Positions 1 to 64,000 of a stretch of 64,000 nucleotides of DNA are shown here, piece after piece. Below the pieces are notes generated by a model. The model searched no databases and was not told the DNA's origin. It was given only the letters and a program-made list of their open reading frames with translations. Position 1 is the first letter of the stretch. Every line of letters starts with the position of its first letter. Position numbers and translations under genes: made by a program. This DNA comes from Eledone cirrhosa (Eukaryota): positions 80,166,001 through 80,230,000 of the forward strand of contig OZ024744.1 of the NCBI GenBank assembly GCA_964016885.1. Direction: 5' to 3'.

Positions 1-574
1 GAGACCCCTTGCTATAAACCAATGTTTTTCTTTCTTTTTAACGCACCGAAAGAACGTATGGTTGGTTATATATTATCTTTACACTCTTACACGTATGATT
101 GAGATGAAGGTAGGGGGTGGTGGAAAGGAGGAGACCCTTAATTGGCAACAGAGATAACAGCTCCCAGAACTTGCTGCAGCCCTTATTTACTTACTTACTC
201 TATAGCTCCACCACCACAACCACTTCTTGCACTGATTAAATCACCTAGGTAACAGAAAATACATTTTGCTTACATCTAGTGACATTTCAAACGTGATGCT
301 TCCAACAGCTAGCTACATAGCTAACTACTAACTCATGAATATCTAGTGCATGTTAAGTATTGGTACTTTGACAGCATGACATGCACGCACGCACGCACAC
401 ATCCACAGACACACACACACACACACATACTGTGGGAGAGGGGGTGGATGGCTAGACGGACAGATAAACAGATAGAGAGACAGGGAGATAGGAGATGGAG
501 AGACAGGGAGATAGATAGATAGGTAGAGAGACAGGGAGATAGGAGATGGAGAGACAGGGAGATAGATAGATAGA

Positions 575-842
575 TTTCTTTATTAGCCACAAGGGCGCAA
601 CAAGAAAGGGGACAATACAAAGACATGCCGGGGATTTTACATACAGTCGTGTAAAAAATATAAAAACAAACAATTTCAACAATCGAAATCCCCAATAGGG
701 GGGAGGCGCCACAAATGGGTTGTTTAATACCCCGTCGATAGAACAACCCTCAACTCAAGGAGCGTGTTGTGCAAGTGCTCCTTTCTTCCTTTTGCTCTCT
801 TCTTTAACCTACATGCTTATAAGCAGAGAAGGCCCAATCACT
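575..842 (-). mobile_element. 5'-truncated 3' end of the L1/Tx1-like LINE
   Basis: Closely matches 13150-13415 (ttattagccacaagggcgcac...gggttgtttaatacccc...gagaaggcccaatcactc); the 3' end abuts a (GATA)n tract. Confidence 0.85.
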
Positions 843-919
843 CTAGAGAAATAGAGAAGAAGGTAGATAAAGTTCATAGAGAGATAGAGATATATCGAGT
901 GATAGAGAGAGCGAGATAA

Positions 920-1000
<81 letters not shown>

Positions 1001-2215
1001 CTACACATAGGTCAATATTTCCACTTGGGCAATAACTCCTCTTTACATACCAGGCAAAGACCACAACTTAGACAACATAGATGTGTGGATGTTCTAAGTA
1101 GCTTGTACTTTGGTCGCTTTTTAGGTTTTCAGATTAGAAATTGTTTTAAGAAAGCAAAGGCACACACACGTGTGTGTGTGTGATGAATACGAGAAATTAC
1201 TTTGTATGAACAGTCTGTCTCCGAATTACATTGCTTAGTTACACAGGAATGAGAACACATAATGCTACTCATTTTGTGTGTGTGTGTGTGTGTACATGTG
1301 CGCGCGCGTGTGTGTGTGTGTGATATAGAATACAGCTACAACAATACAAATCAAACATCGAATATTCATAATAAAAATAGCAATGATATTGAAATGCTAC
1401 AATAGAAATATTTAATTAGTCCTTATATTTCGAGTAAAATACCCCTTTATGATGACGTTTAGAGAACAAAAAAGAGGGATTTCAGACGTTATTATGCCGG
1501 CAGTTGTCACCGTATTACCAATATCAAACTTAATACCCACTATATTGCTCACAATCTATTTTTGATTAATTTTAAATTTCCCGAGTGCCTCTCATCACAT
1601 TTCTTTTTTTAATAAACAGAATTGATAAATAAGCTAGCGATTATTTCTTTCTTCACCACGAGTGAAATTTTAATTAATATTCCTTAGATCGTTACAATAA
1701 CCATTTCGCATCTCCCTTACTATTCTCCAGATTAATGCATTTATATTATTTATTAATGCATTATTCTCCAGATTAAGGCAATTTATAAAGAAGAATGCTT
1801 GTGTGTTTGGGATGTAGTTTTTTATCGATAATATTTATACGTGAAAGGCGAATGCTTTGCGGTGTTTGTACCAGCTCTCTGCGCCCTAAGTTCAAATCCC
1901 ACCGAGGTCAATTTTGCTTTCCATTTTCTTTTAGAATTTGATTTTTTTTATGCACCAGCCCAGTCCTGGGGTTCAGCCTGCTTCTATATCTCTTTTTAAT
2001 TTTTCCTTTTTTTTTTTCTTTTTTTCTCTCTCATTCTCACCCTTTTCTCTCACTCATTCTCACCCTTTTCTCTCACTCTTTCTTTCTCATCTCTCACTCA
2101 CTGTTTCTTTCTGCACATTGATGAGGTGTCTGGTGTCACCAAGCAGCCATATGTTTGGTGCACTTTACGATGTGGGTATGTAATGGTGGTGGAATAGTAG
2201 AGTTTCTTTCTCACC

Positions 2216-2246
<31 letters not shown>

Positions 2247-2829
2247 GGAAGACATCGGCTATGTTCAGACCTGGAGAGGGGGTAGGCCCCGCTAAGTTTA
2301 AAGTGCCCAAAACACGATGTATTTCACTATAGCACCCTTATGCTCCATTGGGTGTTATTGTCCCGTACAAACATACATTCATTATACACGAGGTTTTGGT
2401 ATGAGAAATCATTAGGTACCGAATTATTGCAGTTGTTGTTAACAGTCCTGGATTAACCATTAAACAAAAAAAACATGCACTGAGGACGTCAAGTGAACCT
2501 GGGTCCCATAGGTGTTTATTTTTTTCATATACAGTATATAGGGCTACTATAATCTCTTGTGTTTAGGACCTTTAAAGGACTTAATGGTGATGGCAGTGGT
2601 CATGGTGGTAGTAGCAGTGGTGGTGGTGATGGTAGCAGTCATGGTAATAGTAAAGGTGATGGTAGTTGCAGTGGTGGTGATTTCTAGAAACAAGTCAGTC
2701 TTATTTCAAGCAAAGGAATGAACAAAGGGGAAGCAAGCTCCCTTTGTTCATGCTGGTGGCTGTGGGTCTAACGAATGAAGCCAGTAAAGAGAGATGGGGA
2801 GGGAGCTACAGTGGGGGGGGGGGGGGTAA

Positions 2830-3125
2830 TCAACACTCAGTAATGAGCTGGTACTTATTTATTGACCTCGAAAAGATGAAAGACAAAATGTGACCTCAAC
2901 GGAATTTGAACTCAGAGTGCAGAGAGAGAACCGAAATAAATACCGCAAACATTCCTTCTATCCGACATTCTACTGATTCTGTCTTAGATCAGAAATGTTT
3001 TCTAATTTAGGCACAAGGTCAGAAATTTGTGAGGAGGTGGGGTGGGGGTGATTATATTGGCTTCAGTATTTTACAGGTATTTTATTTTATCGGTCTACCT
3101 CGAAAGGTTTGAACTCAGAACATAG
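2830..3125 (-). mobile_element. Two adjacent tRNA-derived Meta/MESC-core SINE copies
   Basis: Family motif ctggtacttattttatcgacc..aaggatgaaaggcaaag..gacctcggcgggatttgaactcag (reverse of B-box plus core). Confidence 0.75.
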
Positions 3126-3164
3126 AAATAACAAAACGTGTGTATTATGCTTTTTAAAAGAAAG

Positions 3165-3825
3165 TCGCACGGCTTAGTGGTTAGAGTGTCTGGCTCACGG
3201 TCATAAGGTTGTGGGTTTGATTTCCAGACCAGGCTGCGCGTTGTGTCTTAGCAAAACAACGTTATTTCATATTACTCCAGTCTACTCAGCTGGTAAAAAT
3301 GATTTGTACCTGCAATTCAAGGGAACCAGCCACATTTTGTAGCGCTGAATCTCCCTGAGAACTACGTTAAGGGTACACATATCTACGGAATATTCAGCCA
3401 CATACGCGTTAATTTCACTAGCAGGCAGTTCTGTTGGTTATATCAACTGTGAAATATTCGTCGTTGGAAACGTCGGTGGCCTAATAACACAACACACCAC
3501 AACACATTTTGTAACGCTGAATCTCCCTGAGAACTACGGAATATTCAGCCACATACATTTTAATTTCACTAAGAGACAGTTATGTATGTTACAGACTGCT
3601 AACCTCTAAAAATCTAAACGGGGAGTACTATGGAAAAAGTGCCCCAAAACGGGGAGATTTTACATAATGAAAGCTATACCCATTTTTCACAAAAGATATC
3701 TTTCACCCACCCCAAAGTGGGTGGGAAATCTCCCCGTCGGACGGGGAGAGTTGATAGGTCTGGTGTTGGTTGAGTTAACTGTGAAGAAATCCTCGTCTCG
3801 TCGTCGGAAGTAACGGAGGCCTAAC
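3165..3825 (+). mobile_element. tRNA-derived SINE (second family) with partly duplicated tail and a nested MITE
   Basis: A-box ggcttagtggttagag and B-box-like ggtttgatttcc; ctgaatctccctgagaactacg occurs at 3345 and 3517. Confidence 0.65.
3592..3762. mobile_element. MITE with CAGAC...GTCTG termini
   Basis: Terminal inverted repeats cagactgctaac / gttgataggtctg; homologous to 4370-4564. Confidence 0.65.
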
Positions 3826-4369
3826 ACAAGACAACAGGAAATAATATGTTTGTGTTATTTTAGTGGTGTGCAGTTGCAGATTTTGGCACAAGTTTTCGTT
3901 TTGAGTAAGAGTGGAGCTATGTTGAAATAGAAGTAATGTGCATCAACGGGGAGAAGAAGTGAATTCCACAATTCTCAAATGAGTCTGGGTTTTAATGTTG
4001 TTGTTGTTGTTGCTTTCAGCTGTTGTTTATTTAGTTCTTTCGTGAACTCTGTTGATGACACAAGGGAAAAAATGTACGAAGTAAATACTGTATGATACTG
4101 TATGATAGTATACGTAGTGTATTGCATGTGTGGCTGCGTACGTACGTTTGTCTGTGTGGGTGGAGAAACAGAGTAAATGAAGAAGTGGGAGGTGGAATGA
4201 GAGAAAGAGAGGGGAACGAGGAAAAGACAGAAATAAACCGAATGCATGCCTGTAAAACATACGAGTCTTTATGTGTGTGTGTGTGTGTGTGTGTGAGTAC
4301 CTGATGATTAGGGTGTTCGGTGCTTAATCGTTAGTTCCAGGGTTCGATCCCATTGCTAAAGCATCTTAG

Positions 4370-4564
4370 CAGACATGCCAACTTCTAAAAACCCAAACCG
4401 GGAATACCATGAAAAAAAGTGTCCCAAAACAGGGATAAATGAGGCAAAATGGGGAGATTTTACATAATGAAAACTATACTCATTTTCACAAAGGAAGACA
4501 TCTTTCAGCCACCCCAAAGTGGGTGGGTGATGTCCCCGTCTGACGGGGAGAATTGACAGGTCTG
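4370..4564. mobile_element. MITE, second copy
   Basis: cagacatgccaact...aattgacaggtctg; shares ggggagattttacataatgaaa and cccaaagtgggtggg with 3592-3762. Confidence 0.65.
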
Positions 4565-4599
4565 TCAGTTACCATAACATACCTTGTGAATGAAATTCT

Positions 4600-4885
4600 A
4601 AAAGTCTTGTCACGACCCGGAGGGCTCATCTGGCCGGTTGCTGAACCTGGTTTCCGTGGTATTAAGCGACTGAAAATACAACACTCCAACTACCCACCCA
4701 GTCGGCAGTCCATTGCAGGGTTAACTCCCTCCCCATCCCCGATCAGCTATTGCTTGTAGTCATTCTCAACTGAGTGTACTGAAGCAATGTGAAATGAAGT
4801 ATTTTACTCAAGAACACAACATACAACAGACAACCGAGTCCAGGAATTGAACCCATGACATTATGATTGTAAGTCCAACATCCTT
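4600..4885 (-). mobile_element. tRNA-derived SINE
   Basis: Reverse head ggaattgaacccatgac and body ctcaagaacacaac; related to 34440-34700. Confidence 0.55.
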
Positions 4886-5119
4886 AGGTAGACGGAAACT
4901 ATTTGGAAGCCCGTCGAATAGAAATGTGTATGTACGTATGTGTGTACATTTCACAGCTAAAAAGACATTCATCTGTAGACAAAGTAGCCTTACCTTTCTG
5001 TCCATAAAGAGAGCCATAATCAACTGCACTTTATATCAAACACAAACTAGGACTTAACTAAAACGACCAGTCATGTGTTTACATCATAAAAATTTGTCGG
5101 TGGGATTAATCATTTAATA

Positions 5120-5640
5120 AGGGTTTCTGATTTAGGCACAATGCCAACAATTTTTGGGGAGAAGAAAATCGATTAAATCGATTAAATCGACTCCAGTGCA
5201 TTACAGGTACTTTATTTTATCGACTCCGAAAGGATGATAAGGCAAAGTTAAGCTCGGCGGGATTTGAACTCAATGTAAAGGGCCGTAGCTATGCCCCAAA
5301 TCATGCTGTTCGACGCTCTATCGATTCTGACAATTGAATAATGAATATTCATACGTAATTTAATAATTGTTTCTACTTTTTGTTGATTTCCAAAGTTTTT
5401 GTTGTTATAAACCCCACTTTGTATTGCAATTCGTCTTTGTATTATCTCAAACGGTTGAGGTTAACTTTGCCTTTCATCCTTACGGGGTTGATAAAATAAA
5501 GTACCAGTAATGTACTAGGGTCGATTTTCCTCTTCCCCCAAATTATTGGTCTTGTGTCGCCTAAATCAGAAACCATTATTTTTTAGTTGATGGGGGTGAA
5601 TTGGCAGTGCATTAGTGGTACTTTATTTTATCGACCCCGT
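5120..5640. mobile_element. Cluster of Meta/MESC-core SINEs (5120-5335 minus, 5455-5575 plus, fragment at 5600-5640)
   Basis: Core gcctttcatccttacggggttgataaaataaagtaccag and its reverse complement. Confidence 0.75.
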
Positions 5641-6222
5641 TAATTTAATAATGAATATTCATATGCAATTTTAGAAAAGCTGGATATAAATAGTGTTTTA
5701 CTATAGCTCTCTTTGTGGACGGAAGTACTTGTCTTTACTTGTCTACTGATGAACAGCTAATTAGTCGTGAAACATTATTTTATTGGTTTCGGTCATTAGC
5801 TGCGGCCACACTGGGGCATTGCCTTGGAAAGGTTTAATCAATGATATCGATACCAGTACTTTTTTTTTTTAAAGTACTGATATTATTTTGTCGAACTGCT
5901 AAATTAAGCAACATAAACAAACAGTAAACGTAAACACACGCACACACACATAATATTTGTTATACTCGACTGCCATGTTCATACCTCTAAGCCTGCCAAT
6001 AGTTTGTATGCATGTATATGATATATATAATATATATATGTTAAGTATTTCTGTAGAAAAGTTAAATGAAAGAAGAATGTTCTACAACATAATATAATTA
6101 TTTCATTGCCAAAGGTTCATCTGATGAACGGGCTGAAACGGGCTGGACGTTTCTGTAAGAATCGTCTAGTATCTTGAAACCTATTATGTTGGCTTCACGC
6201 TCACAATAATTTATATACTTTC

Positions 6223-6305
<83 letters not shown>

Positions 6306-6306
<1 letters not shown>

Positions 6307-6590
6307 GTAGGAGGTGAGTTTTATTGTAGTACAATAAAGCAGTGCAGATATCGGATAAGTAGCACTCTACAATTTGTAGGACTGGAGTATAAATAATATA
6401 TAAGATCAAAAGATGGTTAAAAGAGTTCCATGTATTTTATTATGCGCATTTCAAAAACAAATATCATCATGCAATAACATTTGCGTTTTCGTCAGATAAA
6501 ATAGGGAGACATGATATGAAGGTTAAAAAACACTTGTGAATAGTGCAGTTTTAAATCAACATATCAATGTTGATTTAAAACTGCACTATA
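6306..6590 (-). mobile_element. Penelope-like terminal module, family C, with a fold-back end, in (TA)n
   Basis: Same sequence as 20641, 27100, 51385, 61352 and 63235; inverted arms 6541-6562 / 6567-6588. Confidence 0.8.
6435..6501 (-). ncRNA. Type I hammerhead ribozyme (family C)
   Basis: Minus strand reads ttttat CTGACGA [long stem II] GAAA TGCGCA T A ataaaa; stem I 6 bp, stem III palindrome ATGCGCAT. Confidence 0.8.
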
Positions 6591-6619
6591 TATAATCAAA
6601 GAGATATTTAATTTGTTGG

Positions 6620-6651
<32 letters not shown>

Positions 6652-7109
6652 CGAAGGAAGTGTAGTAAGGAACCAGGGGGACCATAAAGCACCAGAGTAT
6701 CAGAGTACTCGATACTTTGGCTAGTAGAGTGGGTAATAATAAAAATGTTCAGGACAGAGAGAATATATATACATAATTATATACATTATAAAAAAAGAGA
6801 ATATATATGTGTGTGTGTGTGATGTGTCTGTGTGATTGTGTGTGTGCGTGTATGTGTGTGCATGATGTCTGTGAGGTGTGTGTGATGTGTGTGTGTGTGT
6901 GTGTGTGTGTGTGAGTGTGTGTGTGTGTGTGTGAGTGTGTGTGTGTGTGCATGATGTCTGTGAGGTGTGTGTGATGTGTGACTGCGCAGTGTGTGATTGC
7001 GCGCGATGTGTGTGTGTGTGTGTGTGTTTTTACTGTTGAACAAGTCGTTGGAGGAGTTCCAGTTCAAATATCAGTCTCACCAAAAATAATACGAAATGTT
7101 TTTCTCTCT

Positions 7110-9010
7110 ATGAACCAGCACCACCATCACCAACACCACCATCATCACCACCATCACCAACACCACCATCATCACCACCATCACCAACACTCCCATCATT
7201 AACACCATCACCAACACCACCATCATCACCACCATCACCAACACTCCCATCATTACCACCATCACCAACATCATCACCAACACCATCATCAACACCACCA
7301 TCATCACCACCATCACCAACACTCCCATCATTAACAGCACCACCATCATCATCACCAACACCATCATCAACAATACTTAAGTCACCACAACACCACCGCC
7401 AACACCATCACCAACACCACCACATTCAACATCACAAACAGCAAAACTACCACCATCATCACCACCATACCACCATCACTACCACCATACCACCACCACC
7501 AACAGTAACACCACCACTACTAATACCACAAACAACAATACAACCACCATTAACACCGCCATCATCACCAACAACAACAACACAAACAAGAAAACTACCT
7601 CCGTCATCACTACCACCATCACCACCACCATCACCACTAACACAAACAAGAAAACTACCTCCATCACCACCACCACCATCACCACCACCATCACCACTAA
7701 CACAAACAACAATACAACCACCATTAACACCGCCATCACCAACAACAACAACACAAACAAGAAAACTACTACCACCACCACCACCATCACCACCACTACT
7801 AACACAAACAACAATACAACCACCATTAACACCGCCATCACCAACAACAACACAAACAAGAAAACTACTACCACCACCACCACCATCACCACCACTACTA
7901 ACACAAACAACAATACAACCACCATTAACACCGCCATCACCAACAACAACACAAACAAGAAAACTACCTCCATCACTACCACCACCACCACCACCACCAC
8001 CATCACCACTAACACAAACAACAATACAACCACCATTAACACCGCCATCACCAACAACAACAACACAAACAAGAAAACTACCTCCATCACCACCACCACC
8101 ATCACCACTAACACAAACAACAATACAACCACCATTAACACCGCCATCACCAACAACAACAATAACACAAACAAGAAAACTACCTCCACCACCACCACCA
8201 CCATCACCACTAACACAAACAACAATACAACCACCATTAACACCGCCATCACCAACAACAACAACACAAACAAGAAAACTACTACCACCACCACCACCAT
8301 CACCACCACTACTAACACAAACAACAATACAACCACCATTAACACCGCCATCACCAACAACAACACAAACAAGAAAACTACTACCACCACCACCACCATC
8401 ACCACCACTACTAACACAAACAACAATACAACCACCATTAACACCGCCATCACCAACAACAACACAAACAAGAAAACTACCTCCATCACTACCACCACCA
8501 CCACCACCACCACCATCACCACTAACACAAACAACAATACAACCACCATTAACACCGCCATCACCAACAACAACAACACAAACAAGAAAACTACCTCCAT
8601 CACCACCACCACCATCACCACTAACACAAACAACAATACAACCACCATTAACACCGCCATCACCAACAACAACAATAACACAAACAAGAAAACTACCTCC
8701 ACCACCACCACCACCATCACCACTAACACAAACAACAATACAACCACCATTAACACCGCCATCACCAACAACAACAACAACACAAACAAGAAAACTACCT
8801 CCATCACCACCACCACCACCACCATCACCACTAACACAAACAACAATACAACCACCATTAACACCGCCATCACCAACAACAACAACACAAACAAGAAAAC
8901 TACCTCCATCATCACTACCACCATCACCACTAACACCATCACCACTAACACAAACAACAATACAACCAGCATCAACACCACCACCATTATCAACACCACC
9001 ACCATCTCAA
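7110..9010. repeat. ACC/AAC/ATC-derived minisatellite (units of ~99-114 bp) with a 513-bp higher-order duplication
   Basis: The aagaaaact anchor recurs at 7759, 7858, 7957, 8071, 8173 and again 513 bp later at each position. Confidence 0.9.
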
Positions 9011-9104
9011 CACCACAAACTGCAATACCAAGTAACCATATGACCAACTAAACAGCCCCCAAAACAAGGTCAAATCAATCATAGTATACTTTGACCATAG
9101 AAAT

Positions 9105-9920
9105 AATTGTTTCTACTTTTTGGCACAAGGCCAGCAATTTGTAGGTGGCGAATTGGCAGTCGTTAGAACGTCGGATAGAGTGCTTTATGGTATTCCTTCT
9201 GGTTCTCTGCTCTCTCAGTTGAAACCATGGACAACTTTGCCTTTCATCCTTTCGAGGTTGATTAAAAAAAAAAAAAAGTACCAGTCCAATACTGGGGTTG
9301 ATTCTTCCTATCTCTGGAAGAAATATACTGTACTCAGATCGGGGGGGGGGGGGGGTCTGCCAGACTTTAAATGCCCAAGAAACGCCTTTTGTCAATACGG
9401 TGCCCCTACGATTCTAAAGGAGTTACGGGACCATACCATACCAGTAATTTGAGGGAGGGGAAAAGTCGATTATATTGACTCCGATACATAACTGGTACAT
9501 TATTTTATCGACCCCCGTAAGGATAAAAGGCAAAGTTGACCTCGGCGGGGATTTGAACTCAAAACGTAAAGGGACGTAACAATAATTGTTTCTATATTTA
9601 GCACGTAGTAAGCAATTTGAGGGAAGAGATAAAGTCGATTATATCGACCCCAGTTCTTAACTGGTACTTTATTTTATCAGATGAAAGGTAAAGTTGACCT
9701 CGGTGGGATTTGAACTCAGAACGTGAAGACCATACTAACGAAACTGCCAATCCGACACTAACGAAACTGTCAATTCGCCACCTTCAATTAGGAAATAAAG
9801 GTTTCTGATTTAGGCGACACAAGGCGAATAATTTGGGGGAAGAGGAAAATCGACCCTAGTACGTTACTGGTACTTTATTTTATTGACTCCCAAGGATGAA
9901 AGGCAAAGCTAACCTCAATC
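9105..9920. mobile_element. Cluster of 4-5 Meta/MESC-core SINEs
   Basis: Plus copy 9142-9320 (ggtggcgaattggcagtcgttag...); minus copies 9440-9580, 9585-9785 and 9800-9920. Confidence 0.8.
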
Positions 9921-10198
9921 GTTTGAGATAATACAAAGACGAATTACAATACAAAGTGGGGTTTATAACAGAAAAAAACGTTGGAAATGAACAAAAACAA
10001 TAAATGTAACAAATCTCCAACAAAATAAACCTATAAATCCCTAATTGAGAGGAAGACCACTTAAGGTAATTCGGGGCCAAAACTCTTCACAAAAGACCCA
10101 GATTTTTTTTATTGGTCACAAAGTCCCAAGACATTGGTAGCAATACAAGGACAAAGAGGGAAAAAATAATTGTATTAGTCTTAATTGTTGAAGGGCGT

Positions 10199-10400
10199 TT
10201 AACCCTTTAACATTTAAACAGGCCGCGTCCGGCCAGAATTCTTTCACCTCTTTCTGTTCAACTGGCTTGTAACTGGCCGTTGATATTGACTCTAAGGTAT
10301 TGTTCTCAAAATATTGTCATCAAAATCTCGTAGCTTCGATATCATGTGAGATAATGTGAAAATACAATAGTAAATATAGAGTAATGTAAATACTAAAATA
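10199..10400. mobile_element. piggyBac-like MITE with degenerate right end
   Basis: Starts ttaa-ccctttaacattta; homologous to 56649-56864. Confidence 0.65.
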
Positions 10401-10506
10401 TGTTTCGTTCTTTCAATAACACCTCCTACCGTGACTTTAAATGTGTCTTTAAAAAAAAAGAAGAAAAACACTGGTTAGTGTTGTTATCGGGCAAGAGTTT
10501 CAAAAA

Positions 10507-10712
10507 TACGAGGGAAGGCTGAACTAAAAAGTTTATAGGCTGACTATGAAGGAGTGATGCTAGAGCTGTGAAATCTTGCATGCATTAATTTTTAACTCTT
10601 CTTATTAATAACTGCCTGGTTTCTTTCCAGGGACTATGTTGAAAAATAAACCTCATTCGGTTATTCCATGAGTGCCTTCATCAGCCAATGGACTCTTCAG
10701 CCGCACTCTGTA
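10507..10712. mobile_element. Mariner-like MITE
   Basis: ta-cgaggg..ggctgaa / ttcagccgcactctg-ta termini with TA flanks. Confidence 0.55.
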
Positions 10713-10872
10713 TCGACTTCCAAGGGTCAATAGAGGGTACTACGATCCGGGAAATGAATTGAAATTTTAGACACCCCCACCCAAAAAATCCCTGGCGTTT
10801 GTATGTTTTTATTTCTATTCATTTCCTTATAAGTTTTGTTTAAATATTTCTGTAAATATTCTTTAAATAAAG

Positions 10873-10924
<52 letters not shown>

Positions 10925-10929
<5 letters not shown>

Positions 10930-11385
10930 AGGATGAATATAAAATGAAAGTGCTTTTGTTAAAAAAGGAATTTATTAGGTATTGACATATTACTTGTTTA
11001 GCAGTAAATTAATTTACCATCTGTCATATACTATCCCCTCTGTTCCTTCCTCTTTTACTAATATAAATACTTCAATTTTTTTGATTTTATCCAATTTATC
11101 CAAAATCTCTGAAGAAGTGACAACTGATTATACATTTGCTATCGAATACTTGCTAACATTATATGATTACGCAAGCAGCGATACATAGGTATTCCGTCTG
11201 TTACAGAAACATATGTCAATACCTAATAAATTCCTTTTTTAACAAAAGCACTTTCATTTTATATTCATCCTTTCTACATTTTCTCCGGAATATAATTTAT
11301 ACTCGTTGAGCAAACCTGCACGTACGCTGTTCATCTCTAACGTAACGATATATTATCACTACATTATTGATAACCTGAAATTTTA
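10925..11385 (+). mobile_element. Fold-back HHR module in (TA)n
   Basis: 10925-10990 is the inverse of 11211-11276; HHR core CTGAAGA at 11109 and GAAACATATGTC at 11206-11217; stem I is degenerate. Confidence 0.7.
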
Positions 11386-11398
11386 TATATATATATAT

Positions 11399-11879
11399 AT
11401 ATTTAAGTAACAGCCGTACTAAGAGTGGGAAATGAAATTTCGTTTCATTTTTTCCGTTTATCGTTTTCGGTGCACCCGGCCGATTAACCCACTCGATATG
11501 CAAATTGGGCTACTCAGCCGTTAATATGCATAAGGTAAGTATATACGTTCAACAATCTGGCAGGAAGCTATACGTTGCTGACGATAGCTAATAAGCTTGA
11601 AACTAGTACAGCGTTCCTTTGTCAGTGTTGAACAAACGAGCAACGATGGTTGCAAGACACTGCGGCTTTATACGGGATGTTTGTTTACAAACACACCGAG
11701 CATTATAATAAATGTTCGGTGAATCCATACATACATATATATATGTGTGCATGTATGTATATATATATATACATACTACTGTACGTCTGTATACATATAT
11801 GTATGTACGTGTACATACTTATATTTAAGTAACAGCCGTACTAAGAGTGGGAAATGAAATTTCGTTTCATTTTTTCCGT
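11399..11879 (+). mobile_element. Retrozyme-like non-coding unit (422-bp period) in (TA)n
   Basis: Direct repeat 11399-11457 = 11821-11879 enclosing a complete HHR. Confidence 0.7.
11573..11613 (+). ncRNA. Type I hammerhead ribozyme
   Basis: cgttg CTGACGA t AGCT aata AGCT t GAAA CTAG T A cagcg. Confidence 0.85.
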
Positions 11880-11985
11880 ATATATATATACAATATATTA
11901 ATAAATGGAAAACTGTTGAGTGCTTTATATCAGTTATAACATTTTTAAGCTTGTTGAATCCCAACAAATTAAATATAACCTCTGC

Positions 11986-12040
<55 letters not shown>

Positions 12041-12360
12041 GTGTGTGTGAGTGTGTGTAAAAAACTTCATTATACAACTTGCTTATACAGATTTCTGACT
12101 TTATGTTATAAATCATTAAAAATATATATATAAATGGTAGGTTTAGGCCCCAAAATTCAATCGATACCGCAGGGGGGGGGGGTCGATATCAACCATTTTG
12201 GTTACACTAGCTCAAATTCATATCTTATTTTAAGACTGCAAGTAACGAACGAGAGTGGTTTGGTTACTATTTCTAGCAGATCGAGTGTCGTCCGTGTATG
12301 TGTACGCATATAGTATGCGTGTGGTGACAGGGTCGCAGCGCATATTTAATCTAACCATTT

Positions 12361-12430
<70 letters not shown>

Positions 12431-12667
12431 TATGTTGTCCGTCTAAAACGTCTGTGAATGAGTTAGTAAGTCAATAGTATTTAGAGGGTATTAGAGAGGA
12501 TTAAGAGGTTAATGGATAAATGGATAAATGTCATAGCAGAAAGAACAATATAGGATTAGGGAGAACAAGAAACGAACAATTCAGGACATTTAGATAGACT
12601 CAGGGGTGAGGGGGTGGCAATGGGGGTAGGGGATGACTTTCTATAGACATGAGCTGACACTGCAAGA

Positions 12668-12864
<197 letters not shown>

Positions 12865-13384
12865 GTCTGAAAAGAAAAAAAAAAACGTATGATAAAAAAG
12901 ACACATTGACAGAAATTGACAGGACAGACAGAAATGGATTTCTTTATTTCTACGTTTGGCACAAGGCCCAGTACATTACTGGCACTTTATTTTATCGACC
13001 TCGTAAGGCAAAATTAACCTTCGCGGGATTTGAACTCAGCTAGATAGATAGACAGACATATAGGTGATACAGAGATAGGCTATATATATATATGTATGTA
13101 TATATCCATAGAAAAAGAAGATAGGTACATAGCTAGACAGATAGATATATTTCGTTATTAGCCACAAGGGCGCACAAGAAAAGGGGACAAAACAAAGACA
13201 CATGCCGGCGATTTTACATACAATCGTGTAAAAATATTGAAACAAACAAACATAACAATCGAAATTCCCAATAAGGGGGAGGCGCCATACATGGGTTGTT
13301 TAATACCCCGTAAATAGAACAACCCTCAACTTCAGGAGCGTGTTGTGCAAGTGCCCCTTTCTTCCTTTTGCTCTCTTCTTCAAC

Positions 13385-15874
13385 CTACAGGGTTATAAAC
13401 AGAGAAGGCCCAATCACTCGGGCCACTTTTGCCACATTCACCCACCTTTCAGTAAATTTACTGGGGTGCGGTGCCTCTCTCTCCACTCTAATTCTCCTTC
13501 TAAAGTGGTACCTAAAGAAGGGAATGAGCTGTTGTCCGGAGAGAAAGGCATCTGTCCTCAGTCCTCTCAATCTCGTCCACCATATAATCTCTTTTACCAT
13601 AGCCTCTATACAGAGGAAAACCGCCTCTCTTTCGTTTTTGAAAGAAGTTGGCGGTTTGATCCTTACTATGGACTCGGCAGTCAACTGGATTTGTCCCATA
13701 CGCGACAGCAGTTGTTCTGCGTAGTTCCACAGGTCGGTTACACCCGGGCAGTGTACAATTGCGTGCAAGACAGTTTCAATGTCCTGCCCGCATCTTGGAC
13801 ACGTCCTCTTGGAAGGATCCCTGGTAGAGCTCCTCGGTAGCACTGCCAGGCCAGCAACCTCTGGAAGTTGTCCATAGGTCCCGGGCGGAAAATCCTACCA
13901 AACAGACTGGTGAGTTCGTCGTCTTCGACGCCTAGAGTTTCTCCGAGCACGCTGTCGCCCTTGTGGCGTACTAACCCTCTATAGAATGTCGAAGTGGAGT
14001 CTCCACTGATTTCTGTGTCCGCTTGACAGAGGACTGTGAGCGCCAGGCGCCCATCTCTTCGGTCTCCGCTTGACCCAGGACTGCAGCTCCGTCAGCCAGA
14101 CAAGTTGCGGGAAAGCCTGTCTCACAAACTGTGCCCACACCGGTTGGTTGGTGAGGAATACCTGTAGATGCCGTAGCCTCACCGCATGTTTGCGTATCAT
14201 CAGCCACGGTATTCCCAGCCCTCCGTTGGAAGGGTGATGACAGTAGACGGATCTCCTCACTAATCGGGATTGCACACGTTTGCGCTTTCCCTACCAGGGT
14301 CTCGACGACATGTGCCAACCTCGTTTCCAACACCTTATGGGCCTAAAATTGCTTAGTTTGTCCCCCTTATTATCGTCTTTCCTGATCAGCGTTACTACTG
14401 CCTGCAGAACTGGGAATTCTCCCGTTCTGCTGCCAGTTGCAGTAGACGGCTTCGAGGACGCCAGAGAACAAGTCCGGCATGCCTATGTAAAACTCATAGA
14501 CCATCTAGACCGGGTGATTTGTGTTTCCCGCAGCGGCCCAGAGCGTCCCGTATCTCAGTGGCTGTGATCGATCTTTCGCAGAACTCGCGTCCATGCTCGA
14601 GAGACGCGGCAGGCCGTCGAAGTATGAACCGAAGTCCATTGCCCCGTTCGACGCACCCTACTCGAACAGTTGCGCAAAGTGCCGCTGAAAGGCCGCGCAC
14701 ATCCGCTTTGGGTCAATTAGCACGCGTCCATTTGGGTTTTTCAAAGACCGAATCGTGGACTTGTTTCCACTTTTCGCCTCTGCCACTTGGGCCCAACAAA
14801 TAGCTTTTGCTCCCTCGTTTTTTACTTCTGACCACGCAGCCTTCGTGTTTCGCGTCGAAGAATGGTCCAGTGCCATTCTCGTTGCTAGCACCCTAGCTAC
14901 GTTGCTACTCCTAAGCGCCTCCTCTACCTTGGCTACTAGTTCCGTTTCTGTTTTGTTTTTCTCTAAGGCTAACTCTCTGCTAAAGTCTATCGACTCTAAT
15001 TGCTTTCTTGACGGAGTACCACCATCTATTGTTGACAATGGCTCCCGTTAATTGTTGCTTAACTAATCTACTTATCCGTTCACTGTAGGCTTTACGTGTC
15101 GGTAGCGACACGTTCAGCTTCCAGTATCCGAGTCCTTGTCTATGTATTCTATCACGGTTGACTATGCAGAAGACTAGTTTGTGGTCTGAATAGGCAACCA
15201 TGTGCATTTGTGGACATCTTAATATCTTCTTGTCTCTCTCTCTCTAACAAAGAACCTGTCTAAATACGATCTAGATGTCCCGCTGCGGTTTTCCCACGTC
15301 CACTGTGGTGCAGTCGGGAAATACAGTCGATACCTATCGGCCAGGTGGAATTGGCTGATTAAATTTTTGAGGCTGTTGCACCCCACTCTACTGGGACATG
15401 ATCCTACATAGTCCCATCGTGCGTCTAAGATACCATTCCAGTCCCCCACTAAAAGCAAGGAGCGAGACATTCCCAGAAAAGACTCTAGACACTTAAAGAA
15501 GTCTGGCCGCGATTGCCCAGTCGGGGCATAAACGGCCACCAGTCTGAAGGCTCCACCTCCAACACTGTTCACGTCTAGGCCTACCAGTCTACCCTACGGG
15601 TCCAAGTGTACTTGCTGTACTTCGAGGTCTACGTTTTTCCGAAACATGACAACCCCTCCCCCCCCCCCCGCCCGCCACCTCCTGGCTGACAGAGAGATGC
15701 GTAGATCTCAAAATCATTGAAGATGGGGGTCAGCTGCTGCCTGTTGTGGATCCTAGACACGGTGATGGCTATCACATCCATATCGTGTGACCTAAAGTCA
15801 TTTAAAAGTTGGCTCTGTTTCCAGGGCATCCCTAGGCCATGCTCATTCACACTTCCAACTCGTAAACCAGCCAT
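13385..15874 (-). pseudogene. LINE ORF2 remnant (APE, partial RT, zinc finger), frameshifted
   Basis: Motifs MAGLRVGSVN, LVAVYAP, LLVGDWN, SYLDRFFV, SDHKLV, GYWKLN, KSPGLDGL, GGLG, CPRC..ETVLHAIVHC. Confidence 0.9.
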
Positions 15875-15915
15875 GTTGGTGGAGAAGAGTTGGCGAAAAG
15901 GACGAAAAGGTGCAC

Positions 15916-17410
15916 TTACCTTTTCGTTTCCTGGAGATCGGGTTGTTCGATCTCCATTTGGGTGCTGGTGGGGGTGTTGGGTGGGGTGGGGAAACATTTT
16001 AACAAGACGCGGTTGATTGGTTTTTGACAGGGGTTGCCCACGTCCTGCGAAATTTCATTTTTTAAGTCACTATAGGTTTCCATGGAAACCCTTATGAGTT
16101 TGAGGTGTGGAGACGATTCTGCTTTCACGAAAGTTTTACTCTCGGCCTCCACCTTGGGGTTTTGGGAGATGACCTCCATCAAATTCTTGTTGTTGGTGTT
16201 GACGTATGCGTATTGTTGCTTGTGTTTTTGTTTGTTGTTCGTCCGGGAGTTTTCTTTTTATGGTGGGTGCTTGAGTTTGGGGTGGTGTTGGTGTTGGTTT
16301 TGCTGGTAGGGGGATATTTGATTGTGGTGTTGTTTGTGTCGGTGGTTTTGTGTTGGTGTTGATAATTGGTGTTTTTGTGGCTTTGTGGTGCCTCTTTTTT
16401 TTTTTTTTTTTTTTTTGATTTTCGAGGCTGTCCTTCATCTTCACTTGGGGATGAAGAAGTAGCCTCGTCTGATGATGAATCGTCATCAGGAGCTTGAGGT
16501 AGGAGTATGTTGTGTGGTGATGGTATTTTTGTGTGTGTGTTTGCGGTAGTGTTAGATGGAGTGGGATGGGGTGGGACTGTGTTCTTCGGGGGAGTTGTCT
16601 GTGTTATTTCTGTTATTGTTGGTTGAGTGGCTGTTTGTTTTGGTGTGTTTGCTTGTTTTGTGTGTTGTTGTTGTTGTTGTAGTGGTGGTGGTGGTGGTGG
16701 TTTTGGTGTTGGTGTTGGTAACAGTATTTTCTTTTGGATTGTTTTGTTAAAGCGTGTCTGTAAAGGGCATGAGGCCTTTAGTTGTGATGTGCTGTTACAT
16801 CGAAAGCAGTGTGGTCGCCTCCCTTCAACTGAAATGTTTATGTGGCTGTTGTCGACCAGGACTTTTTCGGGTATTTTTGAGATTCTCTCCGGCCTCATTT
16901 GCACCAGAATCTCCAAATTTGTACCAGACCACGTGTATCTGGTTGACTTCTTGATGGAGAGAATGGTGTCCTGTCCCTCCTCTAAAAAACCTGCCAATAT
17001 CCACTAAATATTAATATTTGGGGGTATGTTGGATATTTTGATTTTCTGGCTTCTTTTTCCCAGGTAAGTAGGGAAAAAGGTGTATTTGTTCGAACTGATC
17101 GGAATCACTGAATACTTCTGAGGAGCACCGAAATGCTTCCATATTGTTTGGCCCTTTGCATGAAATCTATATCCGACAATATCTCCTTCAAGGTTGCTTC
17201 TATTTCCCCTTGACTGAGGAATGCCGGTTTTCTTGTTTCGTTTGAAACAGTTCTGAAGGTAACTGTCCTTCGAAGTGTTTCAAGGCGAATTTCTGGGGGT
17301 GAGTTTAATTTAAACCCACCGTTTTCTCCGAAAATGATAAACTCCTTTGCTTCAGAAAGCATCTGTCTCGTATTGGAGATATCGAGATCCTTGAAATCTT
17401 GTTTGTTCAT
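15916..17410 (-). pseudogene. LINE ORF1 remnant (gag-like)
   Basis: CFRCNSTSQLKASC degenerate CCHC knuckle followed by a Pro/Thr/Gln-rich tail, upstream of ORF2; interrupted by stop codons. Confidence 0.75.
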
Positions 17411-18220
17411 GACTGTTTGTGCAAAAGTTATTTTTGTTGTTGTTGTCGATTTTTTCCGTTTGTAGTTGTGTCAATTATTTTATTTTCTGTTGTTTTTGGT
17501 GTCTGTTGTACACTGTGTGGTCCAACTTTGTTTTTATTACATTCTTCACTTTCGTGAACAAAACTTTGTTGCTCTTATTGGCTTCCATAGTGACGCCGAG
17601 TACATGCAGAGCTTAAAGCAACGTTAAAGTTTATTTCATTTGTGACTGTTTCTGTAAAAGTTACTTTTTTGGTGGTGGTGGTGTTGGTGTTGGTGTTGGT
17701 GTTGGTGTTGGTGTTGGTGTTGTTGTTGTTGTTGTGATGGTGGTGGTGGTCATTTTTTTCCGTTTCTAATTGTGTCAATTGTTTTATTTTCTGTTGTTTT
17801 TGGTGTCTGTTGTACACTGTGGTTCAATTTTGTTTTTATTGCATATTTCACTTTCGTGAAACAAAACTGTGTTGTCCTTATTCGTTGTTTCATTGACACA
17901 GGCAGTCTATTCCTTTCTTTCTTTTTTCTTTCTCAACGCTCGCTAGTGTTCCTTCTACACTAGCCATTGCTGATGGCAAAATATAAAAAAAATTTTGAAC
18001 AGTTTTTCAAATTAAATTTTCGCCCTTGTGGGGGCGAAAAATGAGATTGCCACCCAGCTGACAATTCAGCCTGGGGGTTAATCTACAAAACAATGTTTCT
18101 TTTTTACAAGAATTTCTGTTTTTTATAAATAAATTGACAGAAACTTACCAGCTAAATTGTGTGATACAGAGATAGGTGATACAGAGATAGGTTATATATA
18201 TGTATATAGCCATAGAAAAA

Positions 18221-18274
<54 letters not shown>

Positions 18275-18321
18275 TACAGATAGATATATACAGATAGATA
18301 TATAGATAGATAGATAGATAT

Positions 18322-18680
18322 GTTTCTTTATTAGCCACAGGGGCACAAAAGAAGGGGAAGTTTACATACAATAAAAACGTGTAAAATATTATCACAAATA
18401 CAATTTAAAAGTTAATCGATTTTCCCCAATAGGGGGAGCATTTCATATGGGTAACACATACCCCCGAAAAAATGTGCAACCCTCATCTCCAGGAGTACGA
18501 AGAGTTTGTACCCCTTTCCTCTCTTTCTCTTTTTCCTCAACCTACAGGCTGATATAGAGAGAAGGCCCATTCACTCGGGCCATTCTCGCCACTTTCACCC
18601 ACCTTTCATAAAACTTGCTGGGGTACAGCACCTCTCTCTCCATCCTGATTCTTCTTCCAAAGTGGTATTTGAAAAAAAGA
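18322..18680 (-). mobile_element. Truncated 3' end of a related Tx1-like LINE, directly upstream of the long copy
   Basis: Homologous to 13150-13515; flanked by GATA/GACA repeats. Confidence 0.8.
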
Positions 18681-18834
18681 ATCAGCCACATAGATACATA
18701 GACAGACAGATAGATAGGTGATGAGTTGTTCTGTCTTTCGTTTGTTTTCCTATTTAAAAAAAAATCTAATGTTTCCTTTTCGTTTTGTCGTTTTCATTCA
18801 TTGTCTTCTCTTTGTTCGCTTTCCTAATTTTATA

Positions 18835-19019
18835 TACCGTATACGCTGTCGTAGAAGTCGATCCGACGCATAGGTCGACCCTTAAAATTCTGAGATGTCG
18901 TTAAGGTGAAGCAGCACGCATACTTCCACATTTTATATTCGGCGGACAAGTCGACCCCCGGCTTCGGAACGATATTTTTAGGCTCTAAATGTCGACTTGT
19001 ACGCCGGCATATATGGTTT
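18835..19019. mobile_element. Tc1-mariner/pogo-type MITE
   Basis: ta-ccgtatacg..gtcga / tcgac..catatatgg termini with internal gtcgac repeats. Confidence 0.55.
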
Positions 19020-19043
19020 ATGAATATATTTATAGAAAGAGAG

Positions 19044-19125
<82 letters not shown>

Positions 19126-20061
19126 CATGAGAGACAAAGAAACATGAGGAGAACTTTGATAAACAGAGAGAGGAAAAGAGTGAAAAGGAATCATTAAAAA
19201 GCGAGACAAAATGAAAAAAAAAAAAAACTTTTTTACTGATATGAAAAAACATAAGAGAGGGAGATGGTATAAAAATATAAAGAGGGGAGTGTGAAATAGA
19301 GAGAGATGATATAATCAGAGAGAGAGTATCAGAAATGCAGAGAGAGAAATAATCAGAAATACAGAGAGAGAGAGATAATCAGAAATACAGAGAGAGAGAG
19401 AGAGAGAGAGCACCAGAAAAGAGAGAGAGAGAGAGGATGACATAAGAAATATATAGAGGGGTGATATGTGAAATAGAGAGAGAAAAGTAGAGAGAGATTT
19501 AATGAGAAAGAGTAATACGAGATTAAGAGATTAGATGAGTAAGCAAAGATATGTTTTGACATTGAATGAAGGATTATATGAATAACTAACTGAATTGGGA
19601 AATATTGAAGAGAGTGAGAATGAGAAAAAGAATAAGACATAACAGAGAGAGAGGGAAAGACGGAAAGAAAGAGTAAAGAAAAATAGTAATAACGGAGAAA
19701 GACAGAAAATATGAGAGTGAGTGAGTGAGAGCAAATATTGTAAAACCTATAGGCAATGATTAGTTAATAGATATTGGAAAATTTTCTAGGGTTGCCTTCT
19801 GCACAAAGAATGCAATAGTTAAGTAGTGGCTAACTTGTTTTAATGTAAATTAGTTAGCATTATGTTATGTTAACTCGCACACTTTAGCCAACAGAATGTT
19901 TTGGTTGTACGTGTTAAACGTTTTAGCTATTAGTATATTAGGCAACTATGTAAGTAGCATAATGTTTTGTGTATGTGTGTTAAATCAGTATGTACAGCTT
20001 TCAGTAGATATAAAAAAGATGCTTAGATCAATGAAACAAAACTAAAGTCTCATCTATTTTG

Positions 20062-20181
20062 GTTTTATTTGATTAACAAGTCTGATGAGCAGATTGGGCT
20101 GGAGTTGGGTCTATAGTATTTACATAGATCCTGAGCCACTCATCGGTGAAACAGTCGTAACTGTGTATAATCAATAAAAAC
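20062..20181 (+). ncRNA. HHR-like motif with extended stem II
   Basis: CTGATGA at 20082; GGCT/AGCC and GGGTCTAT/ATAGATCC pairs; GAAA CAGT cgta ACTG T; G at position 17 and weak proximal stem I. Confidence 0.55.
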
Positions 20182-20283
20182 TTTAATGTGAAACCTTGCT
20201 TTATTTTTAATATATATACACTCTGATTAACATAGTGTGCTGGTTTGGGTACCTTCCGCAGTAACCCACGAATATACTGAACC

Positions 20284-20373
<90 letters not shown>

Positions 20374-20587
20374 AGGACATGAAAAAGAAATCTTAGTTTC
20401 ACGCTTAGGAAATATATATATATACTTTTTTCTGCTCCTAAAATTGTTTTTTTAATTCTAATTTAGTTGAGCTGGTTTAAGGACCAAAACGAAGAGCTAT
20501 TTTTAGCACCCCTGTTTGCCTGTACATTTGCCAGACAATATAATTGATATTTTGTGTATTGATCAAAGCTATTATTTGTTGTGTATG

Positions 20588-20628
<41 letters not shown>

Positions 20629-20635
20629 TTATATA

Positions 20636-21243
20636 TATATAAGATCAAAAGATGGTTAAAAGAGTTCCATGTATTTTATTATGCGCATTTCAAAAACAAA
20701 TATCATCATGCGATAACATTTGCGTTTTCGTCAGATAAAATAGGGAGACATGATATGAAGGTTAAAAAACACTTGTGAATAGTGCAGTTTTAAATCAACA
20801 TATGAAAAGTAGTTTTAGATTGGGAAAAAAATTGAGGGGGTGGGGTGGAAAAGATGAAAAAGAGGAGGAGATGAGAGTAAAAAGTGGAGGGGGAGGAGTA
20901 TAATGAGGAAGGAGGAGATAGGAGGAGAGATGGGTGATAGAGAGAGAGAGATAGCTTTTATAACTGAGAAAAATATATTGTTTTTCAGAGAGAGGTTAAA
21001 AAACCGTTGGAAGATAATATATAAATTAAAAGAATTTGAAAATTAACGAAGAGAAAAATTTTAGAATATTGTTAAATTAAGGTTTGTATATTGAAGGGTT
21101 TAATAATATGTGCGATGAAAAGAAATTGTTAATATGTATTAAGAATAATATTTAAGGGTTTAATAATATGTGCGATGGAAAGAAATTGTTGATATGTATT
21201 ATTACATTGCTTTATTGTACTACAATAAAACTCACCTCCTACA
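20636..21243 (-). mobile_element. Family C Penelope 3' region (HHR at 20674-20740, minus) joined to the inverted extreme 3' tip
   Basis: 20641-21200 is the reverse homolog of 26690-27265; 21205-21243 is the family C terminus in plus orientation. Confidence 0.75.
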
Positions 21244-21378
21244 TATATTTATATATATATATATATATATATTTATCCCAAACACTTAAATTGGGTTTAT
21301 AATAAAATATAACCTAATGTTTGTTGAGGGAGATGGTTACCAGTCAGAGATTAGCTTTAAACTATCTCTGTTATTGTA

Positions 21379-21514
<136 letters not shown>

Positions 21515-21528
21515 AATATATATATATA

Positions 21529-21562
<34 letters not shown>

Positions 21563-21711
21563 AATATATATATATAAATATAAATATATATAAATATATA
21601 TAAATATAAATATATATAAATATAAATATATATAAATATATATAAATATAAATATATATAAATATATATAAATATAAATATATATAAATATATATAAATA
21701 TAAATAAATAT

Positions 21712-21766
<55 letters not shown>

Positions 21767-21937
21767 AATATATATATATATAAATATATATATATATAAA
21801 TATATATATAAATATATATATATATAAATATATATATATATAAATATATATATAAATATATATATATATAAATATATATATAAATATATATATATATAAA
21901 TATATATAAATATATATATATATAAATATATATAAAT

Positions 21938-21992
<55 letters not shown>

Positions 21993-22029
21993 AATATATA
22001 TATATAAATATATATATATAAATATATGC

Positions 22030-22512
22030 AAAGTTTTATTTAAATTGTTGGGTTACAACGAGTAAATATTTATAACTGATATAAAAGCACTCAACAAGTA
22101 TTTGGAGTATATTTACGATATTAAATAAATGGAAACAATATTTATAAAACCATATGTATTTCACTATATATATTTCAGGGATATCATATTAAAAATATGG
22201 TATGCCTTCATCAGACAAAATACAATATAAACAGTCTTATAAATAGATAGATTTGACATACCTTACACTTCAACTTCCATTTAAAAAGTTGATTTTAAAA
22301 AGTTGATTTTAAAAAGTTGGTTTGGTACCAAATCAACTTTTTAAATGGAAGTTGAAGTGTAAGGTATGTCAAATCTATCTATTTATAAGACTGTTTATAT
22401 TGTATTTTGTCTGATGAAGGCATACCATATTTTTAATATGATATCCCTGAAATATATATATAGTGAAATAAATATGGTTTTATAAATATAGTTTCCATTT
22501 ATTTAATATCGT
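22030..22512. mobile_element. Family D fold-back module with HHRs at 22159-22220 (minus) and 22405-22468 (plus)
   Basis: Inverted arms of ~190 bp; ttttgt CTGATGA AGG..CCT GAAA TATATATA T A gtgaaa. Confidence 0.8.
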
Positions 22513-22574
22513 ATATATAAATATATATATATATATATAAATATATATATAAATATATATATAAATATAAATAT

Positions 22575-22605
<31 letters not shown>

Positions 22606-22758
22606 AATATATATATATAAAAATGTATATATATATATAAATATATATATATAAAAATGTATATATATAAAAATGTATATATATATAAATATATATATAT
22701 ATATAAATATATATATATAAAAATGTATATATATATAAATATATATATATATATAAAT

Positions 22759-22789
<31 letters not shown>

Positions 22790-22800
22790 AATATAAATAT

Positions 22801-22925
<125 letters not shown>

Positions 22926-22982
22926 TATATATATAAATATATATATAAATATATATATATATAAATATATATATATATAAAT

Positions 22983-23013
<31 letters not shown>

Positions 23014-23035
23014 AATATATTATATATATATAAAT

Positions 23036-23066
<31 letters not shown>

Positions 23067-23090
23067 AATATATTATATATATATAAATAT

Positions 23091-23121
<31 letters not shown>

Positions 23122-23227
23122 AATATATATATAAATATAAATATATTATATATATAAATATATATATATATATAAATATATATATAAATATAAATATATA
23201 TATAAATATAAATATAAATATATATAT

Positions 23228-23304
<77 letters not shown>

Positions 23305-23481
23305 AATATATATAAATATATATATATAAATATATATAAATATATATATATAAATATATATAAATATATATATATATATATAAATATATATAAATATATA
23401 TAAATATATATAAATATATATAAATATATATATATATAAATATATATAAATATATATATATATAAATATATATAAATATAT

Positions 23482-23526
<45 letters not shown>

Positions 23527-23559
23527 TATATATATGTATATATAAATATATATATATAA

Positions 23560-24650
23560 ACACTTCGGCAGCATGCAGAATCCGATCAAATATATCGTCA
23601 ACCGCACGTAATTAGTAGTAAAATTAAACTTAGAAGAAATGCGCACATACCGTAATTATATCTCTACCATGGTTTCTTCCTTGTTTAGGACATCCAAATA
23701 ATATGGATTTGCCTTGAGTCAGGAATCATCAGGAGATGATTGCTAGATTTGATTATGTATATGGTTAATTATGCTGATTAGAAGAAGAAATAGTATATAT
23801 TTTAATATCTGATTGATTCTATAGACATGATTTATGATATAATGCTCTGATTTTTTTTATTTTAATTTATTAATTCTTCATTGAGCTTAAAAGTGAACAG
23901 TTGCAACACATATATGTATCTTTGATTTAATTTAATTTAATTTTATGTATGTGATAACCTATATATTTAATAATCTCCCTATCGGTTGAGATTAAATTTG
24001 GCGATATATGGCTGCGCTTTCTAGCAGCATGCCTACCCGCCGTAAGCAACCAATCACACGCTTTCTCTCTGGCTGGTACACAGCTACATAGCGATCTTAG
24101 CCATTTTTTTATCTAAATTTGGCGCGGTCGGTCTGAGAAATTAAATGTCTATTTCTGAGTTTGTCTCCTGATGATTCCTGACTCAAGGCAAATCCATATT
24201 ATTTGGATGTCCTAAACAAAGAAGAAACCATGGTAGAGATATAATTACGGTATGTGCGCATTTCTTCTAAGTTTAATTTTACTACTAATTACGTGCGGTT
24301 GACAATATATTTGATCGGATTCTGCATGCTGCCGAAGTGTTTGATAAATAGTGGAACGGAGCTACCGCGAACTAGCTGCGATCAATTATTTGTCGGAGAT
24401 TTCCCCGTTAGAAAATTTATTCTTAAAGCTTGCTAGATTTGATTATGTATATGGTTAATTATGCTGATTAGAAGAAGAAATAGTATATATTTTAATATCT
24501 GATTGATTCTATAGACATGATTTATGATATAATGCTGATTTTTTTATTTTAATTTATTAATTCTTCATTGAGCTTAAAAGTGAACAGTTGCAACACATAT
24601 ATGTATCTTTGATTTAATTTAATTTAATTTTATGTATGTGATAACCTATA
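23560..24650 (+). mobile_element. Retrozyme-like unit (690-bp period) with an inverted 5' arm
   Basis: 23740-23963 repeats at 24430-24650; 23560-23737 is the inverse of 24163-24342. Confidence 0.75.
24163..24240 (+). ncRNA. Type I hammerhead ribozyme (inverted copy at 23660-23737)
   Basis: gtctc CTGATGA ttc..ATCCA tattatt TGGAT..gaa GAAA CCATGG T A gagat. Confidence 0.8.
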
Positions 24651-24663
24651 TATATATATAAAT

Positions 24664-24694
<31 letters not shown>

Positions 24695-24725
24695 AATATA
24701 TATATATATACATATATATATATAA

Positions 24726-24779
<54 letters not shown>

Positions 24780-24806
24780 GTATAAATATATATATATATA
24801 TATGTA

Positions 24807-24870
<64 letters not shown>

Positions 24871-24919
24871 TATATATATATAAATATATATATATATAAA
24901 TATTTATATATATATATAA

Positions 24920-25034
<115 letters not shown>

Positions 25035-25035
25035 A

Positions 25036-25068
<33 letters not shown>

Positions 25069-25079
25069 AATATATATAA

Positions 25080-25112
<33 letters not shown>

Positions 25113-25113
25113 A

Positions 25114-25168
<55 letters not shown>

Positions 25169-25169
25169 A

Positions 25170-25200
<31 letters not shown>

Positions 25201-25267
25201 AATATATATATAAATATATATATATAAATATATATAAATATATATATATAAATATATATAAATATAT

Positions 25268-25338
<71 letters not shown>

Positions 25339-25460
25339 TAAATAATAACAATAGTAAGCCCGACGTCAATGTTAACTCTAGGCTAGATTCCGTAAATTTA
25401 AATACGACGTCAAACGTAACTTTGTCGAATGTTCATAATACCAATCTAAATCAGGAAACT

Positions 25461-25737
25461 TTAGCATTTATCTAAGGCCCTAAAAAATAGTTTAGGAATA
25501 TTACTAATAATAGATAGAGAAAAAGGAGCGTTGTACCAAATCATATTTTTATATCTAGGTCTTTTCCTTATGCTATTGGAATGCTTATAACTAACTATAT
25601 TACTATAAGTTCCTCCATGATTGGTTTCTTTACGGTATTTATTTTTCAGGATAACCGGCTCTTGAAAGCGCATTGTTGTAATAATTGGCATTAGCGTCAA
25701 AGATAAGTTTATTAGAAGATAGATTAGAGATTATTTT
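25461..25737 (-). pseudogene. Inverted upstream fragment of the same Penelope ORF (RT thumb/linker)
   Basis: Minus strand encodes ISNLSSNKLIF..YYNNALSRAGY and RKR..MIWYNAPFS...LDKC. Confidence 0.7.
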
Positions 25738-26206
25738 TTCAACAACTAATAACTCTGGTAATTTCTCTAATCGTAATTGCAATTGCTCTATTAGAACTAA
25801 ATGTCCTCTTAGTAACCAATGTCTTGATAAAAATTTAGTGTATGAATGTAAGGTTATAACTGGTACTAATTCTTTTACCTATTTTGATTCCACTTCCAGT
25901 TCCTTTAAGGCAAGATTTTATAATCACAATTCTTCTTTTAAATACCAACTTAAAAGAACTAACACAGCACTCTCAGAACTCATGTGGTCCTCAAAGGACA
26001 AAAATATTAACTACAACATTTCTTGGAGAAAGGTTTGCAACGCCTCTCCTTACCTTAATTCTTCCCTATCCAAAACATGTAATCTCTGCCTAGCGGAGAA
26101 ATTTACCATTATCTCTAATTTTAATTCTATAATAAATAGACGTACGGATTTATTTTCGCTCTGCTTGCATAAATCCCATAGAACTTTCCATAAAGTATAC
26201 AGCTAA
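25738..26206 (+). pseudogene. GIY-YIG endonuclease domain of a Penelope-like element
   Basis: CNCxxxxxCPL..CL..NLVY..TYF.ST..FK.RFYNH..SF..T.LS..W..CNLCL.EK..N.R..C.H. Confidence 0.85.
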
Positions 26207-27265
26207 TATCTTACTACCTAATTAGTTTAAAACCTTTTTTTTTCTCAAACACTTTTATATTGTTTACAAATATACCCATCTTTCTACCTTATTTCAGTAT
26301 ATTTTACAATATTACTCATACTATGTCGTTAGAGGCCCCTAATTTTCTTCTTTTTTAATTTCTAATCTTTAATCTGCAACTTTTACTTCTCAATTACTTC
26401 TTCATTCATCTTATAACTCACTATAGCATTTTCCTTATATTCTCGGCCAAACAAATTTTTATTTTTAATATATACTAATATTACCATTAGAGAAAATTTG
26501 TAAACATATTTTTTTGACGTTATATATTTTTTCTTCCTTGAATTTTTTCTTTCTTCTCTCCTTCCATGCTCGTATTAAATCTATTATTTACTTTTTCCTA
26601 TAACAATATATAGAAACAAACTTGGACCCCAATTAATTCCGCTAAGTTCATAATTCATTTAACCTTATCTTCTTAATATATTTTATTTTAATAATACATT
26701 TTAATAAATTCCTTTTCGCACATCTTATTAAACCCTTCAATATATAAACCTTAAATAAATAGTATTCTTAATTCCTTTTTCTTTAATCATAAGCATCACC
26801 ATTCATAAACCTCATTAATTTTTAATTTCTTAATTTTTTTAAATTATGTATTATCTTACAACGGTTTTTTTCTCTCTGTGAGACAGTGTTTCTCAGTATT
26901 AAAGGCTATCTCTCTCTCTCTCTCTCACTCTTTTTCTCCTTCTCTCATCCTTCCTTATTATACTCCTCCTGCGTCATCCTTTCCTTATTATTATATTTTT
27001 TTCTTCTATCTATATATTTTTCTTCCTCTTCCTTACCTCTTCTTTCCCCCTTCCTTTCCTTTTTTCCCAATCTCATATATCCATCTTATTTTATTTTTCA
27101 TATGTTGATTTAACACTTCACTGCTCGCAAGTGTTTTTTAAGCTTCATATCATGTTTCCCTATTGTATCTGATGAGAACGCAAATATCATCCAATGATGA
27201 TATTTGTTTTTGAAATGCGCATACTAAAATACATGGAACTTTTTTAACCATCTTTTGATTTTATA

Positions 27266-27331
<66 letters not shown>

Positions 27332-27374
27332 GAAAGGTATAGAAAATATTGTAGCAAAAAGCCAACAGTATTCC

Positions 27375-27467
<93 letters not shown>

Positions 27468-27511
27468 CTTCACAATATTAATAAATATAGACATTCATGT
27501 GATCAAATATA

Positions 27512-27573
27512 TTTTATTATATATATTTCAGAGGTACTGAGCTGTTTCATCAGTACGTCCTCGTCAGATAAAA
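27512..27573 (-). ncRNA. Type I hammerhead ribozyme (D-like)
   Basis: ttttat CTGACGA GGAc GTACTGA..TCAGTAC cTCT GAAA TATATA T A ataaaa. Confidence 0.8.
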
Positions 27574-27724
27574 TAAATTGATGTCTGACATACCTCAACT
27601 GTGCTGATGGTTCAATTCCAGTTTTGGGTTCTGTTGAGTTCTTCTAATCTATTGTAAAACTATATTCATTGATTAATCAATGAACCTTGTTAAACATTTG
27701 GTTATATATATATAATTATATATA

Positions 27725-27920
27725 TTGGCATAAGGTCAGCAATTTGAAGGAAAAAGGAAAGCCGATTAAATCTATCCCAATGCGTTACTGGTACTTTATT
27801 TTATCGACCTCGTGAGGATGAAAAGGAAAGCTAACTTAGGCGGGATTTTAACTCAAAACGTAAAGGGACGTAATTATACCGCAAAGCATGTTGACTGACG
27901 CTCTATCGATACTGCCAATC
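27725..27920 (-). mobile_element. Meta/MESC-core SINE
   Basis: Family core in reverse orientation. Confidence 0.75.
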
Positions 27921-29219
27921 AAGTCGATCACTATACACCATAGTTGGGGGGAGGGGGTCGAGTAATGTCCCCCTGAAGACAGAAGAAAGTGGTGGATGCG
28001 AGAATTCGAACCACACATTTCTCAAATGCCGAACATGTTAACTATTACGCTATGGTGTTTCTGGCTACTGATTTGCTGTCTTTTAAACGATTTAAGCGTA
28101 TAAGAGCTAGAAGTGTAAACATCTAAGTGTATCAAATCAGTGACCCATAGCGTAATGGCTAACACACTCGCCCTGCATTCAAGAGACACACGTACGTGGT
28201 TCAATTCCTTGTAAGCGCATAAGTCCACTTTTCCCTCTCCGGGGATTACTAAAAACGACTTTTTAAAAACTTATTGGGACAATTACATTGGAAATTTTCT
28301 CAATGCTTCTGAAGTCAAAAGAAAGTGTGTAAAGATAAATATAAGTGTGTGTGTGTGTGTGTGTGTACACATACATTTACATCCACACACAAACATACAT
28401 ACATATCTATGCGTATACTTAGACACACATATGTGTAAACACCATTTAGACAAGAAACATGCTCACTACGTAAATACATACAATAAGTACGAACATACAC
28501 ACGCATACATACAATAACTATGTACACACACACACACACACGCGCGCAGGCAGGCAGGCAGGCAGGCGCTTAGGTAGAATTGATGAAAACAAAAGGTGGA
28601 TTTTAAAAGTCAGTTTGAGAATAAAGAGGGAAAATGGAAAAGAAAAGGAAAAAGATCGTTTCTATGAATCAGATTTCGTTTCGTAATCCTTGGCCTTAAG
28701 GAAAATTGAATAAAAAAAAAAAAGAACTTAAGATAGCGTGTACACGTCATTACAGATTTATATTCATAAAATTGAGCAAACATATTCATACATATATTCA
28801 TAATCGTACGTGGGTAAATTTCATTTTATGCTATGAACTTTAAACAGTCTTTTGTGTTTAATTTAATCCACGTGCGAATAAATGACTGAAACAATCTCTC
28901 TCTCTATATATATATATTTTTTTTTTCTCTATCAATATATCTCTCTATCTATATCTCTCTATATCTATGTATCTCTATATCTATATATCTCTCTATCTAT
29001 ATATATATAACAGGTTTGATTTTGAAATTTAAATTTGTCCAAGCACCACGGCCATTGCCAATACAATTTGTTTTTGTTGATTTATTATCTTAAGTCAAGA
29101 TAGGCAAACTGTAATATTATTATTAGTATATTTCAATCTAGCTAACTTGGTCATTTACAATACAAACATGAATATGTTGGTATTTGTGTTTATCAAATAT
29201 ATTAATTTATATTAACCTG

Positions 29220-29289
<70 letters not shown>

Positions 29290-29699
29290 TCTATATCTAT
29301 ACATCTCTATATCTATAGCTACATCTCTCTATCTCTCTATCTCTCTATCTATATACATCTCTATATCTATATATCTCTCTATCTATACATCTCTATAGCT
29401 ATATCTCTCTATATCAATATCTCTCTATCTCTCTAGCTATATATCTATATTCTCTCTATCTATATCTATCTATCTCTATATCAATATCTCTCTATATCTG
29501 TATCTATCTATTTCTATATCTATATCTATCTATCTATATATCTATATCTATATCTCTCTATATCTAAATCTATCTATCTCTATATCTATATATCTCTCTA
29601 TATCTAAACATCTCTATATATATACATCTCTATAGCTATATCTCTCTATAGCTATATCTCTCTCTATCTCTCTCTATCCCTATCTCTCTATTTCTATAT

Positions 29700-29884
29700 C
29701 TCTAAGACCGAAGTTGAACAGAAAGAACGAATGGAATAACAACAACCACACCCAAACAAACAATACTGACTTAAGAGAAATATAAATAAATAAAATAAAA
29801 ATGGCGTAGACATTACAATACAATGGGAGGAAACATAATAGTACCACTGATGATGTCGCAGATGTGCGACGAAAGAACTTTGAT

Positions 29885-29957
<73 letters not shown>

Positions 29958-30160
29958 CTGTATTTTTAACCGATGGTCAATCAATGATAAACATTGATTG
30001 CCAAATAAATTAACTATGGAGATATAAAAGATACAGAAGCGAAAACCAACCCAACAGTGAGTGTGTTCTGTTATTATTTCTGGCAATATTATAACAATAT
30101 GACCCTCCCCAAGTATTACAATATTTATTTCGACACACGATTTCATATAAAAACAACCTT
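29700..30160 (+). mobile_element. Penelope-like terminal module, family I, with HHR at 29842-29885, split by (TA)n
   Basis: CTGATGA t GTCGCA gatg TGCGAC GAAAGAACTT; tail atgaccctccccaagtat shared with 50640-51050 and 55290-55596. Confidence 0.65.
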
Positions 30161-30256
30161 GCATGTCAACGTGAATGGACCTGTTATTTTTATCCAAAGT
30201 CATTTTTTCCAATTCCAACATGCCCGTCCCCTCAATCTATCTTATTTCTCATTCTT

Positions 30257-30292
30257 TCTTCTGATGAAGGACTAACGTCCGAAACGTTAAGA
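30257..30292 (+). ncRNA. Minimal type I hammerhead ribozyme
   Basis: tctt CTGATGA a GGAC taac GTCC GAAA CG T T aaga; degenerate relative near 48866-48895. Confidence 0.8.
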
Positions 30293-30376
30293 CCCTCTTC
30301 CTGTTATATCAGGCGTTAACCTAATATATCCCTTCCATATACTGTACCGATTGTGTTGTTATTTTTGTTTACCTTT

Positions 30377-30427
<51 letters not shown>

Positions 30428-30564
30428 AATTAGAACTATATATTGCTATAGTATGTATGTAGCATTTCCTTGTTCTAATTGATTGTATGTTTTTCATGCA
30501 AGATATAAAAATTATTGTACCTATAATGATATTTGCATCGAGGCGTCAACAAATCGATATTTAT

Positions 30565-30605
<41 letters not shown>

Positions 30606-30749
30606 CACTTAACATTTAATATTCTACTACTATTTCATTCTAATACCATTATAAATTTTAAAGGATTGTAAATAAAACGAGTAAATCAGACAAAGTTGGA
30701 ATTCCTTTTATTAATATAATCTTCTATACACAATCATACACACCCGTGT

Positions 30750-31156
<407 letters not shown>

Positions 31157-31179
31157 TAAATATATATTTTCTTAGGTAT

Positions 31180-31546
31180 ATCTATACTAATAAAGCTGGC
31201 GGCCATGTGTATGTAACAAGCTTTTCGCCAAACGGCTGGACAAGACAGCACCAAATTTGCAGCATAGATCTAACTTTTTCCAAGTAAGAAAGTGAGGGTA
31301 TTTTTGTCTATTAAATTTTGTTAAAAGATTAAAGATATTATTTAAATATTCACTTCTTTCAAATTTTCAAGTGTCAACACATCCGGTTATATGACATTCC
31401 TCTCTCTTTCTTACTCTGTCTTTTTAGATAGATACATAGCTATAACGTCGCGCCCATATAATATATCTCTGTATGCCTGGCTGTCTGCATTATAAAAACC
31501 ATTCTGACTTCGCTATCTGTGTGTGTGTGTGTATATATGTATATAT

Positions 31547-31578
<32 letters not shown>

Positions 31579-32507
31579 GGAGTAAGTAAGACCCCACTTA
31601 CTCCTATTACCCACTCTACTACCCTAAGTATTGAGTACTTTGGTGCGTTATGGTCCACTTGGTTTCTTACCACTTTTCCTTCGCTATATATATATATATA
31701 TATATATAGTGCGTGTGTGTGTGTGTATATAGTGTTAGTATCATAAATAAAATTTGTACATTTTATTACGCCATTCCTTTATACGTATATATACATACAT
31801 AAACATGTTATTTACAGTTGTATAAAAGAAGTATAATTGTTTCTACTTTTGGAACAAGGCCAGCAATCATCGCAGTACATTACTGGTACTTTATTATCTC
31901 TATATATAAAACTGAGGATGTGTGTGTGGGGGGGGGGGGTTGAATCCCTAAAACTCGAGAAGTACCCAACCCAACCAATCTTTTTTCAAACTTTACATGT
32001 GTATTACTTATGTTTCAGGGAGTGTTATGCACATAAAAACATTCAACTTTTTGATCCCCGTTAAGTGAAAAACTGCGTTTTTTTCCAGCTTTTTGGGGTC
32101 TTTTTTTAGGTGTTACGTCAGACCAATTTCCTTGAAATTGTAACTATGTATTAGTCAGTCTCTTTTTCATACCGTGAGCAAAGAAAATCCATGTTTTATT
32201 TCCATGTAATACTATACTTTATGTATTCAACAGTCATACTATACTATATATTTCCAACAGTAATTCTATACTTTATATTTTCAACAGTAATACTATACTA
32301 TATATTTTCAACAGTAATACTGTACTATACTATATATTTTCAACAGTAATACTATACTATATAATAATACTATACTGTAACAGTAAAACTATACTGCACA
32401 GACGGCTTATCGTCTGTTTATGCAAGCGAAGCTAACTGTATATAAATATCTGGATGCTGTAGAACACAACAATGGTAGCCGGACGCCAGCCGGGCTGGCC
32501 AGCTAGT
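31180..32507 (+). mobile_element. Non-autonomous Helitron pieces (5' ends at ~31181 and ~31899, 3' end at 32507)
   Basis: TCTATACTAATAAAG and TCTATATATAAAACTGAGG starts; 3' ccgggc..cagCTAG-t; homology to 57611-58198; internal ~28-bp minisatellite at 32200-32400. Confidence 0.6.
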
Positions 32508-32569
32508 ATATATATATATATGTATATATGTATATATGTATATATGTATATATGTATGTATGTATGTAT

Positions 32570-33798
32570 GTACAACCTGTCTCATGGTCGGGTCGTTGGC
32601 GACTAAACTGGCAACCCCACCAAGGTTTCTTTGTGAGGAGGGTGACTTTGAACATCCTGCAGGACTAAAAACAAAACCTGTCAAAGGGCAAAGGAGCTCT
32701 TAAGAGTCAATGGCCATCCAAAATCACTGGGAGAGATGACCCCTTAGCCTTTGTCAAGGCAGAATTCTAGGAGAAGGAAAACTCTGATATAACACCTGCA
32801 ACCCTGATGGTATCCAATGATGTTGACTTGTTCTTCTTTTTGGTAAATATCATCTTGGTTAAGAGAGTGGGACTGGCTTTGTGCAGTGCCTTTGCTCACT
32901 ATAAAAGCTTCACGGCACAGGCATTGCTTTATATCTGGAGATCTCTCTGCACTTGTCCTCACATGGTACCATGGGCCCAGCACTATGTGTCAATAATTGT
33001 CACAAGTGTAGTGTTTGTACCAGAGTTTTCAAGTCGCTGGCTGGACTAAAGTTACATTCGTTCAGCGCATCGGTAGGAGTTCTCCTACATGGATATAAAG
33101 TAGTGGCCGTACTCGAAAACGAGTTGGCAGCCACCATATATATATATATATATGTGTATGTATGTATGTATGTATATATATATGTAGTGTCAGGTCACTA
33201 GTTGGTGCTACTGGTAACATGTATCCCAGTACAACCTGTCCCATGGTCGGGTCGTTGGCGACTAAACTGGCAACCCCACCAAGGTTTCTTGGTGAGGAGG
33301 GTGACTTTGAACATCCTGCAGGACTAAAAACAAAACCTGTCAAAGGGCAAAGGAGCTCTTAAGAGTCAATGGCCATCCAAAATCACTGGGAGAGATGACT
33401 CCTTAGCCTTTGTCAAGGCAGAATTCTAGGAGAAGGAAAACTCTGATATAACACCTGCAACCCTGATGGTATCCAATGATGTTGACTTGTTCTTCTTTTT
33501 GGTAAATATCATCTTGGTTAAGAGAGTGGCACTGGCTTTGTGCAGTGCCTTTACTCACTATAAAAGCTTCACGGCACAGGCATTGCTTTATATCTGGAGA
33601 TCTCTCTGCACTTGTCGTCACATGGTACCATGGGCCCAGGACTATGTGTCAATAATTGTCACAAGTGTAGTGTTTGTACCAGAGTTTTCAAGTCGCTGGC
33701 TGGACTAAAAAGTCACACTTGTTCAGCGCATCGGTAAGGGTTCTCCTACATGGATATAAAGTAGTGGCCGTACTCGAAAACGAGTTGGCAGCCACCAT
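32570..33798 (+). mobile_element. Two tandem copies of a ~600-bp RTE-derived non-autonomous element (32570-33137 and 33189-33798)
   Basis: RTE 5'UTR-like ggagaaggaaaactctgat; 3' part encodes CSVCTRVFKSLAGLKLH zinc finger; (TA)/(TATG)n flanks. Confidence 0.75.
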
Positions 33799-33864
33799 GT
33801 ATGTATGTATGTATGTATGTATGTATGTATGTATGTATGTATGTATGTATGTATATATATATAT

Positions 33865-34351
33865 ATTGGGATTATACTAAGGTATATCCTAATGTTTGTT
33901 GAGTGAGATGGAAGCCGGTCGGAGTATTGCTTAAAGCTTTCTCTGTTAATGTATTAAATATTATACTCTTGATTTGGCCAGGGATGAATATTAATATCGG
34001 TAAGGTTTTTTTTATATCGATATTTGTCGGGCATCCACTGATGATTTATAAGTGCCCACCTACATATATTCCTACGGACTATGTGTAGGCTTCTACATAA
34101 CCTGGACATTATTTTCCCAATTTGTAGAAAACTTATAATGAAACGATCGTTTGGAAAGATGTATCGTTTGGAAAGATGTATTTTAATTATGTCTCATATA
34201 AAATAATACAACTGGCTATCCGCAAAATACGTATAGTTAGCACCCCAAACGTATAATTGGGATTATACTAAGGTATATCCTAATGTTTGTTGAGTGAGAC
34301 GGAAGCCAGTCGGAGTATTGATTAAAGCTTTCTCTGTTAATGTATTAAATA
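33865..34351 (+). mobile_element. Retrozyme-like unit (391-bp period) in (TA)n
   Basis: Direct repeat 33865-33960 = 34256-34351 around an HHR; related tail at 21285-21382. Confidence 0.75.
34034..34155 (+). ncRNA. Type I hammerhead ribozyme with branched ~95-nt stem II
   Basis: tcca CTGATGA t TTATAAGT [two hairpins] ACTTATAA t GAAA CGATCG T T tgga. Confidence 0.75.
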
Positions 34352-34439
34352 TATATATATATAAAGTAAAGATCTCCATCCCACTCACTTACAAATGACC
34401 ATGAATGTTGAACCTATAAAGTTCAACTCTGAAGCACGG

Positions 34440-34955
34440 TTGTTTGTGGAGGACCAGCAGTTGCACATGTATGCCAGTCTCCCCTCTCCACGCCACCAAT
34501 GTTGACAAAAGGAAAGACTAGGGCCGATACAACTTGACACCAGCGACGTCGCAACTCATTTCTACAGCTGACTGAACTGGAGCAACGTTAAATAAGTGTG
34601 TTGCTATATATAGGACACAACACACCGCCAAGTCTTGGAATCGAACTCACAACCTCACGATTGTGATCCCAACGCTTTAAATATGCAACTACACGCCTTC
34701 AGACGCATACACATATAGGTGGTGGGTTGACAGTATCGGTAGAGCGTTCGACAATATACTTTGCAGCATAAAGTTACGGATCTTTATGTTCTGAGTTCAA
34801 ATCCCGCCGAGGTTAGCCTTACCTTTTATCCTTAAGGGAACGATAAAATAAAGTATCAGTAACGCACTGGAGTCGATCTAATCAACGCTACTCCACACAC
34901 ACACACACACGCACGCACAAAAAAAATTGGTTGGTCTGTGCCTAAATCAGAAATC
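34440..34955. mobile_element. Head-to-head SINEs (34440-34700 minus; 34718-34955 plus, Meta/MESC core)
   Basis: tRNA-like heads and family cores. Confidence 0.7.
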
Positions 34956-34957
34956 AG

Positions 34958-35683
34958 TATTTTATAAATGTTCACCAATAGAGAGAGAGCACGGTTTATA
35001 ACATAGACACAAGATTTTTTCATTAGAATTTAGTCAACATCAACTAGGTAAAAATATATCATTGAGTGTGTCTGTGTGTATCTGCAGGTATTGATGTTAT
35101 TGTATGTACGGATCTGCATATTATGAGTTATATGCGTACATGTGTATATATCTCTATATCTATACATGTGTATACACAGTTATTATATACAGAATTTCTT
35201 AAATGTTTTACATATATTCACAGTTCCATTAATGGACTGTATTGCAACTTCCTAACCAGCCGTGTTCTTTCTAGTTCTGTGAAGCCCAACTTCTCAAGAT
35301 TTATACTGAGGCAGTTACTAACATATCCTAGAGCCCCAATATTCATAGGTATAAATATAAAGGTATAGTCAGGGTGGAGTATCTGCAGATTCTTTATTAA
35401 TTCAACATAAATGCTCTCATTTTCACTGACCGCTAACATTATATTGACATCTGCTGGGCAGCTGACGTCCACTAATGTGCATGTCTTCTTTTCCCTGTCC
35501 CATATCATTATATCTGATCTGTTATGCTTGCATTTTATTGGGGTTTTGACTAGAACCTTCCTCCAGTACTCTTTCATATTATGTATATATATATGTTCCA
35601 CATTGCTGTAACTTTTTATGTTTATTGTTGAGCTAGCTTTTCTACGGATTGCATTGTATAGTGTTTTGACCACTACATCATAC
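34958..35683 (-). mobile_element. R4/Dong-clade RLE LINE, 3' fragment
   Basis: YDVVVK..HNRSDIMIWD..LVDVSCPAD..GALG; homologous to 60220-60938. Confidence 0.85.
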
Positions 35684-35844
35684 CTATATATACGCACACA
35701 TATATACATATACATATGTACGTGTGGGTTATATCGAAAATTAATAATAATGGTCGATTCATTTCTAAACAAACGGCCTGATTTGAAGCGGAGCCGTGCC
35801 GGTGACCGATCGTCACCTGTTTGTTCAACTCTGCCTTTGAGGAA

Positions 35845-35885
35845 CAATCAACATGTTTCTGGGTCATTACCCTTCATCGGAACTG
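35845..35885 (-). ncRNA. Minimal HHR variant (U4C)
   Basis: cagtt CCGATGA a GGGT aatg ACCC a GAAA CATG T T gattg. Confidence 0.65.
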
Positions 35886-36549
35886 TATAGCTCAGCCAGT
35901 CTGTTGAACGGTTGAGCATATATAGTATTTTCTTAAGTACACATCGGCTGTACTCGATACTTGGGGTATATATTATAAAGAGTCAGGACCCGACGGCTGA
36001 GCTCTTGCGGTTTCAACAACTAGTTCCAGCACAGTCTGAAACTGGCATCATAGCAAAGAGTAAGTTAGAAGTATCAGTAAATCGCTTATCCCATTGAAAA
36101 TTAATCACCGTTTCGATAAAACACAATTGCAATGTAAAGTAAACCTGCCAGTAATAGAGATAAAGAACGAAAGACCGGGAAAATTAAGGGTGTGAGAAAG
36201 TAAAGAAAACCATTGTCAAAGAATTAGAACGTGATATAGTTACACCATTCTACTTATTATAATTGAGACAAGACACGAGTACGGGAAGATTACAATCATA
36301 CCACGTACGTAACGCAGGTTGCTATAAAACTTTCCTAAATACATCAATTGACACAGACTGACACTCACACACACACACACAGACTGACACACACACACAC
36401 ACATATATACAGACACTCAAACACACAGACTGACACACTCACACACAGTACAGAGATAGACAGACAGACTAACACACTCACAGACAGATACAGACTGACA
36501 TATACACACCGAAAGACAGAGATACACATACACACACCGAAAGACAGAG

Positions 36550-36581
<32 letters not shown>

Positions 36582-37316
36582 TCACGCACATACATTCACA
36601 CATACACAGATTAAGCCACACGTGCACTTACGTAGAGATAACAGGTTTACAGTTGAGTACGCCTATTTTCTTAGGACGAACTTGGAACGAAGATAAGCAC
36701 ATGGTGGAGCCCACCCTAACTACTCTGCCCCTCTTTTTCACCTTTCTCACACACACATCCCTCTCACCCTCCCTCTCTCTCCCATCCACCCCTCTCTCCA
36801 CATAGACACACTTTCTCCACTGTCTCCCCACACGCACCTCCCCCCTCTCTCTCTCCACACTCACACACATCTCTCTTCACTCACACACACACGCATTCTC
36901 CCCTCTCTCTCCACATACACACCTTGCCCTCTCTTTCTCTTTCTTTCCATACGCACACCTTCTCTCTCTCTTTCTTCCCATAAGCTTCTCTTTCTTTCTC
37001 CCCACACACATTCCCCCCTCTCTCTCTCCGTCCACACACCTTCTCCCACTCTCTCTCCATACACGTTCCTTCACAGAGATAGAGGGGAAGAGAGAAACGT
37101 AGAGGGAAAGAAAACAACAGTATAAAGAAAACTGACTTCACCAGATAGCATCTCCAAGATTATATACACTATCATGAATAAACTGTTAGTCGTTTTAGAT
37201 AAGATTAAATGTATTCACTTTCTTACTTTCATTCGCGTATTTAACGACTATGATACTGTCATATCGAATGAATAGAAGTAAACATAAACACACACGTACA
37301 CCAAGTCCGAATACAG

Positions 37317-37537
37317 AGGAGCCGAACTTCCACTGTCATCGCCTCCTCTTCTCTCGCCCTCTTCATCTCTCACTATTATGAGCAAATGGGGTCTCACGCT
37401 GGCCGCCCAACGGCCCCGGCAGACAGAATAGAAAAGGTGTTTACCCGGAGGATGGTGAGGGAGCTGCGCTGGAAGAGCTATTCCATCTCGCGAGGCTCAC
37501 ACCTGCGGCTAATCAGTGGGAGGTAGCCCTAGGGCCT
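37317..37537 (-). mobile_element. CRE-clade LINE, 3' fragment
   Basis: Homologous to 40975-41205 (ctcgcgaggctcacacctgcggct). Confidence 0.7.
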
Positions 37538-38066
37538 TCTTATAAACCAAAACACAACAGTCATTAAGTGTACTCCCTCTTACTCCATATCTTCCCCCCT
37601 CTCTCTTTCTATCTCTATACCCCTCTTTTTATCCTTATCTCATTCTCTCATACACACACTGACGCGTGCGTATTATTTTTTTTATCTTGAGATCGACTTT
37701 GCCTTTCATCCTTACGGGGTCGATAAAATAAAGTACCAGTAATGCACTGAGTTATTGCTGGCCTTGTGCCTAAAGTAGAAACAATTTTTTTTTTTTATCT
37801 CCCTCATCCCTCACTTTCTTTGTGTATGTGCGTGCGTGCGTGTGTATGTGTATGTGTATGTGGATGTGCACAGATAGATATACAGGCATACAAGTATATA
37901 CATAAGTGAAGAAGAGCTTTGCAATATTTTGTTACACGCTTTCGTGAACATCACTCTATCATCTGTCTGATCAGATTTGGATCACAAGCAGAAACGCAGT
38001 GGTACCAATCTGTGGTTCACTGCAAACTCAGAAGGAGAACATTACAGGGGATGTTTATATACACTT

Positions 38067-38710
38067 GGATTTCATTAATAACTGCGGCATGGCGGTGGAT
38101 TAGATGAATCGTTTTGGGCATCTGACAAAATGCTTTGCTGCATTTGTTCCGGCTCTTTACGTTCTGTGTTAAAAACCGACAGAGGCGCGTGGCCTAGTGG
38201 TAAGGGTGTTGGATTTACGATCATAATGTCGCGGGTTCGATTCCTGAACCGGATTTCATTAATAACTGCGGCAGGATGGTGCATTAGCTGAATCGTTTGG
38301 GGCGTCTCCGCCGAAACGCGTGACCTAGTGGAAAAGGTGTTGTTTTTACGATATGTTGCGGGTTCAATTCCTGAATAGGATTTCATTAATAACTGCGGCA
38401 GGGCGATGGATTACCTGAATCGTTTTGGACGTGGTAAGGGTGTTGAATTTACGATCAGGATGTCATGGGTTCGATTCGTGGACCGAGTTGTGTGTTGTGT
38501 TCTTGAGCAAAAAAAGAAAAACTTAATTTCATGTTGCTTCAGTATACTCAGCTGAAAACGAGTAACAACAATAGTTGGGGGTTTAGCCCAACGATGGACT
38601 GGCGTCCTGTCCAGGGGGTAGGGGTGGGGCTCTTTTACTCTCAGTCGCTTCACGCCACAGAAACCGGGATAAGCACCAGCCTGATGAGCCTCCGGGCTCT
38701 AGAAAAACTA
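38067..38710 (+). mobile_element. Tandem chimeric SINE heads followed by a SINE with a V-domain-like core
   Basis: ggatttcattaataactgcggca at 38067, 38251 and 38378; cgatggactggcgtcctgtccagggg...gaaaccgggataagc. Confidence 0.6.
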
Positions 38711-38834
38711 TAGCCTTTTTAAAAGCTATCTTTGCCTCTTAACGCTCCCGGATCGATAAAATAAAATACCAGTCAAATGTTGAGGATCGATTCAACCGAC
38801 TTTCCACCCTCTCCCCGAAATTGCTAACCATTAA

Positions 38835-39050
38835 AGGTGGAGGGGGTGGCAAAATGGGTAGAGCGTCGGATTAATATGTTTCACGGTATTTGTGACGGGT
38901 AATTATGTTCTGAGTTTAAATCATGCCGAGGTCACCTTTGCCACTTATTTTTCTGGGGTGAATAAAATAAAGTACCAGTTACGTACTGGAGTCAATATAA
39001 TCGACTTTCCCTTCTCACAAATGCTTGGCCATGTGGCAAAATTAGAAAGC
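38835..39050 (+). mobile_element. Meta/MESC-core SINE (further copies at 12945-13040, 37690-37785, 40000-40190, 42160-42340, 44035-44140)
   Basis: Family head, core and gtgcc..agaaac tail. Confidence 0.75.
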
Positions 39051-39500
39051 CTTAATAACTGTGGCTCATAGACCCACCCCACCTTCCAGATTTTGTTTGA
39101 TGAAGGAGACTACAGGAAGTTTCTAAGCCGAGTCAATCTTGGCTTCAAAAATGTTTATCAATGTTTCTTTAGAAGTAATAATAGCTGTGCTAACTGGCAG
39201 GAAGCCTGGAGTGTTGGTCGGAAAAAAAAACAATTAGTTTCAGATAATCTTTCGATTAAAAAAAACTATATTACAGTAAGTGTACAACCTTTTTGGCGAC
39301 GGTCTACGAAAAACATTCTAAACTTTTTATTTAAAATCTATGGAACAAATGTAAAACAAAAAATGTGTGTGTCTGTCTGTGTGTGTGTGTGTTTTTTTTT
39401 CTAAAATGCTTTTTTTATTCATGACAGAAATCAATGTGCCAACGATGTTTTCAATATATATTTATTTTAGAATCCAATTTCAATAAATAGAGCAGGATTT

Positions 39501-39560
39501 TTTCATTCTGATGATTGAAAGCAAAATTTTTTGCTTTTAAGAAACCACTGGTAAATGGAA
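39501..39560 (+). ncRNA. Type I hammerhead ribozyme (same family as 48453)
   Basis: tttcatt CTGATGA TTGAAAGCAAA..TTTGCTTTTAA GAAA CCACTGG T A aatggaa. Confidence 0.8.
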
Positions 39561-39862
39561 TAATTGCCTTATGTTGTTTATTACATAACTATTAAGCTAT
39601 GTTACCTACATAGAGCACTCTTTTTTCCTGGACTTTTCCGACGGAATTCATTTATGTATGTATGTATGTATGTATGTATGTATGTATGTATGAGAGAGAG
39701 AGAGAGAGAGAGGGGGGGGAGAGAGAGAGAAAGAAAGAGATTAGTTAGGTGGCTCGCCGTTCGAAACACTCAATGCTGTTGTGAGGTCCATTTCGTTTGG
39801 GTTGTATTCCAGTATTACCGCTGTACTGTTCAGTTTAGATGTGTCTTTGCATATACAAACTC

Positions 39863-39951
39863 GCATATCTGACGGGATGACGAAAAAGAGTCAGGCCCTG
39901 TCACCTTGATTGCACCCTAGGCTGATCGATATCGAAACATTTATAATATGC
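39863..39951 (+). ncRNA. Degenerate HHR with expanded stem II
   Basis: gcatat CTGACGG GAT...ATC GAAA cattta T A atatgc; stem I perfect, A9G substitution. Confidence 0.5.
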
Positions 39952-40259
39952 AAAATGGCTGAATACAATAAATGTAATCTGAGTTTTTCGAATATTAATA
40001 ATTGTTTCTACGTTAGGCACAAGGCCACCAATTACCCAGTGTATTATTGGTACTTTATTTTATCGACCCTGTAAGGATGAAAGGCAAAGTTAACCTCGGC
40101 GGGATTTGAACTCAGACCATAAAGGGCCGTAACTCTTTGCTGCAAAGCATAGCGTCAGACCCTCTACCGATACTGCCAATCCCCCACCGTACATTATATA
40201 TATATCTATAATATTATAAAGCTGATAGAAAAATTAATAGAAAAACAAAGGAAAACTAG

Positions 40260-40540
40260 GAAGAAGCCCCGCGAGGTGGGATGGCTGTTGCAGCGGGTGT
40301 CGCTGGTCATAGTCCGCGGGGCTCAGCCCCATTACTGCCGCGCCCTAGGCCAAAGCCCAATCACCCTCTTCCTCATTCGTCTGTGACACTAGAGTCCTTG
40401 TCTTTCCCTTCCTTTTCCGTTTTTATATTTTCTTATTTTACATTCCATTCTTTTTTCTCAATCTAATTTTTTTTCTTTCCTTTTCTATTAAATTGTTTTT
40501 ACTAAAATGTAAATAAAACTTTACCAATAATAAATAAATA
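40260..40540 (+). mobile_element. CRE-clade LINE, extreme 3' end
   Basis: Encodes KPREVGWLLQRVSLVIVRG, then a T-rich UTR and aataa repeats. Confidence 0.55.
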
Positions 40541-40974
40541 AATGGAAGTATGAACATTTTTCTAATTTATAAAAAAATTTGTAGTTTTATATGACTGAAA
40601 ATAAGCAGGGCCTCTTCACCACCCACCCTACCCTCCATTAATACTGAAGATATCGTTTTAGTGACAGCGTGGAAAACAGCTGATACAGTTATAGAAGATA
40701 GGATACTGCAGCTCAAATTTCTGATTGACCAGTAAATAGTACAACACCATTGTCTCTCGTGACAGACGGATGCCAAAGAAGATATAAAATAAATATGATC
40801 AATCCCAGTACTGCATTGTTGTTGAACGACAAACCAGTAAAAGAAAGTTCAACGTCTATGTGTTTATAAGTAAACGCTAGCCTAATAAACAGTGGTTTGA
40901 ATTTGAACATTAACACTTTGAAATTAAAGGTTTTTGTATTATAAAACGATAACAGGTGCAATGCGTCTGAACAT

Positions 40975-41425
40975 GGAAGAGCCGAACTCCCGCTGTCATC
41001 GCCTCCATCTCTCTGTATTGTGAGAAAATGGCGTCCCACGTGCTGGCTGCTCCACAGCCCCAGCCCCAGCAGACAATGGAAAAGGCGTTTCTTCGGAGGT
41101 TGGTAGGGGAGATGCGCTGGAAGAGCCATTCCAGCTCGCGAGGCTCACACCTGCGGCTGGCCAGCTCAGCACCTATGGTGGTAAGTAGGGAGGTAGCCCT
41201 AGTGCCAAGGATACCAGAAGTCTCCACGGCCGAGAGCACAACCGCAAACCTGTCGGAGAACAACTGGTTTTGGAGAGTTTGCCTTCCTCAGCCCGAAATG
41301 CTGCAGAACTTAGGTTAGTCGCAGACTACACCGGGTTGTGGCTGCAGAAAGTGTCGCTGCAAGTGGCATCCCAGACGAGGGGTTTGCCACCGCGGAACGG
41401 GAAGATGGTCATACCGTCAGAGGTT
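40975..41425 (-). mobile_element. CRE-clade LINE RLE domain fragment
   Basis: DGMTIFPFRGGKPLVWDATCSDTF...AVETSGILG...EPRELEWLFQRIS..RRNAFSI. Confidence 0.85.
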
Positions 41426-42499
41426 AAAAAGATTACGGATGGCTTCTTAATCTTTGCCTTTGTGGGGGCTGCGGCTGATTATCGCACTTGATAGTCAATT
41501 ACCCCCCTCCACCTTTTTTTTCTTTACTTTATCATTATTGTTCAATGAATTATATTATTATATTTCTATGTATAACTATCTATCAATGTTGTGATAACAG
41601 GTCTTGTTAGAAATGACAGCAAAATTGATGGTCGTTTTCGTTTTCCCTTTTTGTGTATTATTGATACTATCAGAAAAACCACTCTTCGGATGGTTTTCTG
41701 CTAAGTGTAGTGTGCATATTGATATTATTCGCAAATATATAGATATGATACATCAAATAAAATCGTAATTGACAATATAAACAGAAATTGAACGAAGACT
41801 GCGTTACACTGTCTTATGTAATCAGTAACGTAATCCATGATACATTAAAAAAAGACGATATTATATATAAACTGCATTAGGGGAACATTAGTGACGGAAA
41901 TATATGAATGTTTATTTAAGCGATCGTTAACCGGAAGTGTTGACGTTTGAAAATTTTAAAGAAGTGAATCTTAAAGTAAGTAACAAAATTATTTATATTT
42001 AATCAAGAATAACGAAATTTAGTAGATAAATTAGGTAATATTCATTCATTATTTATTCAAAGTAATCCAACTTATTTTACAAACGGGATAAGAAAAATAT
42101 ATTCTGGACGCAGTCCTGCACTCCTTACTTTATTATAGTTTAAATATTTTTTTGTGCATCATATTTGGCAGCATAGAGTTACGGTCTATTATGATCTGAG
42201 TTCAAATCCCGCCGAGGTTAACTTTGCCTTTCACCCTTACGGAGTCGATAAAATAAAGTATCAGTAATGCACTGGGGTCAATTTAATCGACTTTCCTCTG
42301 CCCGGAATTGCTGGCTTTGTGCCTATATAAGAAACCATTATATTTGTGAGATATTAAATTATTTTAGTGCGTTATATTTTTAAGGTTCCTAACAATAGTT
42401 AATTTTGTTTATTATAGGTGTTTATATATGTTTATATTTTCATTCTGAAATAATTGTGAACAATTTGTAATGTTACTTATACAGCTGTGAATATATATA

Positions 42500-42995
42500 T
42501 ATATTTCGTTTCTTGAAAAAGTCAGAGGAATGAAGAATGCTCTATGTAAGTTACAGAGCTAAATATTTAATGTATAATAAACAATACAATATAATTACCT
42601 CATTACCAGAGGTTTCCCGAATAAGACGGATACAAGAAACGTCCGCATTCGTTCGTCAGACATTAAATATTTAGCTCTGTAACTTACACAGAGAACTCTT
42701 CATTCCTCTGACTTTTTCAACGGAAACTTCAACACTTATACAGCTCCGAAAACCGTTAAGGTTGTCTTTATGCGGGTATGTCAATATTTATTTATAAAAA
42801 AATTTGTATTTTATCTGATGAAAGCGCACCAAAATTTGCCTTGGTTGCCCTTGAAATATATATAATAAAATAGTTATGGTTTTATAAATATATTTTCCAT
42901 TTATTAATAAATTGAATATTTACTCCACTCGTCTGTTGAGTGCTTTATATCAGTTATAAAAATGTTTAAGCTTGCTGAATCCCAACAAATTAAAT
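42500..42995. mobile_element. Family B fold-back module (HHR 42598-42663, minus) plus family D module (HHR 42809-42870, plus)
   Basis: Inverted arms 42512-42573 / 42660-42720; both HHR cores intact. Confidence 0.75.
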
Positions 42996-43689
42996 ACCTC
43001 TGCATATACTTATGTATATGTGTGTGGTCGCGTGCGTACTTGTGAATAGATGTGCATGTATGTATATATATGTGTATATGTATGTATGTATGTAGTTATG
43101 CGTGTATGTGTATGTTTGCTTTTGTGCACGTGTTTTTGTCTGTATGTATATATATTTATATATATGTGTGTATGAGCTTGTTCGCATATATGCATGTTTT
43201 CTACTTTTTATTTATTTTTCTTGTTACTTTATATATTACAACCCCTCCCACTTACTTTCTCTTTGCCTTAATTTTTTGTTCTTATCTTATATATTATTTC
43301 ATTTATTCATTATATTTTATATTTGTATCGACCTTCCGTCTGACACTGCGTTGACTTTATACATTCCCTTCCCTGTATATATCACATACATGTATGTGGT
43401 TGCGCGTGTGTGTATGTTTATACGCGAGCGTCCTTTCATCCTTGTATGTGTATATATTTTAGCCCTTAGTCTGTATGTACGCTAACTCCATTATCTTACA
43501 ATTTCTATTTTCAACATATATATGTATTTGTGGTCACACATACACTAATATGTTTGCCCTCATGTATGTACTTACGCACACATCTTTTCACTATACATAT
43601 GCAGTTGTACAAACACACACATGTACATATGTATGTGCATATACACACATCCCCTTACTTATTTCTTTATTTTTATTATTTATACATTT

Positions 43690-44006
43690 CTTTGTTGAAA
43701 GATGGGTGAGAGAAGCAAGTATGGCCCGAGTGAATGGGCCTACTCTGAGTATGTGTCTGTAAATTAAAGGTAGAAAACTAGGAGAGGGCACTTGCCCTGG
43801 TGGTCAGAGTCACTGTGGTCTTTTAATGGGCTTTCTCCACAAATGTCCCTCGGAAGTCTTCCCCCTATTGGGGAATTTTTCTTTGTTATTTTATTTCATC
43901 CTCTGTTTTTTTTACACGCAGAAATGCCCATTTGTACCGTCCTGTATTGTCCGGTACTGTCCTTAATGTCTACTTTATGTAAACCCTTGTGTTAATAAAG
44001 AAAACA
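43690..44006 (+). mobile_element. Tx1-like LINE 3' end, diverged subfamily
   Basis: FVERWVREASMARVNGPTL matches the ORF2 C-terminus FTERWVNVAKVARVIGPSL; cccctattgggga hairpin. Confidence 0.7.
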
Positions 44007-44222
44007 TTATTTATACATTTCTTGTATTATTACTTTTCCCGCCGAGGTTGACTTTGCCTTTCATCCTTACGGGGTCGATAAAATAAAGTACCAGTAATGC
44101 ACTGGATAATTGCTGGCCTTGTGCCTAAAGTAGAAACAATTATTACTTTTATTTATTTTTTGCCCGTTAAACTTTTAGCCTTTCTTGAGGAGATTTTTCA
44201 AATATTTCACCGTTTTAAATTG

Positions 44223-44290
44223 CCTTGTCTGACGAACGAATGCGGACGTTTCTTGTATCCATCTTATCCGCGAAACCTCTGGTAATGAGG
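44223..44290 (+). ncRNA. Type I hammerhead ribozyme (family B); family D HHR on the minus strand at 44442-44502
   Basis: ccttgt CTGACGA..GAAA CC tct GG T A atgagg; degenerate relatives at 6115-6190 and 59163-59233. Confidence 0.7.
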
Positions 44291-45442
44291 TAATTATATT
44301 GTATTGTTTATATGTAAAGTTCTATTTAAATTGTTGGGATACAAGCAAATATTTTTATAACTGATATAAAGCACTCAACAAATATTTGGAGTAAAAATAC
44401 GATATTAATAAATGGAAACTATATTTATAAAACCATATTTATTTCATTATACATATTTCAAGGACACCAAGTTAAATTATGGTGTGCTTTCATCAGATAA
44501 AATATAATATAGAACAGTTTTATAAATAAATATTGACATACCCTTAAAGAATGCAACCATTACTGTTATATATATGTATGTAAACTCCAAGACCGAGATC
44601 TTCAGATGTTGTCCTCACCTGAAATCACACCTGATCTGTAACTGGATTGACATTCCTCCGATAACTCAACCACCTTGAACTTCTTCTCTGCTCTCTACGC
44701 CTTACATCCACTACGATTTTTTTACCTTCTGAATTCACTTTCTGTACTCTTATATTCTTTTTCTCCCTTATCTCCCCTTATATTTAAACCTTTTCCTATG
44801 TCATTTATTTTCCTTATCCCCCCCCCCCCTACTTTCTACCTTACCCTTCACATACCCACCTTTTTTATTTTTAGATATTTATTTCTGTGTGTGTGTGTTG
44901 CGTATATGTGTATATATGTATATGTATGTGTGTATGTATGTTTATATATATCTGTATGTATATGTATGTGTGTATATAATTGTATATATATATATATATG
45001 TGTGTGTGCGTGTGTATATTTGTGTGTATTTTTATATAATTGTTTATGTGTGTATATATATAATAGCCTCAAAAACGGCTTGAGCTCTGCCACAGGGTCA
45101 TACTTTTTCCTATATGTATATATATGCGTATATGTATGGTTTTGTGTGTGTGTGTATATATATATATATGTATGTGTATGTATATGCATAATTACATAGC
45201 GATTTAATGCTTATTTTCATTGATCATTTGCTCCAGGAATTTGTTGAGTGCTCTAAATCAGCTATAAACATTTATACCCTTTTCTAATTATTTATTTATT
45301 TATTATTTGTCGTATTCCCAACTTTATTTTTATATATATATAATATTTATGTATTTTCTTATATATATGTGTGTATATGTATGTATATGTATGTGTGTAT
45401 ATGTATGTATATGTATGTGTATATATGTATATATGTATATAT

Positions 45443-45474
<32 letters not shown>

Positions 45475-46075
45475 GTCAGGTCACCAGTTGGTGCTACTGG
45501 TAACATGTATCCCAGTACAACCTGTCTCATGGTCGGGTCGTTGGCGACTAAACTGGCAACCCCACCAAGGTTTCTTGGTGAGGAAGGTGACTTTGGACAT
45601 CCTGCAGGACTAAAAACAAAACCTGTCAAAGGGCAAAGGAGCTCTTAAGAGTCAATGGCCATCCAAAATCACTGGGAGAGATGACCCCTTAGCCTTTGTC
45701 AAGGCAGAATTCTAGGAGAAGGAAAACTCTGATATAACACCTGCAACCCTGATGGTATCCAATGATGTTGACTTGTTCTTTTTGGTAAATATCATCTTGG
45801 TTAAGAGAGTGGGACTGGCTTTGTGCAGTGCCTTTGCTCACTATAAAAACTTCACGGCACAGGCATTGCTTTGTATCTGGAGATCTCTCTGCACTTGTCG
45901 TCACATGGTACCATGGGCCTAGCACTATGTGTCAATAATTGTCACAGGTGTAGTGTTTGTACCAGAGTTTTCAAGTCGCTGGCTGGACTAAAGTTACATT
46001 CGTTCAGCGCATCGGTAGGAGTTCTCCTACATGGATATAAAGTAGTGGCCGTACTCGAAAACGAGTTGGCAGCCA

Positions 46076-46079
<4 letters not shown>
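45475..46079 (+). mobile_element. RTE-derived non-autonomous element, third copy
   Basis: Nearly identical to 33189-33798; inserted in (TA)n. Confidence 0.8.
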
Positions 46080-46114
<35 letters not shown>

Positions 46115-47639
46115 AGAGTTAAACAAGGTTCATATGAATACATCTAAGAATGAGTTTTACACATACATGTGTGTGTATGTATTTGTATGTATGTGATTGT
46201 GTATATGTATGTATATCAACGTTTAAATATAAATTTAAAATGTAGTATATAATTAATTAATTAATTTTATTAATATATGAAACCTGTCGATAAATCATTA
46301 GATTCCTTCATCTTTTTTGACCGATTAAACACTAAAGTATAAATAACTTTTCTTCCTAAATATAAATAAATATAAACTATTCTAGAGAAATACATTGAGA
46401 GCTCTTGGAAGGAGAAAGTATTTCCTATTTCTTATTTTTATTGTTTGTTTTTTTTTGTTTTGTTTTTATTGTTTTTTTTTATTGTTTTCTATTCTGATAG
46501 CTTTTCGAAAGTTTGTCCTTTCAAAATTTTGAGTTAAATATACGTAAGATAAATTTCTATACTAAATCTATTAAACATACTATTATTTTGAAATTATAAC
46601 TTAAAATATTCTTTAATATTTTAAAAGTGTATTGTTTTTAAAGTTATATTCATATAATTATATTTCCAAATTGTAATATAATCCTTTTGTATTTTATGTA
46701 CTCAATTATACTATGTAACGTATTGATATATATTTCTCTCTATATGTGAGTATATATGTATATGTGTATATTGACATACATGTACATGTGTTCTATGCGT
46801 TTTTATGAATATATGTCTGTCTGTATGTATGTGTATGCGTGATGCGTATCTACCTATTGGCTGAGGGTACACACACATGTATATATGTGTATATGTGAGA
46901 ATTATGTGTGTACATGTGCGTGTATATCCATACAATTTGATTGCACTTATGTATAATGATTATCCCAATGATTCCTGACAGATAGACATATAATTAACAG
47001 CCATAAATACATAACAGGTAATCTTATAAAACTTATATAAAAAATTTTATTTAATAACATAAAGTGTGTATAACATAAAATCTCCTTTAATATCTTAAAA
47101 ATTATAACATTTTAAAGATTCCTATATCTTAAATGAAATTAAAGAATCCTTTATGCTTTGTGTGTATATATTATATACGTAGTTAGTTATGTTATGTATT
47201 TTATAAGTGTGTATATATATTTATATGTATTTTTGCGTGCGTGTACGTGTTATATGATATTTAGTTCTCTAGCAATATATGGATTTCTTAATGTATAGAT
47301 CCCAATTTTTGATATATTGATCTCAATTTTTAAATGATTAACTAAACATCTAATCATATTTAAACAATGACTAATGTCTCATATTATATATGTATATTTC
47401 ATTCATGATTATTAACATTTCTAATTTTATTTATTCATTTCATCTCAATTGTTAAGTTAACTCAACAAGATATGACTTAGTGTTTTCGTTCTCTCCCCTT
47501 CTCTCTGTCTCCTCTCTCTCTATATATCTTTCTCTCTCTGTTGTTTTGGTCTCTCTCTCTCTTTTCTCTCTTTTTTATCTTTTTCTCTTTCTCTCCTTCT
47601 TTTTCTTTCTCTGTAACCAATAATATAAGTAAACAACTC

Positions 47640-47826
47640 CACTATCCGGGAGCTTCCAACAGTAATGGTTGCATTTTTTAAGGGTATGTCAATATTTATT
47701 TATAAAACTGATCTATATTATATTTTGTCTGATGAAAGCACACCATAATTTAACTTGGTGTCCTTGAAATATGTATAATGAAATAAATATGGTTTTATAA
47801 ATATAGTTTCCATTTGTTAATATCGT
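47640..47826 (+). mobile_element. Family D module with HHR at 47723-47783
   Basis: ttttgt CTGATGA AAG CACACCA..TGGTGT CCTT GAAA TATGTA T A atgaaa. Confidence 0.75.
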
Positions 47827-48232
47827 ATATATATATGTATATATGTGTGTGTATGTATATGTGTATATGTATGTGTATGTGTGTGTATGTATGTATGTGC
47901 AATTGTGTGTATTGCTTACCACGTGTGTTTCATTTATTTGTTGCCTGTATCGCTGTTAACTTTATAATCATTTTTACATTTATTTTCATTCTTATGTGAC
48001 GGTATTTTTATTATTATATTTTTTCTTATAATTATTTGTGTGTGCGTATGTAGCTGTGTGTACATACATATATCTATATTTGTGCATGCGTATGTATGCG
48101 TGTATATGTGTGTGTATGTACGTGTGTATATATGTGTGTATGTATATATATATATATATATATACATGTGTGTGTGTATGTGTATGTATGGATATGTTGA
48201 TTTATATGCGTGTATGTATGTATATGTATGTG

Positions 48233-48287
<55 letters not shown>

Positions 48288-48452
48288 ATGTGTATGTATG
48301 TGTATATATATGTTTATGTATATATGTGTGTGTATGTAATTGTGTGTGCATGTGTGTTTATTTTCCCTTTCCTTCTTCCTTTTCCAGCCTCACTTTCATA
48401 TAGATTATATTTTTGTTTTTAAAATCCAATGTCAATAAATACACAAGGATTT

Positions 48453-48513
48453 TTTCATTCTGATGATTGAAAGCAAAATTTGTTTGCTTTCAAGAAACCA
48501 CTGGTAAATGAAA
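48453..48513 (+). ncRNA. Type I hammerhead ribozyme, fully paired
   Basis: 7-bp stem I tttcatt/aatgaaa, 11-bp stem II TTGAAAGCAAA/TTTGCTTTCAA, stem III ACC/GGT, GUA cleavage site. Confidence 0.85.
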
Positions 48514-49125
48514 TAATTGCCTTATGTTGTTTATTACATAACTATATATATATATATATATATAAACACACACATATATAAAGAAAACATACACGTACGT
48601 GCACAGACACAAAAATAAACAACATAAAACATTCACAGACACACGCACACTTCCACCAGCGATACACCAATGGAATGCACTCCATCTTCACACGCCTGGA
48701 CTTTTCAATCCCCACCCCACCCTAACTCCTCAAACATACACACACACACACACACACACCAGAATACCGAACTTCTCATCTACAACCCGTAGCCTTCTTA
48801 AAACTTTTTTTTTTCCCCAAAAAAAAACTCCGATGTTCCAAACTTTTCCCTCTCCGAACTCTCCTTTTCCTGAAGAAGTACTTATGTCCGAAAACTCTCC
48901 TCTACTTCATCCTAAGCGTGTGTTTTTGCGTCTCTGTGTTTGTAATTTTCGAAGTGGAGTTGTCTGGATATCGGTGGTAAATAATTATGTTATTTATATT
49001 GTTTAATGGATTCTAAAGAAATCAGTACAGAGGAAAATAATGGAACATCTTGCTGTGTTGATAGAAACGCTCGTAAATCAATTAAATAATTTAGTGTAAT
49101 TTCATACTGGTTATTTTATATATAC

Positions 49126-49978
49126 TAGCAAAATGGCCCGGCGTTGCTCGGGATTCTAAACATAAATTGGAATGTTTATCCCTCCTTTCTGAAACAGTAC
49201 AGAGAAGTACGGAATACCTAGGCATGGGGATGGTGTCTACATTTTGTGCTTATAAAAAAAATCGTCGTAGATTACCAGGGGTTTAACTTAATTGGGTGCC
49301 TGAGAGTAAAATGTCCAACCCACGAAAGCCAAGACGATAGGGTTAAGTAAAAAGTCATTCGACAAACCGAACATGTATTTGTGGTGCTATGGTACAATGA
49401 AAGCAATAGTTACAGAGCAGTAAGCATGTGGGACTGCAGTGGTGGAGAGCATGAAGGAATTTAGTTGGATACTTTTAAGGTTACAGGCCCTAACGTAACC
49501 GAAATGCTAAACAATGCGGTCCCCGGGCAAAAAATTTGAAATCTGTTTCAGTCAAGAAAATTTGTGAAACATAAGTAATGCATATGCAAAGTTTTTAAAC
49601 ATTCGGTTGGGTACTTCTCGAGTTACAGGCCCTAACGCAACCAACATTCTTTTAAAAATCGGTTTTTCGCCTAATGCAAACAATTTCGCTTGGGGCAAAC
49701 AATGAGAAAATATTTTTGGCTCAAAACACTTTAAAAGACATAAGTAATGCAAATTTTGAAGAATTCGCCTTGATTATTGTTCCGTTATGCCTCAAAAAAA
49801 GCCCTTAAAGCCTAAAATATGCGGTTTTTCGCCTAGTGCATTGAAAATTCGAAATATATTTTGCTCAAAACACTCACACGACCATAAGTATTACCTGTGT
49901 AAAGTTTGAAAAAATTCGGTTGGGTGGTTCTCGAGTTTTATGGAGACACAGACAGATATTCTGTTTTAGATATATAGA
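49126..49978 (-). mobile_element. Non-autonomous Helitron
   Basis: Minus strand 5' a-TCTATATATC; 3' hairpin cccgagcaacgccggg followed by CTAG-t. Confidence 0.75.
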
Positions 49979-50570
49979 TGTGTGTGTGTGTGTGTGTGTA
50001 TGTGTGTGTGTGCGCGTGTGCGTGCGTGCGTATACACAGGAATAACAGACAACAATGTTGTGAATTTTATGTGTAAGTAGTTTTACTAATTCTCTATTCA
50101 TATGGTATATATATATATATATATGAGAAAAACATGCTGCGGGTTGCTAATGGGTTACATATGAATAAAGTTAGTCCTTCATCAGTGATCTTCCAACCAT
50201 CATTGGTATTTCATCGCTTTAAAGACCATATACCTCCGGTTGGTGCGAGCAACGGCTAAAAAAAGTCGTTGGGACACGTAATTAAAGGGGACCCAAGTGT
50301 AAACAAACAAAATGGTGAAGCAACAGAAAGTGAGGAAGAAGGGGTCAAGTCCCAAATTTCTATGAATTTAAATTCGGTGAAATCGTGAACGAGAGAGAAT
50401 AAAGACCATCAAACCTGGTTGGAATGTAAGCAAGGAAGGAATTATATATATATATACTTTTTTTTATTCACATGTTTCTTCTTTTCCAACTCCTGTGTGA
50501 ATGCAGAAACATTGTTGTCTGTTATTTGTATGTATACACACAAAGTGAGTATACATTTTTAGGGGACACC

Positions 50571-50629
<59 letters not shown>

Positions 50630-50630
<1 letters not shown>

Positions 50631-51050
50631 CGTTTCTGAATTTGTTTAGCAAGATTCTTTATCTGAAAATGTGTGTTGAAACCGATATTGTTATACTTTG
50701 GGAGGGTCATGTTGCCAATAAGAAACACATGCACCAGTTGTTTCACTTCAATTTATTATAATAAATTTATAAATTTCCGGTTGGTTGGTTCCACAACCAG
50801 ATGGTTGTTTATATATTGTCAAAGTTCTTTCGTCACACATTCTGTGACCTCTTTAGTGACTGGGATTCTTTTCTTTGTTTTTTGTGCCTCTCCTTTGTTC
50901 TGTCCTACGCCATCTTGTTTTTGTGTGTGTGTTGTGTGCTTAGTTTGCGCATGTGTTAGAACACATGCGCAAACTAAGCACAGATTGAAGTGAAAGCAAC
51001 TGGCGCATGTGTTTCTTATTGGCAACATGACCCTCCCAAAGTATAACAAT
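50630..51050 (-). mobile_element. Family I fold-back module (degenerate HHR at 50818-50860)
   Basis: Hairpin centred near 50957; 50985-51050 is the inverse of 50685-50750. Confidence 0.7.
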
Positions 51051-51078
51051 ATATATATATATATGGTTATCGTGTTGA

Positions 51079-51159
51079 GCTCTACTGATGAACGACTCCA
51101 ACCGTGACTAACCCCACTGAAAAGTTTCGTGAAATAGTCTTTTTAAGACTATATAGAGC
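51079..51159 (+). ncRNA. Type I hammerhead ribozyme with stable hairpin stem III
   Basis: gctcta CTGATGA ACGA..TCGT GAA ATAGTCTT ttt AAGACTAT A tagagc. Confidence 0.85.
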
Positions 51160-51382
51160 ATTTGTAGATTTTTCCCAATTGAAGGATAAGTATTTACCCT
51201 TAATTTTATTCTGAGTTAAGACTCTATTGGTTTTTTTCCCTGGATTACACAAAATCTGTGGATAAAATTTCTGTCTTGACTTTTTTTGAATTGAGATTGA
51301 ATTATTTTCCCATGTCTTACGTTAAATATTTTCCATCTTGACATTTCTCTATTTTCATTTATATATATATATATATATATAA

Positions 51383-51645
51383 TATATAAGATCAAAAGAT
51401 GGTTAAAAGAGTTCCATGTATTTTATTATGCGCATTTCAAAAACAAATATCATCATGCAATAACATTTGTGTTATTGCATGATGATATTTGTTTTTGAAA
51501 TGCACATAATAAAATACATGGAACTCTTTTAACCATCTTTTGATCTTATATATTATGTATACTCCAGTCCTACAAACTGTAGAGTGCTTCTTATCTGATA
51601 TCTGCATTGCTTTATTGTGTACTACAATAAAACTCACCTCCTACA
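51383..51645 (+). mobile_element. Family C fold-back module truncated inside HHR stem II
   Basis: 51385-51467 is the inverse of 51471-51555. Confidence 0.8.
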
Positions 51646-51649
51646 TATA

Positions 51650-51688
<39 letters not shown>

Positions 51689-51794
51689 CATCAACAGTAA
51701 TAATAACAATTGTCTAGGAGGCCCGAATTAAACACTGATTGGGTCTGTAATGACCGGTCAATCCTCAAAAAAATTTATAAAAGGATAGAAATAG

Positions 51795-54700
51795 GATGAT
51801 GAACATGATCATGATCGTGGTAGAGGTAGTGGTGGTGGTGGTGGTGGTGATGATGATGATCGAGGTATTGATGATGGAGATGATGAAGGTGATGGTGATG
51901 ATGATCGTGGTATTGATGTTGATGTTGATGGTGGTCGTGGTTGTGATGGTGGTGGTGATAATGACGGTGCTGGTGCTGGTGATGATCGAGGTATTGATGA
52001 TGGTAGATGATAGATAATGATAGTGATGAGCGATGACGATGATGATCGAGGTACTGATGGTGGTGGTTGTCATCGAGGTACTGATGGTGTTGGTGATGGT
52101 GGTGGTTGACATCGAGGTACTGATGGTGTTGGTGATGGTGGTGGTTGACATCGAGGTACTGATGGTGTTGGTGATGGTGGTGGTTGTCATCGAGGTACTG
52201 ATGGTGTTGGTGATGGTGGTGGTTGTCATCGAGGTACTGATGGTGTTGGTGATGGTGGTGGTTGACATCGAGGTACTGATGGTGTTGGTGATGGTGGTGC
52301 TTGTAATCGAGGTACTGATGGTGTTGGTGATGGTGGTGGTTGTCATCGAGGTACTGGTGATGTTGATGATGGTGATGGTTGTCATCGAGGTACTGATGAT
52401 GTTGGTGATGGTTGTCATCGAGGTACTGGTGATGTTGATGATGGTGATGGTTGTCATCGAGGTACTGATGATGTTGGTGATGGTGATGGTTGTCATCGAG
52501 GTACTGATGATGTTGGTGATGGTTGTCATCGAGGTACTGATGATGTTGGTGATGGTTGTCATCGAGGTACTGGTGATGTTGATGATGGTGATGGTTGTCA
52601 TCGAGGTACTGATGGTGTTGGTGATGGTGATGGTTGTCATCGAGGTACTGATGGTGTTGGTGATGGTGGTGGTTGTCATCGAGGTACTGGTGATGTTGAT
52701 GATGGTGATGGTTGTCATCGAGGTACTGGTGATGTTGATGATGGTGATGGTTGTCATCGAGGTACTGATGGTGTTGGTGATGGTGATGGTTGTCATCGAG
52801 GTACTGATGGTGTTGGTGATGGTGGTGGTTGTCATCGAGGTACTGGTGATGTTGATGATGGTGATGGTTGTCATCGAGGTACTGATGGTGTTGGTGATGG
52901 TGGTGGTTGTCATCGAGGTACTGGTGATGTTGATGATGGTGATGGTTGTCATCGAGGTACTGGTGATGTTGATGATGGTGATGGTTGTCATCGAGGTACT
53001 GATGGTGTTGATGATGGTGGTGGTTGTCATCGAGGTACTGGTGATGTTGGTGATGATGGTGGTTGTCATCGAGGTACTGATGGTGTTGGTGATGGTTGTC
53101 ATCGAGGTACTGATGATGTTGGTGATGGTTGTCATCGAGGTACTGGTGATGTTGATGATGGTGATGGTTGTCATCGAGGTACTGATGGTGTTGGTGATGG
53201 TGATGGTTGTCATCGAGGTACTGATGGTGTTGGTGATGGTGGTGGTTGTCATCGAGGTAGTGATGGTGTTGGTGATGGTGATGGTTGTCATCGAGGTAGT
53301 GATGGTGTTGATGATGGTGGTGGTTGTCATCGAGGTACTGATGGTGTTGGTGATGGTGGTGGTTGTCATCGAGGTACTGATGGTGTTGGTGATGGTTGTC
53401 ATCGAGGTACTGATGGTGTTGATGATGGTGGTGGTTGTCATCGAGGTACTGATGATGTTGGTGATGGTTGTCATCGAGGTACTGATGATGTTGATGATGG
53501 TGATGGTTGTCATCGAGGTAGTGATGGTGTTGATGATGGTGGTGCTTGTCATCGAGGTAGTGATGGTGTTGATGATGGTGGTGGTTGTCATCGAGGTACT
53601 GATAGTGTTGGTGATGGTTGTCATCGAGGTACTGATGGTGTTGGTGATGGTGGTGCTTGTCATCGAGGTACTGGTGATGTTGGTGATGATGGTGGTTGTC
53701 ATCGAGGTACTGATGGTGTTGATGATGGTGGTGGTTGTCATCGAGGTACTGATGGTGTTGGTGATGGTGGTGGTTGTCATCGAGGTAGTGATGGTGTTGG
53801 TGATGGTGATGGTTGTCATCGAGGTAGTGATGGTGTTGATGATGGTGGTGGTTGTCATCGAGGTACTGATGGTGTTGGTGATGGTGGTGGTTGTCATCGA
53901 GGTACTGATGGTGTTGGTGATGGTTGTCATCGAGGTACTGATGGTGTTGATGATGGTGGTGGTTGTCATCGAGGTACTGATGATGTTGGTGATGGTTGTC
54001 ATCGAGGTACTGATGATGTTGATGATGGTGATGGTTGTCATCGAGGTAGTGATGGTGTTGATGATGGTGGTGCTTGTCATCGAGGTAGTGATGGTGTTGA
54101 TGATGGTGGTGGTTGTCATCGAGGTACTGATAGTGTTGGTGATGGTTGTCATCGAGGTACTGATGGTGTTGGTGATGGTGGTGCTTGTCATCGAGGTACT
54201 GGTGATGTTGGTGATGATGGTGGTTGTCATCGAGGTACTGATGGTGTTGATGATGGTGGTGGTTGTCATCGAGGTACTGATGGTGTTGGTGATGGTGGTG
54301 GTTGTCATCGAGGTACTGATGGTGTTGGTGATGGTGGTGGTTGTCATCGAGGTACTGATGGTGTTGGTGATGGTGGTGGTTGTCATCGAGGTACTGATGG
54401 TGTTGGTGATGGTGGTGGTTGTCATCGAGGTACTGATGGTGTTGGTGATGGTGGTGGTTGTCATCGAGGTACTGATGGTGTTGGTGATGGTGGTGGTTGT
54501 CATCGAGGTACTGATGGTGTTGGTGATGGTGATGGTGATGGTTGTCATCGAGGTACTGATGGTGTTGGTGATGGTGGTGGTTGTCATCGAGGTACTGATG
54601 GTGTTGGTGATGGTGGTGGTTGTCATCGAGATACTGATGGTGTTGGTGATGGTGGTGGTTGTCATCGAGGTACTGATGGTGTTGGTGATGGTGGTGGTTG

Positions 54701-55110
54701 TCATCGAGGTACTGATGGTGTTGGTGATGGTGATGGTTGTCATCGAGGTACTGATGGTGTTGGTGATGGTGGTGGTTGTCATCGAGGTACTGATGGTGTT
54801 GGTGATGGTGGTGGTTGTCATCGAGGTACTGATGGTGTTGGTGATGGTGGTGGTTGTCATCGAGGTACTGATGGTGTTGGTGATGATGGTGGTTGTTATC
54901 GAGGTACTGATGGTGTTGGTGATGGTGGTGGTTGTCATCGAGGTACTGATGGTGTTGGTGATGGTGGTGGTTGTCATCGAGGTACTGATGGTGTTGGTGA
55001 TGGTGATGGTGATGGTTGTCATCGAGGTACTGATGGTGTTGATGATGGTGGTGGTTGTCATCGAGGTACTGATGATGTTGATGATGGTGATAATAGTGAT
55101 GGTGGTGTTG
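51795..55110. repeat. 39-bp minisatellite (33/39/45-bp variants) with a 528-bp higher-order duplication
   Basis: Unit gttgtcatcgaggtactgatggtgttggtgatggtggtg; rare variant gatagtgttg at 53601 and 54129. Confidence 0.95.
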
Positions 55111-55597
55111 GATAGGTTATCCCCCCCCCCTCCCTATCGCCGAAATCATTAAGCAGACGGTGTGTTTTACTAAGATGCTTAAATACACCAGTAATTAATC
55201 CGTGTTTCGATGTTACGAATGAATAATAAGCTTTACTTGAAGTATAATAAAAATATTTATGTTTTTTATATTTGTTCTGTAATATTTCTTGATGTGAAAT
55301 CGTGTGTTGAAACCAATATTGTTATATTTGGGGAGGGTCATGTTGTCAGTATTACCAATAAAAAAACAAAACAAAAAAAAACAACAAAAAACACAGATGA
55401 AGTAGAGGTTTAAGACCAGAAAGAAGATGAGGCATAAAACAGAACAGATGGTCATTGAGGAAGTCACAGGATGTGTGACGAAGGAACTTTGACAAACTAA
55501 CAGAAAACGAGCAATAAAGATAAAGTGAAAATCATATGGTGCGTGTGTTTCTTATTATTGGCAATACTGACATGACCTTCCCCAAATGCAATAATAC

Positions 55598-55873
55598 AGT
55601 GGAACTTCGGTCCACGAACTTAATACGTTCCTGAAGGCCGTGCGTCGCCCGAATTATTCGTAAACCGAAAGTATTTTTTTGCATATGAAATATGGAGAGA
55701 GAGAGACTGTACTGTGTGTGAAAGACAAATAGATATCACCATAGTAACTAACTACACAGCAAGTGATGCTTTCCTGTCGATACTCCAAGCTTGTTGCCAA
55801 CCGCTATTGCCGGCTTGCGTAAACCGAGACGTTTTATGTTCGGAAAAATTGTTCGTGAACCGAGGTTCCACTG
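55598..55873. mobile_element. Tigger/pogo-like MITE inserted in a family I module (55290-55596)
   Basis: ta-cagtggaacttcggtccacgaac / gttcgtgaaccgaggttccactg-ta. Confidence 0.8.
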
Positions 55874-56522
55874 TATTTATATTTCATATACATATACAGG
55901 TTCAAGGAGATGGAGGTGGAAGATCACTACAATGAAAAAGCAGGAAAGAGGAAAGGAATCAATCTGTATCAAGACTAAATTAAACGTTTACAAAGCTGTT
56001 GTCTTTCCTTCTCTTCTCTATCGTAATGATATCTGGACTATGTATAGTCCCCATGCCAGGAAGCACAATTAATTCTGCATGAAGTCAAGCAAGAAAACAG
56101 AATTCCAGGTACAGAAGTGTTAGAAAAGGCATAATTAGAAAAAAGTATTCAAGCCATCCCCAAAAGTTGTTAATTGATATGAGCAGGTTATGTGTGTCGC
56201 ATGAACGAAAATCGCCTTCCAAAATAAGCGCGTATATTGCGAACTCTGAAAGAGAAAGCGTTCTCAGAAAAGACCATGGAAGCACTTTAAGGACTATGTG
56301 AAAGAAAGTCTGAAAAGTCGCGTAATCCAGCATCCAGCATGAAGTGGGGGAGGGGTGACTTGCAGATCAAGACGGATCCTTATGGAAGTATCTTGTTCAC
56401 TCCGAAATCAAAAGCTACGAAGCAGAGCGTATAGAGCAACTGAAGAGGAAAAGGAAAGTTTCACCCTCAAATCGGCCCATAGCCCAGCATTCCCTGTCTT
56501 CATTGCCCTTATTATCCTAGGC

Positions 56523-57137
56523 CAGGGGTGGGCAAACAACGGCCCGCGGGCCAAATGCAGTCCGCCAAAGAGTTTTGTGCGGTCCGTAGAAGCATTCGGC
56601 GAATTAATAAAAAAAATAAAAAAATCAACAAATTTTCCAATATAATACTTAACCCTTTAGCATTTAAACCAGCCATATCCGGCCACAATCCTCTCACCTC
56701 TTTCTGTTCAAACCGGCTGTAACTGGCCACTCATACTTATGTTAAGTTATTGTTCTCAAAATAAATATCAAAATCTCATAGATTCGATATTATATGAGAT
56801 AAAGCCTTTATTACTGCGAAAATATAATAGTAAATATAGAGTAATGTAAATGCTAAAGGTTTAAGCTGAGACTAGATGTAGTTACGTTTTTGTTCTGGTA
56901 TGTTTTGTGATGTACAGACAGAAATTAAAAGAAAAATTTGTTTTCAAATTTTTGTATTTAATTATTTTATTAATCTATGTATTATAATGATGCAGTTTAT
57001 ATTTAATTTTTTCTGAATTTCAACTGTAGAAAATTAAGGTTACCGGCACACTATATCCAATAAAAAATGGGGGTGGCCCTCTGGTGTTCATGACCCAGTC
57101 AATGTGGACCCCGACCCAAAATGTTTGCCCACTCCTG
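56523..57137. mobile_element. hAT/Charlie-like MITE
   Basis: TIR caggggtgggcaaaca / tgtttgcccactcctg; 8-bp flanks tcctaggc / ccctaagc (6 of 8 match). Confidence 0.8.
56649..56864. mobile_element. piggyBac-like MITE nested in the hAT MITE
   Basis: TTAA-ccctttagcattta ... taaatgctaaaggt-TTAA. Confidence 0.75.
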
Positions 57138-57610
57138 CCCTAAGCTATTCAAAACGAAAATTGGCTTAATAAATCACTCTTCTTTTCATCATACGTGTAT
57201 GAGGACCAAAGGATAAAGAGTGAAGTTGCAGGCATAACACAATCACACGTATAGACCTCATCGATGTTACGTTCACCCATGCAGCTGAGAGTTGACTATC
57301 TCATACAAAGTCAGATGCTCTGAGAAGCTTGATTGCACACATTAATAGATTCTCTTGAACGAAACTATTTCTGACGTATAAATTCGTTTATATATATATA
57401 TATATATATATAATACATAAATCAATGGATGCGGTAAAAACCAGTTAGACCATTACTCAGCAGAGTACTCGATACTTGGGGTAGTAGAGTGGGTAATATG
57501 AAAAGATTGAGGACCCTGACAGTTGAGCTCCTGCCGTTTCAACAGCTAGATCCGAACTAGCTGTTGAAACGACAGGAGCTCAGCCGTCGGGGTCCTGAAT
57601 CCTTCATATA

Positions 57611-58198
57611 TCTATATATATAAAACTGAGGATGTCTGTGTGTGTGTGTGTGTGAGTTTTAATCCCTAAAACTAGAGAACCACCCAACCGCCTGTTTTCA
57701 AACTTTACACATGTAATACTTATGTTTCAGGGAGTGTTCTGAGCAAAAGAAATTTCAAACTTTCAATGCCCTAGGGACCGCATTGGGCGATTTAGCGATC
57801 TCTCTCTATAATTCTTAGTCTTTCTCTTTTTAGATAGATACATACATATAACGTCGCGCCCTTATAATATCTGTATGTCTGGCTGTCTGCATTACGTCAC
57901 TTCCTACAATTCCATCTGCGTCCAGAACGCGCCCTTATAATATCTGTCTGTATGTCTGGCTGTCTGCTGCCACCGGTTATTCTGCCACCCTTGCTCAAGA
58001 CAAATCTCACTCATTCCCCAAACAGTAGGTAAGTGCACACAACTTCTTCCTCACGTTTTAAGCCACAGTGGTGCTTACTTACATACCACCAGACCCTTAC
58101 TTCTTTGCCAGCCGTGATTGTGGCAATACTAAGCTTAGTTAAGGCGGTTATATATTTCACAATACCTTATCCCGTGCAACGCCGGGTACCACTGGTAG
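57611..58198 (+). mobile_element. Non-autonomous Helitron
   Basis: 5' TCTATATATATAAAACTGAGG; 3' cccgtgcaacgccggg hairpin and GTAG-t end. Confidence 0.7.
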
Positions 58199-58318
58199 TA
58201 TAATATATATATATGTAACCAAATAAAAAATATGTATATATAGAGAGAGATATATCGAATAAGAAACATACTGCGTTTCTTATACGATACGATATATGGC
58301 TTTCTCGCTCTCTCTCTC

Positions 58319-58364
<46 letters not shown>

Positions 58365-58369
<5 letters not shown>

Positions 58370-58677
58370 TATATATATTTCAAGGGTACCAAAACTTTGT
58401 TACGCTATCATCAGATAATATACGAAGTGTGTTTTCTCAATTTTGACATAACCAAGGAAAATACCTTAAAGGTTCAAGTTTTCCTTGGAAAACTTGAACC
58501 GTTAAGGTACCAAAGTTTTGGTACCCTTGAAATATATATAATAGAATAAATATGGTTTTATAAATATAGTTTCCATTTATTTAATATCATTGAATATTAT
58601 ACTCCAGAAAACTTGTCGAGTGCTCTGAATCAGTTATAAACATTTATATTTGTTGAATTACCAACAAATTGAATATC

Positions 58678-58680
<3 letters not shown>
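58365..58680. mobile_element. Family D fold-back module
   Basis: HHR on the minus strand at 58365-58420; inverted arms; ttgtcgagtgctctgaatcagttataa tail. Confidence 0.65.
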
Positions 58681-58735
<55 letters not shown>

Positions 58736-59073
58736 CGAAGGAAATGTGGTAAGGAACCAGGTGGACCATAACGCACCAAAGTACTCAATACTTGAGGTAG
58801 TAGAGTGGGTAATAGGAACCAGTAAGACCCCGACAGCTGAGCTCAGCTGTCGGGGTCTTACTGGTTCCTATATATATATATACATATCTTTTTCATTTGT
58901 TTATTATGGCTCTAGATAAAGTCTATTGAGCTTGAGAAACAAAATTCTAAATATATTTGATGTTTTGATTCATTATTTGTGTGAAATACCAATGACCGTT
59001 GGCAAATCACTGATGAGGGACTCATTTTATAACATGTTATCCATGTGCAACCATGCAGTATTCTTCTCCCCAT

Positions 59074-59139
<66 letters not shown>

Positions 59140-59446
59140 CATAATAAACAACACAATATAATTATTCCTTTACCAAAGGTTTCGGGAGACTAGACGATCC
59201 TTACAGAAACGTCCAGCTCGTTCATCACATGAAATAGTTATCTGGACATTTCTGTAATGATCGTCTAGTCTCCCGAAACCCTTGGTAATGGAATAATTAT
59301 ATTGTGTTGTTTATTATGTAATCAAATAGCTCTGTACTATACATAGAGCACTCTTCTTTCCTTTACCTTTTCTACGGAAATACTTAACACACACACTCAC
59401 ACACACATACACACACACACTTATATATGCACACATACATACTACA

Positions 59447-60938
59447 CTCGATTAAGAAAGATCTGATCATCGGAACTCTCTGCGCAAAACAAAACAGTGG
59501 CTCACAATGTGTTTGCTGTGCCTGTCCTAACACCAACGTTTGGAATACTCAATTGGACGATAGACGAAATCCGAGCAGTTGATGTTGGAACTCGAAAAAT
59601 ACTGAACAACACCGGAAACTTCCACATCAACAGTGACATAGACCGCCTTTACTTGAAACGTAAGCAGGGAGGCAGAGGCCTAACATCAGTCCAGACAACA
59701 TTTGAATGTCGCATCATATCCCTCCGACAACATCTACGAATCTCAAAGCGTAGGAGCCGGCTTCTCGAGCAAGTCTATCTGCATGAAACAGATAAGATCA
59801 TGAGAGTTGGGAAGGAACTCCTCGAGAGATATTCCCTGTGTGATAATCAAAAACTCACACCCAGGGATGTCGCTCAGCAGTATCACAGTGAATCCATGGA
59901 TGAAAAACTGCATGCCTATCAGCAAAAAAAAATCATGCATGGATATGTTGCCAGGAAGCTCCAGGGTGAGAGTAATATAGATAAGGAAAGTAGTCTATCT
60001 TAGACCAACAACCGCTATATTGGCTCCCACTTTGAAGGATACGCTTTTGCAATCCAAGAACAGGAGATTAACACGAAATACCTGATTCACAAAAGAGATA
60101 GGGATGCAGGCAAAACACCTAGATGTGATAACAAGTGCAGACTCTGCAGAACTAACATCGAGGATATCACCCATGTCATCAGCAGCTGTCCAAAGATGTT
60201 ATCGCGGTACTATCTACCTATGAGGCATGATGTAGTGGCCAAAACACTGTACAATGCAATCCATAGAAAAGATAGCCCTGATAATAAACACATTAAAAGC
60301 TACAGCAATGTGGAAGACATCCATGTACATAATATGAAAGAGTACTGGTGGAATGTTCCAGTAAAAACCCCAATAAAATGCAGGCATAACAGACCAGATA
60401 TTATGATATGGGACAGGGAGAAGAAAGCATGCACAGTAGTGGAAATTAGCTGCCCAGCAGATGCCAATATAATATCAAAGATTAGTGAAAAGGAGAATAT
60501 TTATGCAGAACTGATGAGAAATCTGCAGATACTCCACCCTGATTACACCTTCAGATTTATGCCTGGGATATGTTAGTAACTGCCTCAATACAAATCTTTA
60601 GAAGCTAGGCTTCACAGGAACAGAAAGAACACAACTAGTTAGGAAATTACAAGTACAATCCATTAATGGAACAGTAAAAATATGTAAAACATTCCAAAAA
60701 TTTTGCATCTAATAACTGCATATACACATGTACAGATACAAAGCATATACAGATGCACACATACAACTCAAAACATCCACATCCACATCCACACATACAA
60801 TAACATCCATATCTACACATGCATACATACATATCTACCTAGTTGATGTTGCGTAAATTCCAATGAGAGAGTCCTGTGTCTATGTTAGAAACCGACTCTC
60901 TCTCTATTGGTAAAACTTTGTGAAATAAAACCAGAACA
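59447..60938 (+). mobile_element. 5'-truncated R4/Dong-clade RLE LINE (few lesions)
   Basis: FAVPVLT, DRLYL.RK.GGRGL, MHG, AIQEQEI, CRLC..EDITHVISSC, RHD, HNRPDI..D, EK..Y; flanked by CA/CATA repeats. Confidence 0.9.
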
Positions 60939-60957
60939 TACATACATACATATATAT

Positions 60958-61292
60958 ATTAATAAATGGAAACTATATTTATAAAACAAATATTGACATA
61001 CCCTTAAAAGAATGCGACCATGTCTGTTGGAAGCTCCCGGAAGACATGGTTGCATTCTTTTAAGGGTATGTCAATATTTGTTTATAAAACTGATCTATAT
61101 TATATTTTATCTGATGAAAACGCACCATAATTTGCTTTGGTGTCCTTGAAATATGTATAATGAAATAAATATGGTTTTATAAATATAGTTTCCATTTATT
61201 AATATATTGTATTTTTACTCCAAAAATTTGTTGAGTGCTTTATATCAGTTATAAAAATATTTGCTTGTTGTATCCCAACAAATTAAATATAA

Positions 61293-61355
<63 letters not shown>

Positions 61356-61475
61356 AGATCAAAAGATGGTTAAAGGAGTTCCATGTATTTTATTATGCGC
61401 ATTTCAAAAACAAACATCATCATGCAATAATATTTGTGTTTTCATCAGATAAAACAGGAGAATATGATATGATAT
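60958..61475. mobile_element. Family D fold-back module (HHR 61105-61165, plus) and family C arm (HHR 61388-61454, minus)
   Basis: Inverted arms around 61030; both HHR cores intact. Confidence 0.75.
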
Positions 61476-61553
61476 TTATATATATATAAATGAAAAGTAT
61501 AGAAAATTGTTGTAGCGAGAAGCTAACAGTATTTCATAACATATATATTCCAT

Positions 61554-61607
<54 letters not shown>

Positions 61608-62329
61608 CATATACATATATTCATTAGTTAAGCAAAACTAATTAAGTTAAAGCAAAACGTTTTGCTTAACTAATGAATATTTCCAGCTCTGCGCGCCTAA
61701 CTTCTGCATGAACCCAGCCACCTACCTTGCTTTCTATTGCATATTGCACATTGAGCACTACGCTTTGGCTTCTAACTAATTCACCAATCTCTCCTCTCCT
61801 AACTCCATCGCTCTCTTTAAGATTGGTTACTCTTGAACTGTGTATATAATATATAGTACTAGCATCACTGCCTCACAGTCAGCCTAAGAACGTTTCAGCC
61901 GACACTCGTATTAAGATAGATGTTTATCAGATTCCACACACTTGTATGTAACACAATATTATATATTACACTGCCAAACTAATCATGCATATAGAAACAC
62001 ACAGACGGGTTCGTCGTGTGTATGCTTATGTTTGTATTTCAAAATTTATATTCACGTAAATTATATTCAAAGCAACAAGTCAGTATTACTTATCAAGTGT
62101 TATTGGATTATTCCTATCGTGAAATTTACGTTAATGTCTCATCACCTTTAGAATATATAAATACGGAGTAATTCCCTAATGACTCAAGTTAGGTTCCAAC
62201 TCTTTTTAAAATTTATTGATCTTATTTATTGCATAGGCTTAACCATCTTCATCCAAATAGACACTTGATGAATATCAAGCTTTACAAAGTAAACAGAATG
62301 GAAATGAGATATATATGAATCAGGTTAAG

Positions 62330-62950
62330 TAGCGTTTCATGGAACATAACACAATATAAAAGGAGTAGGAGGAGGGTTAGAGTAGAGCATATAGAAACAA
62401 CGAGATAGAGAGAGAGAGGGAGAGCTAGGCAAAAGACAGAGTAAACTATACTGTTGAAGTCGGAGAGGAACATATAAAGCAAGGTGGGAGGGGTGTAAGA
62501 GCAGTAGGAAGAGTAAGATATACATAGAGAGACAGGAGAAGAGAGCATATAAAATACAATGAGTGAGAGAGAGGGGCGAAATACAGAGTAAACTATATAC
62601 TGTTTAAGACGGAGAGTAAAAGACATAGAAACAAGGCGGGGGAGTGTAAGAGCAGAAGAAAGAGTAATATATTCATAGAGAGAGAAAGGCAATGAGAGAG
62701 AGAAGGGCAGAAGACGGAGTAAACTATACTATGGAAGTAGAAGAGGAACACATAGAAAACAGGTGGTGGAGAGTGTTTAGAGTAGAAGAAAAAGTAATGT
62801 ATAATAGAGAGAAGCGAGAGGGTAGCATATAAAAGCAATGAGTGAGAGAGAAGCAGACGGCAGAATAAATTGTACTGTGAGAGTGGGAGAAGAACACATA
62901 GAAAACAGGTGGGAGGAAAGTAAGAACAGAAGAAAAGGTGATGTGTATAA
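62330..62950. repeat. Diverged GA-rich tandem repeat, units of ~130-146 bp
   Basis: gagtaaactata-like anchor near 62440, 62586, 62717 and 62862. Confidence 0.55.
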
Positions 62951-63234
62951 CGGAGCAAAGTTGGCGGAGAAAATAGAGGAAGAAACTGTGAAAAAAAAAT
63001 GTTAATAGTAAGTAGAAGAGAGAGTAAAATGTATAGAAAGGGGAAGTTAGAGGAGAACCTGAGGTGTTCATAGTAGAAGGCAGAATAAGGTGTATAGAAA
63101 GGGGAGTTAGGAGAGATATACAGAAAGTAGTGAGGTTAGAACAGTAATAGTAGTAATAGTAGTAGTTGTAGTAGTATGTTAAGAGTGAAAGTAAAAGTGT
63201 TCAGCTAGCAAGGACAGTGTGTATATATATATAT

Positions 63235-63606
63235 AAAAGAAGAAATTAAAAGATGGTTAAAGAAGTTCCATATATTTTATTATGCGCATTTCGAAAACAA
63301 CATCATCCTGGGACAAGAATTGTGTTCTCATCAGATAAAATAAGGTAACATGATATGAGGCCTAAAAACACATGTCAACAGGAAAGTGCAAAGCCTACAT
63401 ATGTTACCTTATTTTATCTGATGAGAACACAATTTTTGTCCCAGGATGATGTTGTTTCCGAAATGCGCATAATAAAATATATGGAACTTCTTTAACCATC
63501 TTTTAATTTCTTCTTTATATATATACTCCAGTTCTACCAGCTGTTGAGTGCTACTTATCTGATATATATGCATAGTTTTATTGTTCTACAATATTACTCA
63601 CCTTCT

Positions 63607-63608
<2 letters not shown>
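63235..63608 (+). mobile_element. Family C fold-back module with two complete HHRs (63275-63340 minus, 63412-63477 plus)
   Basis: ttttat CTGATGA GAAC..TTTCC GAAA TGCGCA T A ataaaa. Confidence 0.8.
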
Positions 63609-63646
<38 letters not shown>

Positions 63647-63651
<5 letters not shown>

Positions 63652-63847
63652 AACCAGTAAGACCCCGACAGCTGAGCTCAAGCCGTTTCGACGGCTAATT
63701 CTGGACTCTGAGTCCAGAATTAGCCGTCGAAACGGCTTGAGCTCAGCTGTCGGGGTCTTACTGGTTCCTATTACCCACTCTACTACCTCAAGTATTGAGT
63801 ACTTTGGTGCGTTATGGTCCACCTGGTTCCTTACCACATTTCCTTCG

Positions 63848-63850
<3 letters not shown>
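63647..63850 (+). mobile_element. Family F fold-back module (other copies at 6650, 31577, 35950, 57425, 58735)
   Basis: Perfect palindrome 63647-63771; retains the 3' half of an HHR, GAAACGGCTtgagctcAGCTGTC. Confidence 0.75.
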
Positions 63851-63895
<45 letters not shown>

Positions 63896-64000
63896 TAGTG
63901 AAAAATTGAACGGGAACAAAACAGAGAGGCAGTACGAACAAAGGTTTATTAATTTCACGCTCTTGAGAGTGGGGTGATGGTGGGAGAGAGGGGAGTAAAG

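What the first reader, a model, noticed from the sequence alone, without database searches (positions are those of the whole stretch)
23560..24650. 690-nt HHR unit with both a direct repeat and an inverted arm
Seen: an inverted ~180-bp arm containing the HHR, then a ~220-bp tail, then a full unit. The full unit has a CpG-richer segment with CCAAT at ~24050, the HHR, and the same tail again. The copies are nearly identical, so the insertion is young. Inference: this is the Penelope tandem-plus-inverted pseudo-LTR layout without any ORF, i.e. a possibly self-transcribed non-autonomous element.
Basis: partly seen in the sequence, partly recalled or inferred. Interest (0 to 1): 0.72.

Follow-up and report, generated by a model that had tools for sequence, protein, structure and literature searches.

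The report
Penelope-inserted hammerhead retrozyme, damaged copy
This is one slightly damaged copy of an abundant, protein-free 690-base repeat with a predicted self-cutting RNA fold, and its copies carry the same insertion marks as Penelope-type jumping genes, which likely lend it their enzyme.

Summary
The layout is real: a 178-nt inverted arm, a 221-nt truncated unit and a full 687-nt unit, about 99% alike, inside (TA)n. The hammerhead fold covaries across 33 relatives.

The unit is a genome-wide family (832 exact hits to one 27-mer, older relatives, a 30-kb array). None of 99 insertions sampled by their 3' end runs into a Penelope-like (PLE) ORF. Copies follow PLE grammar: 43 of 54 head-to-head copies have one end at unit base 571 and one 85-120 nt further on, as an ORF-bearing PLE family here does.

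Arms pass the cleavage site freely (58 of 63) and 21 of 99 exceed one unit, so the template is a circle or uncleaved multimer; which is undecided. Self-transcription is untested, the CCAAT box is polymorphic, and the partner enzyme was not found. This copy is atypical: its sense ribozyme has a rare stem II mismatch and no cis partner, and its inverted arm lacks 190 nt.

Verdict: a new retrozyme / non-autonomous PLE family of a known kind. The scan already noted the same footprint in other families of this genome.

The parts
22510..23558 (.). (TA)n / (TATATAAA)n target tract, left flank
23559..23736 (-). Inverted arm = unit bases 204-381. Its outer end stops 190 nt short of the family's usual end at unit base 571
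   Evidence: 1 of 54 head-to-head copies ends here
23659..23738 (-). Hammerhead copy with intact helix II; predicted cut after 23665. A junction hairpin is predicted to sequester the core
23737..23739 (.). Three inserted bases at the inversion point, completing a 7-bp fold-back
   Evidence: sequence, fold
23740..23960 (+). 5'-truncated preceding unit (unit bases 470-690), the pseudo-LTR-like direct repeat
23961..24647 (+). Full ORF-less monomer
   Evidence: circular fold z -3.2 against 25 shuffles
24000..24130 (+). Candidate Pol II promoter segment, 50% GC: CCAATC 24050, GCCATTTT 24100, TTTGGCGCG 24118 (NF-Y-, YY1- and E2F-like; factor names recalled). Function untested
   Evidence: similar motifs upstream of the hammerhead in ORF-bearing PLEs
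24162..24241 (+). Type I hammerhead: helix I 24162-67/24236-41, core 24168-74, long three-part helix II 24175-24223 (rare G>A at 24220 breaks a pair), GAAA 24224-27, palindromic helix III, predicted cut after 24235
24525..24531 (+). Primary fixed 3' end of the family (unit base 571), inferred first RT start site
   Evidence: 123 exact end-plus-TA hits
24532..24647 (+). Optional tail between the two fixed ends, inferred second RT start site at its end
   Evidence: PMC11167929 for the meaning of tails
24648..25348 (.). (TA)n target tract, right flank

Best explanation
The 690-nt unit is an ORF-less, high-copy repeat with a covarying hammerhead fold that is likely copied in trans by a (TA)n-targeting Penelope-like RT-endonuclease, probably from an RNA in which the cleavage site is continuous (a ligated circle slightly more likely than an uncleaved multimer). 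Shown here: high copy number, no ORF, TA targets, two fixed outer ends, head-to-head arms, read-through of the cleavage site, more-than-unit arms, hammerhead covariation. Inferred: (1) a Pol II promoter in unit bases 40-170 makes RNA that runs into the next unit; (2) two hammerheads pair through the palindromic helix III and cut out a monomer, which is ligated (my odds 0.5 circle, 0.4 uncleaved multimer, 0.1 other); (3) the PLE enzyme nicks both strands of a TA tract and starts reverse transcription inside the RNA, at base 571 on one strand and at the tail end on the other; (4) one primed strand gives a partial tandem, two give head-to-head arms. The window copy is such a two-armed product whose left arm was primed at, or later trimmed to, base 381. 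It is probably inactive.
For: Copy number: 832 exact hits to a 27-mer, control 0. Ends: 43 of 54 head-to-head insertions have one short and one tail end, and 29 of 39 direct ones end at 571; in the 3'-anchored sample 33 of 37 inverted partners end with the tail. An ORF-bearing PLE family in this genome (905-aa frame; RT and GIY-YIG by Pfam on a copy) shows the same two ends with a 46-nt tail. In vitro a PLE protein cleaves and extends both strands and starts at two internal sites that delimit the tail (PMC11167929). Template continuity: 58 of 63 arms pass the cleavage site and 21 of 99 exceed one unit. Duplicated parts of one insertion differ by 1.3-1.8% against a 5.4-5.9% median to other loci, and share 34 rare variants. 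Ribozyme: 89% of cells paired against 83% shuffled (0 of 500), 30 two-sided changes against 11.6; U3-A8 core swap in an older relative family. Circular folds z -2.2 to -4.9 with the hammerhead not formed in the two where it was displayed.
Against: No ORF-bearing PLE with sequence homology to the unit was found among 40 GIY-YIG loci and 30 loci of one further family; six or so families were seen, of an unknown total. No cleavage or transcription data. Covariation shuffles ignore relatedness, so 0 of 500 is not a probability. Pair 10.1-11.1 is not the usual G-C and is unpaired in 13 of 33 rows. The monomer hammerhead is 3 kcal/mol less stable than the free fold. Two of four folding controls also reached z near -2 to -2.5. 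147 rare variants are not shared within insertions, and within-insertion divergence is about equal to that to the nearest other locus. In PMC11167929 hammerhead cleavage was dispensable and unprocessed RNA was the main substrate, which favours the multimer over the circle.
Confidence: 0.8

Rival explanations
1. Same enzyme, but the template is an uncleaved linear transcript of a dimer, an array or a read-through of a partial tandem; the ribozyme acts later or rarely.
For: PMC11167929: cleavage not needed, unprocessed RNA dominant, no reads ending at the site. A 30-kb array and trimers exist as possible sources. Several 5' ends recur at identical positions (474, 479), as inherited ends would. 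The stop rate rises about threefold in long arms, as with a finite template.
Against: Long-term covariation of the ribozyme in an ORF-less lineage implies that cleavage matters. No pile-up of 5' ends at a plausible start site in the previous unit. The rise in stop rate fits a change point near one unit length (675) as well as 525, and displacement of the enzyme's own cDNA on a circle would give that.
Confidence: 0.4
2. The copies are 5'-truncated ends (solo pseudo-LTRs) of an autonomous PLE not yet found.
For: PLE insertions are often 5'-truncated, and opposite-strand hammerhead pairs 100-700 bp apart were read this way in PMC4209133. The PLE census here is incomplete.
Against: Upstream of unit base 1 lies the previous unit's tail or TA, never coding sequence: 0 of 99; the six PLE protein hits in those flanks are on the opposite strand. 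The one locus with a PLE ORF upstream on the same strand (L052) has that PLE's own terminal repeat and a TA tract in between. Head-to-tail arrays of pure units exist.
Confidence: 0.07
3. A DNA-level satellite or palindrome spread by recombination in TA tracts, with no RNA step.
For: The C1 array has a six-unit higher-order repeat (lag-6 divergence 0.031 against about 0.05), so DNA-level amplification does occur after insertion.
Against: Dispersed copies on many chromosomes, fixed 3' ends with variable 5' ends, PLE tail rule and ribozyme covariation.
Confidence: 0.04
4. The window's inverted layout is an assembly artefact beside long TA tracts.
For: No contig of runs X1-X3 spans the stretch (uninformative). 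The left end is atypical.
Against: The arms differ by 2 substitutions and carry a unique 3-base junction; 54 other-or-same loci show head-to-head arms.
Confidence: 0.03

Closest known systems
Metazoan non-LTR retrozymes (Cervera and de la Pena 2020, PMC7229834, passages read; Li, Clavereau and Pollet, bioRxiv 10.64898/2026.07.22.740005, parts 1-3 of 5 read)
   Same: ORF-less tandem units under 45% GC with a type I hammerhead, palindromic helix III of the dimer type, monomers to long arrays; length inside the preprint's 51-972 bp range; proposed to be non-autonomous PLE derivatives.
   Different: Longer than the 170-400 nt units assayed in 2020. Helix II is about 49 nt in three parts. The head-to-head arms with a fixed tail and TA targeting are not described in the parts I read ('inverted' occurs 0 times in the 2020 main text). 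No homology to a PLE pseudo-LTR found here, unlike 24 of 57 Xenopus families that matched known elements. Circular RNA not tested.
Endonuclease-bearing Penelope-like elements (Craig et al. 2021, PMC8557442, passages; Arkhipova et al. 2013, PMC3846280, passages; Frangieh et al. 2024, PMC11167929, parts 1-2 of 4)
   Same: Partial tandem plus inverted 5'-truncated copy, tail at one end only, (TA)n targets, hammerhead in the repeat, promoter-like motifs upstream of it.
   Different: No RT or GIY-YIG ORF. Tail 85-120 nt against 30-40 nt in those papers and about 45-60 nt in the PLE families seen here.
Non-autonomous Chlamys elements such as MRC1 (PMC8557442, passage)
   Same: Non-autonomous PLEs with pseudo-LTRs and multicopy head-to-tail insertions.
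   Different: Those share 3' sequence with autonomous families and most Chlamys lack a canonical hammerhead; here a hammerhead is conserved and no partner is recognisable.

Membership tests
Non-LTR retrozyme | Type I hammerhead in the unit | tested here: met
   core motifs in 98 of 117 units; covariation; Rfam gives no hit
Non-LTR retrozyme | No protein coding | tested here: met
Non-LTR retrozyme | Tandem units, at least two consecutive complete hammerheads (family level) | tested here: met
   dimers, trimers and an array with 29 of 38 units intact
Non-LTR retrozyme | Two consecutive complete hammerheads at this locus ('active' criterion of the 2026 preprint) | tested here: not met
   one sense hammerhead, with a helix II mismatch
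Non-LTR retrozyme | Self-cleavage of the RNA | not testable with these tools
   genomic proxy is neutral: 6 loci start at the site against 4 at a control site
Non-LTR retrozyme | Expressed as linear and circular RNA | not testable with these tools
   no RNA run available to lay
Non-autonomous PLE | Partial tandem, inverted copy, tail at one end | tested here: met
   43 of 54; 33 of 37
Non-autonomous PLE | Insertion into (TA)n like local PLEs | tested here: met
Non-autonomous PLE | Sequence shared with an autonomous partner's terminal repeat | tested here: inconclusive
   profile search of 70 PLE loci found only nested copies; census incomplete
Autonomous PLE | RT plus GIY-YIG ORF between the repeats | tested here: not met
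   0 of 99; none in the window
snRNA-promoter satellite (newt satellite 2 type; recalled, not read) | snRNA core promoter upstream of the ribozyme | tested here: not met
   matrix from 9 U1/U2 promoters of this genome scores the units below 0, against 10-35 for 8 of 9 left-out promoters

The most novel reading that the evidence does not exclude
A self-sufficient RNA parasite: a 690-nt unit with its own Pol II promoter and dimer-gated ribozyme makes a circle on which a PLE enzyme primes at two fixed sites from both ends of a TA break. The lineage has kept this up through several waves, swapping even the C3-G8 core pair, with no recognisable sequence left in common with its helper.
Probability: 0.3. 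Interest if true: 0.68.

Novelty: new member of a known kind. Interest (0 to 1): 0.42.

Why it matters
Retrozymes are proposed to borrow PLE enzymes, but in the papers read the support is co-occurrence and terminal-repeat similarity. Here the insertion footprint itself (two fixed starts, one-sided tail, head-to-head arms) matches PLE biochemistry. The family gives a small, defined substrate for an open question: does a PLE reverse transcriptase use a cleaved and ligated circle or unprocessed RNA, and what is the hammerhead for? The window copy itself is an ordinary, damaged member.

Tried and rejected
Rfam scans: no hammerhead model matched.

Partner search: GIY-YIG family search and 40 loci, one further family with 30 loci, distant endonuclease hits in all fetched loci (part of that output and was cut from view), and the most diverged relative as query. 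No homologous ORF-bearing element. Short look-alikes in the tail (AAGTGAA, AACCT) were judged chance because the first is not kept across subfamilies.

snRNA-type promoter: core absent; a weak likeness to the distal element at unit base 9 had p 0.04-0.28.

Pile-up of 5' ends at the cleavage site: 2 exact and 1 near-exact of 63 looked suggestive, but the genome-wide count was 6 loci against 4 at a control site with the same upstream bases. Not supported.

Change point of the stop rate at one unit length: likelihood equal at 525 and 675. Undecided.

The 30-kb array as a single rolling-circle product: rejected as it stands, because it has a six-unit higher-order repeat.

No RNA holder listed. Contigs of X1-X3 did not span the locus.

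One search fetched an unrelated paper through a wrongly recalled id.

Full report
OBSERVATION. The window holds, between two (TA)n tracts, an inverted arm at 23559-23736, three extra bases, a truncated unit at 23740-23960 and a full unit at 23961-24647. The arm matches 24164-24341 at 176 of 178 bases and the truncated unit matches 24430-24647 at 218 of 221. There is no coding frame and no PLE protein match anywhere in the window. Unit coordinates below count from 23961.

RIBOZYME. Rfam has no matching model, but the type I core is plain: helix I, CTGATGA, a 49-nt three-part helix II, GAAA, a two-pair helix III closed by a palindromic tetraloop, and GTA ending at 24235. On 33 relatives that I chose for diversity from 94 distinct ones, 89% of cells pair (83% shuffled, 0 of 500; slid controls 26-43%), with 30 two-sided changes against 11.6. 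The tool warns that relatedness inflates this. An older relative family swaps C3-G8 for U3-A8 in many copies, a variant described for PLE hammerheads (PMC4209133, parts 1-2 of 4 read). That paper states that such a helix III works poorly in a monomer and well in a dimer. Against activity: pair 10.1-11.1 is unpaired in 13 of 33 rows, and the hammerhead fold is about 3 kcal/mol above the free fold. In the window the sense copy has G>A at 24220, which abolishes the proximal helix II in the constrained fold; the antisense copy is intact but a junction hairpin is predicted to bury its core.

FAMILY. The genome is 3.0 Gb; that it is a cephalopod is my inference from size and repeat content, also said in earlier notes. 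A 27-mer across the cleavage site has 832 exact hits, control 0. Relatives run from 98% to about 68% identity, with still older families beyond. They occur as monomers, dimers, trimers and a 30-kb array. Of 94 insertions not cut by a locus edge (2 dropped, duplicates of one place removed), 54 are head-to-head; 43 of these have one outer end at unit base 571 and the other at 640-690. Of 39 direct copies 29 end at 571; the 9 that end with the tail all came from a query that included the tail. Those samples were biased to hold the ribozyme, so I drew a second one by the 3' end alone: the 100 listed of 123 hits, 99 after removing one segmental duplicate. It gave 62 direct and 37 inverted copies, 33 of the 37 with the tail. 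None continues into a PLE ORF within the 1.5-3.5 kb fetched; six flanks hold PLE fragments, all on the other strand.

PLE FOOTPRINT. PLEs are abundant here. An ORF-bearing family shows the same grammar: TA targets, a short end or a 46-nt tail, and one of each in four head-to-head loci, with a fifth only half classified. Craig et al. describe partial tandems, an inverted copy and a tail at one end (PMC8557442, passages). Frangieh et al. show in vitro that a PLE protein nicks and extends both strands and starts at two internal RNA sites, the tail being the sequence between them (PMC11167929, parts 1-2 of 4). The unit's two fixed ends fit this directly. I found no autonomous partner by sequence in 70 PLE loci; the census is incomplete.

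TEMPLATE. Of 63 arms that reach the cleavage site 58 pass it, and 21 of 99 arms are longer than one unit. Genome-wide, 6 loci begin at the site next to TA against 4 at a control site. A linear self-cleaved monomer is therefore not the usual template. Duplicated parts of one insertion differ by 1.3-1.8%, against a 5.4-5.9% median to other loci and about 2% to the nearest one; 34 rare variants are shared and 147 are not. This fits one source but does not separate a circle from an uncleaved multimer. For the circle: stable circular folds with the ribozyme off (z -2.2 to -4.9, though two of four controls reach -2.0 and -2.5), dimer-gated helix III, long conservation of the ribozyme, and the proposal in PMC4209133. 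For the multimer: cleavage was dispensable in PMC11167929, arrays exist, and some 5' ends recur. The stop rate rises about threefold in long arms, with the change point unresolved.

PROMOTER. Unit bases 40-170 are 50% GC and among the best conserved. They hold CCAATC, GCCATTTT and TTGGCG motifs (factor names recalled). Three PLE families here have CCAATC 120-175 nt upstream of their hammerhead, as the unit does at about 118 nt; others do not. The background rate is 14% per 250 nt in my loci, which include the elements themselves. The box is CTAAT in 37 of 117 units. An snRNA-type core is absent. Self-transcription is plausible and untested.

THIS COPY. Its right end is the tail, so its left arm should end at 571; it ends at 381, alone among 54. 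The missing 190 nt are not elsewhere in the window. Mispriming and later deletion both remain open. With one damaged sense ribozyme it fails the 'active' criterion of the 2026 preprint.

NOVELTY. Retrozymes and their proposed PLE origin are in print (PMC7229834, passages; bioRxiv 10.64898/2026.07.22.740005, parts 1-3 of 5), as are non-autonomous PLEs (PMC8557442). Searches listed no paper on this family or on head-to-head, tailed retrozyme insertions; I read no supplements, and those of PMC7229834 or Repbase may list it. The scan's notes report the same footprint for 310-, 422-, 467- and 520-600-nt families in this genome; none matched this unit by sequence. I had the two-end rule before reading them. 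Two leads from them were tested in part: editing scars were not seen and the only start signal I could test, the snRNA core, was absent. Verdict: new member of a known kind, interest 0.42.

Noticed in passing
window 22030-22510: A second, unrelated head-to-head repeat in the same TA tract, with a CTGATGA...GAAA core at about 22412 and an 80-nt extension on one arm only; relatives in at least 15 fetched loci. Probably another small retrozyme family.
   Followed up: partly
L131-L134 (G000:C1:92.986-93.016 Mb): Array of about 45 units of a related subfamily with an inverted first arm, the usual two ends and a six-unit higher-order repeat.
   Followed up: yes
L260-L284 and L257: Older ORF-less relatives (81-89% among copies) with a U3-A8 catalytic core or a longer palindromic helix III.
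   Followed up: partly
L052, L054, L065, L070: ORF-bearing PLE families whose hammerheads use the U3-A8 core and a CCGG palindrome, with CCAAT, TGGCGC and TATAAA motifs 70-250 nt upstream. One family reads GCAA in place of GAAA.
   Followed up: partly
L251 (G000:C5:12.58 Mb), L221-L250: Very abundant young PLE family (905-aa frame, 95-97% protein identity over 149 other scored copies) with a minimal hammerhead and a 46-nt tail.
   Followed up: partly
L020, L025, L135, L144, L189: A further PLE family with GCGCATGCGC and AAAATGGCG motifs upstream of a minimal hammerhead and a tail of about 60 nt; it often shares TA tracts with the unit.
   Followed up: no
L285-L327: U1 and U2 genes share AATTA at about -90, TCAGT at -57, a TATA-like box at -30 and ACCTCCCTT near -255.
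   Followed up: partly
family-wide: Rare variants shared within an insertion are T>C in 10 of 34 against 18 of 147 unshared (p 0.018, uncorrected for about 14 classes). Unexplained, possibly chance.
   Followed up: no
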